This document shows positions 1-64,000 of a stretch of DNA of 64,000 bases, in pieces. Source of the stretch: Patescibacteria group bacterium. GTDB taxonomy: Bacteria > Patescibacteriota > Minisyncoccia > Phycocordibacterales > Phycocordibacteraceae. The position numbers were made by a program, and so were the translations under genes. The notes beneath the pieces were generated by a model. That model ran no database searches. It was not told the origin of the DNA and saw only the letters and a program-made list of their open reading frames with translations. How positions within the stretch are numbered: position 1 is the stretch's first letter; every line of letters begins with the position of its first letter. The stretch is taken from NCBI GenBank assembly GCA_029260935.1, contig JAJDCJ010000016.1, positions 19,648-83,647 of the forward strand. The letters are read 5' to 3'.

Positions 1-395
1 ATACCAAGGGACACGAGACTAATTGCAATCAGTGCTTTTTTGAACAGTTCATTGCCGAGCGACGGCCCTATAGTTGAGGTGCGGACGAGTGTGACGTCTT
101 GGTTGAGTGAAAGGAGGCGGTCTTCAATAACACCAAGAGTGTCGGCGCTGAGTGTGGCTGTGCGCACAATGAACGCGCCATTTGTGGGGCGCACTGATAC
201 GTTTGTGTGTGCTACTTCTGTAACTATTCCTTCAATTGTTGCCTGTTCTGCCTGCCCTGCTCCTATTTCAATAAGGGTACCTCCGGTAAAATCAATGGAT
301 GGTTTGAGTCCGTAGACAGCAACGAGCGCCAGCGACGTTATCATCAGCGCGGCTGAAATGGAGAGGAATATTTTTCTAAATTGAATAACAAACAT
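1..395 (-). CDS. secF: protein translocase subunit SecF (5' part; 3' end runs off window start)
   Basis: Reverse-strand translation from ATG at 393-395 reads MFVIQFRKIFLSISAALMITSLALVAVYGLKPSIDFTGGTLIE..., the SecF N-terminus with DFTGG motif; lies directly downstream of secD. Not in ORF track because no stop inside window. Confidence 0.7.
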   Translation of the reverse strand, partial: MFVIQFRKIFLSISAALMITSLALVAVYGLKPSIDFTGGTLIEIGAGQAEQATIEGIVTEVAHTNVSVRPTNGAFIVRTATLSADTLGVIEDRLLSLNQDVTLVRTSTIGPSLGNELFKKALIAISLVSLG

Positions 396-399
396 ACTA

Positions 400-585
400 T
401 TATTTTATATTTTCCAAAACATCGGCAATGTCGTCGCCTAATTCGCGATCTTCAGTTTCTTGTGCAAATACCTGAAGTGCTTTTTGTGCTGCAGGGTCTT
501 TGAACGAGAGGATTATTTTATTGGGGGGCAAGTCAGGGTGCTTGTCGCTTTGAAATTGTCCGCTGTGGTTAATGTGATGTCCCAT
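400..585 (-). CDS. small His-rich hypothetical protein between secD and secF (61 aa if started at internal Met; ORF track gives 400..657)
   Basis: ATG 4 nt after secD stop; sequence MGHHINHSGQF...; no recognisable family; could be non-coding spacer. Confidence 0.25.
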   Translation of the reverse strand: MGHHINHSGQFQSDKHPDLPPNKIILSFKDPAAQKALQVFAQETEDRELGDDIADVLENIK

Positions 586-589
586 AAAA

Positions 590-1876
590 TTATGTTTTAA
601 ATCCGCTACCGAATAATGCTTTGGTGCGACTGCGCGCCCAGTCAAAGGCAAGTGCAAGGAGGAACGTACGCGACACGGTAACTGCAGAGAGCATTGACGT
701 TAATACGCCGAGCGCGAACACCAACGCAAACCCTTTAATCAGTGCTGTTCCAAACCAGAAGAGTACGAACGCCGAGATAAGACTGGAGAGGTTTGAGTCG
801 CGGATAGAGGGCCACGCACGACTGAAGCCATCCTTCATTGACTCGGCAAGTGACTTCCCTCCTTTTAATTCTTCTTTCATACGCTCAAAAATAAGTACAT
901 TTGCATCAACTGCCATACCGACCGAGAGTATGAATGCGGCAACGCCTGCTGCGGTCAAGGTGACGGGAATGAGTTTAAAGAGCGAGAGAATGATGGCGCC
1001 GTAAAGGGAGAGGGCGACGACTGAAACGAGGCCGGGAATGCGGTACCAGATAATCATAAAGACTGCGACGAGGAGGAACCCAATGAGCCCCGCTATAATG
1101 CCTGCCTCTAGTGTTTCCTCGCCGAGCGAGGGACCAATTGATTGGGAAGAGATGAGCTCAATGGGAAGTGGGAGCGCGCCGAAGTTTAGGTCGCGCACGA
1201 GTGTGCGTGCTTCCTCAGGGGTAAAGTTTCCTGAAATGGTTGCAACACCTCCTGCAATGGGGCCGTTAATAACGGGTAAAGAGACGGGGGCGGCGTCAAG
1301 GAATATGCCGAGGACTTCGCTTACGTGCGCTTCGGTAATATCTTCAAAGAGGTCGGCACCTTCATTGTTAAAATAAAGAACAACAGTTGGGTCGTTTGAG
1401 GTGCCTGCGTGTCCGCCTTGTCCAAACTGAAGTTGGGCACGCTGTACAAAACGCCCTGAAAGGCCAGTGTTTACATACGTTACGTTACCAACATCATCTA
1501 TTTCCTGGAGGCGGAACTCAAGCGTTGGTGTTTCGCCGATGAGTCGGACTGCTTCGTCAAGGTCGGTGACGCCGGGCAATTCAACAACGAGGCGTTGGTC
1601 GCCAGAGAATGTTTTTTCTGTCTGCACTATGGGCTCTGACACGCCAAACAAGTTGGTGCGTCTTTCTACTACTTCGCGCAAAGACGACATAGCGTCTTTA
1701 ACATCTTCTTCAAAAACTGCACTGGTGTCGGCTTGGTACACCAAGTGGGTACCACCGGCTAAATCAAGTCCAAGGCGGAACGGGAAGCGTGCGGTGTCGG
1801 TGTTTGATGTTGCAACAAACCATCCGATAAACGCGCCAAAAAGAAGTATGAGTACTGCAAAAATTCGTATCTTCAT
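590..1876 (-). CDS. secD: protein translocase subunit SecD
   Basis: 428 aa; N-terminal TM then LGLDLAGG motif, periplasmic domain, C-terminal multi-TM region typical of SecD; followed by secF. Confidence 0.85.
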   Translation of the reverse strand: MKIRIFAVLILLFGAFIGWFVATSNTDTARFPFRLGLDLAGGTHLVYQADTSAVFEEDVKDAMSSLREVVERRTNLFGVSEPIVQTEKTFSGDQRLVVELPGVTDLDEAVRLIGETPTLEFRLQEIDDVGNVTYVNTGLSGRFVQRAQLQFGQGGHAGTSNDPTVVLYFNNEGADLFEDITEAHVSEVLGIFLDAAPVSLPVINGPIAGGVATISGNFTPEEARTLVRDLNFGALPLPIELISSQSIGPSLGEETLEAGIIAGLIGFLLVAVFMIIWYRIPGLVSVVALSLYGAIILSLFKLIPVTLTAAGVAAFILSVGMAVDANVLIFERMKEELKGGKSLAESMKDGFSRAWPSIRDSNLSSLISAFVLFWFGTALIKGFALVFALGVLTSMLSAVTVSRTFLLALAFDWARSRTKALFGSGFKT

Positions 1877-1911
1877 TACCGCTATAGTATGCCATAGTTG
1901 AGCGCTCGGCT

Positions 1912-2739
1912 CTAGGGGGTATGTATTGAGGAGTGAGTACCGCGTGTCAGTGCCAGTAGGTTTGCAAATATTTCCACCACGGCAACGGGGCCAATACCAC
2001 CGGGGACGGGTGTAAAGAAAGATGCTTTTTCCGCGACGTTCGGGTCGGCGTCGCCTACGACTGAACCACCTGACTCGCTGGTGCCGGCGTCAAATATAAC
2101 AACTCCTTCTTTGACCATGTCGGGTTGGATAAGAGCCGGCGAGCCGGCGCCGAGCACTACTATGTCTGCGTCGCTCACTGACGTTTCTACATCATCACTT
2201 CTGTCAAGCACAGTGACGATACCACCTCGCATTTTCATGAGATGAAAAGCAGGTGCGCCAACAAGTCTTCCCTTCCCTACTATCACTACTTTTTTATTTT
2301 CAATTGCAATGTTGTACTCGTCTATGATTTCATTAATGGCGCTGACCACCGGTGGCATGACATTGTGTTTTCCATTTTCAAAAAGTTTTACGGAATCGTG
2401 CGAAATGACATCCACGTCTTTGTTGGTCGGCAGAGCGTCAATAACTTCCTGCTCGTCAATAGTTGCAGGGAGCGGAAGCTGAACAATAATGCCCGAATGT
2501 TCTTTGGCTTGCATAACTAAACCCATTATGTCTTTGGTGTTTGCGTTAAATGGTGCAACATAGCGGTGTAATGTGATATCAAGGGCATTGGCTGTTTTCT
2601 CTTTGATGCGAAGGTATGAAGATGTGACCGGGTCGTGCGAGGCAACTATTACACCAAGCGAAAGCGCGCCGAAGTTTTTCCGCTCGTATTGTAAAGCCGT
2701 CAAGCGTTTCTTTGAAAACTTTTTTCCGTTGAAGATCAT
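1912..2739 (-). CDS. folD: bifunctional methylenetetrahydrofolate dehydrogenase/cyclohydrolase FolD
   Basis: MIFNGKKFSKKRL... start typical of FolD; Rossmann VVIVGKGRLVGAP, PGGIGPV motif; ORF track start at 2793 probably upstream over-extension. Confidence 0.85.
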   Translation of the reverse strand: MIFNGKKFSKKRLTALQYERKNFGALSLGVIVASHDPVTSSYLRIKEKTANALDITLHRYVAPFNANTKDIMGLVMQAKEHSGIIVQLPLPATIDEQEVIDALPTNKDVDVISHDSVKLFENGKHNVMPPVVSAINEIIDEYNIAIENKKVVIVGKGRLVGAPAFHLMKMRGGIVTVLDRSDDVETSVSDADIVVLGAGSPALIQPDMVKEGVVIFDAGTSESGGSVVGDADPNVAEKASFFTPVPGGIGPVAVVEIFANLLALTRGTHSSIHTP

Positions 2740-2949
2740 ATTTACTCTAGTGGCTTTTGTCCAAAATCTCTGCTGGCCCCGAAGTGAAGCCATCTTTCAC
2801 GAATAATGTGAGCCTCAAAATAGGCTCCTTTGTGCACTAATCCTGGCATTATATCGTCAAAGTCGCAATAGTCCTTAAGTGGAAGAGATCGACAAACATT
2901 GGTAAACGAAGCGTTGAAGTATCTGGCCCCAACATCGCTGTAATATCCA

Positions 2950-3381
2950 TTACCCTCTTTTTTTGTTCCAGCACTTCCTAATATTTGAGGTTGAAAGGTT
3001 GTGGTCTCTGTTGTGATAATAGATTTCGTGTGGTAAGTGGTTGCCTGTGAAATACTGTCCTTTGTGATCCAATCCCATTATTTGCATAGTAATATCTGGC
3101 TGTTCTAATATCTTCAATAATTCTTCTTCTGTTGTATATGTCACGACTTCATCAACATACCTTATTGCGGCTACCAGATTGACACGTTCTTTTAGTGTCA
3201 ACACTGGTTTATGTTTTTCTTTACGACGTATTGTTGGGTCATCTTCTATAGCAACAAGAAGGTAGTTACAATGTCTTTTGGCATCTTTAAATAAGAAAAT
3301 ATGTCCGCAATGCAAAAGATCGAAAACTCCACAAATACAAGCTTTTTTTGGTTTGATACTCTGGTTACTATTGTTCTTCAT
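2950..3381 (-). CDS. cytidylyltransferase-like nucleotidyltransferase (RfaE domain II / glycerol-3-phosphate cytidylyltransferase family)
   Basis: CGVFDLLHCGH (HxGH) motif, 143 aa, first gene of sugar-modification cluster. Confidence 0.6.
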   Translation of the reverse strand: MKNNSNQSIKPKKACICGVFDLLHCGHIFLFKDAKRHCNYLLVAIEDDPTIRRKEKHKPVLTLKERVNLVAAIRYVDEVVTYTTEEELLKILEQPDITMQIMGLDHKGQYFTGNHLPHEIYYHNRDHNLSTSNIRKCWNKKRG

Positions 3382-4456
3382 AAATTGTTCTCAACTCTTC
3401 TGGTACCACATACTCATATCGTCCGCCAGTTTTAGAAAACGCTGTTACTGAATCGTATTTATATCTATATCCAAGTTCGTTGGTTACTTTTATACCATCC
3501 ATTACAATTGGATAACTATAGAAACGCCACACACCTGCTGCTGTTGGAACTTTGCCAAAAGTAAGATGTCTCATTACAAAAAAAACAACTCGTACGACTG
3601 ACGGTGGGAAAATGACTACCTTCTTTCCTATCGCTCGCCCCATATCTTCAGGCAATACCACGTTCCCCGGTGGTGCAAGGTTATACAAATTTATTTTGTT
3701 CGGTGCACCACTGAATACCAAAATCGTCAGAATGTCAGCAATGTCATCCTCATGAATAAATTGCCTACACCACTTTTTTGTTGCAGGAACTACACTGGTA
3801 AGTGCATTCACTAATGTATATGCGAATTCACCTTTTAATTTGCCAGAAAGTGCAGATTGAAGCCCGAACCGAATGCGTGAGAATCTTCCGCGAGGCCCAG
3901 TAATAGCCGCGGGTCTAATGATTGATACTTGCACATCTCCTGTTTCGCCACGCCCTATTCGGGCACATAGATCTTCTTCGACCACTTTTTTTTCTTTTGC
4001 GTATAAGTATACTTCATCCTTGAGCGGTGCTTCAGCATCAAATAATTCATCAATTTCATTGTCGGGGAATGCCCCAAAAATAGATGCTGTTGAGAAATAA
4101 ATGAGACGATCAACACTTGGTAAAGAAAAGACAAAATCAAAAATATCTTTTGATCCGGTGACATTCCAAAGCCATTGTTTTTTAGGATTGAAATGTAGGT
4201 TCCTAATTTGCCATGCTGCATGAATAACAATGTCTGGGTTTTTAGCCCGAACTTTTTCTTGCCACGAATGGTCTGATGTATTTGCGTGAACCCATGTTAC
4301 CTTTTCTTTATTAGCAATAAACTCTGCCGGCTCTTCCATATCAAGTGCAATAATTTCTGCAACATCGTCCCTCTCTGACCATTGATCAATGAGCATGGCA
4401 CCAACATATCCTGCTGCACCAGTAAGAAAAATTGTATGTGTATTTTTATTTTCCAT
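3368..4456 (-). CDS. NAD-dependent epimerase/dehydratase (SDR family)
   Basis: TGAAGYVG Rossmann motif at N-terminus, 362 aa; 14-nt overlap with downstream gene. Confidence 0.75.
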   Translation of the reverse strand: MENKNTHTIFLTGAAGYVGAMLIDQWSERDDVAEIIALDMEEPAEFIANKEKVTWVHANTSDHSWQEKVRAKNPDIVIHAAWQIRNLHFNPKKQWLWNVTGSKDIFDFVFSLPSVDRLIYFSTASIFGAFPDNEIDELFDAEAPLKDEVYLYAKEKKVVEEDLCARIGRGETGDVQVSIIRPAAITGPRGRFSRIRFGLQSALSGKLKGEFAYTLVNALTSVVPATKKWCRQFIHEDDIADILTILVFSGAPNKINLYNLAPPGNVVLPEDMGRAIGKKVVIFPPSVVRVVFFVMRHLTFGKVPTAAGVWRFYSYPIVMDGIKVTNELGYRYKYDSVTAFSKTGGRYEYVVPEELRTIYEEQ

Positions 4457-5825
4457 GTTTTCTATGCGGGATAAGTCTTACAAAAAGTGTCTTGATAGTT
4501 CTAAGGGCAATCGAGAGATCCAGAAGGAGCGAGCGATGCTTGATATAGTATAAATCATATGCAAGCCTAATGCGCGACTCTTCAATAGATTGTGGGCTAA
4601 TGTGTCCAGGTGTATATCGCTGGTTTATTTGTGCCCACCCTGAGATACCTGGTGTTGTTTTATAACGCATATTGTAAAATGGTATAGCTTCAGCGAGTCG
4701 CTCTGCAAGGCCGCTCACATCACTTCTAGGACCAATAAAAGATAGATCTCCCCGCAAAACAGCAGTCACTTGAGGCAATTCATCGATGGATGTTCTTCTT
4801 AAAAAGGCGCCTACTGTAGTTACTTTGTTTTGCGTTTCTCCAATCCATGAACTATGTTCAACAGCGGTCATGGTGCGAAATTTGTACACATGTATCTTTT
4901 TCCTGTTCTTCCCAACCCTCTCTTGACGTATAAATAAAGGACCTGGGTCTTCAAGCCGTATTGCGATGTATACAAATGGAGTCACAAGAATAAGCACGAA
5001 AGAAATGACAGCTGAAAAAAATAAATCAATAACACGCTTTACCAGCTCATAAAGAACATGTTGGTTTGTTTCAAAGTTTTCAAGAAATTGATTATTTGAA
5101 AGTTGTGAAAGTGGGACTTTATTAAAAATTTCTTCGTAAAGTTTACCAAAATTAACCATCTGGGCTCCAGATTGGATAAATGTTAAATTATAAAAAATCG
5201 AAAGAAGTATACCGGAGTCTGCTCCATGGGTATCGGCAACAACCACATCCACCTCACCTTTGGCGAGGCATGCAAGTATCTTTTTTTGGATAACTTCTGG
5301 GTTTTGGTTCTTCGAAATATCAATAACTTCAACACATTCAAATCTGTAAGAATTGTTTGTATTAATTTCATCAACCATTTCTTCTAGATCCTTCCCAACA
5401 CCAACAATAATTGCTTTGTTACGATTTTTAAACTCAAATAACGGAAAAACCACCAGCCGCCACCACACTATGAGTAATGAAGAAAAAACGAGAAAGATAA
5501 TGAGGTTTGTTTTTGGTGTAATGCCGAAATATGGAATAAGAAAAAAGAAACTCGCGGCTAAAATTGTATTGAAAGTCTGAGCTCCAACGACGGTTCCAGG
5601 AAGTGCATTTTTAAAAAATGAAGTATGCTTTTCATATAAACCAGCAATAAAAAATAGAAATATAGAAACAACAAACAATACTGAAAATGGAACTAGGTGA
5701 AGATAATACAATTCCCACGAAGGAACTTCTACATAACGAACCAAAAGCGCTATGTAGAGAGAAAGTATTAGCGCGGCCATGTCACCTACAACAAGAAGTG
5801 GCCATTCTCTGCGACTTATTTTCAT
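4446..5825 (-). CDS. polyprenyl-phosphate sugar phosphotransferase (bacterial sugar transferase, WbaP/WcaJ-like), paralogue 1
   Basis: N-terminal TM helices, central domain, C-terminal DELPQ...RGDLSFIGPRP sugar-transferase motif; ORF extends to 5960 but start aligned with paralogue (MKISRREWPLLVVGD). Confidence 0.8.
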   Translation of the reverse strand: MKISRREWPLLVVGDMAALILSLYIALLVRYVEVPSWELYYLHLVPFSVLFVVSIFLFFIAGLYEKHTSFFKNALPGTVVGAQTFNTILAASFFFLIPYFGITPKTNLIIFLVFSSLLIVWWRLVVFPLFEFKNRNKAIIVGVGKDLEEMVDEINTNNSYRFECVEVIDISKNQNPEVIQKKILACLAKGEVDVVVADTHGADSGILLSIFYNLTFIQSGAQMVNFGKLYEEIFNKVPLSQLSNNQFLENFETNQHVLYELVKRVIDLFFSAVISFVLILVTPFVYIAIRLEDPGPLFIRQERVGKNRKKIHVYKFRTMTAVEHSSWIGETQNKVTTVGAFLRRTSIDELPQVTAVLRGDLSFIGPRSDVSGLAERLAEAIPFYNMRYKTTPGISGWAQINQRYTPGHISPQSIEESRIRLAYDLYYIKHRSLLLDLSIALRTIKTLFVRLIPHRKHGK

Positions 5826-6158
5826 GCTTGTTATAGTACCAAAATTGACACATAAAAGGTATAGTGCTGGTACTATAAAGAAAATATCTAGAAAACGAAA
5901 GAAAAATTTATATATTGTAACAAAATCAAATTTTGGTGGAGCCAAAAGATCCGAACGCACTCGCTGACGCTATAAAACGGCTCACCCTTGATGAGCCGTT
6001 TTGTCAGAAACTTAGCACGGCGCTCAAAAAGAAGATCAAATGAGAATTCTCGCTCGGTTCAATGGTTTGAGAAACTGCGACACTCTACGAAACGGAAAAT
6101 AATATCTAACCGCGGCGAGAGAGTAGACCCGAGACAACGCCCCATTCCTCTGTGGAAG

Positions 6159-7523
6159 CTATTTACCCAAACGAGAGAGAATAATTTGTATGGTTCTGAG
6201 GGCTATCAAGAGATCAAGGAAAAATGAGCGGTGCTTAATATAGTAGAGATCGTAGGAGAGTTTTACTTTTGTTTCGGTAATATCGGCTCCATGGTGTGGG
6301 TGTGCCTGATGGTGAATTTGTGCCCAGCCCGACAGCCCGGGTTTGACAAGGTGGCGCGCCGTGTAATGGGGGATTTTATCCGTATATACGGACACTAAAT
6401 CGCGGAGTTCTGGGCGTGGGCCAATGAGGGACTGGTCCCCCATTAATACAGACCAGAGCTGTGGGAGTTCGTCTATTCTAAAGTCTCGCAACAGCGCGCC
6501 CACTTTTGTTACCTTTTTTTTGCTCTTCAAAACATCGGCACCGGTGTCACTTTTAGTGCCACTCATGCTTCTAAACTTAGCAATTGCAATAGATTGCTGT
6601 CCTTGGCCAACGCGTTCCTGCGTAATAAAAAGAGGGCCACCGTCTTCAATTTTGATGGTAAGCCACACAAACGGATACAAGACGAGAGAACCAACGCCGA
6701 TAATGAGCGCGGCTACAACATCGCCGGTACGTTTGAAGGCATCATAAAAAGTGTGGCGATCGGATGTTACATGTTCTACAAACCACTCGGGCCCAATAAG
6801 TGTGGTGGGAATGCGCTCAAACACGTCTTCGTATACATTTGCCATGTCTACAATATTTATTTTTGTTTGTACGAACGAGAGGTTATAGAGAAGAGGAAGT
6901 ATTAACTCAACTTCGCGGTCTCGCATGTCAGTAACGATAGTAGTGACGCCGTCTTTAGTGATGCGTTTCAGGACGTCTCTTTGAATGTCGTTTGGATTGC
7001 CGTCGCGGTGAACGTCAACGACGCATTCAAAGTTGAGTGCGTAATGGTTGTTTGCTTTCACTTCCTCATACAATTCTTGAATTTCTTTACCGGTTCCCAA
7101 CAAAATTGCTTTTTCGCGGTTTTTAAAACCAAAACGTGGAAACAGAGTAAGGCGCCACAGTATGATGAGTGAGGAAGATATGATAAGGAAAATAACAAGG
7201 TTTGTTTTTGGAGTGATGCCAAAATATGGGATAAGGAAAAAGAACGCGGCGGCAATTAAAATGTTTATTACCTGTGCACGAGCGACTATATCGGGTAATT
7301 GCAGACGCATCATGGTTGTTTGTTTTTCATACATGCCCGCAATAACGAAAACAAGCAACCATGCAATTGCCAAAAGAGAGAACGGGAGGAGGTGTGCGAT
7401 GAATAAGTCGGGCGAAGGTGGCTCTACATACCGAACAAGTAGTGTTAAATAAAGCGAAATGGTTAATACCACCAGGTCGCCAAACACCAGAAAGAGTCCG
7501 TCCCGTCTGCTCAGTGAGCGCAT
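6159..7523 (-). CDS. polyprenyl-phosphate sugar phosphotransferase, paralogue 2
   Basis: Same architecture; DELPQLWSVLMGDQSLIGPRPE motif; alignable over full length with 4446..5825 product. Confidence 0.8.
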   Translation of the reverse strand: MRSLSRRDGLFLVFGDLVVLTISLYLTLLVRYVEPPSPDLFIAHLLPFSLLAIAWLLVFVIAGMYEKQTTMMRLQLPDIVARAQVINILIAAAFFFLIPYFGITPKTNLVIFLIISSSLIILWRLTLFPRFGFKNREKAILLGTGKEIQELYEEVKANNHYALNFECVVDVHRDGNPNDIQRDVLKRITKDGVTTIVTDMRDREVELILPLLYNLSFVQTKINIVDMANVYEDVFERIPTTLIGPEWFVEHVTSDRHTFYDAFKRTGDVVAALIIGVGSLVLYPFVWLTIKIEDGGPLFITQERVGQGQQSIAIAKFRSMSGTKSDTGADVLKSKKKVTKVGALLRDFRIDELPQLWSVLMGDQSLIGPRPELRDLVSVYTDKIPHYTARHLVKPGLSGWAQIHHQAHPHHGADITETKVKLSYDLYYIKHRSFFLDLLIALRTIQIILSRLGK

Positions 7524-7585
7524 AATTACACTCATAATACCAGGCAAAGTAACAATTGGATACAATCTGTAGTACTATTTTAGGG

Positions 7586-8704
7586 ATGGAAAACAATCGG
7601 AAAAAAGTCTTGTTTATAGTCACAAAATCCGTGATGGGAGGTGCCTCACGGTATACTTTTGAGCTGGCTCTCGGTGTGAAAGACACTCACGATGTGCAGA
7701 TAGTCGCCGGGGGTTCCGGCGAGCTTTTTGAGCAGGCAAAGAAGGCGGGCATCGCTACAGTTTCTATTCCGAACTTAGCGCGTGACATTAGTATTTTTAA
7801 AGAGATACAGTCCTTTTTATTTTTTGTATCACTGTTCAAAAAGGAACACCCTGACGTGGTGCATGTAAATAGCCCAAAGGTAGGAGGGCTGGGGGGGCTT
7901 GCCGCACGTATAGCTGGTGTTAAAAAAATTATTTACACGGCGCACGGCTGGGCATTTTTTGAAGACCGCCCACACTACCAAAAACTATTGATACGCTTTT
8001 TCTCGTATGTCACCGTACTGCTGGTTACAAAAGTAATTGCGGTGAGTAAAAAAGACGCGCATGCATTTGATGGCTGGCTGTTTACCAAAAACAAAATTAT
8101 ACATATTCCAAATGGTGTGACACTCAATGCGCACGTTACCCACGAGGAAGCGCGTACTGTGTTGCACTCGTATGACATTCCCACTCGCGGTATGATTGTC
8201 GGCACGATCGCCGAGCTTCACAACAACAAAGGGCTCACGTATTTAATTGAAGCGGCAAAGGATATTTCTGACGCGACGTTTGTGGTAATAGGCACAGGTG
8301 AAGAGGAAGACGCGCTGCGCGCGCTGGTACAAAAAACAAATCTCGGTGCGCGCTTTTTCTTCACTGGCTACATACCAAACGCGGCGCGCCTGATTAGTGG
8401 TTTTGATATTTTTGTCCTTCCTTCACTAAAGGAGGGTCTGCCGTATGTACTGCTTGAAGCTGGTGCACAGGGCGTTCCTGTTGTTGCAAGTAATGTCGGC
8501 GGTATTCCTGAAATTATTGAAGACGGAAAGTCGGGGTTGTTGGTCTCTGCAAAAAAACCTTCCGAGCTAAAAACAGCGATAGGTGAACTGCTAAAAGACG
8601 AGGAAAAAAGATGGCTGTTTAGCGCTGCGTTAAAAACGAAAATAGCTGAAGAATTTTCTCTTAAGGGAATGATTCAAAAAACGGTGGCTGTGTACAGCTC
8701 CTAG
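7586..8704 (+). CDS. glycosyltransferase family 4
   Basis: C-terminal EGLPYVLLEAGAQGVPVVASNVGGIPEII (GT4 E-x7-E region); start chosen at MENNRKKVLFIV (ORF from 7556). Confidence 0.8.
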   Translation: MENNRKKVLFIVTKSVMGGASRYTFELALGVKDTHDVQIVAGGSGELFEQAKKAGIATVSIPNLARDISIFKEIQSFLFFVSLFKKEHPDVVHVNSPKVGGLGGLAARIAGVKKIIYTAHGWAFFEDRPHYQKLLIRFFSYVTVLLVTKVIAVSKKDAHAFDGWLFTKNKIIHIPNGVTLNAHVTHEEARTVLHSYDIPTRGMIVGTIAELHNNKGLTYLIEAAKDISDATFVVIGTGEEEDALRALVQKTNLGARFFFTGYIPNAARLISGFDIFVLPSLKEGLPYVLLEAGAQGVPVVASNVGGIPEIIEDGKSGLLVSAKKPSELKTAIGELLKDEEKRWLFSAALKTKIAEEFSLKGMIQKTVAVYSS

Positions 8705-8886
8705 TCACAGATAATTCCCTCGTCAGCCATTCGGGAATTTCCGCGACCCGATAAAAGCGACTTCGGGTAGCTTTTATCCGTGAGGAGAGAAGCGACTACA
8801 CGTGAGACGATTGGCGTGCTCGCAAAACATGGCTCCGGTCCGTTCGTGTGTTCATGAAAGTGCAGTAGTGCACTTTCATGAACCAC
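8704..8886. repeat. structured noncoding repeat, copy C
   Basis: See 63151..63339; the overlapping 61-aa ORF 8701..8886 is not conserved in frame with the other copy. Confidence 0.5.
8853..8884. terminator. 14-bp-stem hairpin TTCATGAAAGTGCA-GTAG-TGCACTTTCATGAA between convergent GT4 and ftsW-family genes
   Basis: Perfect inverted repeat seen in sequence; no strong U-run, so may be a structural element of the repeat described in findings. Confidence 0.4.
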
Positions 8887-10002
8887 TCACGCGCCCACCA
8901 CCTCATGGCGGGTGTCTTCGTGAACAAGTCTGCGATAGCCGTACATTGAGGAAATTATACCGAGCATAAGGTATTCAATAATGAGGTGAGAGCCACCGTA
9001 GCTCATAAACGGAAGTGTGGTGCCGGTAACGGGAAGCAGACCGATATTCATTCCAATGTGAATAGTAAGGTGCACGACAATAAGCACCCCTACCCCGAGA
9101 GTAAAGAGTGTTTCAAAATTAGTGGCACCATGGCGAGCGTTTACTACAATACGCCACAAAAGTATGCCAAATAATAAGAACAGGAGGAGGGCGCCACCAA
9201 ACCCCCACTCTTCAGAAAAGGCGGCAAAGATGAAGTCAGTTTCATGTTCCGGAAGAAACTGGAGACGCGACTGTGTGCCATAGCCAATTCCCTTCCCAAG
9301 AAGTCCACCGGAGCCGACGGCAACCGTTGATTGAAATGCGTTGTAGCCAGCCCCTTGAATGTCGGCAAGCGGGTGAATGAACGTGAGGACGCGTGTTTTT
9401 TGATAGTCGGCAAACGCAAACGTCCAGAGAGAAGCCGCTGTTATCAGCCCTATACCTAAAAGAAATGCGAGGTGTCTGAGCGGAATGCCGGCGAGGAGCA
9501 CCACACCCACCCAGACACCGAGGATAATAATTGCCGAACCGAAGTCGGGTTGTAAAAACAGAAGAATGAAAATAATTGCAGTGTATATTCCAGAGACAAT
9601 AATATGCCTCATGCGTGCTATTTCAATGTGACGACGTGAGAAGTACTTTGCCAACATAATAATGAGCGCTAGTTTTGCCGGGTCTGCCGGTTGGATTGAA
9701 ATAGGACCGAGACTAATCCAGCTTTGTGCGCCCTGAAAGGTTGAGCCGATAAGAAAAAGAGACAATAGAAGCAGGAGTGCGATGATGTATATACTGACAA
9801 CACTTACTGTGCGACGCAAAAAACGCCAATCTATAAGGTGTGCCCCGAAAAAAACCATCAACCCTAAAAAGAGCCACACTACTTGGCGTGGGGCAAACTG
9901 GTTATCATTTCCAAACTCATACATACTCACAATCCCCAAAAAAGTGATGACGACCGCAGCACCAACGAGCACCCAGTCAATGCGCTGTAGAAGTGCCCTC
10001 AT
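8887..10002 (-). CDS. FtsW/RodA/SpoVE (SEDS) family peptidoglycan polymerase
   Basis: 371 aa, 10 predicted TM segments, conserved SEDS blocks (GSGGLLGKG, PFMSYGGS). Confidence 0.8.
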   Translation of the reverse strand: MRALLQRIDWVLVGAAVVITFLGIVSMYEFGNDNQFAPRQVVWLFLGLMVFFGAHLIDWRFLRRTVSVVSIYIIALLLLLSLFLIGSTFQGAQSWISLGPISIQPADPAKLALIIMLAKYFSRRHIEIARMRHIIVSGIYTAIIFILLFLQPDFGSAIIILGVWVGVVLLAGIPLRHLAFLLGIGLITAASLWTFAFADYQKTRVLTFIHPLADIQGAGYNAFQSTVAVGSGGLLGKGIGYGTQSRLQFLPEHETDFIFAAFSEEWGFGGALLLFLLFGILLWRIVVNARHGATNFETLFTLGVGVLIVVHLTIHIGMNIGLLPVTGTTLPFMSYGGSHLIIEYLMLGIISSMYGYRRLVHEDTRHEVVGA

Positions 10003-10003
10003 A

Positions 10004-10747
10004 TTAAAAACCGCTTAATACACGCGCAATGACGTCAACATGAACCGGTAAAACGGCAAATGGTTCCTGCCACGTAAAGACAATTTCTCTTTTTTCTTTC
10101 GCTTCAAGTCTTTCAAGGATTGTTTGTGATGCATACTGCACAACGTTGTCTGGCCCATACACCAGCGCTGTGACTGTGGTGTCCTGTGTAGGAAAGAGGG
10201 ATTGATTTTCAATTTGAGCGTTCAGCCGTCCACGTGCTTCATCAACAACAAAAGACGTAACTCGTACATCAGAAGTAGTACGTTCCTGTTTAGTAAATTC
10301 GCCCATCCTGATATCAACAAAAGTTCTGGCAGGGATGCGCTCACCGGTTACTATGTTGGCTTCAAACAGCGGCGCTATTTCACCGGGGAGTAGTTGCAGT
10401 GTTCCTTCTCTTGTTGCAACTAGTATGTTGTTGTTATCAAACAAAGAGACTGTATACGGCACGGTGCCTTGCGCATTTGTTTGGGGATTTTTTACAAAGG
10501 CGACGGCGTGGTACACGCCGGGAGCTACCGGAACCGACCGAGCCCACAATGTTGTAATGTTTGGCTGGGTGCATAAATGACTGCATGCGCCGCCGCAATC
10601 AATTCCTTCTTCTCCTTGATTTAAAATGCCATCAATACATGAAGGGGCATTATAGAAAAACGTGAAGTACCCTCCCACACCAACAAACGCTATCAGTGCA
10701 AACACACCGAGCGCAAAAATCATCTGACGAGTAGAGCTCCATGACAT
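10004..10747 (-). CDS. hypothetical membrane-anchored protein (Cys-rich segment then beta-rich domain)
   Basis: N-terminal TM (IFALGVFALIAFVGVGGYF); start set at MSWSS because upstream ORF extension overlaps 5S rRNA. Confidence 0.5.
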   Translation of the reverse strand: MSWSSTRQMIFALGVFALIAFVGVGGYFTFFYNAPSCIDGILNQGEEGIDCGGACSHLCTQPNITTLWARSVPVAPGVYHAVAFVKNPQTNAQGTVPYTVSLFDNNNILVATREGTLQLLPGEIAPLFEANIVTGERIPARTFVDIRMGEFTKQERTTSDVRVTSFVVDEARGRLNAQIENQSLFPTQDTTVTALVYGPDNVVQYASQTILERLEAKEKREIVFTWQEPFAVLPVHVDVIARVLSGF

Positions 10748-10799
10748 ACCTACATCATAGCAAAAAACCCAACCGAAATGGTTGGGTTTTTCTAAGATG

Positions 10800-10917
10800 A
10801 ACACTCAGTTCTGGCGACTAGCTACTTTCCCCCAAAGAGTATCATCGCCACTACCATGCTTAACTTCCGAGTTCGGAAAGGGATCGGGTGTTTCCACGGC
10901 GTCAAATCACCAGAACT
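10800..10917 (-). rRNA. rrf: 5S ribosomal RNA
   Basis: Reverse complement contains GCCGTGGAAACACCCGATCCCTTTCCGAACTCGGAAGTTAAGCATGGTAGTGGCGATGATACTC...; ends close a long terminal helix. Confidence 0.85.
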
Positions 10918-10974
10918 GAGTGTTCATCTTTATTTTTTACGTCAACAATATTCAAATTACGAGAACACTATCTA

Positions 10975-14750
<3,776 letters not shown>

Positions 14751-15095
14751 AGGAAGTCTGAAAACCACAATTAATATTGTTCTCGGTGTACCTACAAGAA
14801 AAAAACACAAGGTTTCCCTCTCATAGGATTTTCTACTTTTATTTGGTTATATTGTTGACGTTGTCAAAGAGCTGGTTTATCAAGTTTCAAGCACTTAAAA
14901 AGGCCGCTTTAGGCGGCCGTCTAAAAGTAAGAAAAACTCACTTACATGTGCCGCTTCCGTGCCTTTAGTGTGTTACTCATAAACCGTTTGCCTATACTAC
15001 CTGAAAGGGTCCTATTCTGTCAAGTAATAGAGAGGATAAATCTGCCTTTAAATAAGGGCGTTTTGCCTTCTCCCTCACACTGCCTTCTCACACAA

Positions 15096-15125
15096 AAACC
15101 CCCGCCACAAGTGGCGGGGGTTTTC
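15096..15125. terminator. bidirectional rho-independent terminator AAAAACCCCCGCCACAAGTGGCGGGGGTTTT
   Basis: GC hairpin flanked by A/T runs, just downstream of minus-strand gene ending at 15167. Confidence 0.6.
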
Positions 15126-15166
15126 CTAGTTCCTAGCTTCTAGCTTCTAAGGGTTAGAGCCCAAAA

Positions 15167-15853
15167 CTATTTTGGGTCCATTTCCGCATGCATCTTTTCT
15201 ATTGCATGTTCTGCTGCCCGCTGACCTCCCAAACCAAAGGCAAGACCAAAGGCAAGTGAAAGCGCAACGATAACACCCGTGAAGAGTGTTTGTACAAAAG
15301 TACTGGCAACCTGTAGCTGATCTAGTGCGGCAAGGATTGCAAAAATCCAAATTGACCATTTTGCAATTGCACCAGTGAAAGTAACGCTTCTCATGTGTGC
15401 TGCTTTTGCGGCACCGACTACAGCGCGCGAAACAAATTCAGCAACTATTGCTGCAAAGAGTAGAATCAATACCGCCACAATTACGCGTGGAAGGTAAAGA
15501 AGCACTACTGTCTGCAAGAAGAAGTTCACCTGATCAAGTCCAAGTACGTCAAGTGACGCTACCAAGAACACGATAATAAAGAACCACTTCACCAATGCCC
15601 CAAGGAACATACCGGAATCAAGTTTGAATCCTGCGCGTTCAATTGTGTCACTGAAACCAGTTGATTTCAGTGCGCTGTCAATTTTGAGTGAGCGGATTAT
15701 TTGTGCGACAACGCGACCAAGCGCGGCGCCGATAAGCCAGCCCAATACAAAAATAATAAGCGCTACAACAATATTTGGGGTAAATGCAATAACTCCAGCC
15801 CATAAGTCCTGAAACGAACGGGTCAAAACATCAGTCCATGTATCTATTAGCAT
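15167..15853 (-). CDS. membrane protein with conserved-TM-helix repeats (small-conductance mechanosensitive-channel-associated type)
   Basis: 228 aa, multiple hydrophobic helices, repeated KWxxxxAxLDQL-like segments; family assignment tentative. Confidence 0.5.
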   Translation of the reverse strand: MLIDTWTDVLTRSFQDLWAGVIAFTPNIVVALIIFVLGWLIGAALGRVVAQIIRSLKIDSALKSTGFSDTIERAGFKLDSGMFLGALVKWFFIIVFLVASLDVLGLDQVNFFLQTVVLLYLPRVIVAVLILLFAAIVAEFVSRAVVGAAKAAHMRSVTFTGAIAKWSIWIFAILAALDQLQVASTFVQTLFTGVIVALSLAFGLAFGLGGQRAAEHAIEKMHAEMDPK

Positions 15854-15991
15854 TTTTTTGTATGTTTAAATTAATAATGGTAATAAGGGACATCTCTCCC
15901 TCCTGAAATGGTAGCACCCTGTGGAAAAGAAATGGATAATCCTGTGGATAGTATGTTGAAAAGCACAGAGAGCGTTCTGTCTTAATAAGCA

Positions 15992-16021
15992 AAAAAGGCA
16001 GTATAACACTGCCTTTTTTGC
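15992..16021. terminator. hairpin AAAAAAGGCAGTATAACACTGCCTTTTTTG
   Basis: Stem GGCAGT/ACTGCC flanked by A- and T-runs downstream of gene ending at 16043. Confidence 0.55.
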
Positions 16022-16042
16022 ACACCGTCCCCTATCTAGACT

Positions 16043-16612
16043 TTATGTTCCCCTATCAAACAGGACGCGATGGTTGTATTCAAATATGTCGCGTAGCATG
16101 CGGTCATACGCTTGTGTGCGGTCATGGTACTCACCTTCTTCAAGTACCACATATCGTATTGGCAAGGCGATAAAAGCTTCTGCTTTTTTAATAATCCTCT
16201 CTGTTTTCTTGTCATTCGGTTTTTTTGACACAATGAGAATATCAACTGAGCTCCGTGGTTCCTGTGTTATCACGCCACTTGCAACAACAAGTGTAGTGTT
16301 TCGGTCGGTGCGAAATATACTCGCCAAGTCAACATCCATAAGTAAGAGTGTGTCCCTTACGAATGTTTGTATAGGAGTAAACAGTCCATCCTTTTCATCA
16401 ATGTGATAGAGGCAACCGCCACGCACTTTCCGAACACGAAGCATTCTTAGGTGTACGAGGGCAGTTAGTTCTTTCTGTACTGATGCACGCGGTGCACCAA
16501 GAACACATGCAACGTCGCGCGCATTTCCCCACACTTCACTTTGACCGATAAAAAAGACCAACACTCGCACTCGCAGTGTGGACCCCATAATCTTGGAGAT
16601 GTCTTTGAACAT
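16043..16612 (-). CDS. hypothetical winged-helix DNA-binding protein
   Basis: N-terminal region resembles wHTH regulators (STLRVRVLVFFIG...ARDVACVLGAPRASVQKELTALV); C-terminal domain unknown. Confidence 0.4.
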   Translation of the reverse strand: MFKDISKIMGSTLRVRVLVFFIGQSEVWGNARDVACVLGAPRASVQKELTALVHLRMLRVRKVRGGCLYHIDEKDGLFTPIQTFVRDTLLLMDVDLASIFRTDRNTTLVVASGVITQEPRSSVDILIVSKKPNDKKTERIIKKAEAFIALPIRYVVLEEGEYHDRTQAYDRMLRDIFEYNHRVLFDRGT

Positions 16613-16757
16613 GCCCCTATTGTATCGCGTTCGGCAATAGTGAGTCAAAGTTTGAAAGTCGCCCTCCCGACAATAGAAAAATACCCCCGAAATCCTAGTC
16701 GGATTTCGGGGGTATTTTTATTTAGAATCAGCTCAATGTGTGCTTACGTGAGTTTCT

Positions 16758-17252
16758 TTAGACAAACTCTACCGTACCACCTGCCGCTTCAATTTCCTTC
16801 TTGAGTGCCTCTGCTTCCTCTTTCTTCATGTCTTCTTTCAAGTTTGTAGGTGCATCGTCAACAAGACCTTTGGCCTCTGCAAGACCAAGTGAAAGTGCAT
16901 TACGCACTGCCTTGATAACTGCAATCTTTTGGTCACCAACAGTAGCTAATTTTACCGTAACAGTAGATGGACCTTCGTCATCACCGTCAGTACCACCTGA
17001 TGCAGGACCGGCAACAGCAACTGCGCTTGCCGAAACACCGAACTTACCTTCAAACACCTTGACCAGCTCACTCAACTCCATTACTGACATTTCTTCAATT
17101 TCAGCAACGATTTTCTTGAACTTTGCAGGAACCTCAACATCCGCACCAGTATCAGCTGGCGCTTCCTCTTTCTTAGGAGCTTCAGCTTTGGCTGGAGCTT
17201 CTTCTTTTGGAGCCTCTACGGCTACTTCCTCTTTTTTTGTTTCTTCTTCCAT
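16758..17252 (-). CDS. rplL: 50S ribosomal protein L7/L12 with about 42-aa N-terminal Glu/Lys/Ala/Pro-rich extension
   Basis: KKIVAEIEEMSVMELSELVKVFEGKFGV aligns with E. coli L12 NTD; C-terminal domain IAVIKAVRNALSLGLAEAKGLVD...EEAEALKKEIEAAGGTVEFV. Confidence 0.9.
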   Translation of the reverse strand: MEEETKKEEVAVEAPKEEAPAKAEAPKKEEAPADTGADVEVPAKFKKIVAEIEEMSVMELSELVKVFEGKFGVSASAVAVAGPASGGTDGDDEGPSTVTVKLATVGDQKIAVIKAVRNALSLGLAEAKGLVDDAPTNLKEDMKKEEAEALKKEIEAAGGTVEFV

Positions 17253-17346
17253 ATATTTTTAATTAGATTAATAGTACTGAGATTAATAGTACTGGTTTTT
17301 TATGTTTTACCTTTGGCTAAAAGCTACTACATAGAACCTCTTGTAA

Positions 17347-17850
17347 CTACGCTTTCTTCTGAGCAATAGCGTCAAGCGCTATAACCAACTTTTGAATTGG
17401 AGAGTTGATGACGTTCACGAACATACCCCGAAGTACCGGAGTGGGCGGAATCGCCGCAACAGTCTCAACTTCTTCTTTGGTGATAAATCTATGTTCTATA
17501 ACACCGCCAAGGAACGTAATTTTGTCCTTAAACTTTTTGATGAATGTATTAAGGTTTCTGGCCGGTGCCGTCATGTCATCTCCAGCATCTTTGCTGAGGT
17601 AGGCAAACGCAACCTCACCATCAAGTGAAGGAATTTCTCCCTCAACTTTGTCTGCGTCAAGCACGCGCTTAAGGAGTGTTTTTTTAGTCACTCGGTAGCG
17701 AACACCTTCTGCTTTGAGCGTACTGCGAAGCTCACTCGCCTCTTTCACTGAAAGACCCTTAAAGTGTACAAACGCAATTGAAACCGCATTTGAGACAATG
17801 TCCTTCAACTCAACAAGGAGTGCTTCTTTTTTTTCTCGTGTAATTGCCAT
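17347..17850 (-). CDS. rplJ: 50S ribosomal protein L10
   Basis: 167 aa, typical L10 N-terminus MAITREKKEALLVELKD; immediately upstream of rplL. Confidence 0.9.
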   Translation of the reverse strand: MAITREKKEALLVELKDIVSNAVSIAFVHFKGLSVKEASELRSTLKAEGVRYRVTKKTLLKRVLDADKVEGEIPSLDGEVAFAYLSKDAGDDMTAPARNLNTFIKKFKDKITFLGGVIEHRFITKEEVETVAAIPPTPVLRGMFVNVINSPIQKLVIALDAIAQKKA

Positions 17851-18131
17851 ATGTTCCGGCTCTATATAAAAAGAGCCCCTACTGTTTAGAGCACGGGCTG
17901 AATAGATCGCGATTCGACCTTAAAATAAGATCGCGGACTTCGGCAGGTCTTCTCTCTAGTTCCTAGCGCCTCATGGCCTAGTGCCTAGTGTGCCCACTGT
18001 CTTCAGTCGTGCTATGGAGAACTATACCAAAAAGCCCCACAAACGCAACTTCTGAGTCATATCAAGAACCGTCCTTGATGATGGTTAGTGTAACAATGCA
18101 GTAGTTGTATACAACAGAGCAATGCCGAGTG

Positions 18132-18692
18132 CTAGACCAACGGAGGGGCCACCAACGACAAAACTGTATTTATAATGGGACCAAAGATATAGAGAGAGAT
18201 AATTGATAACCCTATCGCCGCAACCCAATACCAGAGTTTACTAAGAGGTGCTGTTCCTTTCTGTTTTCTTTTTGAGTTGATAAGTGAAATACTGATAATA
18301 CCAAGTGAGGCGCCTAAATAGATAGCGCTTAAAAACATGACCAACTCCTGAAGTGTGGGGCCTAAATCTATCAATGTCCCCGGGTTTGGTGACCAACTGA
18401 AAAGCAATAAAATACCTACGAGAATACCCCAAACAGCAAACCTTCTCCACGCAGACACAGCTCTTGGAATAAAAAGCAGGACAAGAAAAATCAGGGCAAG
18501 TGTAATTGAAGGGTAAAAAAATATATTCCCGAAGTAAGAGGCAGTAGTTAGACAAGAAGTATCAAAAGTATTAGTAGCAAAATCAGCAACACATAAGTTA
18601 AATTGAATTGGGTATAAAAAAACATAACCAACTCCTGTACCCACAAGAGATGTTAAAAATAACCAAAATATTTTATTTTTAAGAAGTTTCAT
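18132..18692 (-). CDS. hypothetical polytopic membrane protein, likely co-transcribed with upstream giant secreted protein
   Basis: 186 aa, about 6 hydrophobic helices; 3-nt gap to 18696 gene. Confidence 0.5.
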   Translation of the reverse strand: MKLLKNKIFWLFLTSLVGTGVGYVFLYPIQFNLCVADFATNTFDTSCLTTASYFGNIFFYPSITLALIFLVLLFIPRAVSAWRRFAVWGILVGILLLFSWSPNPGTLIDLGPTLQELVMFLSAIYLGASLGIISISLINSKRKQKGTAPLSKLWYWVAAIGLSIISLYIFGPIINTVLSLVAPPLV

Positions 18693-18695
18693 AGT

Positions 18696-21600
18696 TTAGA
18701 AAAGTGAGTTTATAAAAGATATTACTGTACCAGACAGGCGCTTTATCAAGTCAACAAATGTATCGTACCACCCAGATTGTATTGCAGATGCCTGCTGTGA
18801 AGAAGTGGTGGAAACAGGTGACGGTGGAACAACTACCACTTCTGGAGGAGGTAGTGCTTCTATTGGCGCGCGGTCTGTTTTTAAGGTTGGCTTAACTTCT
18901 TCTTCCGATACTACAACAGTGGTTTGAGTAACTGGAGGAGGCGAGATAATTTTTGCAGGTACTTCAACCACCACAATAGGAACAGGCGGAGTAACCCTGA
19001 GTGGCCCTCCCCCACCTCCACTAGAGACAGGAGCAGGATCAGGTGTGTTTTGTGTATCTCCAGCTCCACTATTTTCACTTTGGCGAGCGCTTGCCTGTTG
19101 TGCTACCAAAACCTCATCGGAAAATACTGTGCTCTCAACAACACCATCCCCGTCTTTATCTATAATAATTCCACTGGGTATACCGCCCTCAACACTAAAC
19201 GATGCGTGCGTTGACGTTGCAACTAGAAAATCAGTGTAAGTTGCAGTTGTTGCTTGATTATTCCCCGAAAGAGTTTCAACAATGACCGTTACCTCTCCTT
19301 CTCCGGTACCGGCCATAACAAACGTGTACTGTCCATCATCTGGAAGAACGAGATACTTCGCATCACCAACGGTGAAGTATGAACTACCGGGAATGTCGGT
19401 AGTGATAAGCAAAACATCTGCATCGGGGTCCTGCCCTGGCGTAATGCCCGTGTAGTTGCCAAACTGATCGGTTACACCGAGAGTGACTGGGGAGTGTGCA
19501 CTGACGATGAGTTTTTCTCCTGTCTCTTCTACTTTTGGTTTCTCAGTAGTTATAAAAGTAGAAGATATGACGGGTATTTTTCTAATAATAGAACCTATTA
19601 TCCTTTGTGTTGGAAGTGCACTCACTATATCTTTGTGTTCAACATCAAAGAGGAGAGGGTCTGAATTGTAAGACTCTAAGTTGAAATAATGACTTTCAAT
19701 GTTAGAAGATCCTAGTGCGCTAGGATAAACAACAATACCATCTCCTTCTGTAGTAAATTGTAAATTATACGTGGTTTTTAAAATACCTCCACCATAAGTA
19801 ATTCCTTTAATGGTGGAAAGCCCCCACCCGGCAATCTGTGCTACACGCATACTTGCTGGAAAAGTAAATGTATCGTATTTATTGTGAACGTTTTCTGCTC
19901 CACCAATCAAACCCGAATTAAGAACAGCCGGTAGTCCATTAATCCCTCCAGTTCTAGGAACAAGATCAGCACTGAGGAACGATACAAGGTCATTATAGGT
20001 AGTAACTCCCTCTGTACCATATACTGAACGCCACTCACGAGATTTTATCCCGCCGACACCAAAATCTAATACCTTGTCGTTGACCTCATTAAAATATTTA
20101 GGCGAGGGTAATAATGTATATGCCCCTGGTAATTTCTCCCCAAGGGTTTGTGCTTGTTTTTTACTAAGAAAAACAATGGGGAGTTTTGTGTTCACTCTTA
20201 TATCCGACCCATCACCATGTAAAAGTCCTGCAACCGCTTGCGGGGTACCAAGTTGTGGAGTGCCCACCATCACAAACGATTCAACTAGGTCACTCTTCCC
20301 TTGATTTTCCAACTCTTTAATAAGTGCCTTCCCAACCAAGCCACCGTATGAATGGGCAACTAATGCAACTTTTCCTGTATATGAATTTGCGGCAAGCGCT
20401 TCAATCTGCCCAACAATATCAACAACACCATTTGCCGTTTGTACCTTATTTTTAATAATATCGTCAGGAGAGTAGCGCCAATCATACGGTAGGGCCTGCC
20501 ATTCTTTAATGGTTGAAGTGCCGCTTCCAGAGTTAATTACGGTGAGTGTATCCATAAAAGAACTGAAACCTTGGTAGAGAGGGACTGAAACCACCGATAC
20601 ATCAAAAGTATTTAAAATACTGCCTACTACCACATTATCTGTAACTGGCGTTCCATCGTCTTCAAACTCAAGTTTTTTCAGGTCGTTCTTCACGTCACGG
20701 AAAGTTGGTGGCCAAAGAGTATTTGAACCAACTTTGAGTTCGCTTCCTTCAAAGCCAGGAAGAAAAGCAACCGACGAACAACATTCATAGCGCACCGACT
20801 CCAGAATAAATGGGTCTTCAGTGCGCCATGAATTAAGTGAAATCTTTGTGCCGACAATCGCGTCTCCCGTTCCTGTAGGGTTAAGTGTCTCATGGTACGG
20901 TCCGGTTTCACTCCCCCACCAATTATCCGAAAAACTGAGTGCGCCCGTAAAGTCTATATTCCTTGAAGAAGTCAGGGCAATCTTACGAGCGCCATATTCC
21001 CCATTATCGTAAAAACTAGAGTCGGAAACTGTAAGAGAATTGTTTTTCCCAACAAATATATACAGCCCCACACCAGCGCTGTATGTTGCTTCAACGTGTT
21101 CAAGAGTATACGAGAAACCAGGAGAGCCATTAAACCACGGGTACAAAACATACAACTCAGGGTATACATTATGATCATTAAACGCGTCAACGGAAACACC
21201 GCCACCATAGCGCACTTTAATATACTGAACATCCATTTTGTTGTTCCAACTTCCCCCACCAAACGACACATATCCCCAATCCCCTGGTGCAGGAAGTGTG
21301 GCACTGTCGTCATTGTTTGTGTCGCCGCCAACTGTATCGTCTTTCAATGAAGTGAAATAAACAGGGTCAGTAGCGGTGCCTTCAATTGAAAGAGTTACGT
21401 CAGCATGAATGGTTAATGTTGTTGAGGATGCAAACTTGACCACAACCCCTGGTTCAATAGTGAGTACCCCGAACCTGAGGTATATGTTCTCCTCAATCAC
21501 ATACGGACTTTCCGCCTTGCGCCACACCGTTGAGGCGGTGTTGTTTTTAATACTTTCGAGGTACGAAGCTTCGGTGATGCGTGTGAATGATGGAGGTGGA

Positions 21601-22493
21601 GGTTGGGGTGGGGGTATTTCTTCGGTGTCGCCATTCTCATTTTCTAGAGGCGCATCTCTGAGAACGGTGATGGTGGACGACGCAGTCACTTCAACGACTT
21701 CAGACGAAACGTCGTAGGTATAGAAACGGGCAACCAGCCTATACACATCGGCACCAACCGGTTCGCTAGACGACGCAGTGCCGTCCCATACTTGAGAAAA
21801 AGCCGTCGTGGTGGCATTAACATCAAACCGTTGAATGGCGTTTTCGTTCGTACACCCTACGCTCGACTCTAAACATACAGAGAGACTGGAGAAATACACT
21901 TCCACGGAAGAGGATGCAGTGATGGCAACAGACGGAGACGTTGAGGAAATAATCGCACTATCCACCACATCATTCAAAGTAAATAAAATAGAAGGCACAG
22001 TGGAAGTTGCTTGGTCACTGTCTGAATCGGGAAGTGGATTTTCAACGCTTTCTGTATCGGAAATAGTGATGCTATATGGTGCGGTTTCTTCAAACGCATC
22101 CGGCTGAATATCATAGCGGTAAAAGCGGGCAACAATCTGATACTCGCTCGAAGTGGCAATGTCGCCTGAAGACGTAGCGCCATCCCACTCGCGCGTGAAA
22201 GCGGTGGTGGTGGCATTGATGTCAAAGCGTTTCGTGTATGAACTGCCATCGCACGGCTCTACTGCGCTTTGGCATATATACAGTCGGGTGAAATACGCTT
22301 CTTCTGGTGCCTGCACCGCAATGGCAACTGACGGTGTTGAAGAAGCAATAACCACATTGTTTTCAGCGCCGTTTAATGTAAACGATGTGAATGTTGAGGG
22401 AGGTAGCTCAGGTTCTGGTGCCGTCAGTTCAGCGTGAACACCGAAAGGTGTGCTGGTAACCAACACACAAATAAAAACTGCGACCGTGCGTCT
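18696..22493 (-). CDS. giant secreted protein: signal peptide, three ~100-aa N-terminal repeats, beta-helix-like region, alpha/beta-hydrolase lipase-like domain (GxSxG = AHSYGG), Pro-rich C-terminal stalk
   Basis: Start set at MRRTVAVFICVLVTSTPFGVHA signal; internal triplication of SSTPSVAI...RFD(I/V)NATTTAF...VARFY(R/T)YD; lipase nucleophile elbow VALVAHSYGGLVG; PPPVTQTTVVV / PPPEVVVVPPSP tail. Confidence 0.75.
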   Translation of the reverse strand, partial: RRTVAVFICVLVTSTPFGVHAELTAPEPELPPSTFTSFTLNGAENNVVIASSTPSVAIAVQAPEEAYFTRLYICQSAVEPCDGSSYTKRFDINATTTAFTREWDGATSSGDIATSSEYQIVARFYRYDIQPDAFEETAPYSITISDTESVENPLPDSDSDQATSTVPSILFTLNDVVDSAIISSTSPSVAITASSSVEVYFSSLSVCLESSVGCTNENAIQRFDVNATTTAFSQVWDGTASSSEPVGADVYRLVARFYTYDVSSEVVEVTASSTITVLRDAPLENENGDTEEIPPPQPPPPSFTRITEASYLESIKNNTASTVWRKAESPYVIEENIYLRFGVLTIEPGVVVKFASSTTLTIHADVTLSIEGTATDPVYFTSLKDDTVGGDTNNDDSATLPAPGDWGYVSFGGGSWNNKMDVQYIKVRYGGGVSVDAFNDHNVYPELYVLYPWFNGSPGFSYTLEHVEATYSAGVGLYIFVGKNNSLTVSDSSFYDNGEYGARKIALTSSRNIDFTGALSFSDNWWGSETGPYHETLNPTGTGDAIVGTKISLNSWRTEDPFILESVRYECCSSVAFLPGFEGSELKVGSNTLWPPTFRDVKNDLKKLEFEDDGTPVTDNVVVGSILNTFDVSVVSVPLYQGFSSFMDTLTVINSGSGTSTIKEWQALPYDWRYSPDDIIKNKVQTANGVVDIVGQIEALAANSYTGKVALVAHSYGGLVGKALIKELENQGKSDLVESFVMVGTPQLGTPQAVAGLLHGDGSDIRVNTKLPIVFLSKKQAQTLGEKLPGAYTLLPSPKYFNEVNDKVLDFGVGGIKSREWRSVYGTEGVTTYNDLVSFLSADLVPRTGGINGLPAVLNSGLIGGAENVHNKYDTFTFPASMRVAQIAGWGLSTIKGITYGGGILKTTYNLQFTTEGDGIVVYPSALGSSNIESHYFNLESYNSDPLLFDVEHKDIVSALPTQRIIGSIIRKIPVISSTFITTEKPKVEETGEKLIVSAHSPVTLGVTDQFGNYTGITPGQDPDADVLLITTDIPGSSYFTVGDAKYLVLPDDGQYTFVMAGTGEGEVTVIVETLSGNNQATTATYTDFLVATSTHASFSVEGGIPSGIIIDKDGDGVVESTVFSDEVLVAQQASARQSENSGAGDTQNTPDPAPVSSGGGGGPLRVTPPVPIVVVEVPAKIISPPPVTQTTVVVSEEEVKPTLKTDRAPIEALPPPEVVVVPPSPVSTTSSQQASAIQSGWYDTFVDLIKRLSGTVISFINSLF

Positions 22494-22584
22494 CATAAAT
22501 ATAAAGAAACACAGAAAATGTCTTGTGCGACACACCAACACACTCTGTGTGTGGATAACATTTTTAGATATAAAAGTCTATTCT

Positions 22585-23286
22585 TTATATTTTCGCGAAC
22601 AGCTCAGTGCTTTCTATTTCAAATAGTTCTTTGATGTTTGAAAAATTAGGGACATCTTCAGCAAGTTCCGCAAGTGCGGATGCTGAAAGAATCGTGCGTT
22701 CAGGGCGGTTCGCCCTCGGTTGCATGTCGGGAAAACTTGCATGCTGATATCCCTGCAAAAACTCATATACTTTGTGCGGTTCGGCAACACCTCGCTCTTT
22801 CCATCCAGGAAGCCAAACATCGAGAGGATTCAACGCGACATAGGCAAACAACCAGCGCAGGTATTCATTGGTGTCTACATGTTTACTCTTAAAACGCCCC
22901 TGAAATACTGTGCCGCTATGTTCGTATAGCGTATTGAAATACATAGAGTACGCAGTTCCAACTTTTTTCATAAAATGCGAAATCCCGTTTTCGGTCTTTT
23001 GTCTCACAATAAGGTGAAAGTGGTTCGGCATAAGTGCGTACGCTAGCACATCCACCAGCCCCTGATCTGGCTTTTCTTCCCTGAATATGAGCAAGGACCG
23101 ACCTTGCTCATTCTTATATTTTCTTAAGATATTTTCCATTCTTAAACCTTCCGAGCTGTTTGCAAGGAAAAGTAGGATTTTGAAACGAAAGTAATCATGA
23201 TTGCTTAGAAAAATATCCGCCTTATGCGCACCGCGGTTGTAAACATGATAAATTTCCCCTTCTAAAAATGGCACCTTCCTGAACAT
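22585..23286 (-). CDS. IS200-like / REP-associated tyrosine transposase (HUH Y1 transposase, COG1943 type)
   Basis: HUH motif MPNHFHLIV, catalytic-Tyr region GTVFQGRFKSKHV...LFAYVALNP; 233 aa. Confidence 0.75.
   Translation of the reverse strand: MFRKVPFLEGEIYHVYNRGAHKADIFLSNHDYFRFKILLFLANSSEGLRMENILRKYKNEQGRSLLIFREEKPDQGLVDVLAYALMPNHFHLIVRQKTENGISHFMKKVGTAYSMYFNTLYEHSGTVFQGRFKSKHVDTNEYLRWLFAYVALNPLDVWLPGWKERGVAEPHKVYEFLQGYQHASFPDMQPRANRPERTILSASALAELAEDVPNFSNIKELFEIESTELFAKI
23088..23112. repeat. REP-like hairpin TGAGCAAGG-ACCGA-CCTTGCTCA (inside RAYT coding region)
   Basis: Near-exact inverted copy recurs at 23308-23332 just upstream of the RAYT start. Confidence 0.5.
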
Positions 23287-23307
23287 ATATTCATAATACC
23301 ATAAGTG

Positions 23308-23332
23308 AGTAAGGTCGGTCCTTGCTCATTGT
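23308..23332. repeat. REP-like hairpin TGAGTAAGG-TCGGT-CCTTGCTCA (reverse complement of 23088-23112 copy, 1 mismatch)
   Basis: 24-nt match to the reverse complement of the intragenic copy. Confidence 0.5.
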
Positions 23333-23350
23333 ACGGCTATGGGTTTTGTG

Positions 23351-23536
23351 CTACTGCGCTAGTTGGGACTCTGGCTCGGATATGTTGTCCTCTCTTTGTT
23401 CATTTTGAGCGCCTAAAAATATCAAGATACTAAAACTAATACCAATGATAATACTAAAGAAAAGGAGAAATTTAAAAAATCCGTCAGTAAATAGGTTCTT
23501 CATAGTGTGCCTAAAGCATATCACGCTCTGTTTCAA
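23351..23536 (-). CDS. small hydrophobic hypothetical protein
   Basis: 61-aa ORF with one TM (FFKFLLFFSIIIGISFSILIFLG); overlaps upstream gene end by 26 nt; weak. Confidence 0.3.
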   Translation of the reverse strand: MKQSVICFRHTMKNLFTDGFFKFLLFFSIIIGISFSILIFLGAQNEQREDNISEPESQLAQ

Positions 23537-24326
23537 GGTCTGTCTTGAGTGTAGAGTTGTTTACTAATTCTGCCTGTTTAATTGCCTCATTGTAATACAA
23601 TACTGCGTCTTCTTTCTGTCCTTGGTCGCCCACATAACGCGCCAGCAGTACATACAAGTCAATTGCTGTTGGTTGATTTTCTATACCGCGTTTTAGTATT
23701 GCAATTGCCTGATCGCTATTATTTTGCTGTGCATACACTTCATATAAAGAACGGTAAAGTGCTGGATTGTTTGGCAAAATATCAATTGCTTTCATGTAAC
23801 TGTTAATCGCCTTGTTTGGGTCATTTAAATATATGCTGTATAAACTTCCTAGATTTGCATGTACTTGCCATGTTGGTGAAAAACGCTGAGTAAGAAATAC
23901 AAGAACTTCTTCGGACCCGTCATAGTCGCCGAGTATCGTCCGATAGGAAGAGAGATTCATCCAGGCGTTAAAACTATCTGGACTGTCTTTCAGTGCCAAG
24001 AGGGTCGCTTCCATATTACGTATTATCTGTACGTATGCCGTGTGATCCATATTTACAGACTCCGATGGAATAGCTCTGGTGAGATCCGGGGCAGTGATAC
24101 CTTCTTGTGGTGCGTCAGGAAGTCGTTCAACAGTGTACCCACCATTTTGAGTTGACTCACCTACTTCCAAATCAGATGGATTAATACCGTTTTCAGTAGT
24201 GCCTTCCTCTACCTTTATTTCCCTCTGCTCAGGCCCTGATATATTTTGGAAGGCAAAGTACGCAGCTCCAAGCAAAAGAGCACCCCCGATGAGGATAACA
24301 GGAACGGAAGAAAAGAATTTTTTCAT
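23511..24326 (-). CDS. tetratricopeptide-repeat protein with N-terminal membrane anchor
   Basis: TPR-like repeats (AINSYMKAIDILPNNPALYRSLYEVYAQQNNSDQAIAILKRGIE...); start chosen at MKKFFSSVPVILIGG (ORF from 24389). Confidence 0.65.
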   Translation of the reverse strand: MKKFFSSVPVILIGGALLLGAAYFAFQNISGPEQREIKVEEGTTENGINPSDLEVGESTQNGGYTVERLPDAPQEGITAPDLTRAIPSESVNMDHTAYVQIIRNMEATLLALKDSPDSFNAWMNLSSYRTILGDYDGSEEVLVFLTQRFSPTWQVHANLGSLYSIYLNDPNKAINSYMKAIDILPNNPALYRSLYEVYAQQNNSDQAIAILKRGIENQPTAIDLYVLLARYVGDQGQKEDAVLYYNEAIKQAELVNNSTLKTDLETERDML

Positions 24327-24462
24327 ACTAGGTATTGTATCGCGTACAGGCATATAAAACAAAATACACAAAACAATCAGGCATAACAAAAAGCCCCCGA
24401 AGGGGCTTTTTGTTTCCTAGCTTACGCCAGAAAATCTTCCACTAATTCTGTATTGCTACAGA

Positions 24463-27400
24463 CTAGTTAGCTGATCGTGAGTTATCAAGACCACCTGATG
24501 GAAGACCTACGATACCGAATCCGTTACCCCAGTCTGCGTCAGTCACAAGAGAAGTACCAGTTGTGTGTGGAGACCATAGGAAGTCATCGTTCGTGTCGCC
24601 ATCAACCGCTGCGGCTGTGCCGTCAAAGACGGTTGTAGCGAATGATGGGAACGCTGCGTCACCAAGAACTGTTGTGATTACGTTAGCACCTGATACTGCA
24701 CCAGATACTGAACCACGAACTTCAAAGTAACGAGTTGCACCAGCTGGAATCTGAAGCGTCGTTGACGCTGCAGCTGAAGTTTGAGCGTAGAACTCAAGTT
24801 CAGTTGCTGATGATGCCCATGCAGTACCTCCAAGGTTTGAGGCAAGCATACGGCCATCAGCAGTTAATCCTGATACTGGTGTTGAGTAGCCACTGTCAGT
24901 GAAGGCGAAGATGTTAAGTCCGGTTACGGTTGCAGTTGTAGTTGCAACAGTAATTGAGAACTTAGACACTCCGACGTCTCCTGCTGCGTCAGCAGTTACC
25001 TTGAATCGCATCAACTTACCATCAGCAATACCTGTTGATGAAAGACTTGAGTCTTTCGCAAAGGTTGGGAACGACTTGTAGAGTCGTACACCTGACACTG
25101 CTGTTGAACCAGTTGCGTTAACTGTTGTACCTGACTGTGCACCAACACCTTGGGTGTTTGTGTTGTTGGTATCAACATCAACTGCGATTAAGTGTCCCGA
25201 AGTACCAGGTTCACTGGTACCGACTGAAGCCAACCAACCTTTCACGGTTACCTCTACGTCAGTATCCTTAGGAATACTTAATGTTGAAGTAAGCGTTGAC
25301 GTTGCGTTGTTGTTTGTACCTACAAACGTTGCTTGTCCAATCTGTGTGCCATCAGTCTTATGCAGTGTTACCTGGATAAGGTCTTGTGGTGAAGATGATG
25401 CAGTGTTTGTAAGTTGCAAGCCAATTCTTTGCAAGTCAACTGATTCGTTGGTTGCGCGGAATTTTAATACACCAAGAGTTACCCCCTGTGTACCGGCTGC
25501 ACCAAGTGCATACGATGGACTTGGAGCTGCGGTTGAAGCAACAACAGCACCGGAAGCTGCGATAGTCATGGTTTGACCTGCGCCTGTTGAACCGGTTGCG
25601 GTGACTGTCGCTGAAGATCCAATACCTGTTACGGTAAGTGCTCCAATTTGGGTTGAAGTGATACCAAGGTTGAATGTAGAGCTTGTGTCTGATGAAGACG
25701 AAACGTTACAGAACAATCCTAGAGTTTTCACTGTCCCCTTTGTAATGGTCAATGGGTTGTCAAACGTGAATGTACCCAGTGCTGCAGTTGTTGAGGCCGT
25801 AGCCGATGGGTTCACAATGTTTGTTCCCGAGTTAAGAATCGTTGAACCGTCTTTCAAGACACAGCTTGAAAGCTTGTTCGGAGCGCCAGCAAGTGCGGCA
25901 TTCGTGTACGTCAATGGAATTGACGAGATACGAAGGTCTTCACCTGACTGCGACGCATTAAGCTGAAGGTTCGCGAAGATAACGTCCTGACCGCCCGCAA
26001 CAATGGTTTGCGCTGAAGGTGAGGCTGAAACTGAAACTTGAAGTTCAGCAGCTTCAACAGTCATTGCGTTCATGTTGAACGACGTTTGCGATAGCGTAAT
26101 GGTGTCACCAGTCAATTCACCCTTTACAGTAGTCCACTGTGTAGATGGGTTTGTTGAGAGGGTGTATACCGTTGCGTCACCAATAGTTGACGCTACTTTA
26201 CCGCGAATGGTGTACGTGTGACGACCTGTTGGGAACGTGATTTCATCACTGAAGGTAAGGGTCGTACCAACACCTGTTGCGTCAACAGGACCAGCAACAA
26301 CTGCGCCATTCTCGTCAACGATAGATACGTTGGTGAGAAGACCAGTGCCTGAACCTGATGATGATGCAACTGTTACTGCCAATGTCTGTACGGTGATTGC
26401 TTCACCTTTGATGTCAATGTCAAACCCACCAAGTGGCTGGTTTGGAACATTAACCGCAATGTTTTGTGCAGGAACTGCAGTTGCTTTGGTAATAGTGGTT
26501 ACTGAAGCACCTTCAATAGTTACCTGGTTACCCCAAATATATGGAGTACCTGTTGTTTCTGAGGTGTTGTTAGTACCACGTACCAACGTACTTACTGCGG
26601 TCGCACCAATGGCAGGAGAAACTCCAAATCCAAAGGTTTGTCCTTCAGCAAAGATGTCAGTCGTTTCGTCAACGTCAAAGATAACAGTTCGTCCGTTAGA
26701 GTTTGAACCAACGATGTCAAACTGTACATATCCTTCAATGTTGTCTCCTTCCGGAAGAAGGACTCCTGAACCAAGGTTCGCAATAACGAACTGGCCGTCA
26801 GAAGAAACTGAAGTTGGATACGCTACACCACCAATAACAACCTGGATGTTTGCAAGGTCGTTTACAGTAGACGCAGATCCAGTCTGGTTGAAGCGAAGAG
26901 TCTTAAGCATAAGATCTTCTGCTGAACCAGCAGTCACACGGAATCCTGTCACACGATACGCCGTTGTTCCGATTTCTTTCGTTACCGGAGCGTTTGACGC
27001 AAACGCACTTGAGATATCAAGTGAGAGTGTACCAGTTGATAGTGTTGCGTTAATGGTGTGGTATGCACCAGTAATTGGCAATGCGCCTGAAACTGCAGCT
27101 GAGGTGTTGATACCAACAACTGTAATTGCAGGAACTTCACCTGCACGTGCTGCAAGAGAAGCGGCCATGTTTCCACCTACGGTGAATGTTCGTGTCTGTC
27201 CTGCAGGAACGGTGAATTTCTCGCCAATGGTTGCTTGGTCGTTTGAGTTGAAGCTCTTAGCAGTACCAAGTTGGTTTCCATCTTGGTCAATAAGAACAAC
27301 ACCAGCAAACGAAGCGTTATTGCCGAGTCCTGTTCGCTGTATTATCACTGAGTTTACGGTAACGTCGCCATCAGATCCGGCAGTCAACGTAAAGTTGGTG

Positions 27401-28014
27401 AAAGGAACACGTGATGTTCCTTGTGGAGCGATACCGTTCTGTGGCTGCGCAGCAGCTGCAACAGAAAGACCTGTTCCTGATGGAGCTGGGGTAGTAGTAC
27501 CGCCAGTTGTTCCACCTCCTGATGTTGCGCCACAAGCACCTGATGATGCTAGAGCCGCGCGAGTAATAGGGCCGAAGTAACCAACCGCTGGGCTTACGCC
27601 GTTAGCAGCTTGCCACTTTGCAAGTGCGCCCTGAGTAAGAGAACCGAAGAAATCAGTTTCTGACCCAGCTGAACCAACACCTGATGCTGCAACTGGTGCG
27701 CCGTTTGCATTCAAGATTTGTTGAAGTGCAAGAACGTCTGAACCTGTTGAGCCAAGTGTAAGGTCACGTGAAAACGCAGAACATGATGCGCCACCTGATG
27801 TTGAACCACCTGATGTTGCTTGTCCGCGAAGAGACGCGTTAACGTTGTTGATAACCGCCTGGTCTGCACCAAACGATGAGAGAAGCGAAAGAATCGACTG
27901 GATTTGACTTTCAGTCAACGCAGCGTGAACTGCAGGAACTGAAAAAGAAAAAGCCAAAGCCGCTACCATCGCAAGTCCCGCAACAACTGTTGTGAGTTTT
28001 CTTGTAATAGACAT
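24463..28014 (-). CDS. giant cell-surface protein (S-layer-like): signal peptide, peptidoglycan-binding (PG_binding_1-like) module, long Thr/Ser/Gly/Ala-rich beta-repeat region
   Basis: Signal MSITRKLTTVVAGLAMVAALAFSFSVPAVHA; LTLGSTGSDVLALQQILNANG...GYFGPITRAALA resembles PG-binding domain; about 1000 aa of Cys-free repeats. Confidence 0.7.
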   Translation of the reverse strand: MSITRKLTTVVAGLAMVAALAFSFSVPAVHAALTESQIQSILSLLSSFGADQAVINNVNASLRGQATSGGSTSGGASCSAFSRDLTLGSTGSDVLALQQILNANGAPVAASGVGSAGSETDFFGSLTQGALAKWQAANGVSPAVGYFGPITRAALASSGACGATSGGGTTGGTTTPAPSGTGLSVAAAAQPQNGIAPQGTSRVPFTNFTLTAGSDGDVTVNSVIIQRTGLGNNASFAGVVLIDQDGNQLGTAKSFNSNDQATIGEKFTVPAGQTRTFTVGGNMAASLAARAGEVPAITVVGINTSAAVSGALPITGAYHTINATLSTGTLSLDISSAFASNAPVTKEIGTTAYRVTGFRVTAGSAEDLMLKTLRFNQTGSASTVNDLANIQVVIGGVAYPTSVSSDGQFVIANLGSGVLLPEGDNIEGYVQFDIVGSNSNGRTVIFDVDETTDIFAEGQTFGFGVSPAIGATAVSTLVRGTNNTSETTGTPYIWGNQVTIEGASVTTITKATAVPAQNIAVNVPNQPLGGFDIDIKGEAITVQTLAVTVASSSGSGTGLLTNVSIVDENGAVVAGPVDATGVGTTLTFSDEITFPTGRHTYTIRGKVASTIGDATVYTLSTNPSTQWTTVKGELTGDTITLSQTSFNMNAMTVEAAELQVSVSASPSAQTIVAGGQDVIFANLQLNASQSGEDLRISSIPLTYTNAALAGAPNKLSSCVLKDGSTILNSGTNIVNPSATASTTAALGTFTFDNPLTITKGTVKTLGLFCNVSSSSDTSSTFNLGITSTQIGALTVTGIGSSATVTATGSTGAGQTMTIAASGAVVASTAAPSPSYALGAAGTQGVTLGVLKFRATNESVDLQRIGLQLTNTASSSPQDLIQVTLHKTDGTQIGQATFVGTNNNATSTLTSTLSIPKDTDVEVTVKGWLASVGTSEPGTSGHLIAVDVDTNNTNTQGVGAQSGTTVNATGSTAVSGVRLYKSFPTFAKDSSLSSTGIADGKLMRFKVTADAAGDVGVSKFSITVATTTATVTGLNIFAFTDSGYSTPVSGLTADGRMLASNLGGTAWASSATELEFYAQTSAAASTTLQIPAGATRYFEVRGSVSGAVSGANVITTVLGDAAFPSFATTVFDGTAAAVDGDTNDDFLWSPHTTGTSLVTDADWGNGFGIVGLPSGGLDNSRSAN

Positions 28015-28596
28015 AGCTAAAGTGCTATTTGTTGTGACATACTCCTCTCACTAAAATTATTAATAACTAATTAGTGAAAGAAATACGGGTTGCGTGTTTC
28101 CTCGCATAAAGTTCGTTCGACCGAACAACAAGAAAAGTGCAACCTTGAATTAATAAGTAATCTTATAAGATTACCTACCACCATCGCTTGTGCAACAATA
28201 GAAAATATAATTTTCTCTGCCTTCACTCACTTGGGTAGTAAGCAATACTAGTTTCCACCACCCTTTGTAGACTGCTCTACAAAGACGTTGATGGCAAAAG
28301 GGGTTAAGGGTATTTCTATCATCTCTGAATACTCAGGACATGCTTTCTTTTCAGTAGTGTAAAGAACGAGTACACAGCATAACGGGGTGTGTTCCCGGCT
28401 ACTCAGCAGCTTCTCTGCATTATTTTATTGTCAAAGTTCGGTACCTCTTTCCCCCACTTTCAAACAGACATAAATACAGTCAAAATCTTTCCGTTCAGCG
28501 GATGAGCACATTATACCGAAAGATATGCTATTTGGGAGTACTTAGTTGAGGCACTTAAATGTGGATAAAGAAAGGAGTAATGTCCATACAGGAAAA

Positions 28597-28617
28597 AGCC
28601 GAGAAAATCGGCTCTTT
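28597..28617. terminator. hairpin AGCCGAG-AAAAT-CTCGGCT with flanking U-run on minus strand
   Basis: About 150 nt downstream of minus-strand gene ending at 28771. Confidence 0.45.
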
Positions 28618-28770
28618 TGATGAAATTAACGCTTTCCTACCACAGGGGGAAGAGTACCTTAAAAAGAGTCGCTAGGCAACTAGGTATATAAGGGAGTAGA
28701 AGAATATGTATATAGTGTATATTTTTGAATACAATCTGCTAGTTCTGCCTAAAACATAGCAAACTAGCGC

Positions 28771-29520
28771 CTAAACTACCTTTCTATAAGTGCTCCATCG
28801 GCGCTCCCCTTCCTTCATAAGGATCCCTTGGTCTACAAGTGCCATAAGCTCTCTTTGGATTGTCTTTTCACTGCATCCTTCAATTTCTGCACACACGTCT
28901 TTTACAGTAATTTTGTCCTTTTTATTTAAAAGACTTAATATAATTTCTCTTCTATTTAAATGTCTTTTATGATTACTTGTCCTTTTGCCCACGCTCTGTG
29001 TAGAAAGCTCGCTGCCGTTACGCCGTTTGTTTGCTTTTGCCGACCCTACTGAACCTTGATCTAGAGGTGCTCTGTTTTCAGTTGTCACGTCTACCTTGTT
29101 TGAGTCAAAAACTTTTTCCGTGTGCTGGCTTACAAAAGAAGCCAAGTCAGCATATTCAGCATGTAAAATACGCGCATTCATTGGTGATATAAATCCTGCT
29201 CGTTCAGCAAGATTAAGAATTGACCCTATCTCAAGGCATATTGAAGCAAACCCCTCATGGTATCTAAGGTCGCGTGCTTTTTCAGGGTTAGCAGAAGAGG
29301 TTACCAGTTCAATGGCACACGTTCTGACACGAGTCTTGAGAGGGTCGTTACTTGGGATAAATCCGGTGACCATATACAGAGCTGAGGCAAGTTTCTCAGA
29401 CTTTTGGAGAACAAAATTATGGTGCTCATTTCTAAAGAAAGAAGAAAAAGCTTGGTTTAACTGCCCACCGTCATGTGAGCTTAAGGTCATATCTTTTTTG
29501 TCTTTTTTGCTATCGGACAT
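28771..29520 (-). CDS. hypothetical DNA-binding protein with C-terminal winged-HTH (DeoR/HTH_11-like)
   Basis: C-terminus REIILSLLNKKDKITVKDVCAEIEGCSEKTIQRELMALVDQGILMKEG; divergent from ftsK. Confidence 0.5.
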   Translation of the reverse strand: MSDSKKDKKDMTLSSHDGGQLNQAFSSFFRNEHHNFVLQKSEKLASALYMVTGFIPSNDPLKTRVRTCAIELVTSSANPEKARDLRYHEGFASICLEIGSILNLAERAGFISPMNARILHAEYADLASFVSQHTEKVFDSNKVDVTTENRAPLDQGSVGSAKANKRRNGSELSTQSVGKRTSNHKRHLNRREIILSLLNKKDKITVKDVCAEIEGCSEKTIQRELMALVDQGILMKEGERRWSTYRKVV

Positions 29521-29806
29521 AATTTTATTTGTCCTTTATGAAATATCGGACATATATTCCTATCGGTCATTCTACTCCTCTACAAAGTGTCCGTCAAATT
29601 ATTCTTAAAAACCTAATGTCTATTTTTTGTATCTCTTCTTTCTGGTCTTGTATGAAGTGCTATACCTACAGACCTACTGCCCTGCCTCTCTAGGTACTAA
29701 AAGACCGGGAACGAGCGCGCGTTGACACAACTAGAAATTCATCTAGAAAACACTCGCTACAATAGCGAGACCCTAAACAAGAGCATGTTATTATTTATGC
29801 ATATTT

Positions 29807-32044
29807 ATGGTTCGTCGAAAGAAAAAGAAAAGGAAATTAAATTTAATTCCTAGCCTCCCCTCATTTGAGATTACGGCGAAGCCAGAGACCCTTCGTAGTA
29901 TTTACGCAATCGGTGCTGGCGTCCTTTCGTTACTTTTTCTTCTTGCTCCATTTCAATTGGGTGGAGACGTTGGTACTTTTCTGTTTGAGAAATTAAAAAC
30001 GCTTTTCGGTGTTGGATACTACCTCGTGCCCATTACTCTTCTCTTTCTTACTATTGGTCTGATACGCCAAAAAGATGAAACGGGCGTCGGCACTGCACGT
30101 GCGGTTGGGGCTGGTCTTTTGTTCTTCTCGGGTATTGGTATTCTCTCTCTTACCTACACAAACGCAGGTGGCATTATCGGCAATATAATAATGATCCCAT
30201 TTGTCTCCTTGTTTGATCCAATCTTAGGCGGGCTTATGCTGGGTGCGGTGGCAGTGGTAGGAACACTTCTTGCTCTTGATACTCCTCTTTCTATTGGGAC
30301 ACTTTTCTCTCGAGATAAAAAAAATAAGAAAGACGAGGAATACGAGGATGCATATGACGAAACTGACGAAGAGGAGGAATACGAGGATGAGGATGAAGCA
30401 GAACACGGAGAAGAGGAAGCAGAGGAAGAGGAAGCAGAAAAACCAAAACGTGGCCTCTTCGGCAACAAAAAGGAAGTTGAAGAAGAACTAAAGCCAATGT
30501 CTTTTGCGTTAGTTGATAAAGAATACAATCCCCCTCCCCTCTCGCTCCTTGAAAAAGATAAAGGTAAGCCAGGCGTTGGTGATATTAAGGCAAACGCAAA
30601 TATTATTAAACGAACGCTCTACAATTTCGGCATCACTGTTGAAATGGATGAGATTTCAATAGGGCCGACAGTAACACGCTATGCGTTAAAGCCAGCCGAG
30701 GGAGTACGACTGCAAAAAATACTTGCCCTTCAAAACAACCTAGAGTTAGCACTTGCCGCAAGTCCCGTCAGAATTGAAGCACCTATACCAGGAAAGTCTC
30801 TCGTGGGAATTGAAGTTCCTAATAGCAAAAAAGCGACCGTGGGCCTTGCGACACTACTTAATGAGAAAGCGTTCACTGAAGACACACGTCCACTGTTGGC
30901 AGCTCTTGGTCGCGACATTGCCGGCACCGCCCACTTTGCAAACATTTCCAAAATGCCTCACGTTCTTATTGCAGGCGCCACGGGAAGCGGTAAATCGGTT
31001 TCTATTCACGCGCTCATTACCTCATTATTGTACCGAAACGGCCCCGGGACACTGCGTTTTATTATGGTTGATCCAAAGCGCGTAGAGTTAACTATGTACG
31101 ATACTATCCCCCACCTGCTTACTCCTGTTATTACTGAGCCGAAAAAAGCAATTCTTGCTCTGAAGTGGGCGGCAAAAGAAATGGAGCGACGGTACGATAT
31201 TTTACAAGCACATTCTGTGCGCGATATTAGTTCGTATCATGAAAATATTCTGCAAAGGATGTCATCTGAAAAAAGTAGTGTGGAAGGGGAAGAAATGCTA
31301 GATCAGATGCCATATATTCTTATTGTTATTGACGAGCTTGCCGATATTATGCAGGCATACCCAAGAGAGCTTGAGGCGGCTATAGTTCGTCTTGCACAAA
31401 TGAGTCGCGCGGTGGGAATACACCTTATACTTTCAACACAACGGCCCAGTGTGAATGTCATTACTGGACTCATTAAAGCGAATATCCCTTCACGCGTAGC
31501 GCTTCAAGTTGCCAGCCAAATTGATTCGCGTACCATTCTAGACTCAGCGGGAGCTGAAAAACTCCTTGGAGCAGGAGACATGCTGTACCTTTCAGGTGAG
31601 ATGAGTAAACCACACCGTATTCAAACTGCGTTCATTTCAGAGGAAGAAGTGAAGAAAGTAGTGTCCTATATTAAAAAATACAACGAAGAAAACCTTGATG
31701 AAATTACCCTTACTGGAAATGCAAACGAGTCACCAAATGCAATTTTCAGCAGTGCGTTTGATGAGGAAGAAGACGAAGACGAGCTATACGGACAAGCAAA
31801 GCAAACCGTAGAGGAGGCCGGGAAAGCATCTACGTCGTTCCTCCAGAGAAAACTACGCATCGGCTACGCCCGAGCAGCGAGACTTATGGACATTCTTGAA
31901 GAAAACGGCGTGGTAGGTCCAGCGGACGGAGCAAAACCACGTGAAGTTTTCACTGACGGTGAAGACTATAGGGAGGAAGAGTATGAAGACACTAATGAGG
32001 AGGAGGAAAAGAGCGATGATGAAGTAGAGAAAGATGAAACGTAG
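29807..32044 (+). CDS. ftsK: DNA translocase FtsK/SpoIIIE with Glu/Asp-rich insertion and acidic C-terminal tail
   Basis: N-terminal TMs, Walker A AGATGSGKS, FtsK gamma domain SFLQRKLRIGYARAARLMDILEENGVVGP; acidic block aa 169-215. Confidence 0.9.
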   Translation: MVRRKKKKRKLNLIPSLPSFEITAKPETLRSIYAIGAGVLSLLFLLAPFQLGGDVGTFLFEKLKTLFGVGYYLVPITLLFLTIGLIRQKDETGVGTARAVGAGLLFFSGIGILSLTYTNAGGIIGNIIMIPFVSLFDPILGGLMLGAVAVVGTLLALDTPLSIGTLFSRDKKNKKDEEYEDAYDETDEEEEYEDEDEAEHGEEEAEEEEAEKPKRGLFGNKKEVEEELKPMSFALVDKEYNPPPLSLLEKDKGKPGVGDIKANANIIKRTLYNFGITVEMDEISIGPTVTRYALKPAEGVRLQKILALQNNLELALAASPVRIEAPIPGKSLVGIEVPNSKKATVGLATLLNEKAFTEDTRPLLAALGRDIAGTAHFANISKMPHVLIAGATGSGKSVSIHALITSLLYRNGPGTLRFIMVDPKRVELTMYDTIPHLLTPVITEPKKAILALKWAAKEMERRYDILQAHSVRDISSYHENILQRMSSEKSSVEGEEMLDQMPYILIVIDELADIMQAYPRELEAAIVRLAQMSRAVGIHLILSTQRPSVNVITGLIKANIPSRVALQVASQIDSRTILDSAGAEKLLGAGDMLYLSGEMSKPHRIQTAFISEEEVKKVVSYIKKYNEENLDEITLTGNANESPNAIFSSAFDEEEDEDELYGQAKQTVEEAGKASTSFLQRKLRIGYARAARLMDILEENGVVGPADGAKPREVFTDGEDYREEEYEDTNEEEEKSDDEVEKDET

Positions 32045-32450
32045 AAGCATCTCATCGCTCCCCGTATCATTCCTGCTTTTCGGTATATTTGCCATCATAC
32101 TTGTTCTCTATACGAGCTTTGTCACTCTTCCCTTCCTTCAGGGACCAAGCATTAGCGTGAACCCTGTTATTACCACTGAAAATGGGTCTCTCGTTATATC
32201 GGGAACGGCTCTACGGGTTTCTACACTCACCATTAACGACCAGGACACTCCATTGAGCGAGCAGGGTCAATTTTTAATAGAACGTTCATTTCCCTCAGGG
32301 TATACTGTAGTGGTACTGAGAGCTCAAGATAGATTTGGGCGTAGTCGCGAAGAAACAGTGACATTTATAACTAAGGAAAAAATACAAAACCATGCCAGCG
32401 AAAAAGAAGACAGCGAAAACGGCCCCTCTAACAAAGAAACCAGTCAGTAG
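32034..32450 (+). CDS. hypothetical membrane-anchored protein
   Basis: 138 aa, N-terminal [20 protein letters not shown]; overlaps ftsK end and recA start; uncertain. Confidence 0.4.
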
Positions 32451-33444
32451 TGCAGTAGCCGGTCCAAAAAAAGATGCTATCAAAGAAACGGTAGATAGTA
32501 TCAAAACAAAATTTGGTGATGGGGCAATTATGATGCTGGGCACCACTGCGCGTGTTGGTATTGATGCAATTTCTACGGGGTCTATCGGATTAGACTCAGC
32601 GCTTGGCATCGGTGGTGTTCCCCGCGGAAGAATTATTGAAATATTCGGCCCTGAGTCATCAGGAAAAACTACTCTTGCGCTTCACATCGTAGCTGAAGCA
32701 CAGAAAAAAAACGGCATATGCGCATTTGTTGATGCTGAACACGCACTTGATCCTGAATATGCAAAAAAAATCGGCGTTAAAATTGATGACCTTCTTGTCT
32801 CACAGCCCGACACAGGAGAACAAGCACTTGATATTGTAGAGTCACTCGTTCGCAGTGGAAAATTAGACGTAGTCGTCATTGACTCTGTTGCAGCGCTCAC
32901 TCCGCGCGCTGAAATTGAAGGCGATATGGAACAAGTCCACGTTGGTCGCCAAGCACGTCTCATGAGTCAAGCGCTTCGCAAACTCACCGCAATTGTTGCT
33001 AAAAGTAATACAGTGGTTATTTTCATTAACCAAATTCGTATGCAAATTGGCATGATGTTCGGCAATCCAGAAACAACCCCAGGAGGAAAAGCACTGAAAT
33101 TCTATACCTCTGTCCGTATGGATATCCGTCGCATTGCCCAAATAAAGAAAGGCGAGGAAGTGGTTGGCGGTCGTGTGCGTGTAAAAGTAGTAAAAAACAA
33201 AGTTGCAGCACCCTTTAGACAAACTGAATTTGACCTCATGTATAACGAAGGTATTTCCCGTGAAGGAGAACTGCTCGCGCTCGGTGAAAAGTTTGGTTTT
33301 GTTAAAAAAGCCGGAAGCTCGTATTCATACGGAGAAGAAAAACTTGGCCGAGGATACGACGCTTCAAGACGTTTTCTTAATGAAAACAAAACACTCGCAA
33401 ACAAACTCCTCAAAGAAATACGTGCTGAGTTAAAAGGCGTATAG
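32392..33444 (+). CDS. recA: recombinase RecA (with Lys-rich N-terminal extension)
   Basis: [17 protein letters not shown] Walker A, full-length RecA core; N-terminal [20 protein letters not shown]. Confidence 0.92.
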
Positions 33445-33448
33445 ACCG

Positions 33449-33802
33449 TTACGATACTTCAACAAGTTTGGGTGGTGTATACCCCTGGTGTGCGTATTTT
33501 ATATAAAAAGAGAGATCTCGCATTATAAATATCGCGACTGTAATGCTTGCAATAAAAAATACCTGTACTGAAAGTTCAGTTGAGAGAAACGCCATCAGTG
33601 TGTATTGTAAAAATTCAAAAGGGGTGTGTGAAGAATTCAGAGCATTAAGAATAATATTGTGCGCGGAAACTGATATGAACAGAAAACCAGAAACCACTAA
33701 AAACCCAAAAAGTTTTGTCTGAGCTGAAGTTGCTTGTCGCAGAGCATAAAGCACGAACACCCGACGCATTACTCTGTTTTTGATTTTTTGATTACGTTCC
33801 AT
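33449..33802 (-). CDS. small membrane protein, candidate anti-sigma factor
   Basis: 117 aa with two to three TM segments immediately downstream of ECF sigma factor gene. Confidence 0.35.
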   Translation of the reverse strand: MERNQKIKNRVMRRVFVLYALRQATSAQTKLFGFLVVSGFLFISVSAHNIILNALNSSHTPFEFLQYTLMAFLSTELSVQVFFIASITVAIFIMRDLSFYIKYAHQGYTPPKLVEVS

Positions 33803-33814
33803 ATCTAATTTTTA

Positions 33815-34375
33815 TTATACTCGTATATCCCCCACTATATTTTTTAGTACTTTTTTCGCTCGGTGTATCCGTGTTTTTATGGCACCAACACTCACCCCTT
33901 CACGCTCTGCAATCTCCCTGTATGGCAGTCCCTCAATAAAGGCAAGCGTTAGAATATGCGCCACATCTTCAGGAACACATACCAATGCACGCTGAATAAT
34001 ATCTTTTGCCTCAATTGCATCTTTGTTGGATGCCATCGGAAGCGATTCATAGTGTTCCTGAGAAAGCGATGCCACGCGCGCCCACTGTGTAGTTTTCTTT
34101 TTATATTTAGTGCGCGCAACATTCATCAGAATAGTTATTGACCAACTTTTGAATGTTCCTGACTCCCCTTTAAAGTTCGGTGCGAAGCGGTATATTCTGA
34201 TGAGCGTTTCCTGCACGACATCTTCTGCTTCATCTTTATCCTTCAAAACAGCAACAGCGCGCCTAAAAAAAGACTTCTGATGACGTTCTATGAGAGCTTC
34301 AAATGCGTGTGGTGCGCCAAGAGAGTGCGCGAGTAATTCCTCGTCAGTTAGCTGTGTAAGGTCGTGCACGTGTTC
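33815..34375 (-). CDS. RNA polymerase ECF-type sigma-70 family factor
   Basis: Region 2 DVVQETLIRIYR, region 4 LPYREIAEREGVSVGAIKTRIHRAKKVL; start chosen at MEHVHDL. Confidence 0.75.
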   Translation of the reverse strand, partial: EHVHDLTQLTDEELLAHSLGAPHAFEALIERHQKSFFRRAVAVLKDKDEAEDVVQETLIRIYRFAPNFKGESGTFKSWSITILMNVARTKYKKKTTQWARVASLSQEHYESLPMASNKDAIEAKDIIQRALVCVPEDVAHILTLAFIEGLPYREIAEREGVSVGAIKTRIHRAKKVLKNIVGDIRV

Positions 34376-34528
34376 CATATTTGATAATACAGTGCACGTG
34401 CATGGTATGTCAACTAAAGATACCTGTTGCATAAAGCCATAGAGTAGCGCCTCATGGGTCTTGTGTTGTATAGTGCCCTAGGCGCCACACCATATATACT
34501 ACTGCGCTATAACCAAAAAAGTTTCATG

Positions 34529-35101
34529 GCAATACTTTCATATAATGAGATCACCCTTAAGAAGATTATTGAATATAATAATGAACCATTTGAAGTGCTC
34601 GCTTCTCATGTCTTTAGAAAACAACAAAGAAAGCCTGTTAACCAAACAAAACTGAAAGGGCTAAAATCAGGAAAAATGCTTGAGATCTCTTTTCACCAAT
34701 CAGAAACAGTACCCGAGGCAGACATTGAAAAGAAAGAATTCGTATATGTTTTTAAAAACCGTGGCGAAGTGTGGTTTCATGAAGAAGGAAATCCTAAAGA
34801 TCGTTTTTCTTTACCTGAGGAGCAGGTGCACAATGAGTTACAGTTTATAAAAGAAAAAACCGTAGTAACGGCACTGTTGTGGAATGAAGAAATTATCGGT
34901 ATCAAGGTGCCGGTTAAAGTTGAACTCGTTGTAGTTGAAGCACCTCCTGCGGTAAAAGGAAACACTGCCCAAGGTGGTAGTAAACAGGTAGTACTGGAAA
35001 CCGGTGCCACAATCAGCACTCCACTCTTCATCAACGAAGGAGATATCGTTCGCGTAAACACCAACACTGGCGAATATGTTGAGCGCGTTGAGAAAAAATG
35101 A
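34529..35101 (+). CDS. efp: translation elongation factor P
   Basis: EF-P three-domain pattern; ...KLKGLKSGKMLEISF...; start set at MAILSYNEI. Confidence 0.8.
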   Translation, partial: AILSYNEITLKKIIEYNNEPFEVLASHVFRKQQRKPVNQTKLKGLKSGKMLEISFHQSETVPEADIEKKEFVYVFKNRGEVWFHEEGNPKDRFSLPEEQVHNELQFIKEKTVVTALLWNEEIIGIKVPVKVELVVVEAPPAVKGNTAQGGSKQVVLETGATISTPLFINEGDIVRVNTNTGEYVERVEKK

Positions 35102-35305
35102 TAGTAATAATATCTTCCTATTGACCTGTGATACCCACTAACTGTAAGCGTGCGCTTATAGTTAGTGGGGGCGCACCCTAGAGAAATTATTCATGCGACT
35201 CTAGGATACTGCGTATCTAAGCGCTATTTTCAAAAGAAAAAACCGTGTTTTACACGGTTTTTAAAAAACTCATACCTAGAACCTAATACCTAAGGTGCTA
35301 AATCC

Positions 35306-35494
35306 CTATCTAATAAGAAAAGGAAGGAGTCCCATGAAGCGTGCCTGTTTGATGGCTTGCTCAACCTGCCTTTGGTGTGAAGCTGAAATGCGCGTACGGC
35401 GCTTGCTCAAAATCCTGCCGTGCGGGTTCATGAACTGTTTTAAGTATTCAGTATTTTTATACGTAACGTATTTTGGTGTGCTGTTTGTATTCAT
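35306..35494 (-). CDS. rpsR: 30S ribosomal protein S18
   Basis: YLKQFMNPHGRILSKRRTRISASHQRQVEQAIKQARFMGLLPF. Confidence 0.85.
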   Translation of the reverse strand: MNTNSTPKYVTYKNTEYLKQFMNPHGRILSKRRTRISASHQRQVEQAIKQARFMGLLPFLIR

Positions 35495-35506
35495 AATTTT
35501 TAATGT

Positions 35507-35956
35507 CTAGAACGGAATATCGTCAGGACTAATCTCCTCAGTAGGGTATTCAACACCCTCAGGTCTTCCTTCTTGGCCTGGCTGATTGCCACCACGAACC
35601 TCTTGAGACTCATTAGTGCTTCCACCTCCCCCTGCGCGCGCACCAAACTGAACGCGGTCTGCAACTATTTCGGTGCGATATTGTTTGTTCCCGTCTTTCT
35701 CCCAACTTCGCGTTTGAAGTCTTCCTTCAACCAACACACCACTTCCCTTCTTTAGGTATTGTGCACTCGTTTCTGCTTGGCGACCAAATACTACAATGTT
35801 GTGATATTCAGTTGCTTCCTGTTTTTGTTTTTCCTGGTTGTACCACACACGATTCGTTGCAACACTAAACGTTGCAACGTGAGCGCCACTAGGAAGTGCG
35901 CGTAGTTCTGGGTCTCGAGTTAAATTTCCTGCAACAAAAGCTTTGTTTAAGTACAT
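35507..35956 (-). CDS. ssb: single-stranded DNA-binding protein
   Basis: OB-fold N-terminus, Gly-rich linker, C-terminal DDIPF tail. Confidence 0.9.
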   Translation of the reverse strand: MYLNKAFVAGNLTRDPELRALPSGAHVATFSVATNRVWYNQEKQKQEATEYHNIVVFGRQAETSAQYLKKGSGVLVEGRLQTRSWEKDGNKQYRTEIVADRVQFGARAGGGGSTNESQEVRGGNQPGQEGRPEGVEYPTEEISPDDIPF

Positions 35957-35968
35957 ATGTTTTTATAG

Positions 35969-36511
35969 TTACTCTTTATTTTCAGTACCGTCTGTGTCCA
36001 CTTTTTGTTCCTCTCCCTCTCCCTCCTCTTCAACTTCCTTCTCTACTGCCTCCTCGTCAGGGGTCGTATCCTCTACAAACGGTATTGCATCAAGACGTGG
36101 GTCAGCAAGAGTTGCCGCGACAGCGTCACGTGACGTCTTAACTACAATATAACGTAAAATAGTTGCATGTTCTTTGAGAGCAATCTCAAAGTTTGCAATA
36201 CTTGAAGGTGTGGCTTCAAAAGCAATCCAGCCGAAGTAAGCATTTTCAAACACCTCCTTCTTTTCTCCAATTTTCTTTTCAATACCATATGAAAGCTTAA
36301 CGCTCGCTGGCGCTCGCTGGCCGAAAATTTCAGCATGAATGTCTTTAAGATCCTTTAAAATAAGCGCTGTTTCAGCTTCAAGGTCTCCCTCAGAGACCGT
36401 TGGAAGAATATGGTAGCCAACTTCATAGACTGATAAAACTTCAGACTCTTCCGTAACTCCCTCCTCTTGCAAAGGGGTTTCTTCCTGTAGATCTGTTTCT
36501 TTTGTATCCAT
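35969..36511 (-). CDS. rpsF: 30S ribosomal protein S6 with acidic N- and C-terminal extensions
   Basis: Core YEVGYHILPTVSE...KLSYGIEKKIG; rpsF-ssb-rpsR gene order. Confidence 0.8.
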   Translation of the reverse strand: MDTKETDLQEETPLQEEGVTEESEVLSVYEVGYHILPTVSEGDLEAETALILKDLKDIHAEIFGQRAPASVKLSYGIEKKIGEKKEVFENAYFGWIAFEATPSSIANFEIALKEHATILRYIVVKTSRDAVAATLADPRLDAIPFVEDTTPDEEAVEKEVEEEGEGEEQKVDTDGTENKE

Positions 36512-36541
36512 TGTGAATGTACAGTATCACGAGCACTAAAA

Positions 36542-37423
36542 TTACGCAATATGTGGCTTAAACTCAATACCAAAGACCCGTTTTGCGTTATTTTTTACGG
36601 CATTTTCTATAGATTCTTCAGACTCGCCACGAATACGAGCTATCGCCTCAAGCACATATCTCACATATATCGGCTGGTTTTTTTTACCACGATACGGCAC
36701 AGGAGCTGCATAGGGGGCATCGGTTTCAGTCAAAATCATGTCTATAGGGGCCTCGCGTACCACTTCGTCATAGTCGTGAGTAAAGGTCAGCACCCCGGTA
36801 AATGAGGTAGTAAAACCAAGCGCCCAAAAACGCTTCGCTGTTGCGAGGTCTCCAACAAAAAAATGCATGTTCCCCCACACCAGAGAACGGCTTTGCCGAC
36901 GGGGCAGACCCCTCAATTCTTGACGTCCGACGTCAAGAATTTTTGATTCAAGGTAATCGGCAACTTCTTCATACGCGTCCATGGAATTTTTAGACGGACG
37001 ACAATGCACCATAAGTGGTTTGTTGTGTGTAGTCGCCAGCTCCACCTGCTGTTTGAACACCTCCCATTGTTTTTCTTTCCATCCTTCACTCGCCTCTTCA
37101 CCTGCTGAAGTTGTTGATTGCCGAAAAAAATCCAATCCGCACTCTCCCACCCCCACTACCTTTTTTTCTTTTACTAACGCTGAAAAACTTGATATATCAA
37201 ATTCTTCTTCTCCAGTGTAGTTGGGGTGGAGGCCGACACACGCATACAAGTGTTCGTGCTGGTGTGCTAAACGTACCGCCTCCTGGGAACTTTCCAGGTC
37301 CACCCCCACTACAATACCCAACACACCCTCTGCCGCCATCCGTGCAATAACTGCATCCTGGTCTTCTCTTAAGCCACCCAAGTTCGGGTGGCAGTGCACG
37401 TCTATGTATTGGTATTGCTGCAT
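36542..37423 (-). CDS. tatD: TatD-family metal-dependent hydrolase/DNase
   Basis: IDVHCHPN, GECGLDF, H..D motifs; start set at MQQYQYIDVHCH. Confidence 0.8.
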   Translation of the reverse strand: MQQYQYIDVHCHPNLGGLREDQDAVIARMAAEGVLGIVVGVDLESSQEAVRLAHQHEHLYACVGLHPNYTGEEEFDISSFSALVKEKKVVGVGECGLDFFRQSTTSAGEEASEGWKEKQWEVFKQQVELATTHNKPLMVHCRPSKNSMDAYEEVADYLESKILDVGRQELRGLPRRQSRSLVWGNMHFFVGDLATAKRFWALGFTTSFTGVLTFTHDYDEVVREAPIDMILTETDAPYAAPVPYRGKKNQPIYVRYVLEAIARIRGESEESIENAVKNNAKRVFGIEFKPHIA

Positions 37424-37424
37424 A

Positions 37425-37877
37425 TTATTTCCCTTCCCACTCTCGTATAACCTTAAGAGCATCCTCTTCCACCTCCAAAAAATGGACGAGCTTGATTTGG
37501 CGACGTGCATTTTTATTTAAATCAAAAATATTATGGTTACCCTCGTAGTGATCTTTGGCAACTTTGTCTCTGCCACATGCAAAAACAACTCTCGGAATAT
37601 ACGCCCAAAATGAAGCCGCGTAACACATCACACATGGTTCTAATGATGAGTAAAGGGTTACGTCATCTAAATTTCTTTTACCCAAAGCTTGTCCTGCCGC
37701 TCTGATAGCCGCAATTTCAGCATGGCTCGTCGGATCATTAAGTTGTTTTCCATTACTCAGGCCCTCTGCAATAATTTCCTCATCCTTTACAATAACGGCC
37801 CCGACTGGATACGCGCCCATTGCTACAGACTTCCGCGAAAGCTCGATGGCTTTTTTGATAAAATATTTATCCTGCAT
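37425..37877 (-). CDS. tadA: tRNA-specific adenosine deaminase (CDA-fold deaminase, TadA-like)
   Basis: HAEIAAIRAAG ... PCVMCYAA zinc-binding motifs, about 150 aa. Confidence 0.75.
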   Translation of the reverse strand: MQDKYFIKKAIELSRKSVAMGAYPVGAVIVKDEEIIAEGLSNGKQLNDPTSHAEIAAIRAAGQALGKRNLDDVTLYSSLEPCVMCYAASFWAYIPRVVFACGRDKVAKDHYEGNHNIFDLNKNARRQIKLVHFLEVEEDALKVIREWEGK

Positions 37878-37878
37878 A

Positions 37879-38058
37879 CTACTTCTTCCAATCCTCAATG
37901 ATCAGTTTTGAGCCGGAACGGCGAATGGTTACTTTTTGACGGTCGCGCCAGCGCAGTTCGCGAACAAATTCAATCGGAAGCGTTACAGAAACACTTTTCC
38001 CGCCACCTGTCCGGGTAAGTTTACGAACATTTCGATTTTCTAACCGTCTTCGTGCCAT
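37879..38058 (-). CDS. AbrB/MazE (SpoVT-AbrB fold) small DNA-binding protein, 59 aa, no adjacent toxin
   Basis: Manual translation MARRRLENRNVRKLTRTGGGKSVSVTLPIEFVRELRWRDRQKVTIRRSGSKLIIEDWKK; below ORF-track size cutoff; stop 1 nt before tadA start. Confidence 0.5.
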   Translation of the reverse strand: MARRRLENRNVRKLTRTGGGKSVSVTLPIEFVRELRWRDRQKVTIRRSGSKLIIEDWKK

Positions 38059-38066
38059 GAATTAAC

Positions 38067-38105
38067 TATACCAGCTCTTGAATGAGCTCTAGAGCTAATT
38101 CAAGA
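38067..38105. promoter_or_regulatory. nested perfect palindrome CAGCTCTTGAAT-GAGCTCTAGAGCTA-ATTCAAGAGCTG
   Basis: 12-bp outer arms plus inner 12-nt palindrome AGCTCTAGAGCT; sits between higA 3' end and abrB-like start. Confidence 0.4.
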
Positions 38106-38197
38106 GCTGACTGTCTGGGTCTCCTTCGCCAAGGCTCCGACGGACTAAAAGACGATGCCCGCCAAACTCCATTCTGATGGGGCTTTGGTTGGCATTT

Positions 38198-38473
38198 TTA
38201 CTTCAAAGAAACATTGAGAGATACATCAAGGGCCTGAGCAATACGCTGCAGCGTATCTAACGACGGGTTACCTTCCCCGCGTTCGAGTCGGGAAATGACA
38301 GGTTGCCTTGTGCCGATTTTTTTTGCAAGTTCTGTTTGTGTCAAACCTCTGCGAAGGCGATGTTTAATAATTGCCCGCACCAATTCATATTCAAGACCGA
38401 GCGATTCGTATGCGTTTCGTACGTTGCGGTTTTTGAGCACTTTTGTTTTGAATTTTTTATATGTGGTTGCCAT
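38198..38473 (-). CDS. higA: XRE-family HTH antitoxin (HigA-like)
   Basis: GLTQTELAKKIGTRQPVISRLERGEGNPSLDTLQRIAQAL helix-turn-helix; directly downstream of Gp49-like toxin. Confidence 0.75.
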   Translation of the reverse strand: MATTYKKFKTKVLKNRNVRNAYESLGLEYELVRAIIKHRLRRGLTQTELAKKIGTRQPVISRLERGEGNPSLDTLQRIAQALDVSLNVSLK

Positions 38474-38500
38474 AAATCCAGTATAACTTATATGTTATAT

Positions 38501-38806
38501 TTACGCAAGTCCATCCATTATCTTTTGTGCCTTGGCTATTTCTCGGATTGATGCCTTTTTGGTTTTCTTAATAAAGCCATGTAACAGCATCGCTTTATTG
38601 TTTTTGAAACAATAAAAAATCCTAGTCTCCCGCTTTCCTCTGATACGAAGTTCCAACAAACCACCAGATACATGCCGACTATGTGGCATCCTTAAATCCG
38701 AGCCGAACGCCTCTAATAAATCAACGACTCTTAAGGCCTTGGCAAGTTCTGCTGCAGAGAGTGATTCTAAAAACGTCTCTGCGGAATCAAATAAAATAAC
38801 CTCCAT
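38501..38806 (-). CDS. higB: type II toxin, HigB / phage Gp49-like (DUF891) RelE-superfamily
   Basis: Family pattern ...LLEAFGSDLRMPHSRHVSGGLLELRIRGKRETRIFYCF...MLLHGFIKKTKK; toxin-upstream-of-antitoxin order typical of HigBA. Confidence 0.7.
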   Translation of the reverse strand: MEVILFDSAETFLESLSAAELAKALRVVDLLEAFGSDLRMPHSRHVSGGLLELRIRGKRETRIFYCFKNNKAMLLHGFIKKTKKASIREIAKAQKIMDGLA

Positions 38807-38933
38807 TCAGGCACTATAACAAAATCTGCCGGCAACGCCGCCCTCGCGCATCTTTTGAATCACCGCTTCTTGGTCCTGTTTCAATTCCCCCAAGTTCGGG
38901 TGGCTGTGTATGTCTATGTATTTATACTTTTGC
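38807..38933 (-). pseudogene. 42-codon fragment duplicating the 5' end of tatD, translationally abutting higB (TGAATGG)
   Basis: Reverse translation MQKYKYIDIHSHPNLGELKQDQEAVIQKMREGGVAGRFCYSA; about 70% nt identity to 37355-37425 (tatD start). Confidence 0.6.
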
Positions 38934-38948
38934 ATAAACAATTTTCGT

Positions 38949-39383
38949 TTAGTTTCTTAGTGAAGACTGAAAAAATGAAATATCTTTTCCGGCTAACAAA
39001 CTTTCGATACTCGGCCTTAGTTCTTCTGGTAGAAACCGTACCCCTTTAAACTCGTGAGCGTCTAACCATACAAAATCTAAATGACCCACCTGAGAAATCG
39101 GTTTTGTATCTTGGGGGCATGAAAAATTTATCAAAAAATTCAACTCATGTACTAACCTTCCATTATCATTCCAAGAATGTTCGAATACAGAGAGAACGTT
39201 GTGCGCCTGAGCCTTGATATTAATTTCTTCATCTATTTCGCGCTCTAGAGCTAGTAAAACAGACTCTCCTGATTCTACATGCCCCCCTGGAAGAAAAAAG
39301 TAATCTTCTTTTCTAAAATAAGCTAAGAGAATCTTCTTTTCTTGTATGGAAACCCCCCGAGCTAAAACTTCTTGTGATGTCAT
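38949..39383 (-). CDS. NUDIX hydrolase
   Basis: Nudix box GGHVESGESVLLALEREIDEEINI. Confidence 0.8.
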   Translation of the reverse strand: MTSQEVLARGVSIQEKKILLAYFRKEDYFFLPGGHVESGESVLLALEREIDEEINIKAQAHNVLSVFEHSWNDNGRLVHELNFLINFSCPQDTKPISQVGHLDFVWLDAHEFKGVRFLPEELRPSIESLLAGKDISFFQSSLRN

Positions 39384-39386
39384 AAA

Positions 39387-39932
39387 TTACTTCAAAAACT
39401 TTGGAGTTATAGAAAGTATATACTTCTCATAATCAATAGTCGATCGAATTCCTCTATTTTGAAATTCTTCAACAGATTGTATATCTACATCTTGCCAGAA
39501 ATGTTTTGTCTGGAAAGCCATGTGAAACGACATCCATAAATCCTCTAACTCCTCATTATCTACCCCACTATCAGGCAGCACATAAACTGCATGTTTTCCT
39601 GTTCCCACAGCATATCCAAGCTCAGCAATAGTACCGTATGCTCGCCCATTGATAATCGCAACCAAAGCATCGGATTTCTCCAGTTTGGGAAAAACCATTT
39701 CCATAATATGCTCCGGTTTCAACCCAGAGGGAAGATCATTTTCTTCCAAAACATCTGTTTTAGAAACAGAGCGCAAAATCCAATGTCCGTTGTGAATATA
39801 GGTACCTCTGTCAATCTTTTTTGATTTATAAGTATGAATTAAATCATCAACATCCATATCCGTATTTGTTTCAATAAATACATCATTGAGTGTGTTTGAT
39901 GCTATTCTTTTTGCAATATAAATTTTTCTCAT
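39387..39932 (-). CDS. nucleoside 2-deoxyribosyltransferase-like / DNPH1(Rcl)-like protein
   Basis: KIYIA... N-terminus and DALVAIINGRAYGTIAELGYAVGTGKHAVYVL matching the family catalytic-Glu region. Confidence 0.55.
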   Translation of the reverse strand: MRKIYIAKRIASNTLNDVFIETNTDMDVDDLIHTYKSKKIDRGTYIHNGHWILRSVSKTDVLEENDLPSGLKPEHIMEMVFPKLEKSDALVAIINGRAYGTIAELGYAVGTGKHAVYVLPDSGVDNEELEDLWMSFHMAFQTKHFWQDVDIQSVEEFQNRGIRSTIDYEKYILSITPKFLK

Positions 39933-40053
39933 AGAACCTCATATTCACCCACCTCAAATATTCTGTATTGGTATCAACCCCTGTGTAATTGTACCCTTCT
40001 GAAATAAATTGCTTGGGAAAATATCTTTATCAACATCACGTTGGTCCATAGCT

Positions 40054-41481
40054 CTATTGTTCTAAACGTGGGAAGAGGTTTTTTGGTTTTTTGTTTTCAA
40101 GCACTGCTTTTTTAATCAAGTCGCTTGTGTCAGGGAGCAGTGGTTGCAGTAGTATGCCGATCTCATAAAGGTCTTTAGTGAGTACCTGAATCATTTGAAC
40201 ACCTTTTTCTTTGTCTTCTTTTATCACTTTGAATGGCTCTTCTTCTGCAATACGTTCATCAAGCTCTTGGATACGGCTCCATACAAAGTCTGACGCTTGG
40301 TTAAACTGAAAGTTTTTAAACGCATCAACATACTCCTTCGGGAAAGACATCTCTTCAGGTTTCTCAAATGGAGTGTCAAGGTGCTGTTCTGCCAACTTCA
40401 TAATGCGACTCGTTAAGTTGCCAAGACCATTCACTAAGTCTGCTGTATACCATTCATCAAATGATTTCCATGAAGCATCAGAATCTTCAAATGGATGCGT
40501 GTGTCTTAGGTAAAAATAACGCAGTGCGTCTGTTCCATACTTTTCTACTACTTCAAACGGACTAATAACATTCCCTACCGATTTTGATATCTTCTCGCCG
40601 TTTATATTTATAAAACCATGAATATAAATCTGTTTTGACGTTGGTAAACCTGCCGACATAAGCATTGCCTGCCACATCGCTGCTTGTTGGCGCACCTGAT
40701 CTTTACCTGCAAACTGTATCACTGGCCACCATTTTTCAAACTGCACCATATCATCTGGCCAGCCAATAGTTGAGATATAGTTAATCAAAGCATCAAACCA
40801 TACGTACATCACCTGGGTGTCATCCCCCGGTACTGGAATACCCCATGGCATTTTTTCACTTAAACGTGAGATGGAAAAATCTTCCAAACCTTCACGCTCT
40901 ATAAGAGAAATTATTTCATTGATACGAGACTGTGGCACAACAAAACCTTTGTTTCTGTAAAGCGCAAGAAGTGTGTCCTGATATTTTGAAAATTTGAAAA
41001 AATAATTCTCCTCTTCAATAATTTGAATCTCATTTTTCGGATGCAGCGGACAGCATCCGTTCTCATCAAGTTCAGAATCAGTTTTTTCAAGCTCACACCC
41101 AACACAGTATTTAATTTTATAATTCTTTTTATATATATCACCGCTCGCTTCGCAAAGTTTCCAAAACTCTTGCGCAGCTTTTTTGTGAGTGGAGTCTGTG
41201 GTGCGGATGAAGCGGTCGTTACTTAAGTTAAGTGCCTCCTGTAACTCTTTGAACCTTGCCGCATAGCGGTCAGCATACTCTTGCGGTGTTTCGTTATTTT
41301 CTATCGCTTTTTCATATATTTTCTGCCCATGCTCATCGGTTCCTGTGTTGAATAGAACTTCGTGTCCGAGTAAACGATAGAGTCGCGCAGACGCATCTGC
41401 TTGTACAAATTCAAAAACATTCCCAACATGGGGGTCGGCGTTAACGTACGGCAGTGTGGTGGTTATATATATTCTATCCAT
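40054..41481 (-). CDS. metG: methionine--tRNA ligase (minimal form)
   Basis: P-YVNADPHVGN (HIGH), KISKSVGNVI (KMSKS), CVGCE zinc knuckle. Confidence 0.9.
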   Translation of the reverse strand: MDRIYITTTLPYVNADPHVGNVFEFVQADASARLYRLLGHEVLFNTGTDEHGQKIYEKAIENNETPQEYADRYAARFKELQEALNLSNDRFIRTTDSTHKKAAQEFWKLCEASGDIYKKNYKIKYCVGCELEKTDSELDENGCCPLHPKNEIQIIEEENYFFKFSKYQDTLLALYRNKGFVVPQSRINEIISLIEREGLEDFSISRLSEKMPWGIPVPGDDTQVMYVWFDALINYISTIGWPDDMVQFEKWWPVIQFAGKDQVRQQAAMWQAMLMSAGLPTSKQIYIHGFININGEKISKSVGNVISPFEVVEKYGTDALRYFYLRHTHPFEDSDASWKSFDEWYTADLVNGLGNLTSRIMKLAEQHLDTPFEKPEEMSFPKEYVDAFKNFQFNQASDFVWSRIQELDERIAEEEPFKVIKEDKEKGVQMIQVLTKDLYEIGILLQPLLPDTSDLIKKAVLENKKPKNLFPRLEQ

Positions 41482-41540
41482 AAAAATATAGCGACCGCGG
41501 TCACCTTTGAATAATACTAGGGTCGCTCGGTATCTGCAAT

Positions 41541-42623
41541 TTACGCAGTGTCTTCTTTTAGTGCGCGCATTTGTTCTCGCTTACGCTTTTCAACATCAGA
41601 AACTAATTCCTGAAGGGCGGCGGCAACTGGAACTGAAAGTAATATCCCTAAGAAACCGGCAAGTTGGGCACCTGCAATCAAAGCTAAAATAACCAAAAGT
41701 GGCGGTACGCCAACGATGCGTTTTACCACCAGCGGATATATCAAATTTCCCTGTATTTGGTTGATAACCAGATAGCCACCTCCTGCCAAAAGAGCTGTAC
41801 TGAGCCCCCCAAAAGTCCCCGCAACTAAAATTGCGGGTATTGCAGCTGCGAGTGATCCAAACACTGGCACCAGCTCAGCGACTGCCGCAAAAATTGCAAG
41901 CAAAAGTGCATACGGCACGCCGAGGACTGTCAGCCACAAGTAGGTAAGAACAGCTACGATGAGCGAGAGGAGTAACTGTCCTTGCATCCAGAGGCCAATT
42001 TTTATTTGCGAACGACGCCACAGACCCACTGCATATTTTTGATGTTTAACCGGCGTTACAATACGCAAAAAGTCGTCAATGCCTGTTTCTTGGATTGCAA
42101 AATAAAACGAAAGTAACATGATAATAAAAAACGAGAACACGCCACCAAAAATACCAGCAAGCGCCCGGAATGTTCCCTGTCCTGTTGACGCAAAGATGTC
42201 TCTGAACTGAGCAAGTGTTTGTGCAATAGACGTGGCATCAACGTTTGCAACCTCTTGTGTTGCGTTAATGATTTGATTTGAAACAAGACTGTCTAGATTA
42301 AAAGAGCTAAAGTATTGCGGAAGTGTTGCCACAAAGCCACTGGTCTCTTGAATTAAAGGGGGGACGAGCAGGTAAATAAAACTAAACAAGAGCCCGATGA
42401 TAATAAAGTACACTAACGCGACGGCGGCAGGCCGTATAACGCGGTGACGCATAAACCACAGCACCGCCGGCTCAATTGAAGACGAAATGACAATCGCCGT
42501 TAGCACAATAAGCACAAGGTCTTTTAGGAAAAAAAGGAGCCACACTGCAAGCACAATGCCGATAGCCGACAGTACCGTTGTAGGAGAAATGTGTATTACA
42601 AAAGAATTGTCTTTTTTTTCCAT
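41541..42623 (-). CDS. AI-2E family transporter (PerM/UPF0118)
   Basis: 8 TM topology and family blocks; ORF from 42644. Confidence 0.7.
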   Translation of the reverse strand: MEKKDNSFVIHISPTTVLSAIGIVLAVWLLFFLKDLVLIVLTAIVISSSIEPAVLWFMRHRVIRPAAVALVYFIIIGLLFSFIYLLVPPLIQETSGFVATLPQYFSSFNLDSLVSNQIINATQEVANVDATSIAQTLAQFRDIFASTGQGTFRALAGIFGGVFSFFIIMLLSFYFAIQETGIDDFLRIVTPVKHQKYAVGLWRRSQIKIGLWMQGQLLLSLIVAVLTYLWLTVLGVPYALLLAIFAAVAELVPVFGSLAAAIPAILVAGTFGGLSTALLAGGGYLVINQIQGNLIYPLVVKRIVGVPPLLVILALIAGAQLAGFLGILLSVPVAAALQELVSDVEKRKREQMRALKEDTA

Positions 42624-42695
42624 AAATACCCTTATCAAATGCACCGCTGTTTCCAGTGCCCGAGTAACCCTATCCTAGCATAGTTGCCCTTTACT

Positions 42696-43238
42696 TTAGG
42701 AAGTTACAAACTTTTCAAACGTACCTAAATAGGTATCAATGAAACTCTTTGTTTTCTCATCAGTCACCGTACCGTCCACCTGAAGTTTGTCTTGAACTCC
42801 CGAAAGGTAGAACTCTGGCTGGCCCATAACCTGCATATCAAAATAAACCAATATTGAGCGAAGGTGTTGTTGCATTTGTGCAGTGCCCAGACCCCCCATA
42901 GTGGCACCTACTATCGCCGCTTTCTTGCCGTTGAATGAGTTTTTACCCGTAGTTCCTGGTCGTGACCCCCAGTCTAGTGCATTTTTCAATACTCCAGGAA
43001 TTGAGCGATTATACTCTGGTGAAATAATAAGTATGCCGTCTGCGTGTTCTACTTTTTCCTTAAAGGCGGTAGCTGCTTCTGGAAAATTATCTTCCAAGTC
43101 AGTGTTGAGAAGCGGTAGGTCAATACTCACTTCTTCAAACGACAAACCGGCAGGTGCTTGTTTTTTAAATGCTTCAAAAAGCGCACGATTGTACGACTCT
43201 TTTCTCAGTGAACCAATAAGAATTGCAATTTTTTTCAT
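42696..43238 (-). CDS. NAD(P)H-dependent FMN reductase (flavodoxin-like fold)
   Basis: MKKIAILIGSLRKESYNRAL..., 180 aa. Confidence 0.75.
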   Translation of the reverse strand: MKKIAILIGSLRKESYNRALFEAFKKQAPAGLSFEEVSIDLPLLNTDLEDNFPEAATAFKEKVEHADGILIISPEYNRSIPGVLKNALDWGSRPGTTGKNSFNGKKAAIVGATMGGLGTAQMQQHLRSILVYFDMQVMGQPEFYLSGVQDKLQVDGTVTDEKTKSFIDTYLGTFEKFVTS

Positions 43239-43258
43239 ATACCTTCAGTATACATCCT

Positions 43259-43789
43259 TTATATTTTAAAAGTGTGGAGGGAACCATTCGGAATGTCTAA
43301 TTCTACACACTGGTTAAGTATCTTATGAAAAATGCGAACAGGACCTCTGCTGGTTACTACCAGCGCCGTGTCGTCTCCTTCTTTTTTAAGTTCTGCTAGA
43401 AAATCCCCTATCCTCTTTGTGACGTCCTCAACCGACTCTCCACCATAGGGGCGGTAATCATATTTCAAATTAACGTCAAGTTCTCTAAGCTGTTCTCCGT
43501 CTTCAAGGTCGTTAAAAGACTTACCCGCCAGCGACCCGTACTCACGTTCGCGAAGTGAGTCTTTGACCACAACATCTACGCCTATTTTTTTGTTAATAAT
43601 TTCTGCGCTTTGCAAAACGCGTTTTAGTGGTGAGGCATATATCTTTTTTATTCCAGTGGGAACCATACGTGCAAACTCCTCAATTTGCCTCACACCATTC
43701 TCGTTTAGCGGTCCATCTATACTCGCGCCCTGCAGTATCCCCCGTGCATTTTCATCAGTCTCTCCGTGTCGTACTACGTATAAAATCAT
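43259..43789 (-). CDS. histidine phosphatase family protein (phosphoglycerate-mutase-like)
   Basis: VVRHGETDEN (RHG motif), ASPLKRVLQSAE, 176 aa; adjacent to glyS. Confidence 0.8.
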   Translation of the reverse strand: MILYVVRHGETDENARGILQGASIDGPLNENGVRQIEEFARMVPTGIKKIYASPLKRVLQSAEIINKKIGVDVVVKDSLREREYGSLAGKSFNDLEDGEQLRELDVNLKYDYRPYGGESVEDVTKRIGDFLAELKKEGDDTALVVTSRGPVRIFHKILNQCVELDIPNGSLHTFKI

Positions 43790-43832
43790 GGAACTATTTA
43801 TTACTTCTTACTAAGGTCAGCTCGCTTCGCCG

Positions 43833-45152
43833 TTATTTTATTGCGTCAACAACTTTTTTAATCACCTCTGCTATTGGTAGACGTTCTTGTTCTCCCGTGT
43901 CGCGGTCGCGGACGGTTACGGTGTCTTTGTTCTCTGGCACTTCGCCGAGGGTGTCAAAATCAATAGTGATACAAAATGGCGTACCTATTTCATCCTGCCT
44001 TCGGTAGCGCTTGCCGATGTTGCCATTATCGTCCCACATTATCTGTGGCACTTCTTTTTTCAGCGTGTCATATACTTCGCGCGCTTTTGCTACCAACTCC
44101 GGCTTATTCTTCAAAAGTGGCGACACCATCGCCTTAACCGGCGCAAGCGACGGCTTAAACGCAAGGTATACGCGCTTTTCACCCCCGAGCTCGTCTTCGC
44201 GGTATGCGGACACCAAGACCGCGAGCACAGTGCGGTCAATACCGAGCGACGGTTCAATGATGTGAGGAGTGACATGTTCCTTATTTTCTTCGTCAAAGTA
44301 TGTCAGCGCTTCACCAGAGTGCTCGGTGTGTTTGACGAGGTCGTGGTTGGTGCGGTATGCAAGCCCCCACAACTCCTTTTGACCAAAGGGGTATGCAAAT
44401 TCAAAATCAATCGTTCGTTTTGAGTAGTGCGCGCGGTCATCCCCTTCTATTTCAACTTCGTGCACTTTACCGGCATCAATGCCCGTTGACTGAATAAACT
44501 CAATCATTATATTTTTCCACTCGTCAAAATATTTTTTCCACTCGCTTTCTTTTACAAAATATTCAACTTCCATTTGTTCAAACTCGCGTGCGCGGAAAAT
44601 AAAGTCACGGGGGGCTATTTCATTTCTAAACGCTTTACCAATTTGGGCAATGCCAAACGGCAGTTTTGGATTCATTGAATCCACTACGTTTTTAAAGTTT
44701 ACAAAAATACCTTGCGCGGTTTCAGGTCGCAGATACGAGGTGGTATCGCCCTCCGCACCAACTTTTGTTTCAAACATCAGATTAAATGCCTTTTGTTCAC
44801 TGAATGCTTCGCCACACTCTGGGCACTCCTCTTTGTTTTCTAAGTGGTCAGCACGAAATCTATGCCCTTTTTTACACTCAACCACCGGGTCGGTAAAACC
44901 GGCACCGGTGTGCCCGCTTGCTTCCCACACTTTTTCATTCATTAAAATTGCCGTGTCCACGCCGTATATGTCGTCACGACTATCAACAAACATCTGCCAC
45001 CACAGGTTTTTGATGTTGTTCTTGAGCGCAACACCGCGCGGGCCATAGTCCCACGTGCCGGCAAGACCTCCATAAATTTCGGAACCTTGAAACACAAAAC
45101 CACGCCTTTTTGCAAGCGATACTATTTTCTCCATCAGGTTTTCTTCTGCCAT
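43833..45152 (-). CDS. glyS: glycine--tRNA ligase (class II, dimeric type)
   Basis: N-terminus MAEENLMEKIVSLAKRRGFVFQGSEIYGGLAGTWDYGP typical of alpha2 GlyRS. Confidence 0.9.
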   Translation of the reverse strand: MAEENLMEKIVSLAKRRGFVFQGSEIYGGLAGTWDYGPRGVALKNNIKNLWWQMFVDSRDDIYGVDTAILMNEKVWEASGHTGAGFTDPVVECKKGHRFRADHLENKEECPECGEAFSEQKAFNLMFETKVGAEGDTTSYLRPETAQGIFVNFKNVVDSMNPKLPFGIAQIGKAFRNEIAPRDFIFRAREFEQMEVEYFVKESEWKKYFDEWKNIMIEFIQSTGIDAGKVHEVEIEGDDRAHYSKRTIDFEFAYPFGQKELWGLAYRTNHDLVKHTEHSGEALTYFDEENKEHVTPHIIEPSLGIDRTVLAVLVSAYREDELGGEKRVYLAFKPSLAPVKAMVSPLLKNKPELVAKAREVYDTLKKEVPQIMWDDNGNIGKRYRRQDEIGTPFCITIDFDTLGEVPENKDTVTVRDRDTGEQERLPIAEVIKKVVDAIK

Positions 45153-45161
45153 ATGCTCAAC

Positions 45162-47036
45162 CTACGGTACCACAATGCCTTCTTTGGAGGTAGGGGCGGC
45201 GCTTTGTGTGGTGAGCGAAGAAAGGGCGCGTTCAATTTGCGAGCGAGTAAAGCGGTCAAACCCATACACTCTTTGATCAGAGACAACTGTTGGCAACTGC
45301 CCTACTTGCGAGAGGGATGGTGTTACTCCGACCTGAAATGTCGTGGTGCGCGACTCTCCTGCAGTCAGGTCTCCAATATCCCATGTCACCACACCCCCAA
45401 TGTTATTGTACGAAATATTACTTGCTGCCGACTCAGGGGTAAACCGAACATAGCTCGGCAGTGCTGCCGCAACTGAAGCATTGGCAACGGCGTTCGCGCT
45501 ATTGGTTACCGTCCACGAAACACGATATATCGTTTCGCTGTCTGCCTTTGGAGGTTGCGGTCCTGAAATATATTGCAAAGTGCTCTTAAGCGCCAAGTCG
45601 GTTGCCACCAACAAACGAGATGTTGTTGAAGATTCAATAATTTCAGGTACACGGTCTTCAGTAACACGCCGTGCGCGCACTGTTGCCGTGAGTGTTATTT
45701 CAGGGTTTTTAAATACCCCCTCCTGTTTTGGTAACGTTGAGAGTGTAAACGAGTACAGCCCAGAGGCACCAGGAGCAACGTCAATAAGGGAACTGTCTGT
45801 TTCTCTGCTCCAGATAAGTGTATTGTCAAACGAGCGCCAAAAACCAGTTTGCGCAACAACGGTGTTGCGATCTAGAATAACACCGTCCAATTTAATTTCA
45901 ATTTCAACGTCTTGCGCGCGTGTTGGTAAATTATTAACCCATCGTATGTCGCCACGGATCTGTTCGCCACGAGTCACTGTTTTTTCTGTTGCAATTTCAC
46001 CATCCAAAGAAAGCACGAGTGAAATAAATGGTTTTGCCAACTTGAACGCAACGTCACTTGTTGCAAGAGGTGCTGAAATTTCATCTTTTGTCTTCTCACT
46101 CTCGCTTCCTGCGGTAAAATGCACGACCCGCTCATCATTGTCTTCTCCACTAAATGTCCCTTGAATAGTCACTGTGCGCTCCCCGCCCTGCTCAATGTCG
46201 CCCAAGCGCCAGGTGTTACTTCCCGTAACCGGGCTCGGGTTTGCTGAGTTAAAAGAAAATCCTGGTGGATATTCTGCAACCAAAAGAATATCGTTCAGTG
46301 TATCTGGTATGTTTGAGGATACTGTTACGGTAATTGCTGTTTCTTGCCCTGACACTATTTCTTGCAAAGACTCTACTGTAATTGATGCCGGCGATTGACT
46401 AATCGGGAGTGTATATTCGGATTCACTTACAAAAATTGCATTTGAAGATGTCACGCGATACTCAACCGAAACACCAATTGATACGTCAGTTGATGCTTGC
46501 CCAAACACCACTGCACGAATAGTCCTGTTCACACTTTCCGCCGGGTTAATAGTGCCGAGGGACTCACGAATGCGCGGTAGACGTATTGAAATGTCGGTCT
46601 CGCTGCGTGTTCCTTCGGGAAACTCAACAACTAAGTCCACAAGTTCCATTGGTACTGAGTTTTTGTTGGTAATTATAATTTGAAGTGGAATAGTCTCTCC
46701 TGCGCGAATTGATGTTGGCCCATCAAGCGCAATGGTTACATTACGCGTTGAAACAGTGTTGTTTCCAGAGAAAAACAAAAAACTAGCAAACACGCCAGCG
46801 ATAAGGAAAAAAACCACCGACCCCACAAAAAGGAGCTCTGAAAAATTAAAACGTTTTCTCTTTTTCTTAGAAGGGGTGGGTTTTTCCCACATGGGGCCAG
46901 TGCGTTCGCGGGCACCACCAAGCGAAGAGCGTCTAATATTCAAATTCTCCTTTTGGCCGTTGCGCGAGTTGAGTTTTTTGGCGAGTCTATCAAGAGCACT
47001 TTTTTTTTCCTCCATACGCTCTCTAGTATACCCCAC
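45162..47036 (-). CDS. hypothetical single-pass membrane protein with large beta-rich extracytoplasmic region
   Basis: Basic cytoplasmic N-terminus, TM FVGSVVFFLIAGVFASFLFF, about 540-aa repeat-like ectodomain. Confidence 0.55.
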   Translation of the reverse strand: MGYTRERMEEKKSALDRLAKKLNSRNGQKENLNIRRSSLGGARERTGPMWEKPTPSKKKRKRFNFSELLFVGSVVFFLIAGVFASFLFFSGNNTVSTRNVTIALDGPTSIRAGETIPLQIIITNKNSVPMELVDLVVEFPEGTRSETDISIRLPRIRESLGTINPAESVNRTIRAVVFGQASTDVSIGVSVEYRVTSSNAIFVSESEYTLPISQSPASITVESLQEIVSGQETAITVTVSSNIPDTLNDILLVAEYPPGFSFNSANPSPVTGSNTWRLGDIEQGGERTVTIQGTFSGEDNDERVVHFTAGSESEKTKDEISAPLATSDVAFKLAKPFISLVLSLDGEIATEKTVTRGEQIRGDIRWVNNLPTRAQDVEIEIKLDGVILDRNTVVAQTGFWRSFDNTLIWSRETDSSLIDVAPGASGLYSFTLSTLPKQEGVFKNPEITLTATVRARRVTEDRVPEIIESSTTSRLLVATDLALKSTLQYISGPQPPKADSETIYRVSWTVTNSANAVANASVAAALPSYVRFTPESAASNISYNNIGGVVTWDIGDLTAGESRTTTFQVGVTPSLSQVGQLPTVVSDQRVYGFDRFTRSQIERALSSLTTQSAAPTSKEGIVVP

Positions 47037-47042
47037 CGGGGC

Positions 47043-47630
47043 TTAGGTGAGATTACTGGCAAGGAGTGCCTCGTTGATAGTTTTGATAAGCTGTCGCTCG
47101 TAAAACACCAAGTCTTCCACTGTCTTAGTGTCATATTCTATGCTTTCTAAATACGGAATACCGTGAGTATCGTCAACATACCCAAGAGCATACACAATAC
47201 GCGCAACCGTTACATGCTCTGCAACGCGTACGTGGCCCTTGGAAAAATCCGGAAGGTTTTCTAAAAAGTTCCAAAGTGCCCCAAACAGCTGTTCACTGTA
47301 CTCTTCCCCGTGCACCAACTGTCGCACTACACTCAACACGCGTGCGTACGCTTTTTGTGCGTAGTCTTTTTCAGAAAGTGTAAAATGTGTGTTTTTTGTA
47401 TCAACAGAACCAGTAATACGCCATCCTGTTTTTCCTTTTACTAACGTGTACAGACCAAAAGACCCAACCTGTAGGTGCGCACGCAGTTTTGAGCGCTCTT
47501 CTCGTGCGCTTTTTGCAAAACCGGTGACTAATCCCAAGTGTTCAGTATATAAAAATATCCGCGCACTTCCCTCACCTGCCTGTCCGCGGCCAATAACAAC
47601 TGCTCGTGTGGTAACTTCGTTATTTTTTAA
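47043..47630 (-). CDS. recO: DNA repair protein RecO
   Basis: N-terminal OB domain pattern; start set at MLKNNEVTTRAVVIG to avoid 82-nt overlap with ileS. Confidence 0.65.
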   Translation of the reverse strand, partial: LKNNEVTTRAVVIGRGQAGEGSARIFLYTEHLGLVTGFAKSAREERSKLRAHLQVGSFGLYTLVKGKTGWRITGSVDTKNTHFTLSEKDYAQKAYARVLSVVRQLVHGEEYSEQLFGALWNFLENLPDFSKGHVRVAEHVTVARIVYALGYVDDTHGIPYLESIEYDTKTVEDLVFYERQLIKTINEALLASNLT

Positions 47631-50600
47631 CATTGATTGGTGTGCCCTTTTCAAAACCAGAAAGCCCCGCAACTCGGCTAATTTCATCCCAGTGTTTCTC
47701 AAGCAAGGTCGTATCCTCAGGAGTCACAAAAACTGCAGTATCTTTCGGCGACAGTTCTGCTTTTTTACGCAATCCTTGAATAGTACGAATTAACTCGCGT
47801 ACGTCTCCCTCTTCTTGTAACGCGGGTGTAATAGTAGTGTCTAACACTACTTCAGGTTCATTTTTGTTTCCTGATTCAAAAATAACCTGTTTTACATTCA
47901 CCTCGTCTTGTATCAAAGGAACAACCATATCCCAGTACTTCGGTGCCTCCTCTGAAGAAAGGATAGTGAGTGTGCTGAGTGGCTGTCGTACTTTAATCCC
48001 TTTTTCAGAACGCTCCATCAATGCCATACTCACAAAAGAACGAGCGACTACCATAGTGTTGAGAAGCTCTTGGTCAAATTCACGAACAGTACACCAACTG
48101 GCAAGGTGAACACTCTCCACATCATTCTGACGCATAACTCTTTGCCAGAGCCACTCAGCTATAAATGGTGTAAACGGTGCAATTATTTTTGCATACTTGC
48201 GGAGAACCCAACGCGTTGTTTGCAGTGCTGCTTTTTTGTCTTTCTCATCACTCCCTTTAAAACGGTCACGTGATCGTCGCAGATACCACGTTGACAGGTC
48301 GTCAATAAAATCAGCAAACGGACGTGACGCTTTATCAATTTTGTATGCATCAAGGTTTTCAGTAACTGTTGTATGGAGCTCTCGCGTACGCGCAATAATC
48401 CACTGATCAAGTGGGTGGGTACTGTCCGAGGAATCAGTGTGCTCAGTGCTATCTGCGTATAGTTCATAGAGTGTGTATGAATTAAGAAGTCTAGTGAAGT
48501 TCTTTTTCACTATTTCATCAACCGTCCGCTCATCAAAGTTTTTAGAAGCCCCGGGTTCGTTGATGGTGTACATCCAATAGCGCAGTGCATCAACACCATA
48601 TTTTGAAAACAGTACCCAAGGATCAATAACATTACCCACTGACTTCGACATCTTTTGTCCTTTGCTATCCAAGAGATGTCCAAGGGAGATAACATTTTTG
48701 TATGCATGACCACGCTCCATCAACACACCAATTGCATGAAGTGTGTAAAACCACCCCCGGGTCTGGTCAATCGCCTCTGAAATAAAATCAGCTGGATACC
48801 CTGAACCCTCCACCCTCTCTTTGTTTTCAAATGGGTAGTGATCTTGTGCAAATGGCATAGATCCTGCATCAAACCATACATCCAACACTTCCGGTGCACG
48901 TACCAACGTCTTCCCGCTCGCGCCAACGATTTCTATTTCATCAATAAACGGGCGGTGAAAATCTAGTTCGTATTCACGGTTATGTGGTAGTGGTGTGAAT
49001 GAAAAATCACGCACCTCGCCAGTAGTATAATAGTCAAGAGTCTTCATTTTCATTGCAATCGTTCCTTTCTGGTCTACTCCTTGTGCAATAGCATCCAGCA
49101 TCCATGCTGGATATTCATGTGCAACAAATAGAATATTTTTTCCTTGATACTTTGCCTCCGTTTCGTAAAGAAATTCACCAATCCTACGCTTCAGTTGTAC
49201 CAGTGTCTCACCGCCTTTTGCTGCTTTTTCAAACATAACCTCATAACTACTCCCAAAAAACTCACGCATTTCCTCAACCGGTTTTCCATCAAGCTCTCCA
49301 AACTTAATTTCAGCAATGCGCTCGTCAAATATAATATCTTCTTTTGAAAAACCAATACTGTCGGCAACGAGCTCTGCGGTCTCTTTCGCGCGCAATACTG
49401 GCGAGCTAATAATGTAATCAATTTTTTTATCCTTAAGGGAGTCTGCTGACTTTTTCACCTGCTGTGTACCAAGTTCGGTAAGATGATTTTCTTTACTGCC
49501 TTGATCAAGGTTATTGTTTGCATTGCTATACGCTTGTCCGTGTCGCATTACAAAATAGGAGTTACCGCTTTTCTTTGTTTTCTCCTTTAGTTCATCCAAA
49601 GACCCGATAACAACCACTTCATCAGTTTCTTCATCCGTCCACACAGGCATCGGCGTTCCCCAGTAACGCGCACGCGACACTGCCCAGTCTTTTACTTCTC
49701 TCAACCACTCACCAAAACGCCCCTCTTTAATGTGTGCCGGTTCCCAGTTAATTTTTTCATTTTCCTTAACGAGCGTGTCACGAAGTTCAGACATACGGAT
49801 ATACCACGAATCAGTTGCATAATAAATCAGTGGATTTTTACAACGCCAACAAAACGGATATGTATGAGTCACCTCTTCCGTTTTTAGAAGAAGATCTCTT
49901 TCGTTTAGATTCTCAATAATTTTTGTATCTGCCTCTTTAACAAGCGTCCCAGCAAAGTCTTTAACATCATCAGAAAAACGACCTTCAAGAGTTACGAGGT
50001 GATGTCTTGGCAAGCCAATTGCCACCCCAAGCTCAAAATCGTCTGTGCCATACATAACTGCAGTGTGTACAATACCGGTACCGTCTTCTGTCGTAACAAA
50101 ATCTGCCTCATACACGGTATAGGCCTTAGGAACCTTGTGTTTCTCTTCCTCAGGAAGTGAATCTAAAAGATACTTAAATAATGGTTCATATTTCTTCCCT
50201 GCTAGAGCTGAACCCAACATTTCTTCCATAACCTCATATTCATCAAAAACTTTTTCTGCCTGTTCTTTTGCGACCCAAAGAAATTCATTACCAACCTTTA
50301 CCTTTACGTAAGAAATATCTTTTCCCACCGCAAGCGCCACGTTTCCAGGAAGTGTCCACGGTGTTGTGGTCCACGCCAGAAGATATTCATTTTTAGCATC
50401 CGCCATCGGAAATTTTACATACACCGAGGTGTCTGTTACTTCTTTATACCCCTCGGCAACTTCATGACTTGAAAGTGCTGTCCCACATCGCGCGCACCAC
50501 GGCACCACTTTGTAGTCCTTGTATAAAAGACCGCGCGTATGTGTATGCTGAAAAATATTCCATACCGACTCAATATAATCGTTTGAAAATGTGAAATACG

Positions 50601-51045
50601 TACTGTCGTGATCTACCCAAAAACCAATACGATCGCTGAACTCCTTCCACTCGTCAATGTAGCGGTGCACGCTGGCAAGACATTTTGCATTAAATGCCTC
50701 AACACCATATGCTTCAATATCTTTTTTACTCGTGAGACCGAGCTCCTTTTCAACCGCAAGCTCAACAGGAAGTCCGTGCGTGTCCCATCCTGCCTTTCTT
50801 CTGACGTGATAGCCACGCATAGTTTTGTAGCGTGGTATAAGGTCTTTAAAAGCCCTTGATTCTAGGTGATGAAGCGCTGGATGATTGTTTGCCGTTGGCG
50901 GTCCTTCATAAAAAACAAACTCACCATTTGGGGTTGGCTTTTCAAGTGATTTTTGAAAGATGTTATGTTCAGTCCAAAACGCAAGGATTTCTTCTTCTCG
51001 CTTTGCAGTTTCGGATATTTTTACCTCCGTATCCATAATGGTCAT
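47620..51045 (-). CDS. ileS: isoleucine--tRNA ligase carrying an inserted histidine-phosphatase (RHG) domain
   Basis: HIGH/KMSKS class I core, editing domain; about 200-aa insertion (aa ~496-693) with RHGQ...SSPVLRAKETAE...VAHE motifs between conserved VIGSLDEL and LDFHRPFIDEI blocks. Confidence 0.9.
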   Translation of the reverse strand: MTIMDTEVKISETAKREEEILAFWTEHNIFQKSLEKPTPNGEFVFYEGPPTANNHPALHHLESRAFKDLIPRYKTMRGYHVRRKAGWDTHGLPVELAVEKELGLTSKKDIEAYGVEAFNAKCLASVHRYIDEWKEFSDRIGFWVDHDSTYFTFSNDYIESVWNIFQHTHTRGLLYKDYKVVPWCARCGTALSSHEVAEGYKEVTDTSVYVKFPMADAKNEYLLAWTTTPWTLPGNVALAVGKDISYVKVKVGNEFLWVAKEQAEKVFDEYEVMEEMLGSALAGKKYEPLFKYLLDSLPEEEKHKVPKAYTVYEADFVTTEDGTGIVHTAVMYGTDDFELGVAIGLPRHHLVTLEGRFSDDVKDFAGTLVKEADTKIIENLNERDLLLKTEEVTHTYPFCWRCKNPLIYYATDSWYIRMSELRDTLVKENEKINWEPAHIKEGRFGEWLREVKDWAVSRARYWGTPMPVWTDEETDEVVVIGSLDELKEKTKKSGNSYFVMRHGQAYSNANNNLDQGSKENHLTELGTQQVKKSADSLKDKKIDYIISSPVLRAKETAELVADSIGFSKEDIIFDERIAEIKFGELDGKPVEEMREFFGSSYEVMFEKAAKGGETLVQLKRRIGEFLYETEAKYQGKNILFVAHEYPAWMLDAIAQGVDQKGTIAMKMKTLDYYTTGEVRDFSFTPLPHNREYELDFHRPFIDEIEIVGASGKTLVRAPEVLDVWFDAGSMPFAQDHYPFENKERVEGSGYPADFISEAIDQTRGWFYTLHAIGVLMERGHAYKNVISLGHLLDSKGQKMSKSVGNVIDPWVLFSKYGVDALRYWMYTINEPGASKNFDERTVDEIVKKNFTRLLNSYTLYELYADSTEHTDSSDSTHPLDQWIIARTRELHTTVTENLDAYKIDKASRPFADFIDDLSTWYLRRSRDRFKGSDEKDKKAALQTTRWVLRKYAKIIAPFTPFIAEWLWQRVMRQNDVESVHLASWCTVREFDQELLNTMVVARSFVSMALMERSEKGIKVRQPLSTLTILSSEEAPKYWDMVVPLIQDEVNVKQVIFESGNKNEPEVVLDTTITPALQEEGDVRELIRTIQGLRKKAELSPKDTAVFVTPEDTTLLEKHWDEISRVAGLSGFEKGTPINVKK

Positions 51046-51267
51046 CCTATCACAACCACTACTTTAGAATAACTATCCCAAACGGTCTCCGTCATCGGGC
51101 CCCGCTCCTTTTTCTTCTTTCTTTTTTTCTTCCCCTGATTTTTCTCCTCCCTTACTGCTAAGAGGTTCAAAAAAATCCTCAAACTCCTTTTGATCTGGTA
51201 CGTTGTCTTCTTTAGAATACAATCTTGTATACCCCTCACTTCTTTTTTCAGTCATATACACACTGTA

Positions 51268-52923
51268 TTACATTCTCTCAGGTGCTTCAATCCCCAATAA
51301 CCAGAGCCCGTTTTTCATAGTAAGGGCAAAAGCACGTGTCAAAGCCAGCTTATATGCCTCATATTCTGCATCAATAATTCTTTCCTGCCCATACCAGCTA
51401 TTAAAAGCACCTGCAAGTTCAGTAAGGTATGTGGTGACATAGTGTGGTTCGTATTCTTGAGCCGCGCGCTCCACTACACTTGGAAATCGTGGTAACAACC
51501 GTTCAAACTCAGGAATGAGCTCCGGAGCTAATTCCTGAGTTAATTCAGGAGCTTTTTTTACGTCACCTGCTTTTTCCAATACGCTTTTCGCGCGCGCATA
51601 ACTGTACTGTAGGTAGGGTCCCGAATCACCCTCAACGGAAATTGATTTTTCAAAATCAAAAATAACATTCTTTCCAGAACTGCTTCGCAAAAACGCATAC
51701 TTAAGAGCGGCAATGGCAACGTGTTCTGAAACATTTTCGTCTCCGCGGGATTGTTTTTTAGAAACGATGCTTTTTACTTGATCAATCAGGTCTTCGGCAA
51801 GGGGCACGTTGCCGTATCGCGACGACACTTTACCGCCTTCAAAACGCAGACGCCCATGTTGCCAATATAAGGAATTCTCTCCCCATGTTTTATTAATAAG
51901 AGTCGCCGCTTTTTTAATAACTTCAAAATATTGCTTCTGTTCAATGTCAGTTACTACAATTGAAATGTCTGGGTTATATTTTTCAAACTTAAGTTTCAAA
52001 AGACCGATGTCTTTTGATTCATACACCGGTAAATCCTTTGAGGTAATAAACACACGCGTATGGAGTCCGTATTCTTCGCCTTTAAAAATAACTGCCCCTT
52101 CAGATTTTTCAAAAACGCCGGGGGTATTATCAAGCACTATCTGTTTTCCTATAACCCCAGACTCACTTTCAAAAAACATACCAGCAAACTCAGAGCCGAG
52201 GCGTTTTGCTATTGTCTTAAAATAATTTAAATTAAGTTCGCGTCCTTTTTGGTAGACATTCCACACATCGCCTTCTTTTTGACTATTAAGTGCAACGTTG
52301 ATGTCATCTATTTCTTCTTTCGTTTCTTTACTATCTTCATACTGCTTCGTTCCATCGGCATACGCCTCGCCCATTGTGTTAATAGAAAGCTCATTCTCCT
52401 TTTTATTTTTGAGTATTGACCACACCGCTTTTGCTACCCCTAGTGAAATATCAGACGGATAGGAAATGTTTACAACGCTGGCGCCTGCAAACTGTGCAAT
52501 GCGAGAAAGAGACTCCCCTATCGCTGTATTTAATAGATGTCCAACGTGAAAAGGTTTAAACAAGTTCGGTTGTGCATACTCAACTAAAATCTTTTTTCCT
52601 TTCAGGGACTGTCCTTCTCCCCACTCGTCGTCAATGCTTTTAACCACGTCAACAAAATAGCGACGTGAGAGATAAAAGTTAATAAACCCTGGACTCACTG
52701 CTTCTATTTTTTCTATCCCCTCAATAGCACCAAGCTCTGCAACAATTTTTTCAGCCAATTCTTTTGGGTTCACTTTTGCCTCTTGAGAGGCCACCATCGC
52801 CACATTACTGGAAAAATCTCCGTGCGAGAGATCTGCTGGGTATTCCACCTTCGGTTCAATACTATGAATACCAAGCTTTTTAAGAGCAGTTTGAATAGAC
52901 TCTTTGACTCTCTTTTCAATCAT
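51268..52923 (-). CDS. argS: arginine--tRNA ligase
   Basis: HVGHLLNTAIGESL (HIGH), C-terminal DALR anticodon-binding domain; 551 aa. Confidence 0.9.
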   Translation of the reverse strand: MIEKRVKESIQTALKKLGIHSIEPKVEYPADLSHGDFSSNVAMVASQEAKVNPKELAEKIVAELGAIEGIEKIEAVSPGFINFYLSRRYFVDVVKSIDDEWGEGQSLKGKKILVEYAQPNLFKPFHVGHLLNTAIGESLSRIAQFAGASVVNISYPSDISLGVAKAVWSILKNKKENELSINTMGEAYADGTKQYEDSKETKEEIDDINVALNSQKEGDVWNVYQKGRELNLNYFKTIAKRLGSEFAGMFFESESGVIGKQIVLDNTPGVFEKSEGAVIFKGEEYGLHTRVFITSKDLPVYESKDIGLLKLKFEKYNPDISIVVTDIEQKQYFEVIKKAATLINKTWGENSLYWQHGRLRFEGGKVSSRYGNVPLAEDLIDQVKSIVSKKQSRGDENVSEHVAIAALKYAFLRSSSGKNVIFDFEKSISVEGDSGPYLQYSYARAKSVLEKAGDVKKAPELTQELAPELIPEFERLLPRFPSVVERAAQEYEPHYVTTYLTELAGAFNSWYGQERIIDAEYEAYKLALTRAFALTMKNGLWLLGIEAPERM

Positions 52924-52951
52924 AAGTAAAAGTATAACAAGAAAAGAAAAC

Positions 52952-52993
52952 CCTCCTTACCTACTATGATTAATCATAGTAGGTAAGGAGGGT
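52952..52993. promoter_or_regulatory. 42-nt perfect palindrome CCCTCCTTACCTACTATGATTAATCATAGTAGGTAAGGAGGG (operator-like; also a terminator for the trpR-like gene with downstream U-run)
   Basis: Between trpR-like stop (52995) and argS start (52923); core ACTATGA-TTAA-TCATAGT resembles E. coli trp operator ACTAG-TTAA-CTAGT. Confidence 0.5.
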
Positions 52994-52994
52994 A

Positions 52995-53411
52995 CTAATC
53001 AAGTCTTTTGTTAAGTTCACGACGCAGGGCTCTTGATGGACCAGAAACAGAGAGCCAGTCTTCCAGTACCTGAATAAATCGATCCCCTCTTTTGAAATGG
53101 GATGTATAGTTGCGCGCATAACGACAAATTTTTTGAAACTTATCTTCTTTTCTTTGTCTCCAAAGACGCGAAATTGTTTGCGCGGTCACTTTTAAACTAC
53201 GCTCTATTTCTTGAAAAGAATACCCCCGCTCAAGCATTACAACAATGGCGAGCCTTTTTGCTAACATCACTCGTTCAGAGTCTGTTAAAAGTTCAGTTGC
53301 AAGAATAGCAGCTTCTCGTTTGGTATGAGCTGCAGCTATAAACGAAAGTAGTTGATCAGATAAAACCGATTCTATTTTCGGATCAAGTTTCTTTTTGGAA
53401 ATATAAACCAT
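52995..53411 (-). CDS. TrpR/YerC-family DNA-binding protein
   Basis: LLTDSERVMLAKRLAIVVMLERGYSFQEIERSLKVTAQTISR matches TrpR-like HTH signature; 138 aa. Confidence 0.65.
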   Translation of the reverse strand: MVYISKKKLDPKIESVLSDQLLSFIAAAHTKREAAILATELLTDSERVMLAKRLAIVVMLERGYSFQEIERSLKVTAQTISRLWRQRKEDKFQKICRYARNYTSHFKRGDRFIQVLEDWLSVSGPSRALRRELNKRLD

Positions 53412-53412
53412 A

Positions 53413-53440
53413 CCCTACTATGATTAATCATAGTAGGGTA
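53413..53440. promoter_or_regulatory. 28-nt perfect palindrome ACCCTACTATGATTAATCATAGTAGGGT sharing the 22-nt core of 52952-52993
   Basis: Immediately upstream of the trpR-like start codon, overlapping the RBS region. Confidence 0.5.
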
Positions 53441-53496
53441 TCAAGATTGTTGATACTACCTTTGATCAATCTCTGTGGAAAACGAAAAGTTCCATA

Positions 53497-54741
53497 CTAT
53501 ACAAACGACTCAGGAATTGGGAAACGTAGCGCAAGCGCTTTTACTTCTTCTTTTACTCGCTTTTTTATATCTTCATTATCTTTATTCCTCAAAATCTCAA
53601 TCATCAACTCAGCTACGCGGGCGCATTCCTCCTCACCAAAGCCGCGCGTAGTGATAGCGGGAGTACCAAACCGGATACCCGACGGGTCCAAGGGCTTCCG
53701 AGGGTCGTCGGCAATCACGTTTTTATTTAAGGTAATACCCACCTCATCAAGCACGTTTTCCGCTTCTGCCCCGGTAATGCCGAGTGAGCCATATACGTCA
53801 GCCAGAATAAGGTGGTTACTCGTTCCCCCACCAAGCATACGGATGTCAGACTTCCGTAATACGGTTTCCATCGCTTTGGCATTTTTCAAAATCTGAGTTG
53901 CGTATGTTTGAAAACCTGGGTGGAGAGCTTCGCCAAACGCAACTGCCTTGGCGGCAATAACATTCATGTGTGGCCCTCCCTGAAGGCCGGGAAATACCGC
54001 TTTATCTATTTTCTTTGCCATTGTCTCGTCTTCACGAACCAATATCATCCCCCCACGCGGACCGCGCAGTGTTTTGTGCGTGGTAGTGGTCATAACATCA
54101 AAGCCCGCGTCAAACGGATTACGCACGGCTTTCCCTGCAATGAGCCCTGCAATGTGTGCAATATCAAATGCGGCAACCGCACCCACTTCGCGCGCAATGG
54201 AAACAAATGCGTCGTAATCAACCTCGCGAGAATATGCAGAATATCCCGCAAGCATCATTTTTGGCTGTTCCTTTTTTGCCACCTTACGCATTTCTTCATA
54301 GTCAATCTCTCCGGTTTCAGCATTTTTCATTTTGTAGCGCACGAAATTATAAATTTTTGCTGGCAGTGTCACCGGGTGCCCGTGTGTTAAGTGTCCGCCA
54401 TGCGAGAGGTCCATACCAAGCACGGTATCTCCCGGCTCTAAAAGCGCCGCGTAGAGTGCGAGATTCGCCGGCGCACCCGAAAGGGGTTGTACGTTTGCAT
54501 ACTTGCAATTAAAAAGTTCTTTTGCGCGCTTGCGAGCGAGGTTCTCAACGATGTCTGTGTATTCCTGTCCACCATAGTAGCGAGCCCCCGGGTATCCTTC
54601 GGAATATTTGTTTGTTAATACGCTTCCCAAAGCTTCGCGCACCGCGCGTGAGACATAATTTTCAGAAGGAATCAGCTCAAGCCCCTCTGCTTGCCGTTTC
54701 TCTTCTCCCGCTATGGCGTTATATACCTCACTGTCCTTCAT
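53497..54741 (-). CDS. glyA: serine hydroxymethyltransferase
   Basis: Full-length SHMT, PLP-lysine region TTTTHKTLRGPRGG. Confidence 0.92.
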   Translation of the reverse strand: MKDSEVYNAIAGEEKRQAEGLELIPSENYVSRAVREALGSVLTNKYSEGYPGARYYGGQEYTDIVENLARKRAKELFNCKYANVQPLSGAPANLALYAALLEPGDTVLGMDLSHGGHLTHGHPVTLPAKIYNFVRYKMKNAETGEIDYEEMRKVAKKEQPKMMLAGYSAYSREVDYDAFVSIAREVGAVAAFDIAHIAGLIAGKAVRNPFDAGFDVMTTTTHKTLRGPRGGMILVREDETMAKKIDKAVFPGLQGGPHMNVIAAKAVAFGEALHPGFQTYATQILKNAKAMETVLRKSDIRMLGGGTSNHLILADVYGSLGITGAEAENVLDEVGITLNKNVIADDPRKPLDPSGIRFGTPAITTRGFGEEECARVAELMIEILRNKDNEDIKKRVKEEVKALALRFPIPESFV

Positions 54742-55363
54742 GGTTTTCAGTATAATGTAAAACAGCTTCTTTTATAGCTTCGCGCACTTCGTTCTGTGCC
54801 TTGCCTGCATCAATGATAGTGTGGTTTCGTTTTTGTAAGTACGATTTTATACCCTCGCGGACTTTTTCATGAAAAGAAATATCCTGCTGGTCAAATACGT
54901 CAAGAGGGTCATGTGAAGAAACTTTGCGCTGTAGTCCAACGGCGGGGTCTACATCCAAAAAAACGGTAAGGTCAGGCTCTAAACCGTTCCGTGCGGTACG
55001 GTCAATTTCTAAAAAGAGTTTTTCATATTCAGCGCCGGCGCCGGCGATAATTTGATACGCATACGTTGATGAAGAAAACCGGTCACACACTACGTGCCGC
55101 CCCGCTTCAAGTGCGGGAATAATTTTTTTGCTCACGTGCTCATGGCGCGCGGCTTCAAAAAGCAGTATCTGTGTGAACGTGTTCAACTGTTCCTGCCTGT
55201 TTTTTAAAACAACCTCCCGTATTTCTTCGGCGTTTTCCACGCCGCCCGGCTCACGGGTAAATAGAAAATCATTTTTAGGAAGCTCGTCCTTGAGCCACGA
55301 GACAACGCTACTTTTCCCCGATCCTTCGCCACCTTCAAGAACAATGAATAACCCTCTTTTCAT
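54728..55363 (-). CDS. tmk: thymidylate (dTMP) kinase
   Basis: P-loop LEGGEGSGKSS, 211 aa. Confidence 0.9.
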   Translation of the reverse strand: MKRGLFIVLEGGEGSGKSSVVSWLKDELPKNDFLFTREPGGVENAEEIREVVLKNRQEQLNTFTQILLFEAARHEHVSKKIIPALEAGRHVVCDRFSSSTYAYQIIAGAGAEYEKLFLEIDRTARNGLEPDLTVFLDVDPAVGLQRKVSSHDPLDVFDQQDISFHEKVREGIKSYLQKRNHTIIDAGKAQNEVREAIKEAVLHYTENHEGQ

Positions 55364-55383
55364 ACTGCTACACTATACCGTAT

Positions 55384-56217
55384 ATGGAATCACAATATCT
55401 AAATTTACTTAAAAAGGTTGTCAGCGAAGGGTCAGACCGGATGGATAGAACAGGTGTGGGTACCCGAGCGTTATTTGCACAGAATATGCGCTTCAACATG
55501 AAAGACGGGTTTCCCGCAATAACCACTAAGAAATTGGCATTCAAAGCGGTGAAAAGTGAGCTGCTGTGGTTTTTAGAAGGAAGTAATGATGACAACCGGC
55601 TCAAAGAAATAAACGGAAGTGAAAAAACTATTTGGACTGCGAACGCGAACGCTGACTACTGGAAAGCAAAAGCAAAATTTGAAGGTGACCTCGGACGTGT
55701 CTATGGTGTGCAGTGGCGTACGTGGAAACGTCCTGACGGAAGTGAAGTTGATCAGTTGGGCGAAGTCATTGAAAAAATAAAAACAAACCCGTATGACCGC
55801 CGACTTATAGTGACTGCATGGAACCCGGGGGAGCTTGACCAGATGGCACTACCACCATGCCATATGTTTTTTCAGTTTTTTGTAGCCGACGGAACACTCT
55901 CGCTGTATATGCACCAGCGCTCGTGCGACATGTTCCTTGGTGTTCCATTTAACATTGCATCGTATTCACTGCTCCTGCACATGGTCGCACAAGTCACCAC
56001 CTTGAAGCCGGGAGAGTTTATTCACTCACTTGGGGATACTCATATTTATAATAACCACTTTGACCAAGTCCGCGAACAGCTGACGCGTAAACCACTCCCG
56101 CCACCGACGCTGTGGCTTAACCCTGAAATCACAGACATTGATTCGTTCACTATGGAGGATATAAAACTAGAAAACTACGAATCGCATCCTCCTATTAAAG
56201 CTGACATGGCAGTTTAG
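55384..56217 (+). CDS. thyA: thymidylate synthase ThyA
   Basis: ThyA hallmarks LPPCH, DRR..., 277 aa. Confidence 0.92.
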   Translation: MESQYLNLLKKVVSEGSDRMDRTGVGTRALFAQNMRFNMKDGFPAITTKKLAFKAVKSELLWFLEGSNDDNRLKEINGSEKTIWTANANADYWKAKAKFEGDLGRVYGVQWRTWKRPDGSEVDQLGEVIEKIKTNPYDRRLIVTAWNPGELDQMALPPCHMFFQFFVADGTLSLYMHQRSCDMFLGVPFNIASYSLLLHMVAQVTTLKPGEFIHSLGDTHIYNNHFDQVREQLTRKPLPPPTLWLNPEITDIDSFTMEDIKLENYESHPPIKADMAV

Positions 56218-56273
56218 AAAATCTTATGAGTGAGCGAATTAGATTTTGTTAACCCTGTTAAATCCCTGCAAGT

Positions 56274-56543
56274 ATGTTTCATTACATCTATATACTTCAG
56301 TCAAAAAAAGACGGAGGGTTTTATGTAGGGTATACAAGTAATTTGCAGGGACGATTTGAGGAACATGCCCGAGGCGGAGTGGCTTCTACCAAGGACCGCC
56401 GACCTTTTCGTATTATCTACTCAGAGGCATGTTTAGATAAAAAAGACAGTATGAAGCGCGAAAAGTATTTAAAAACCCACCATGGTAAAATGTTTTTACG
56501 AAATCGCCTCAAATCGTATTTAACAGGGTCTAAGATTTCCTAA
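56274..56543 (+). CDS. GIY-YIG nuclease-domain protein (UPF0213/YhbQ-like, 89 aa)
   Basis: YIYILQSKKDGGFYVGYTSNLQGRFEEH...REKYLKTHHG pattern of the stand-alone GIY-YIG family. Confidence 0.7.
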   Translation: MFHYIYILQSKKDGGFYVGYTSNLQGRFEEHARGGVASTKDRRPFRIIYSEACLDKKDSMKREKYLKTHHGKMFLRNRLKSYLTGSKIS

Positions 56544-56573
56544 ATTCATTATCATTCATTAAGTAAATCTAAG

Positions 56574-57260
56574 ATGGCACTTTCAGACAAAAAAATACTT
56601 GAATACAAAAAGAAAGGGTTGGTAGTTATTGAACCATTTATAAGAGAGAACCTCTCCACCTCAAGTTATGATGTGACTCTGGGCGAATGGTACTTTAGAG
56701 AACAAATACCAGAGCGCGGTCAAAATAATATTTTTAATCCGTTTAGTAAAAAACACACTGACCGTGTCTGGGGCACTAAACCAGCGCGTGCTGAAAAAGC
56801 AGAGAAAGCGCTGAAAAACTTTCACTTTGAATATGATGGTATACACAAAGATGACAACATTATTCTCCTTGAACCGGGAGAAACTATACTAGGGCATACG
56901 AATGAATTTATTGGAGGAAGGGATGCTGTAACCACTATGATGAAGGCCCGCTCATCTACTGGCCGCGTGTTTATTGAGGTATGTAAATGCGCTGGGTGGG
57001 GCGACGTTGGATATACAAATCGTTGGACAATGGAAATAACGAACAATTCACGTAACTATATTATTCCATTAGTGGTTGGAAGACGTATTGCGCAAATTGT
57101 TTTTTTTGAAACAGGAGAAATTTTAGATAAAGACTACACAAAAAAAGGAAAGTACCAAACTACTACCAACGTGAAAGAGTTAAAGAAAAACTGGGATCCT
57201 ACAATGATGTTACCAAAGCTCTACAACGACCGTGACATCAAAAAGAAAAAGAGGAAATGA
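56574..57260 (+). CDS. dcd: dCTP deaminase family protein (dcd/dut superfamily) with Lys-rich tail
   Basis: N-terminus MALSDKKILEYKKKGLVVIEPF typical of dCTP deaminase; 228 aa. Confidence 0.7.
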   Translation: MALSDKKILEYKKKGLVVIEPFIRENLSTSSYDVTLGEWYFREQIPERGQNNIFNPFSKKHTDRVWGTKPARAEKAEKALKNFHFEYDGIHKDDNIILLEPGETILGHTNEFIGGRDAVTTMMKARSSTGRVFIEVCKCAGWGDVGYTNRWTMEITNNSRNYIIPLVVGRRIAQIVFFETGEILDKDYTKKGKYQTTTNVKELKKNWDPTMMLPKLYNDRDIKKKKRK

Positions 57261-57742
57261 TTATTCTCATTGCCGCAATCGGTAGAAACAGAGAACTTGG
57301 TAAAAGTGGCAACTTGTTGTGGAAACTGCCAAGTGATTTAAAGCGTTTTAAAGAAACGACTCTCAACTCCCCTATTATTATGGGGAAGAAAACCTTTGAC
57401 TCCATTGGCCGTTTACTGCCTAAACGGGTAAACATCATTGTGACGCGAGACACCGATTTTCATCAAGAAGGCGCTGTAGTGACACACTCGGTTGAACAGG
57501 CACTGAGCGTTGCACATAATGTAGGAACTGAAAAAATATTCGTTATTGGCGGTGGTGAAATATTCAAACAGACACTACCCCTTGCAGACGAGCTTGATTT
57601 AACCCTGGTTGATGCTGAAGACAAAGATGCAGACGTATTTTTCCCAGAGTTTGAAAAAGATTTCAAAAAAGTTATGTGCGAAAACCCTGGAGAAGAAGAA
57701 AACACTCTTCGCTATCAGTGCTGTACTTTCTCACGAAAATAA
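57257..57742 (+). CDS. folA: dihydrofolate reductase
   Basis: MIILIAAIGRNRELGKSGNLLWKLPSDLKRFKETT; 4-nt overlap with dcd. Confidence 0.88.
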   Translation: MIILIAAIGRNRELGKSGNLLWKLPSDLKRFKETTLNSPIIMGKKTFDSIGRLLPKRVNIIVTRDTDFHQEGAVVTHSVEQALSVAHNVGTEKIFVIGGGEIFKQTLPLADELDLTLVDAEDKDADVFFPEFEKDFKKVMCENPGEEENTLRYQCCTFSRK

Positions 57743-57744
57743 AA

Positions 57745-57770
57745 ACAGCCCCGAAGGTGGGGCTGTTTTT
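57745..57770. terminator. rho-independent terminator AACAGCCCCGAAGGTGGGGCTGTTTTT after folA
   Basis: GC hairpin plus T-run directly after folA stop. Confidence 0.55.
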
Positions 57771-57775
57771 ATTAA

Positions 57776-57822
57776 AAATATCTCAAAAGGTCGATTGATG
57801 TTGCATTATTTCACATCAACTC
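57776..57822. repeat. 46-bp direct repeat copy 1 (AAAATATCTCAAAAGGTCGATTGATGTTGCATTATTTCACATCAA)
   Basis: Identical (1 mismatch at first base) to 58036-58082, which contains the rplK stop codon and 3' UTR. Confidence 0.7.
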
Positions 57823-58035
57823 ACACATACTTTTCTGCTGAAAAGTTGCGCGAGCCCGCCTCGGCCCGTCGGCCTCCGGCTCATCGACGTTACACTACTA
57901 TCAAGTGAGTGAGGAAAATGGAAAAATTGTATTTAGACATTTTCGAGCGAATGCGGAGAGAAAGCTCTGCTTACTTCACGTCGATTCCTTACAGGAACTG
58001 TACACCTTTTGGATGTTTTTTCGAACAAAGTTCTG

Positions 58036-58082
58036 AAAATATCTCAAAAGGTCGATTGATGTTGCATTATTTCACATCAATC
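58036..58082. repeat. 46-bp direct repeat copy 2, overlapping last 5 codons + 3' UTR of rplK
   Basis: See copy 1; 213 bp of ORF-less DNA between copies. Confidence 0.7.
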
Positions 58083-58489
58083 CCCATTGAGCGGGCGGTG
58101 CCTGCCATAATTTTCATAGCTTGATCAATATCGTCAGTGTTGAGGTCGGCCATTTTCATTTCAGATGCTTCCTTGAGTTGTGCCTTTGTAATAGAACCCG
58201 CTTTTACCAAAGGTACTTTACCTGAACCTTTTTCTTTGCCGAGAAGTTTTAGAAGAATACGCGACGCAGGTGGCTGTTTGAGAATAAAGCTAAATGTTCG
58301 GTCTTCATACACAGTAATCACTGCAGGGATGATATTACCGCGCATTTCTTGGGTTTGCGAATTGAACTGGCTGATAAAGTCGCCAATATTAATGCCAGCG
58401 GGGCCCAATACGGTGCCCAATGGAGGCGCTGGAGTTGCAGACCCTGCAGGTGCCTGAATCTTTATTACTTTTGTTACTTTCTTTGCCAT
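58067..58489 (-). CDS. rplK: 50S ribosomal protein L11
   Basis: MAKKVTKVIKIQAPAGSATPAPPLGTVLGPAGINI...; not followed by rplA. Confidence 0.92.
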   Translation of the reverse strand: MAKKVTKVIKIQAPAGSATPAPPLGTVLGPAGINIGDFISQFNSQTQEMRGNIIPAVITVYEDRTFSFILKQPPASRILLKLLGKEKGSGKVPLVKAGSITKAQLKEASEMKMADLNTDDIDQAMKIMAGTARSMGIDVK

Positions 58490-58564
58490 ATCGTTTGTTT
58501 TCGTTAGTGAGTATACATGAACTGGAAAAAACTTCCACTTATCTCTTTTTTATTATATACATTG

Positions 58565-59110
58565 CTAAATCTTACGTATCTGTAGGAAATCAAGCTCCAC
58601 TGGGGTTTCTCGTCCAAACATAGAAACCAGTACTTTAATTTTTCCTTTATCTTCATCAATATCACCAATGCGTCCTTCAAGGTCTTTAAATGGACCATCA
58701 GTTACAATAACTGGTTCACCTGGAGCAAAGTCAATCTTGTGTTTTGCAATATCAGTTGACATGCGCTTGAAAAGATTATCAAGCTCCTCTTGAGAAAGAG
58801 GAACGGGTGTAGTACCAGCGCCAACGAAACCAGTTACTCGGGGCGTGTTGCGCACCACAAACCAACTTTCATCGTCAACAAGCATGTCAACAAGAATGTA
58901 GCCCGGGTAAATTTTTTCATCCACTGTTTGCCGTTTTCCGCCAGTAACTTTAATTTTCTTTTCAGTAGGAATCACTACGTCAAAAATCTTTCCGTTCATA
59001 CCTAAAGAATCAATGCGCTGTTTAAGGTTACGCATCACTGCGTTTTCATATCCTGAGTATGTATGAATGGCGTACCATCCACGATCTCCTTCTGGTCCTT
59101 GCTTTGTCAT
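58565..59110 (-). CDS. nusG: transcription termination/antitermination factor NusG
   Basis: NGN domain WYAIHTYSGYENAV, KOW domain GEPVIVTDGPFKDLEGRIGDID. Confidence 0.9.
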   Translation of the reverse strand: MTKQGPEGDRGWYAIHTYSGYENAVMRNLKQRIDSLGMNGKIFDVVIPTEKKIKVTGGKRQTVDEKIYPGYILVDMLVDDESWFVVRNTPRVTGFVGAGTTPVPLSQEELDNLFKRMSTDIAKHKIDFAPGEPVIVTDGPFKDLEGRIGDIDEDKGKIKVLVSMFGRETPVELDFLQIRKI

Positions 59111-59132
59111 AATAGAGCTCTTGTATTACGCG

Positions 59133-59321
59133 CTAAAACCGATTAATAATTTCCTCAACGCCGAATGTAAAAATAAAATCAAACGCACCAAGAAGTGCGG
59201 CAACTAAAATAGAGATAACCACAACGAGCGCGGTGTAGCCAATTGCCTGTGGCGTGGCTGGCCACTTTATATGTGTGAACTCAGAGCGCACGTCGCTTAG
59301 ATACTGTAGGAGAGTTTTCAT
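59133..59321 (-). CDS. secE: preprotein translocase subunit SecE
   Basis: 62 aa; EFTHIKWPATPQAIGYTALVVVISILVAAL; secE-nusG-rplK order. Confidence 0.8.
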   Translation of the reverse strand: MKTLLQYLSDVRSEFTHIKWPATPQAIGYTALVVVISILVAALLGAFDFIFTFGVEEIINRF

Positions 59322-59404
59322 ATGTATGAGGTATTTAAAAAGGCCCTTTCCCCAGGCCTTTTTAAAAGGTACCTGAAATTTTGAGAAAAATCAAGTGCGT
59401 CTAT

Positions 59405-60181
59405 TTACCGGATTTCGTAAGTAATAGACACCGTCACATTGATTTCATTTTCACCTTTTGGCAACTCAATAGATTGAGTCTTTGCGCCAAACACTTCGCC
59501 TCCAACACTTTCTGCAAAGAACGGTCTATCGTTTGAATTTTCCCAGAAATTCACTACCCGACCCAAACTCACCCCGAGATCTTTTGAAAGTCTTTTTGCT
59601 TTGTCTTGTGCGATTTTAATTGCCTCGCCCCTGGCTTCTTCTTTAAGTGCATCAGGGTCGTCAATGGCAAAAGAGGGTCCGCTTACGTTGTAAACTCCTT
59701 TATCTCCCAATATGCTGAGTACTCCTCCTGTGCTGTCTATGTCGCGCACTTTTATTTCAAGTGACTGCGAAACAGTGAAGGCAATTATTTCCTGTTCAAA
59801 CTCTGGACATACCCCACCGAAACACGGCTGAGGTCTAGAATAGCGAGGGGAGACATTGTATGATGTTGTTTTGATGTCCTTCTCTTCTATATCAAAGTCT
59901 TCTCTAAGCGCCTCAAGGGTAGCATTTACTTTTTGAGCAACAGCGTCTTGCGCCGGCGCTGAAGTTTCTGACTCTTCGCGCACAGTAAAGCGCACCGTTG
60001 CTATGTCAGGCAATGCTACTGCTGACCCAACACCTTCAACGGTAATAGTGTTGCCGAGGGCAGGGCGTGCTTCAAATAAGTCGCGCAGTGAATCAATCGC
60101 CTGAATGCCCACGAGCACAGATGCGGCAAGTAAAAACAGGGCGGCTAATTTTTCAACGCGACTACTCTCTAAAAGCTTCAT
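59405..60181 (-). CDS. SIMPL-domain (DUF541) secreted protein
   Basis: Signal-like N-terminus, 258 aa; family assignment by pattern memory, moderate. Confidence 0.5.
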   Translation of the reverse strand: MKLLESSRVEKLAALFLLAASVLVGIQAIDSLRDLFEARPALGNTITVEGVGSAVALPDIATVRFTVREESETSAPAQDAVAQKVNATLEALREDFDIEEKDIKTTSYNVSPRYSRPQPCFGGVCPEFEQEIIAFTVSQSLEIKVRDIDSTGGVLSILGDKGVYNVSGPSFAIDDPDALKEEARGEAIKIAQDKAKRLSKDLGVSLGRVVNFWENSNDRPFFAESVGGEVFGAKTQSIELPKGENEINVTVSITYEIR

Positions 60182-60370
60182 ATAGTTTTTTGTAAAATTA
60201 TTTTTATAATTGCAGTAATGGTAACACTAAATACTGCATTACTCTTAGTGTAAAATGCCAAATCAATTGGCAAACCATACAGGAAAATCGCACTGGCGCT
60301 CCCATACACACACCTCTGTTGTGATACACTTCAACTGGACTAGAAATCCCCACCCGTTATACTTATATTT

Positions 60371-61147
60371 ATGGAGCTTGCTTTTGTATATGCAATTATC
60401 AGCACTCTGCTGGTAAGTTTTGTTTCCCTCATTGGTATTTTTACACTTTCTGTACAAGAAAAGTGGATCCGGCGTTTTATGCATGTTTTTATTGGACTCG
60501 CTGCCGGTGCCCTTTTAGGAGACGCTTTTATTCACCTCATCCCTGAAGTTTTTGAGTCAGGAATTAGTAGCGTGTCGTTTGCTACCTCAGCATTGCTCGG
60601 AATTATTGTATTTTTATTTGTTGAAAAATATCTCCACCTTCACCACGAAGAGACTGGGCACGAACACTGCGCGCCCGGAGAGCCGTGTGTCTCTCACGAA
60701 AAGAAACCTCTCGGCACACTTGTGTTGTTTGGTGACGGCATACATAACTTTGTTGACGGAGCTATTATTGCCGCCAGCTACTTAGTATCAGTCCCTCTTG
60801 GTATCGCCACCACTGTTGCTGTATTTTTGCACGAAGTACCACAGGAAATAAGCGACTTCGCACTATTGTTGCACTCTGGCTTTAGCCGAGCGAAAGCATT
60901 ATTTTGGAATTTTATGTCAGCGCTGGTTGCACTCGTTGGAGCTTTTTTGTTTTTTATTCTAGGAGACACATTCCAAAACATAGAACCCTTCATGATCTCA
61001 TTTACTGCCGGTGGTTTTATTTATATTGCAGCAGTGAATCTTATTCCTGAACTACAAAAAACAAGCGACGCGCGTAGGTCAACAATAGAATTTACCGCTG
61101 TCTTAGTGGGTATTGCGCTTATGTTCGCGCTTTTATTACTAGAATAG
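60371..61147 (+). CDS. ZIP-family divalent metal transporter (ZupT-like)
   Basis: HEVPQEISDFALLLHSGFS signature, His-rich loop HLHHEETGHEHCAPGEPCVSHEKK, 8 TMs. Confidence 0.8.
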   Translation: MELAFVYAIISTLLVSFVSLIGIFTLSVQEKWIRRFMHVFIGLAAGALLGDAFIHLIPEVFESGISSVSFATSALLGIIVFLFVEKYLHLHHEETGHEHCAPGEPCVSHEKKPLGTLVLFGDGIHNFVDGAIIAASYLVSVPLGIATTVAVFLHEVPQEISDFALLLHSGFSRAKALFWNFMSALVALVGAFLFFILGDTFQNIEPFMISFTAGGFIYIAAVNLIPELQKTSDARRSTIEFTAVLVGIALMFALLLLE

Positions 61148-61336
61148 CCCGAAGCTATCGCGCACCACGTCGTACGTTTTGAGTACCACGATTTTTATGT
61201 GCGCCACTCAGGCGCGGTGCAACACGCGCCGGTGGCATAGAATTATTTCTGTTGGTATGCGACGATGGTCTTTTTTTCATATACCTTATAGTATGACACA
61301 CGGAAATGCACCCTTAATATTTCTTACAAATATAGT

Positions 61337-61582
61337 TTATGTACGGGGGGTTTTGTGGAGTGTCTTTACGCCCTCAAAACCGTGTTCATGGCGGGTAAAA
61401 TACCAAAAAGTGTGCACTACAAACAAAATAATCTGAAGAATTAGTGCAAGACCCGCTGCTTTCCAGAATGATCCTGTAGTCACCCAAAAAAATAGGTTGG
61501 TAACAATGTAGGCGATGACTCGCCATTCAAGTGAAGCATATAATGAGTGGAGAATTTTATCCTTCATTTTCAAAACCATCAT
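61337..61582 (-). CDS. small two-TM membrane protein (DUF2061-like)
   Basis: 81 aa; hydrophobic helices; weak. Confidence 0.3.
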   Translation of the reverse strand: MMVLKMKDKILHSLYASLEWRVIAYIVTNLFFWVTTGSFWKAAGLALILQIILFVVHTFWYFTRHEHGFEGVKTLHKTPRT

Positions 61583-61640
61583 ACCATCCTGCTTTCAAAG
61601 AAAAGAGAACTTGTACACAAAAATCAGCGTGATTTCAGAA

Positions 61641-64000: not shown

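What the first reader, a model, noticed from the sequence alone, without database searches (positions are those of the whole stretch)
48967..49560. Isoleucyl-tRNA synthetase with a histidine-phosphatase (RHG) domain inserted in its catalytic core
Seen in sequence: the ileS product (1141 aa) aligns with canonical IleRS through ...ARYWGTPMPVWTDEETDEVVVIGSLDELKEK, then has about 200 aa with all hallmarks of the histidine phosphatase / phosphoglycerate-mutase-like superfamily (FVMRHGQ, SSPVLRAKETAE, ILFVAHEYP), then resumes with LDFHRPFIDEI...VLDVWFDAGSMPFAQ. E. coli has no such insert between these blocks. It is not an intein: there is no Cys/Ser/Thr after the HN and the RHG catalytic set is intact. 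A free-standing 176-aa paralogue (43259..43789, VVRHGETDEN) sits directly next to glyS. Two aaRS-associated copies of one phosphatase fold suggest a lineage-specific link between aminoacylation and a phosphoryl-transfer or hydrolysis activity (e.g. Ap4A, phosphorylated nucleotide or tRNA 2',3'-cyclic/3'-phosphate processing). I do not recall such an IleRS architecture being described.
Basis: partly seen in the sequence, partly recalled or inferred. Interest (0 to 1): 0.7.

Follow-up and report, generated by a model that had tools for sequence, protein, structure and literature searches.

The report
Phosphatase domain nested in isoleucyl-tRNA synthetase
In this candidate-phyla-radiation bacterium the enzyme that loads isoleucine onto tRNA carries a complete, apparently active histidine-phosphatase domain spliced into a surface hairpin; in sister lineages the same phosphatase is a separate gene directly in front of ileS, which suggests an undescribed partnership between the two enzymes.

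Summary
ORF 47620..51045(-) is a full type-2 IleRS (TIGR00392, 870 bits) with a ~200-aa branch-1 histidine phosphatase (PF00300, E=2e-31; residues ~493-692) nested between two IleRS blocks that are contiguous in solved IleRS structures.

It is not a chimera or an intein. The 120 best homologues, from many Patescibacteria lineages, share the architecture, and the phosphatase catalytic set (R501, H502, R552, E579, H643) is 95-100% conserved.

New evidence:
- The insert's closest relatives are ~190-aa stand-alone phosphatases. All 7 whose gene neighbourhood I looked up lie next to an insert-less ileS, and 66 of 71 metagenome loci show ileS within 2 kb or the nested form.
- Nested inserts form one clade.
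- Some IleRSs carry two copies.
- None of 69 other IleRS2 loci has a phosphatase.

The insertion point is a Zn-knuckle connective hairpin, not the Rossmann core.

The substrate is unknown. The nearest solved folds are small-molecule phosphomonoesterases. I found no description in the searchable literature. I rate it a new variant of a known kind and moderately to highly interesting.

The parts
47620..51045 (-). ileS ORF, 1141 aa: type-2 IleRS with a nested histidine phosphatase
   Evidence: AF2 model pLDDT 93, pTM 0.87; Foldseek best hits are IleRS2 structures 8c8w/8c8v and 1ile
49570..51045 (-). IleRS N-terminal part (residues 1-492): first Rossmann half, CP1 editing domain, and the first half of the Zn-knuckle hairpin (cysteines lost here)
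   Evidence: Editing motifs TTTPWT, GTGIVH and D336 are invariant in the family
50866..50877 (-). Non-canonical class I signature A-L-H-H (residues 57-60) in place of HxGH
   Evidence: 118 of 120 family members have G/AxHH; motif described in PMC10485003
48970..49569 (-). Inserted histidine-phosphatase module (residues 493-692), including the conserved SGN N-junction and the LPHN C-junction
   Evidence: insert-only AF2 model pLDDT 91; Foldseek to PspA, GpgP, PhoE and CobC, TM 0.70-0.78
49042..49554 (-). Pfam PF00300 His_Phos_1 match (residues 498-668)
   Evidence: E=2.2e-31 in the full protein; 6.4e-33 for the insert alone
49537..49545 (-). R501-H502-G503: RHG motif with the nucleophilic histidine
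   Evidence: (R501 and H502 invariant in 120 sequences)
49390..49392 (-). R552, second phosphate-pocket arginine
   Evidence: (invariant)
49309..49311 (-). E579, presumed general acid
   Evidence: (95%)
49117..49119 (-). H643, second catalytic histidine
   Evidence: (invariant)
47623..48969 (-). IleRS C-terminal part (residues 693-1141): second half of the hairpin, second Rossmann half with KMSKS, anticodon-binding domain, type-2 C-terminal domains
48640..48654 (-). KMSKS loop motif (residues 798-802)
   Evidence: KMSKS in 115 of 120
51046..51267 (.). argS-ileS intergenic region. It holds no phosphatase gene, whereas sister lineages carry the stand-alone phosphatase at this position
   Evidence: compared
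51268..52923 (-). argS, the upstream member of the conserved block argS-[phosphatase]-ileS-recO-DUF11-glyQS
43833..47702 (-). recO (47043..47702), DUF11-repeat protein (45162..47036) and glyQS (43833..45152): the downstream part of the same conserved block

Best explanation
The gene encodes a complete, editing-competent type-2 IleRS. It carries the non-canonical A/GxHH signature.

A ~200-aa branch-1 histidine phosphatase has been inserted at the tip of the small Zn-knuckle hairpin. That hairpin lies between the WGTPxP strand and the DVWFDxG start of the second Rossmann half.

The insert is not foreign to ileS. It descends from a phosphatase gene that in sister Patescibacteria sits immediately upstream of ileS, 1-4 nt apart and probably translationally coupled. 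The nested form is therefore a permanent fusion of an older two-gene IleRS-phosphatase partnership, and the product is a bifunctional enzyme.

Steps that are shown: the architecture, its breadth, the single clade of inserts, the gene adjacency, and conservation of both catalytic sets.

Steps that are inferred:
- The domain hydrolyses a phosphomonoester (or a terminal phosphoanhydride) by the standard mechanism. His502 attacks phosphorus, Arg501, Arg552 and His643 hold the phosphate, and Glu579 protonates the leaving group.
- The domain is held rigidly on the synthetase near the entrance of the synthetic site and the KMSKS loop.

The substrate is not identified. My ranking is:
- About 0.3: a small phospho-compound tied to the adenylation half-reaction (PPi or a nucleoside phosphate), so that the phosphatase removes a product or inhibitor locally.
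- About 0.15: a 3'-terminal phosphate on tRNA-Ile.
- About 0.3: an unrelated metabolite (see rival 1).
- About 0.1: IleRS itself, as a phosphoprotein.
For: Architecture and reality. All 120 best homologues (53-68% identity) carry PF00300.

Selection on chemistry: N495, R501, H502, T523, G526, R552 and H643 are invariant, and E579, R576, E613 and R621 are at least 95% conserved. The insert overall is only ~43% identical to the query, against 63% for the IleRS core.

IleRS intact: KMSKS, the editing motifs and G/AxHH are present.

Specificity to IleRS: with the insert alone searched against 1.84 billion representatives, 95 of the best 150 hits carry IleRS flanks at the same site, and none carries another aaRS.

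Origin: the best non-IleRS hits are ~190-aa stand-alone proteins of Patescibacteria.
- All 7 looked up lie next to ileS: 6 directly upstream and 1 convergent.
- Their partner IleRSs pass TIGR00392 and are of different types (HYGH and GVHH).
- In a metagenome scan, 54 of 71 loci have ileS starting within 400 nt downstream, 6 more have it within 2 kb, and 6 are nested forms.
- An NJ tree puts all nested inserts in one clade beside the stand-alone family.

Breadth: the nested form is found in Paceibacteria, Yanofskybacteria, Spechtbacterales, Minisyncoccia, Peregrinibacteria and Peribacteria. None of 69 other IleRS2 loci has a His_Phos inside the gene or within 3 kb.

Repeated recruitment: some IleRSs carry two phosphatase domains, either in tandem or at a second site near residues 866-876, and both copies keep the catalytic residues. 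One such 1419-aa protein is seen on 6 contigs of up to 1.06 Mb.

Rigid attachment: pLDDT is 95-97 through both linkers in the full model, against 57 for the LPHN linker in the isolated-domain model. The LPHN junction is 85-95% conserved.

Fold class: the nearest solved structures are small-molecule phosphomonoesterases.

Lead towards adenylation chemistry: one close relative is fused in frame to TsaC/YrdC, another adenylate-forming, PPi-releasing enzyme, with the same SGN-YF-MRH junction.
Against: - The whole block argS-ileS-recO-DUF11-glyQS is syntenic in these lineages (argS is upstream in 65 of 70 loci). Adjacency could therefore be inherited rather than selected.
- The metagenome loci are relatives of one subfamily and are not independent samples.
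- The nearest characterised relatives act on metabolites with no link to translation.
- No NCBIfam equivalog cut-off is met, so no function can be transferred.
- I know of no branch-1 family member with pyrophosphatase or RNA-end phosphatase activity (from memory).
- Peribacteria, which have the nested form, are reported to encode an inorganic pyrophosphatase (PMC4736985).
- All aaRSs release PPi and AMP, yet only IleRS has this domain.
- Saccharimonadales and one other Patescibacteria IleRS2 locus lack any phosphatase, so IleRS does not need it in general.
- The TsaC fusion is a single 3.7-kb contig.
- I could not obtain model coordinates, so the position of the phosphatase active site relative to the synthetic site was not measured.
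Confidence: 0.7

Rival explanations
1. Hitch-hiking fusion. The phosphatase is an ordinary housekeeping small-molecule phosphatase (PhoE-, PspA- or short dPGM-like) unrelated to aminoacylation. It happened to lie next to ileS in an ancestral syntenic block and was copied into a permissive surface hairpin. The two activities are independent, and the fusion persists because it is harmless and compact in a minimal genome.
For: The nearest solved folds and sequences are metabolite phosphatases. The best NCBIfam hit is the short archaeal dPGM model. The whole neighbourhood is syntenic, including recO and a DUF11 protein that nobody would link to IleRS. The hairpin site tolerates loss of its four cysteines in 81 of 120 nested proteins.
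Against: Adjacency persists with IleRSs of different types and in a convergent arrangement. The spacing to ileS is 1-4 nt, while the spacing to argS varies from 3 to more than 1600 nt. Extra copies were recruited into IleRS at a second site and in tandem. No other protein class dominates the fusion partners. The linkers are conserved and modelled as rigid. The family lacks the H-G-N motif that I recall as typical of true mutases (sequence; motif from memory).
Confidence: 0.25
2. tRNA-end repair. [quoted passage not shown] This would be analogous to the phosphatase activity of the HD domain in E. coli CCA-adding enzyme, or to hydrolases that reverse toxSAS pyrophosphorylation of tRNA (both recalled from memory).
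For: From memory, the insertion site is topologically equivalent to the place where bacterial LeuRS carries its leucine-specific domain, next to the KMSKS loop and the acceptor end; this was not tested here. The connection is modelled as rigid. The partner is a tRNA-handling enzyme in 95 of 150 top hits.
Against: I know of no histidine-phosphatase family member that acts on RNA ends. The need would apply to all tRNAs, yet only IleRS has the domain. The TsaC fusion partner does not bind tRNA (TsaC property from memory). Net charge of the domain simply follows the proteome (nested pI ~5.5, stand-alone ~9.9, as for their IleRSs), so there is no sign of an RNA-binding surface.
Confidence: 0.15
3. 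Self-directed protein phosphatase. The domain removes an inhibitory phosphate from IleRS itself, for example from a Ser of the KMSKS loop. This would counter a HipA-like kinase toxin, as known for GltX and TrpS (recalled from memory).
For: The superfamily contains protein phosphatases (SixA, PGAM5, Sts; from memory). SixA appears among weak NCBIfam hits (44 bits against a cut-off of 74.5, first ~70 residues only). The association is specific to one synthetase. A 1:1 stoichiometry is implied by translational coupling or by fusion.
Against: The closest relatives by sequence and fold are small-molecule enzymes, not SixA, Sts or PGAM5. No kinase is conserved in the neighbourhood. No PADLOC defence model matches.
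Confidence: 0.08
4. Artefact or selfish element: assembly chimera, frameshifted gene pair, intein, or a decayed non-catalytic structural filler replacing the Zn knuckle.
For: Most nested proteins have lost the four Zn-knuckle cysteines (81 of 120), so the domain may have taken over a structural role.
Against: At least 120 independent assemblies share one in-frame architecture. Composition is uniform. There is no Hint/intein domain. The catalytic residues are invariant while the rest of the domain drifts, which is not expected for a mere filler. 35 of 120 still keep all four cysteines together with the insert.
Confidence: 0.02

Closest known systems
Type-2 (eukaryote-like) bacterial IleRS with the non-canonical G/AxHH signature (P. 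megaterium IleRS2 structures 8C8U/8C8V/8C8W; T. thermophilus IleRS 1ILE)
   Same: Same enzyme family and fold (TM 0.81-0.92 to the targets; E about 1e-230). Same type-2 C-terminal organisation (DUF5915). Same swapped signature motif, which PMC10485003 links to mupirocin hyper-resistance.
   Different: The solved enzymes have no domain at the hairpin tip; their two flanking blocks are contiguous. Here a 200-aa phosphatase sits there, and the Zn-knuckle cysteines are gone.
Small branch-1 histidine phosphatases: PspA phosphoserine phosphatase (4IJ5), GpgP Rv2419c (4PZ9), PhoE/YhfR (1H2E), CobC (6NRU), riboflavin-pathway HFP (9MMH)
   Same: Same fold and size (TM 0.70-0.78), same catalytic residues, and presumably the same phospho-histidine mechanism.
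   Different: 20-27% identity only. No equivalog cut-off is met. Those enzymes are stand-alone metabolic proteins, whereas this subfamily is nested in or encoded next to ileS.
ileS-adjacent stand-alone phosphatases of Patescibacteria (alignment A3; e.g. P0200, P0212, P0319, P0374; annotated only as 'histidine phosphatase family protein' or 'PhoE')
   Same: These are the closest relatives of the insert (35-43% identity). They share the N-x-Y-x-x-R-H-G start and the G-E-x-R-x-L final strand, and they have the same IleRS partner.
   Different: They are separate polypeptides. Their partner IleRS keeps the CxxC...CxC knuckle. The loop after the RHG...N motif differs (SSWPE in the stand-alone forms).
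Lineage-specific insertions at the same topological site of class Ia synthetases (leucine-specific domain of bacterial LeuRS; CP3 of Val/IleRS) - recalled, not tested
   Same: A module inserted after the WGxPxP strand and before the second Rossmann half and KMSKS loop.
   Different: Those modules are small, non-enzymatic and help tRNA acceptor-end handling. This one is a complete second enzyme.
Other IleRS or RNA-enzyme fusions with a second catalytic domain: NCBIfam NF040702 'ileS_w_GNAT'; NF005567 bifunctional RNase H/acid phosphatase (Rv2228c type)
   Same: They are precedents for IleRS carrying an extra enzyme domain, and for a branch-1 histidine phosphatase fused to a nucleic-acid enzyme.
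   Different: The query scores 323 bits against a cut-off of 1999 for ileS_w_GNAT, and 88-90 against 326 for the RNase H/phosphatase model. The partners and sites are different, and the function of those fusions is also poorly understood.

Membership tests
Isoleucyl-tRNA synthetase (TIGR00392 equivalog) | Whole-protein score above the curated cut-off | tested here: met
   870 bits against 621.4; E=3e-233 to 1ILE
Isoleucyl-tRNA synthetase | Class I signature motifs (HxGH or its IleRS2 variant G/AxHH; KMSKS) | tested here: met
   ALHH at residues 57-60 and KMSKS at 798-802; the variant is documented as functional in IleRS2 (PMC10485003)
Isoleucyl-tRNA synthetase | CP1 editing domain with conserved Thr-rich and GTG-x-VH/Asp motifs | tested here: met
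   W225-L232 (WTTTPWTL), G322, G324, V326, H327 and D336 invariant in 120 sequences; hits to isolated editing-domain structures 1WK8 and 1UE0
Isoleucyl-tRNA synthetase | Aminoacylation of tRNA-Ile, and being the only IleRS of the genome | not testable with these tools
   Only a 64-kb window was available. Inferred from the equivalog score and the conserved synteny.
Type-2 IleRS (IleRS2) | Type-2 C-terminal domains without the C-terminal Zn-binding domain; closest to MupA/MupB and eukaryote-like enzymes | tested here: met
   DUF5915 at the C-terminus; best structures are IleRS2 8c8w/8c8v (TMt 0.81) and 1ile, against IleRS1 8c9e (TMt 0.78, 21% identity); MupA/MupB models are the next best after ileS
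Acquired mupirocin-resistance IleRS MupA/MupB (NF000257/NF000258) | Score above the exception-model cut-off | tested here: not met
   749-757 bits against 1900
Histidine phosphatase superfamily, branch 1 (PF00300) | Pfam score above the gathering threshold | tested here: met
   109.5 bits against 21.7 in the full protein; 114.5 for the insert alone
Histidine phosphatase superfamily, branch 1 | Catalytic core: RHG histidine, two arginines, second histidine, acidic proton donor | tested here: met
   R501, H502, R552 and H643 invariant; E579 95%
Histidine phosphatase superfamily, branch 1 | Alpha/beta/alpha PGM-like fold | tested here: met
   AF2 pLDDT 91-98 over the insert; Foldseek probability 1.00, TM 0.70-0.78 to PspA, GpgP, PhoE and CobC
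Histidine phosphatase superfamily, branch 1 | Phosphatase activity via a phospho-histidine intermediate | not testable with these tools
   Needs an enzyme assay
Cofactor-dependent phosphoglycerate mutase (dPGM; NF038349, TIGR01258 and others) | Equivalog score above the cut-off | tested here: not met
   95.8 against 225 (NF038349); 29 against 81.7 (TIGR01258). Stand-alone relatives score 92-102 against 225.
CobC alpha-ribazole phosphatase / PspA phosphoserine phosphatase / SixA | Equivalog score above the cut-off | tested here: not met
   CobC 79.4 against 162.9; PspA 67.7 against 350; SixA 44 against 74.5
Intein | Hint domain blocks; nucleophile at the first residue of the insert and of the C-extein | tested here: not met
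   No Hint or intein Pfam hit. The insert starts with S-G-N and is followed by E-L-D. The whole insert is accounted for by PF00300.
IleRS with GNAT domain (NF040702) | Score above the exception cut-off | tested here: not met
   322.8 against 1999
Known anti-phage defence proteins (PADLOC) | Any model match | tested here: not met
   0 families for the insert, for P0200 and for the 176-aa protein

The most novel reading that the evidence does not exclude
The phosphatase is a previously unrecognised kind of catalytic accessory module for an aminoacyl-tRNA synthetase. It would be a phosphate-removing step that is mechanistically coupled to isoleucine activation or tRNA-Ile charging. Possible actions are local hydrolysis of PPi or a nucleotide product or inhibitor at the adenylation site, or clearing a blocking phosphate from the tRNA 3' end. 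The module would be conserved across a large part of the Patescibacteria in two interchangeable genetic forms: an operon partner or a nested domain.
Probability: 0.3. Interest if true: 0.85.

Novelty: new variant of a known kind. Interest (0 to 1): 0.68.

Why it matters
Bacterial aminoacyl-tRNA synthetases rarely acquire whole extra enzymes. The AARS Online paper's table of aaRS domain superfamilies lists no phosphatase.

Here a catalytically intact phosphatase has been kept with IleRS across many Patescibacteria lineages. It appears as the gene just upstream, as a nested domain, and sometimes as two nested domains. This is a natural 'Rosetta stone' suggesting that IleRS in these minimal-genome symbionts needs, or benefits from, a phosphoryl-hydrolysis step that textbook aminoacylation does not include.

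Identifying the substrate could reveal one of three things: a new quality-control or product-removal step in translation, a new tRNA repair activity, or a resistance mechanism against an IleRS-directed inhibitor. The same enzymes also carry the motif linked to mupirocin hyper-resistance.

The finding also gives a clean example of how an adjacent gene becomes an internal domain at a permissive hairpin, with later loss of the Zn site.

Tried and rejected
1. Chimera, frameshift or intein: rejected.
2. The 176-aa neighbour as a close paralogue: rejected. It is 28% identical, is the outgroup in the tree, has Ser at the second-His position, and its context is inconsistent.
3. The same insert in other synthetases: none found among the best 150 representatives.
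4. Transfer of function from curated families (dPGM, CobC, PspA, GpmB, SixA): every score is below its cut-off.
5. Defence-system membership: no PADLOC hit.
6. Net charge or pI as a hint of RNA binding: uninformative. Charge follows each lineage's proteome.
7. The small ORF between ileS and recO in relatives as a third partner: low-complexity, not conserved, absent from the window.
8. Correlation of the phosphatase with the G/AxHH motif: rejected, because an HYGH-type IleRS also has the adjacent phosphatase.
9. 'These organisms lack a pyrophosphatase': not supported, because Peribacteria are reported to have one.
10. The search for related loci with the broad insert alignment A2 and the stand-alone alignment A3 failed for lack of a conserved stretch. 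A narrower alignment (A5) and the full IleRS alignment (A1) worked.
13. The AlkB-like fusion P0269 scores below the Pfam cut-off and sits in a context that is not CPR-like. I treated it as irrelevant.
14. Literature searches found no description of this architecture.


Full report
OBSERVATION. The minus-strand ORF 47620..51045 encodes 1141 aa. Pfam finds tRNA-synt_1 in two stretches and His_Phos_1 (PF00300) at residues 498-668 (E=2.2e-31), followed by Anticodon_1 and DUF5915. NCBIfam's ileS equivalog TIGR00392 scores 870 bits against a cut-off of 621. T. thermophilus IleRS (1ILE) aligns to query 13-492 and 694-1015 with chain residues 10-482 and 488-819. About 200 residues are therefore inserted between blocks that are contiguous in a solved IleRS. 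Alignment with insert-less Patescibacteria IleRSs puts the insert at residues ~493-692, window 48970..49569. Base composition is even across the region. There is no intein or Hint signal.

NOT AN ARTEFACT, AND UNDER SELECTION. All 120 best homologues (53-68% identical; named Paceibacteria, Kaiserbacteria, Campbellbacteria, Vogelbacteria, Parcubacteria and Patescibacteria where a name exists) carry PF00300 together with the IleRS domains. In their alignment N495, R501, H502, T523, G526, R552 and H643 are invariant. G503, N508, R576, E579, E613 and R621 are at least 90% conserved. The insert as a whole is only ~43% identical to the query, against ~63% for the synthetase core. That pattern is what purifying selection on phosphatase chemistry would produce. 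The synthetase is also intact. KMSKS is present in 115 of 120 sequences. The editing-domain motifs (WTTTPWTL, GTG-x-VH, D336) are invariant. The class I signature is the swapped G/AxHH form in 118 of 120 (ALHH here). Brkic et al. showed that this motif is functional only in IleRS2 and confers mupirocin hyper-resistance (PMC10485003).

WHERE THE INSERT SITS. The flanking segments (PVW...VVVIGSLDELKEK, and LDFHRPFIDEIEIVG...RAPEVLDVWFDAG) correspond to the small hairpin that carries CxxC...CxC in T. thermophilus IleRS and in insert-less Patescibacteria IleRSs. By the residue ranges given for P. megaterium IleRS2 (HUP core 40-168 and 513-632) and the alignment, the insertion point (about residue 480) lies in the connective-peptide region before the second Rossmann half. 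It is not in the catalytic core proper.

Of 120 nested proteins, 35 still have all four cysteines and 81 (including this one) have none. The domain therefore entered an intact Zn knuckle, and the metal site was later lost.

An AlphaFold2 model of the whole protein is very confident (pLDDT 93, pTM 0.87; 91-98 over the insert and 95-97 through both linkers). It superposes on IleRS2 structures. In a model of the isolated domain the C-terminal LPHN linker drops to pLDDT 57. That linker is 85-95% conserved in the nested family. I infer a rigid, packed connection rather than a loose tether.

From memory, this is the topological site where bacterial LeuRS carries its leucine-specific domain, next to the KMSKS loop and the acceptor end.

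WHAT KIND OF PHOSPHATASE. The insert-only model matches ~200-aa small-molecule phosphomonoesterases: PspA phosphoserine phosphatase, mycobacterial GpgP, PhoE, CobC and a riboflavin-pathway phosphatase (TM 0.70-0.78, 20-27% identity). No curated equivalog cut-off is met (dPGM_arch 96 against 225, CobC 79 against 163, PspA 68 against 350, SixA 44 against 74.5). The same holds for the stand-alone relatives. The fold and the mechanism class are therefore secure. The substrate is not.

THE KEY NEW EVIDENCE: AN OLDER ileS-PHOSPHATASE GENE PAIR. I searched the insert alone against 1.84 billion cluster representatives. Of the best 150 hits, 95 carry IleRS sequence on one or both sides at the same site, and none carries another synthetase. 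The best remaining hits are complete ~187-205-aa proteins (35-43% identical) from Staskawiczbacteria, Parcubacteria and other Patescibacteria.

I looked up seven of these, and all are encoded next to ileS. Six lie directly upstream with 1-4 nt between the genes, and one is convergent with ileS. The surrounding block is the one seen in the window: argS - [phosphatase] - ileS - recO - DUF11 protein - glyQS. The partner IleRSs lack the insert and pass TIGR00392. They are of different types: HYGH/KMSKH in L001, and GVHH/EMHKS in L003 and L005.

A metagenome scan with one stand-alone subfamily returned 80 loci. Of the 71 with enough downstream sequence, 54 have ileS starting within 400 nt on the same strand, 6 more have it within 2 kb, and 6 are themselves nested forms.

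In the window the argS-ileS spacer (51046..51267) holds no phosphatase gene, and no second copy of this subfamily exists in the 64 kb. A neighbour-joining tree puts all nested inserts in one clade beside the stand-alone family.

The simplest history is that an ileS-adjacent phosphatase gene was copied into ileS once, and the stand-alone copy was then lost.

BREADTH AND CONTROLS. Among 80 IleRS2 loci from GTDB species representatives, eleven have the phosphatase nested at the same position. Their titles include Patescibacteria, Minisyncoccia, Yanofskybacteria, Paceibacteria, Spechtbacterales, Peregrinibacteria and Peribacteria, the last with two tandem copies. None of the other 69 loci has any His_Phos inside the gene or within 3 kb. 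Those 69 cover Chloroflexota, Actinomycetota, Bacillota, archaea, and also one Saccharimonadales and one other Patescibacteria locus.

Some IleRSs carry two phosphatase domains, either in tandem or with the second near query residues 866-876. Both copies keep the catalytic residues. One 1419-aa version occurs on six contigs of up to 1.06 Mb.

INTERPRETATION. What is shown:
- a real, widespread, single-origin domain insertion;
- derivation from an ileS-adjacent gene;
- conservation of both active sites.

What is inferred: that the two enzymes work together.

Arguments for coupling:
- the tight 1-4 nt spacing to ileS, compared with variable spacing to argS;
- persistence of adjacency across IleRS types and gene orientations;
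- repeated recruitment of extra copies into IleRS;
- exclusivity to IleRS;
- conserved linkers that are modelled as rigid.

Arguments against:
- the whole block is syntenic, so adjacency may simply be inherited;
- the metagenome loci are not independent samples;
- the nearest characterised relatives are metabolic enzymes;
- some Patescibacteria IleRSs do without the phosphatase.

One further lead concerns the substrate. A close relative (P0234) is fused in frame to TsaC/YrdC, using the same SGN-YF-MRH junction. From established knowledge, TsaC makes threonylcarbamoyl-AMP plus PPi for t6A37, a modification found on tRNA-Ile among others, and it does not itself bind tRNA. What TsaC shares with IleRS is adenylate formation with release of PPi and later AMP. 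This tips my substrate guess towards a small phospho-compound of the adenylation half-reaction rather than the tRNA 3' end. It is a single 3.7-kb contig, however. In addition, Peribacteria, which have the nested form, are reported to encode a pyrophosphatase. The substrate remains open.

The 176-aa protein at 43259..43789 is a genuine PF00300 member, but it is only 28% identical to the insert and is the outgroup in the tree. Its family has Ser in 60% of members where the second catalytic His should be. A close relative lies near glyQS, but a Kaiserbacteria relative lies next to gyrA. The window region holds four synthetase genes within 13 kb anyway. This protein is not evidence for an aaRS link.

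NOVELTY. Proteins with this architecture are in public databases, annotated 'isoleucine--tRNA ligase' or 'class I tRNA ligase family protein'. Nine full-text searches and targeted reading of recent IleRS evolution and structure papers and of the AARS Online paper found no mention of a phosphatase domain in IleRS or in any aaRS. I rate it a new variant of a known kind: two known folds in an undescribed, conserved and probably functional combination.

Noticed in passing
window 50866..50877 (-), IleRS residues 57-60: The class I HxGH signature is replaced by A-L-H-H. 118 of 120 family members have G/AxHH. PMC10485003 reports that this motif gives IleRS2 mupirocin hyper-resistance. It predicts that these CPR IleRSs are insensitive to mupirocin.
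   Followed up: partly
window 10992..14750 (-), with 11370..11609 (-): The 23S rRNA gene spans 3759 nt against a 2925-nt Rfam model. A group I intron match (RF00028, 47.9 bits, just under the gathering score of 50; E=2.8e-10) lies inside it, with no long ORF in the insertion. A 5S rRNA gene follows at 10809..10914.
   Followed up: partly
window 40054..52923 (-): Four synthetase genes (metG, glyQS, ileS, argS) lie within 13 kb. The order argS-ileS-recO-DUF11 protein-glyQS is conserved in distant Patescibacteria contigs (L001, L003, L005, L007, L008, L092).
   Followed up: partly
window 43259..43789 (-): This is a 176-aa histidine-phosphatase family protein of a distinct subfamily. Ser (60% of 70 relatives) replaces the second catalytic His, and a conserved His lies near the C-terminus (H172, 88%). 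It may use a variant active site.
   Followed up: partly
P0220, P0259 (1419 aa; cluster members P0385-P0389), P0262, P0265; L034 4489..5670: These are IleRS variants with two histidine-phosphatase domains. The copies are either in tandem at the usual hairpin or split, with one at the hairpin and one between the KMSKS region and the anticodon-binding domain. Both copies keep the catalytic residues.
   Followed up: partly
P0126 (1161 aa, 3.9-kb contigs): This protein has the N-terminal half of IleRS followed by four histidine-phosphatase repeats and no IleRS C-terminal half. It is either a degenerate or chimeric gene call or a truly different architecture.
   Followed up: no
L174 977..2140 (P0234): An in-frame fusion of TsaC/YrdC (PF01300) with a phosphatase of the ileS-linked subfamily, on a single 3.7-kb contig. 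It is flanked by a HAD hydrolase gene and a PD-(D/E)XK nuclease-like gene.
   Followed up: partly
L001 9459..9923, L003 9496..9927, L005 9436..9825, L007 8485..8922, L008 8603..9112: A small (129-169 aa), charged, poorly conserved ORF with no Pfam match lies between ileS and recO in relatives. It is absent from the window.
   Followed up: partly
window 47043..47702 (-) vs 47620..51045 (-): The recO ORF as listed (TTG start) overlaps the 3' end of ileS by 83 nt. The true recO start is probably an internal codon downstream.
   Followed up: no

Follow-up and report, generated by a model that had tools for sequence, protein, structure and literature searches.

Several classes of described elements come close to the one reported here. 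The integrative and cis-mobilizable elements of tRNA and tmRNA genes use the 3' end of a gene as their site, leave the host gene intact, and carry the displaced gene end on their far side; they form arrays at a single site and leave filled and empty sites among relatives, and integrative islands classically betray themselves by direct repeats of gene 3' ends at tRNA and tmRNA genes. MITEs, the REP/REPIN-RAYT system, RPE and Correia elements, and PATEs (IS200/IS605 derived) are short, noncoding, multicopy, hairpin-rich, and intergenic at gene 3' ends, and both MITEs and REPs depend on an enzyme acting in trans. Group I and group II introns, archaeal mobile tRNA introns, eukaryotic SINEs of tRNA origin, and retrozymes have a conserved RNA-like fold; introns use guide sequences that pair with the flanking host, and retroposition leaves 5'-truncated host copies and duplications of variable length. 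Few mobile elements have been described in the Parcubacteria, which have tiny genomes and single-copy tRNA genes. We know of no SINE-like element in bacteria and, among MITE- and REP-type repeats, of none with tRNA T-loop homing, a compensated three-way junction, or a target-complementary arm.

The insert that we describe lies behind rplK in a 64,000-nt stretch of parcubacterial DNA (the window, here always meaning that whole stretch), and it contains two elements, M1 and M2, that share features with all of these classes. Like the integrative elements, they lie at gene 3' ends beside an intact host with a displaced gene end on the far side, occur in arrays, and are present or absent at the same site in relatives. 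Unlike integrative elements, M1- and M2-type elements are only 60 to 230 nt long, have no integrase nearby, and have a covarying folded core; M1 carries the reverse complement of its target, its repeats range from 12 to more than 45 nt, and its sites include the 5' parts of tRNAs, 5S genes, and a protein gene. With the MITE- and REP-like repeats they share small size, lack of coding capacity, hairpins, and copy number, and would share dependence on an enzyme supplied in trans (this genome has a Y1_Tnp gene), whereas MITEs and other small repeats have terminal inverted repeats with short fixed duplications, or none. The conserved fold, the pairing of internal M1 stretches with the flanking host, the insertion points in tRNA loops, the truncated host copies, and the variable duplications are reminiscent of introns and retroposons. 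Unlike introns, M1 lies beside and not inside an intact gene and is far smaller than any self-splicing intron; M1 matched no Rfam intron or ribozyme in the insert or the related loci, and no bulge-helix-bulge motif or reverse transcriptase was identified in them. On balance, we favor the view that the insert consists of M2 and M1, small noncoding, nonautonomous insertion elements of the Parcubacteria/Paceibacteria that home to T-arm-like sequences and spare the host gene.

A repeat search of the window found an exact direct repeat of 45 nt (100% identity) at 57775-57819 and 58036-58080, with starts 261 nt apart; exact recurrence of a 45-mer at this distance rules out chance. A previous interpretation made from the letters alone (the sequence-only reading) had rightly seen this repeat, but gave it as 46 bp at 57776-57822 and 58036-58082 around an insert of 213 bp, and the intervening sequence is in fact 216 nt (57820-58035). 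As that reading had stated, the repeat carries the 3' end of rplK: it comprises the final 14 coding nucleotides, stop codon included (..TT GAT GTG AAA TAA), and 31 nt of 3' flank. The statement that the insert has no ORF is accurate in that it contains nothing coding-like, although mechanical ORFs of 43 and 71 amino acids overlap it. The palindrome CTTTTCTGCTGAAAAG and the GC-rich tract to which attention had been drawn are both present, the former being the tip of the hairpin called P3 below and the latter the hairpin P2, and the pattern that they form occurs twice in the window against 0.14 expected by chance. An independent Logan assembly (run SRR15505513) has the same sequence over 58036-63222. 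The features of the locus are as follows.

57257-57742, plus strand: folA, convergent with rplK.
57738-57773, no strand assigned: perfect 15-bp hairpin between folA and the repeat (inverted-repeat search), probably a terminator common to the convergent folA and rplK.
57775-57819, minus strand: distal 45-nt repeat, a pseudo rplK end that abuts the 3' end of M1 (repeat search).
57820-57880, minus strand: M1 core, a 61-nt three-way junction (covariance model R1, 88.3 bits, E = 3.6e-21; covariation; no Rfam match).
57883-57890, minus strand: X' (ACGTCGAT), the 5' strand of helix P1 (alignment to model R1).
57891-57970, minus strand: spacer from the displaced rplK end to M1, tentatively homologous, by eye, to the post-rplK segment of locus L061.
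57971-57988, minus strand: third rplK end, diverged and displaced to the far side of M2: GGAATCGACGTGAAGTAA, coding for G I D V K and stop (read directly).
57989-58051, minus strand: element M2 of the rplK insert (read in the rplK sense; comparison with other loci).
58036-58080, minus strand: proximal 45-nt repeat, the functional rplK end (14 nt with stop; repeat search).
58067-58489, minus strand: rplK coding sequence (ribosomal protein L11), ending in GIDVK and stop (ORF list; Pfam Ribosomal_L11_N and Ribosomal_L11 on an identical product).

Read in the rplK sense, the order is thus functional end, M2, diverged end, spacer, X', M1, distal repeat, and terminator. The RplK product is a 100% match to P0001, and a terminator similar to that between folA and rplK is present at the M1-free rplK site of L207. 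The proximal repeat also contains the hairpin partner ACATCAAT and, as CGACCTTTTGAGATATTTT, the 5' part of M2, the first 16 nt of which fall within the repeat; a sequence homologous to part of this repeat (..ATCAATCGACC..) lies 3' of rplK in L205, L202, and L047. A hairpin in the spacer (GAGC..GCTC, 57945-57967) bears a faint resemblance, by eye, to a module, GGUGAG-hairpin-GCAAG, that precedes M1 elsewhere. X' (ACGTCGAT) is the exact complement of the displaced rplK end ATCGACGT and also pairs, through G.U, with UUGAUGU of the distal repeat. The M1 core itself reads GCC-GGA-(GGCC GACG GGCC)-GA-GGC-GGG in its 5' half, followed by the 3' hairpin CUCGCGCA A CUUUUC AGCA GAAAAG UA UGUGUGAG.

The insert is therefore a mosaic of M2, an older diverged rplK end, and M1. 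Its outermost rplK ends are identical over 45 nt, yet the copy in the middle has diverged. Repeated hits on the rplK end would leave such layers, in the order functional end, M2, older end, M1, and oldest end. The mosaic structure, the covariation of M1, and the lack of an integrase were not foreseen in the sequence-only reading.

That reading had further remarked on the absence of rplA, and had offered the scar of a deleted rplA as one explanation of the insert. The absence is genuine, since a tblastn search with E. coli L1 found no match in the window or in about 200 loci, and none of the more than 80 related loci has rplA next to rplK; the ORFs 3' of rplK there are other, unrelated genes and not L1. 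Loss of rplA/L1 defines OD1-L1, a large group of Parcubacteria (PMC5220378; bioRxiv 10.1101/2022.01.07.475337), the description of which is credited to Brown et al. 2015 in PMC5220378. The window agrees with this group in having rplK without a following rplA and, like the more than 80 related loci, no L1 homologue, and we see no difference from it. The window's lack of rplA is thus a known trait of the OD1-L1 lineage that is unrelated to the insert. The proposed scar is contradicted both by this shared absence and by the M1-free or near-empty relatives, in which the gap between rplK and folA is only about 44 nt.

M1 is not peculiar to this locus. A search pattern built from its invariant positions gave at least 120 matches in metagenome contigs, and the matches listed contain about 104 nonredundant true copies from metagenome and genome loci of Parcubacteria, so that the motif that the sequence-only reading had proposed to look for in related genomes is now known from more than 100 loci. 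With 20 of the 61 core positions fixed, the pattern undersamples relatives of greater divergence and other contexts. The fold of the 99 copies that were aligned has three arms: helix P1 closes the junction, P2 is a hairpin interrupted by a GGA/GA internal loop, and P3 is a long hairpin whose tip is rich in A and U. In the four helices together, 92.5% of cells are paired, compared with 74% in shuffled controls and 35 to 45% in slid controls, and double-sided changes number 468 against 137 expected; the covarying columns are free positions of the search pattern. Pairing reaches 99% in P2b and 98% in P3, and the pair G38.U66 is invariant. G.U pairs outnumber A.C pairs 207 to 44, and this excess identifies the folded strand as the gene-sense strand, which is the minus strand of the window. 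P1 is at least 8 bp long in 29% of copies, compared with 6.5% when flanks are swapped between copies. These compensatory changes, which exceed those of shuffled and slid controls as in a structured RNA, demonstrate that selection acts on the M1 junction in its folded form, as a single strand (RNA or DNA) of gene sense.

No match to M1 was found in Rfam 15 with the insert as query at E values up to 10. Rfam searches of the region, the whole window, the insert, and 18 related loci (the last at gathering score) returned only tRNA, rRNA, tmRNA, and one group I intron, which sits in a 23S gene. The M1 pattern had no match in viral contigs, and M1 none in phage or plasmid records, and a literature search for a tRNA-linked element in the CPR returned nothing relevant. 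The family and its 61-nt folded core therefore appear to be undescribed, being present neither in Rfam 15 nor in the literature searched. We also considered the K-turn, group II domain V, hammerhead, SRP RNA, and RNase P, none of which fits by eye. A group I or group II intron or known small self-cleaving ribozyme was rejected for want of a covariance-model match in Rfam and because M1 lies outside any interrupted functional gene.

The sites of M1 follow a consistent pattern. M1 lies on the same strand as its host, 15 to 150 nt downstream of a tRNA, tmRNA, or 5S gene (the site in the last case being the 3' part of 5S), or directly after rplK. Among the matches listed, a tRNA or tmRNA gene on the same strand ends no more than 300 nt upstream, usually 15 to 95 nt, in 53 of the 91 copies that have sufficient flank, and M1 is co-oriented with the tRNA or tmRNA in 69 of the 73 copies that have one within 300 nt. 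At the commonest junction, the M1 3' end GUGAC is followed at once by C56..N73 of the neighboring tRNA; in the intact host tRNA the corresponding point is 55|56 (..GGTT|CGAnTCC..), within the T-loop, which is the M1 site in tRNA and tmRNA genes alike. The repeat of the tRNA end beyond M1 is exact for 18 to 22 nt, and sometimes for at least 45 nt including the terminator. Over all hosts, the duplicated terminal segment ranges from 12 to at least 45 nt, and an intact host gene always remains. This recurrence, in many genomes, of the same core with a duplicated host 3' segment behind tRNA, tmRNA, 5S, and rplK genes bears out the suggestion in the sequence-only reading of an att-like, site-specific insertion.

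The stretch just upstream of the M1 core is the reverse complement of the duplicated target, including the T-loop (ATTCGAA). Because it is complementary to the target, the element and the distal repeat together can form helix P1; and because it spans the T-loop, it does not simply reproduce the 5' strands of the tRNA. In L150, two cases have an extra hairpin exactly at the acceptor-/T-stem junction of P1. Other M1 copies carry the 5' module GGUGAG-hairpin-GCAAG and lie within partial tRNA copies, inserted at 8|9, in the D-loop or anticodon loop, or at 47|48, with an intact tRNA upstream or downstream. These points and 55|56 are all unpaired in the tRNA fold. Further element sites are the tRNA 3' terminus and other tRNA loops. 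Inverted modules of the same kind bound some long copies (L201 and L149), but the common M1 form and the copies in the window lack them. A terminator-like hairpin stands between the host gene and M1 at several sites, and tandem or nested arrays occur in L142, L056, and L061. Removal of M1, tried with 40,000 deletion variants, re-found only the intact upstream tRNA; M1 removal never restores a sole tRNA, and M1 is therefore not an intron of a working gene. At the protein-coding host, the last rplK codons, GGGnTTGAT, resemble a T-arm, and the other strand reads TCGATCCC.

The covariance model R1 finds four M1 copies in the window: after rplK, tRNA-His, tRNA-Leu, and a rodA-like gene. The three beyond rplK and their hosts are given below.

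8696-8786, minus strand: fourth, diverged M1, downstream of a rodA/ftsW-like ORF at 8887-10002 (R1, 23.7 bits, E = 2.9e-4).
62769-63064, minus strand: tRNA-His insertion complex, in four parts (repeat and inverted-repeat search; R1).
62859-62919, minus strand: M1 core of the tRNA-His complex (R1, 80.4 bits).
63043-63115, minus strand: tRNA-His(GUG), host of the second M1 insertion (ARAGORN; Rfam tRNA, 60 bits).
63235-63297, minus strand: degenerate M1 after tRNA-Leu (R1, 19.8 bits).
63336-63420, minus strand: tRNA-Leu(GAG), within a complex at 63131-63420 (ARAGORN).

The recurrence of the motif beside tRNA-His, already apparent in the sequence-only reading, is confirmed at 62860-62919, with 77% identity over 60 nt. 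The flanking repeat there (62769-62796, distal, and 63030-63057, proximal) is 93% identical and again spaced 261 nt. The terminator hairpin of tRNA-His is extended into a palindrome of about 33 bp, in which the far arm (62982-63017) carries the tRNA 3' end in reverse complement, and a second terminator follows the distal repeat; the whole complex is identical in the independent Logan assembly. At tRNA-Leu the flanking repeat consists of 63321-63338 and 63131-63148. The copy at 8696-8786 has an intact P3 and a replaced P2, and it has in common with the tRNA-Leu copy the private variant CCGGAGCCAUGUUUU, which suggests that M1 has spread within the genome.

Related loci were fetched via RplK, one genome per species. 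In distant Parcubacteria, with an RplK identity to the window's of only 61 to 67%, the rplK stop is likewise followed at once by M1, always in the layout rplK end (X), complementary stretch (X'), M1, and second rplK end (X2). Where the codons differ synonymously, the X-X' hairpin that spans the stop covaries with them. The junction of M1 with a second rplK end was found in L004, L005, L025, L045, L046, L053, L073, L123, L132, L156, and L202. Occupancy is sparse among genomes picked by rplK alone: 8 of 80 have M1 immediately behind rplK, and tRNA-His is followed by M1 in 3 of 27 related genomes.

M2, in the rplK sense, is a hairpin CCUUUUGAG..CCAAAAGG followed by UGUACAG-NNNN-UGUAA. The variable NNNN is UUCC in the window, complementary to the GGAA that follows the element, and in every copy read through, the variable 4 to 5 nt are complementary to the adjoining flank. 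The loci contain 15 copies of TTAC-N-CTGT(A/C)CAC. M2 follows rplK in L047, L056, and L061 as well as in the window, each time with a displaced rplK end starting GGnATnGAnGTG behind it. L056 has a 40-nt repeat of the rplK end around M2, L061 has three rplK ends of which the distal ones are more diverged, and both loci contain arrays of rplK ends and elements.

Close relatives of the window (RplK 88 to 91% identical) document gain or loss at orthologous sites, which are variously filled, decayed, M1 free, or empty, in support of an insertion. In L207 and L208, rplK and folA are 43 to 45 nt apart with only the terminator between them, M1 is absent, and model R1 finds M1 nowhere in the stretches fetched. 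L205 and L206 keep an M1 fragment (..ATCAATCGACC AAA GCACGGCGGTGCG..), and L202 and L203 have a degenerate M1 (45 bits) with a pseudo-end at rplK. The gap between tRNA-His and the DUF2914 gene is 49 nt in L202, where the site is empty, and 319 nt in the window, and it is to this empty site that the distal repeat, the terminator, and the beginning of DUF2914 in the window can be aligned. The tRNA-Leu site is likewise empty in L202. The sequence-only reading had suggested looking for empty rplK sites, and L207 and L208 have such M1-free sites; empty tRNA-His and tRNA-Leu sites are found in L202.

All-against-all clustering of the ORFs within 3 kb of the approximately 104 M1 copies among the matches listed yielded housekeeping genes only, with no recombinase, transposase, or reverse transcriptase among them, and the ORF list has no integrase in the window's insert. 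The window does contain the following gene elsewhere.

22585-23286: Y1_Tnp-family protein (Pfam, 33 bits against a cutoff of 23).

The hairpin that flanks this gene, GAGCAAGGNCSGNCCTTGCTC, has no copy away from the gene and no relation to M1 or M2; the Y1 relative in L207 is flanked by perfect hairpins that are also unrelated to them. A link to REP/RAYT was rejected on this ground. The window also encodes RecA and a small GIY-YIG protein.

If the insert indeed consists of insertion elements, as we favor, these would be mobile and moved by machinery encoded elsewhere. The folded core would serve as a handle recognized by that machinery or by the element's own chemistry, and the target-complementary stretch would help to define the insertion site. 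The movement would most likely involve an RNA intermediate, to judge from the variable repeat length, the 5'-truncated host copies, the insertion points in tRNA loops, the strand-specific fold, and the co-orientation with highly transcribed genes. Read-through transcription from a highly expressed host gene might provide the element RNA, which could then be joined to exposed loops of a host RNA, to be followed by reverse transcription and recombination beside the parent gene. A bolder version, possible but on the doubtful side, is that M1 and M2 are the nucleic acid component of an undescribed kind of mobile element, in which the complementary stretch and the junction direct insertion into exposed loops of tRNA-like structures. 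Insertion might then rely on RNA chemistry of the element itself, with a small reversible ribozyme and subsequent reverse transcription, or M1 and M2 might guide a trans-acting recombinase as bridge RNAs do, and the duplicated gene end would be a built-in device that keeps single-copy essential genes alive in minimal genomes. There is a real chance that the mechanism of movement is new.

Counting against the insertion-element reading are the finding of housekeeping genes only around the M1 copies and the conservation of junction bases across distant genomes, which is unusual for a purely selfish DNA repeat. The latter lends some weight to the alternative that M1 is a functional host RNA, for example a module for 3' processing, stabilization, or termination or a small tRNA-mimicking RNA with a stem that copies the 3' strand of the acceptor and T-arm, with the repeats as part of the function; selection, if it keeps the repeats identical at sites that look old, would also favor a functional RNA. 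Such an RNA would suit the strong covariation, the junction bases that never vary, and the strict co-orientation with genes of high expression. It would also suit the distal repeats at homologous tRNA-Trp and tRNA-His sites, which follow the tRNA sequence of their own genome, and the mimicry of stacked acceptor and T stems by P1, with the L150 hairpins at their junction. The distribution fits it poorly: occupancy is patchy at both rplK and tRNA-His sites (8 of 80 and 3 of 27), close relatives have M1-free or empty sites, copies have decayed (L205, L202, and 63235-63297 and 8696-8786 of the window), arrays are tandem or nested (L142, L056, and L061), the hosts are unrelated genes (rodA-like, rplK, and 5S), and at several sites a terminator-like hairpin separates the host gene from M1. 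We regard a host function as unlikely, if worth keeping in mind. A narrower variant, a mimic of L1- or L11-binding mRNA, was dropped because the same motif follows tRNA, tmRNA, and 5S genes. Movement as folded single-stranded DNA by an HUH/Y1 enzyme, in the style of REP/REPIN-RAYT or of IS200/IS605 TnpA and with the junction as a DNA hairpin signal on the lagging-strand template, is in our estimate improbable. It would accommodate a strand-specific structure that tolerates G.T pairs, co-orientation with genes that normally follow replication, and the presence of a Y1_Tnp-family gene in the window, with its hairpin-flanked relative in L207; the 4- to 5-nt stretch of M2 complementary to the flank also resembles the guide-to-cleavage-site pairing of IS608. 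Yet the hairpins at the Y1 genes differ from M1 and M2 and occur beside those genes only, L207 and L208 have the Y1 gene and no M1 in the stretches fetched, IS200/IS605 elements insert without target duplication whereas repeats of 12 to 45 nt are the rule here, and insertion points in tRNA loops are a property of an RNA fold. Because target duplication is the rule, an IS200/IS605-derived miniature was rejected, although the fixed junction (GGTT|CGA) and hairpins leave some resemblance, and a MITE derived from a DDE transposon was rejected because duplications of 12 to at least 45 nt are not of a fixed short length.

The repeats might instead be att sites of integrase-driven islands that have been deleted to a stub, M1 being part of the island arm, an explanation that we consider distinctly improbable. 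Direct repeats of gene 3' ends at tRNA and tmRNA genes, and arrays at one site that look like tandem integrations, are what it would predict, whereas the absence of an integrase near any of the approximately 104 copies among the matches listed, the uniformly tiny size of the stubs, and the lack of matches in phage, plasmid, and viral collections speak against it. The shared part is moreover a covarying folded motif and not a set of protein-binding arm repeats, and the crossover points are very diverse (5' parts of tRNAs, 5S, and the 3' flank of a rodA-like gene). Simple tandem duplication or replication slippage, or rplA debris, with no element involved, can practically be set aside. An exact 45-nt repeat with a 261-nt period, recurring with the same period at tRNA-His, might suggest a common slippage unit, but the sequence between the repeats is no copy of neighboring DNA and its motifs recur in more than 100 other loci; as for debris, there is no L1-like remnant, and no relative has rplA, even where rplK and folA are 44 nt apart.

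Should the insertion-element reading be correct, with homing to the T-arm, sparing of the gene by duplication of its end, and an intron-like core that needs no protein of its own, these elements would represent a new solution to the conflict between parasite and host, and their putative homing target, the tRNA T-arm, is the most conserved sequence in the cell. The family would then supply a new structured motif for Rfam, a strain-level marker in uncultured bacteria, and possibly a programmable principle of target recognition. For annotators, it means that the "pseudo-tRNA ends" and duplicated rplK ends in these genomes are footprints of elements and not assembly errors.

A last observation concerns the age of the sites. 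At sites that look old, namely at tRNA-Trp in five genomes and at tRNA-His, the distal repeats are still identical to the host gene, and such persistence needs recurrent reinsertion, gene conversion, or selection.

The gap between rplK and folA is a hot spot at which gene content changes. The closest relatives among those fetched (loci L202 and L203, RplK 91%) carry an additional gene there, beside a decayed copy of M1, the 61-nt three-way-junction motif of the small insertion elements, and the place of this gene is taken by two small ORFs in L204 and by a 95-aa ORF in L002. In the window, a short nuclease-domain ORF lies 1.2 kb from the rplK insert and looks, from gene order, like another small insertion polymorphism, because thyA directly adjoins dcd, without this ORF, in the relatives L205 and L206.

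L202 7582-8325 and L203 2996-3739: F420-ligase-like gene, between decayed M1 and folA
Window 56274-56543, (+): GIY-YIG nuclease-domain ORF, 89 aa, between thyA and dcd

The flanking repeats of the rplK site (57775/58036) and the tRNA-His site (62769/63030) have an identical start-to-start spacing of 261 nt. This may be a coincidence. The repeats are 45 nt long at rplK versus 28 nt at tRNA-His, and the inserted sequences are unlike each other despite the equal spacing.

Several M1 copies depart from the simple form.

L142 3962-4126, (-); L167 8351-8500; L135 1-170, (-): tandem or nested M1 copies
L201 about 4200-4430; L149 about 1100-1310, (-): long M1 forms
Window 8696-8786, (-): diverged M1 copy, between two convergent genes, one rodA/ftsW-like and the other for a glycosyltransferase

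Two full copies stand 88 nt apart upstream of tRNA-Ser in L142, and L167 and L135 each have a degenerate second copy directly behind the first. An inverted pair of GGUGAG-hairpin-GCAAG modules (the 5' module preceding M1 in some loci) encloses each long form. These forms are predicted to fold as a single closed domain of about 210 nt, in which M1 and M2, the second element type, are present together with a short piece derived from the host; either two elements may have converged on the same T-arm fragment, or the whole may be a single larger RNA. The diverged window copy lies behind a terminator-like hairpin of 15 bp, and the sequence after the copy is GGAGCTGTACAC, which resembles the start of M2. 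In the 3' flank of M1, the copies in L084, L117, L186, L188, L195, L170 and L098 contain an additional small hairpin (..AGCGUAAUCGCG..). It separates CGAA from UUCC within the duplicated T-loop/T-stem and represents one more variable module.

Hairpins also accompany a transposase-like gene in the window.

Window 22585-23286, (-): Y1_Tnp ORF (IS200-like, RAYT-like), 233 aa
Window 23089-23109 and 23307-23327: REP-like palindrome GAGCAAGGNCSGNCCTTGCTC, at the Y1_Tnp ORF

One palindrome copy lies within the ORF and the other immediately upstream of it. A homologue of the protein (29% identity) is encoded in L207 at 9163-9882, with the perfect hairpin TATACGGCAAGTCCGACTTGCCGTATA on either side.

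Insertions and introns have been reported in CPR rRNA genes, and a group I intron is present in the 23S gene of the related locus L116.

Window 10992-14750, (-): 23S rRNA match

This match spans 3759 nt versus a 2925-position model, and the window gene therefore holds roughly 800 nt of extra sequence, as insertions or introns.
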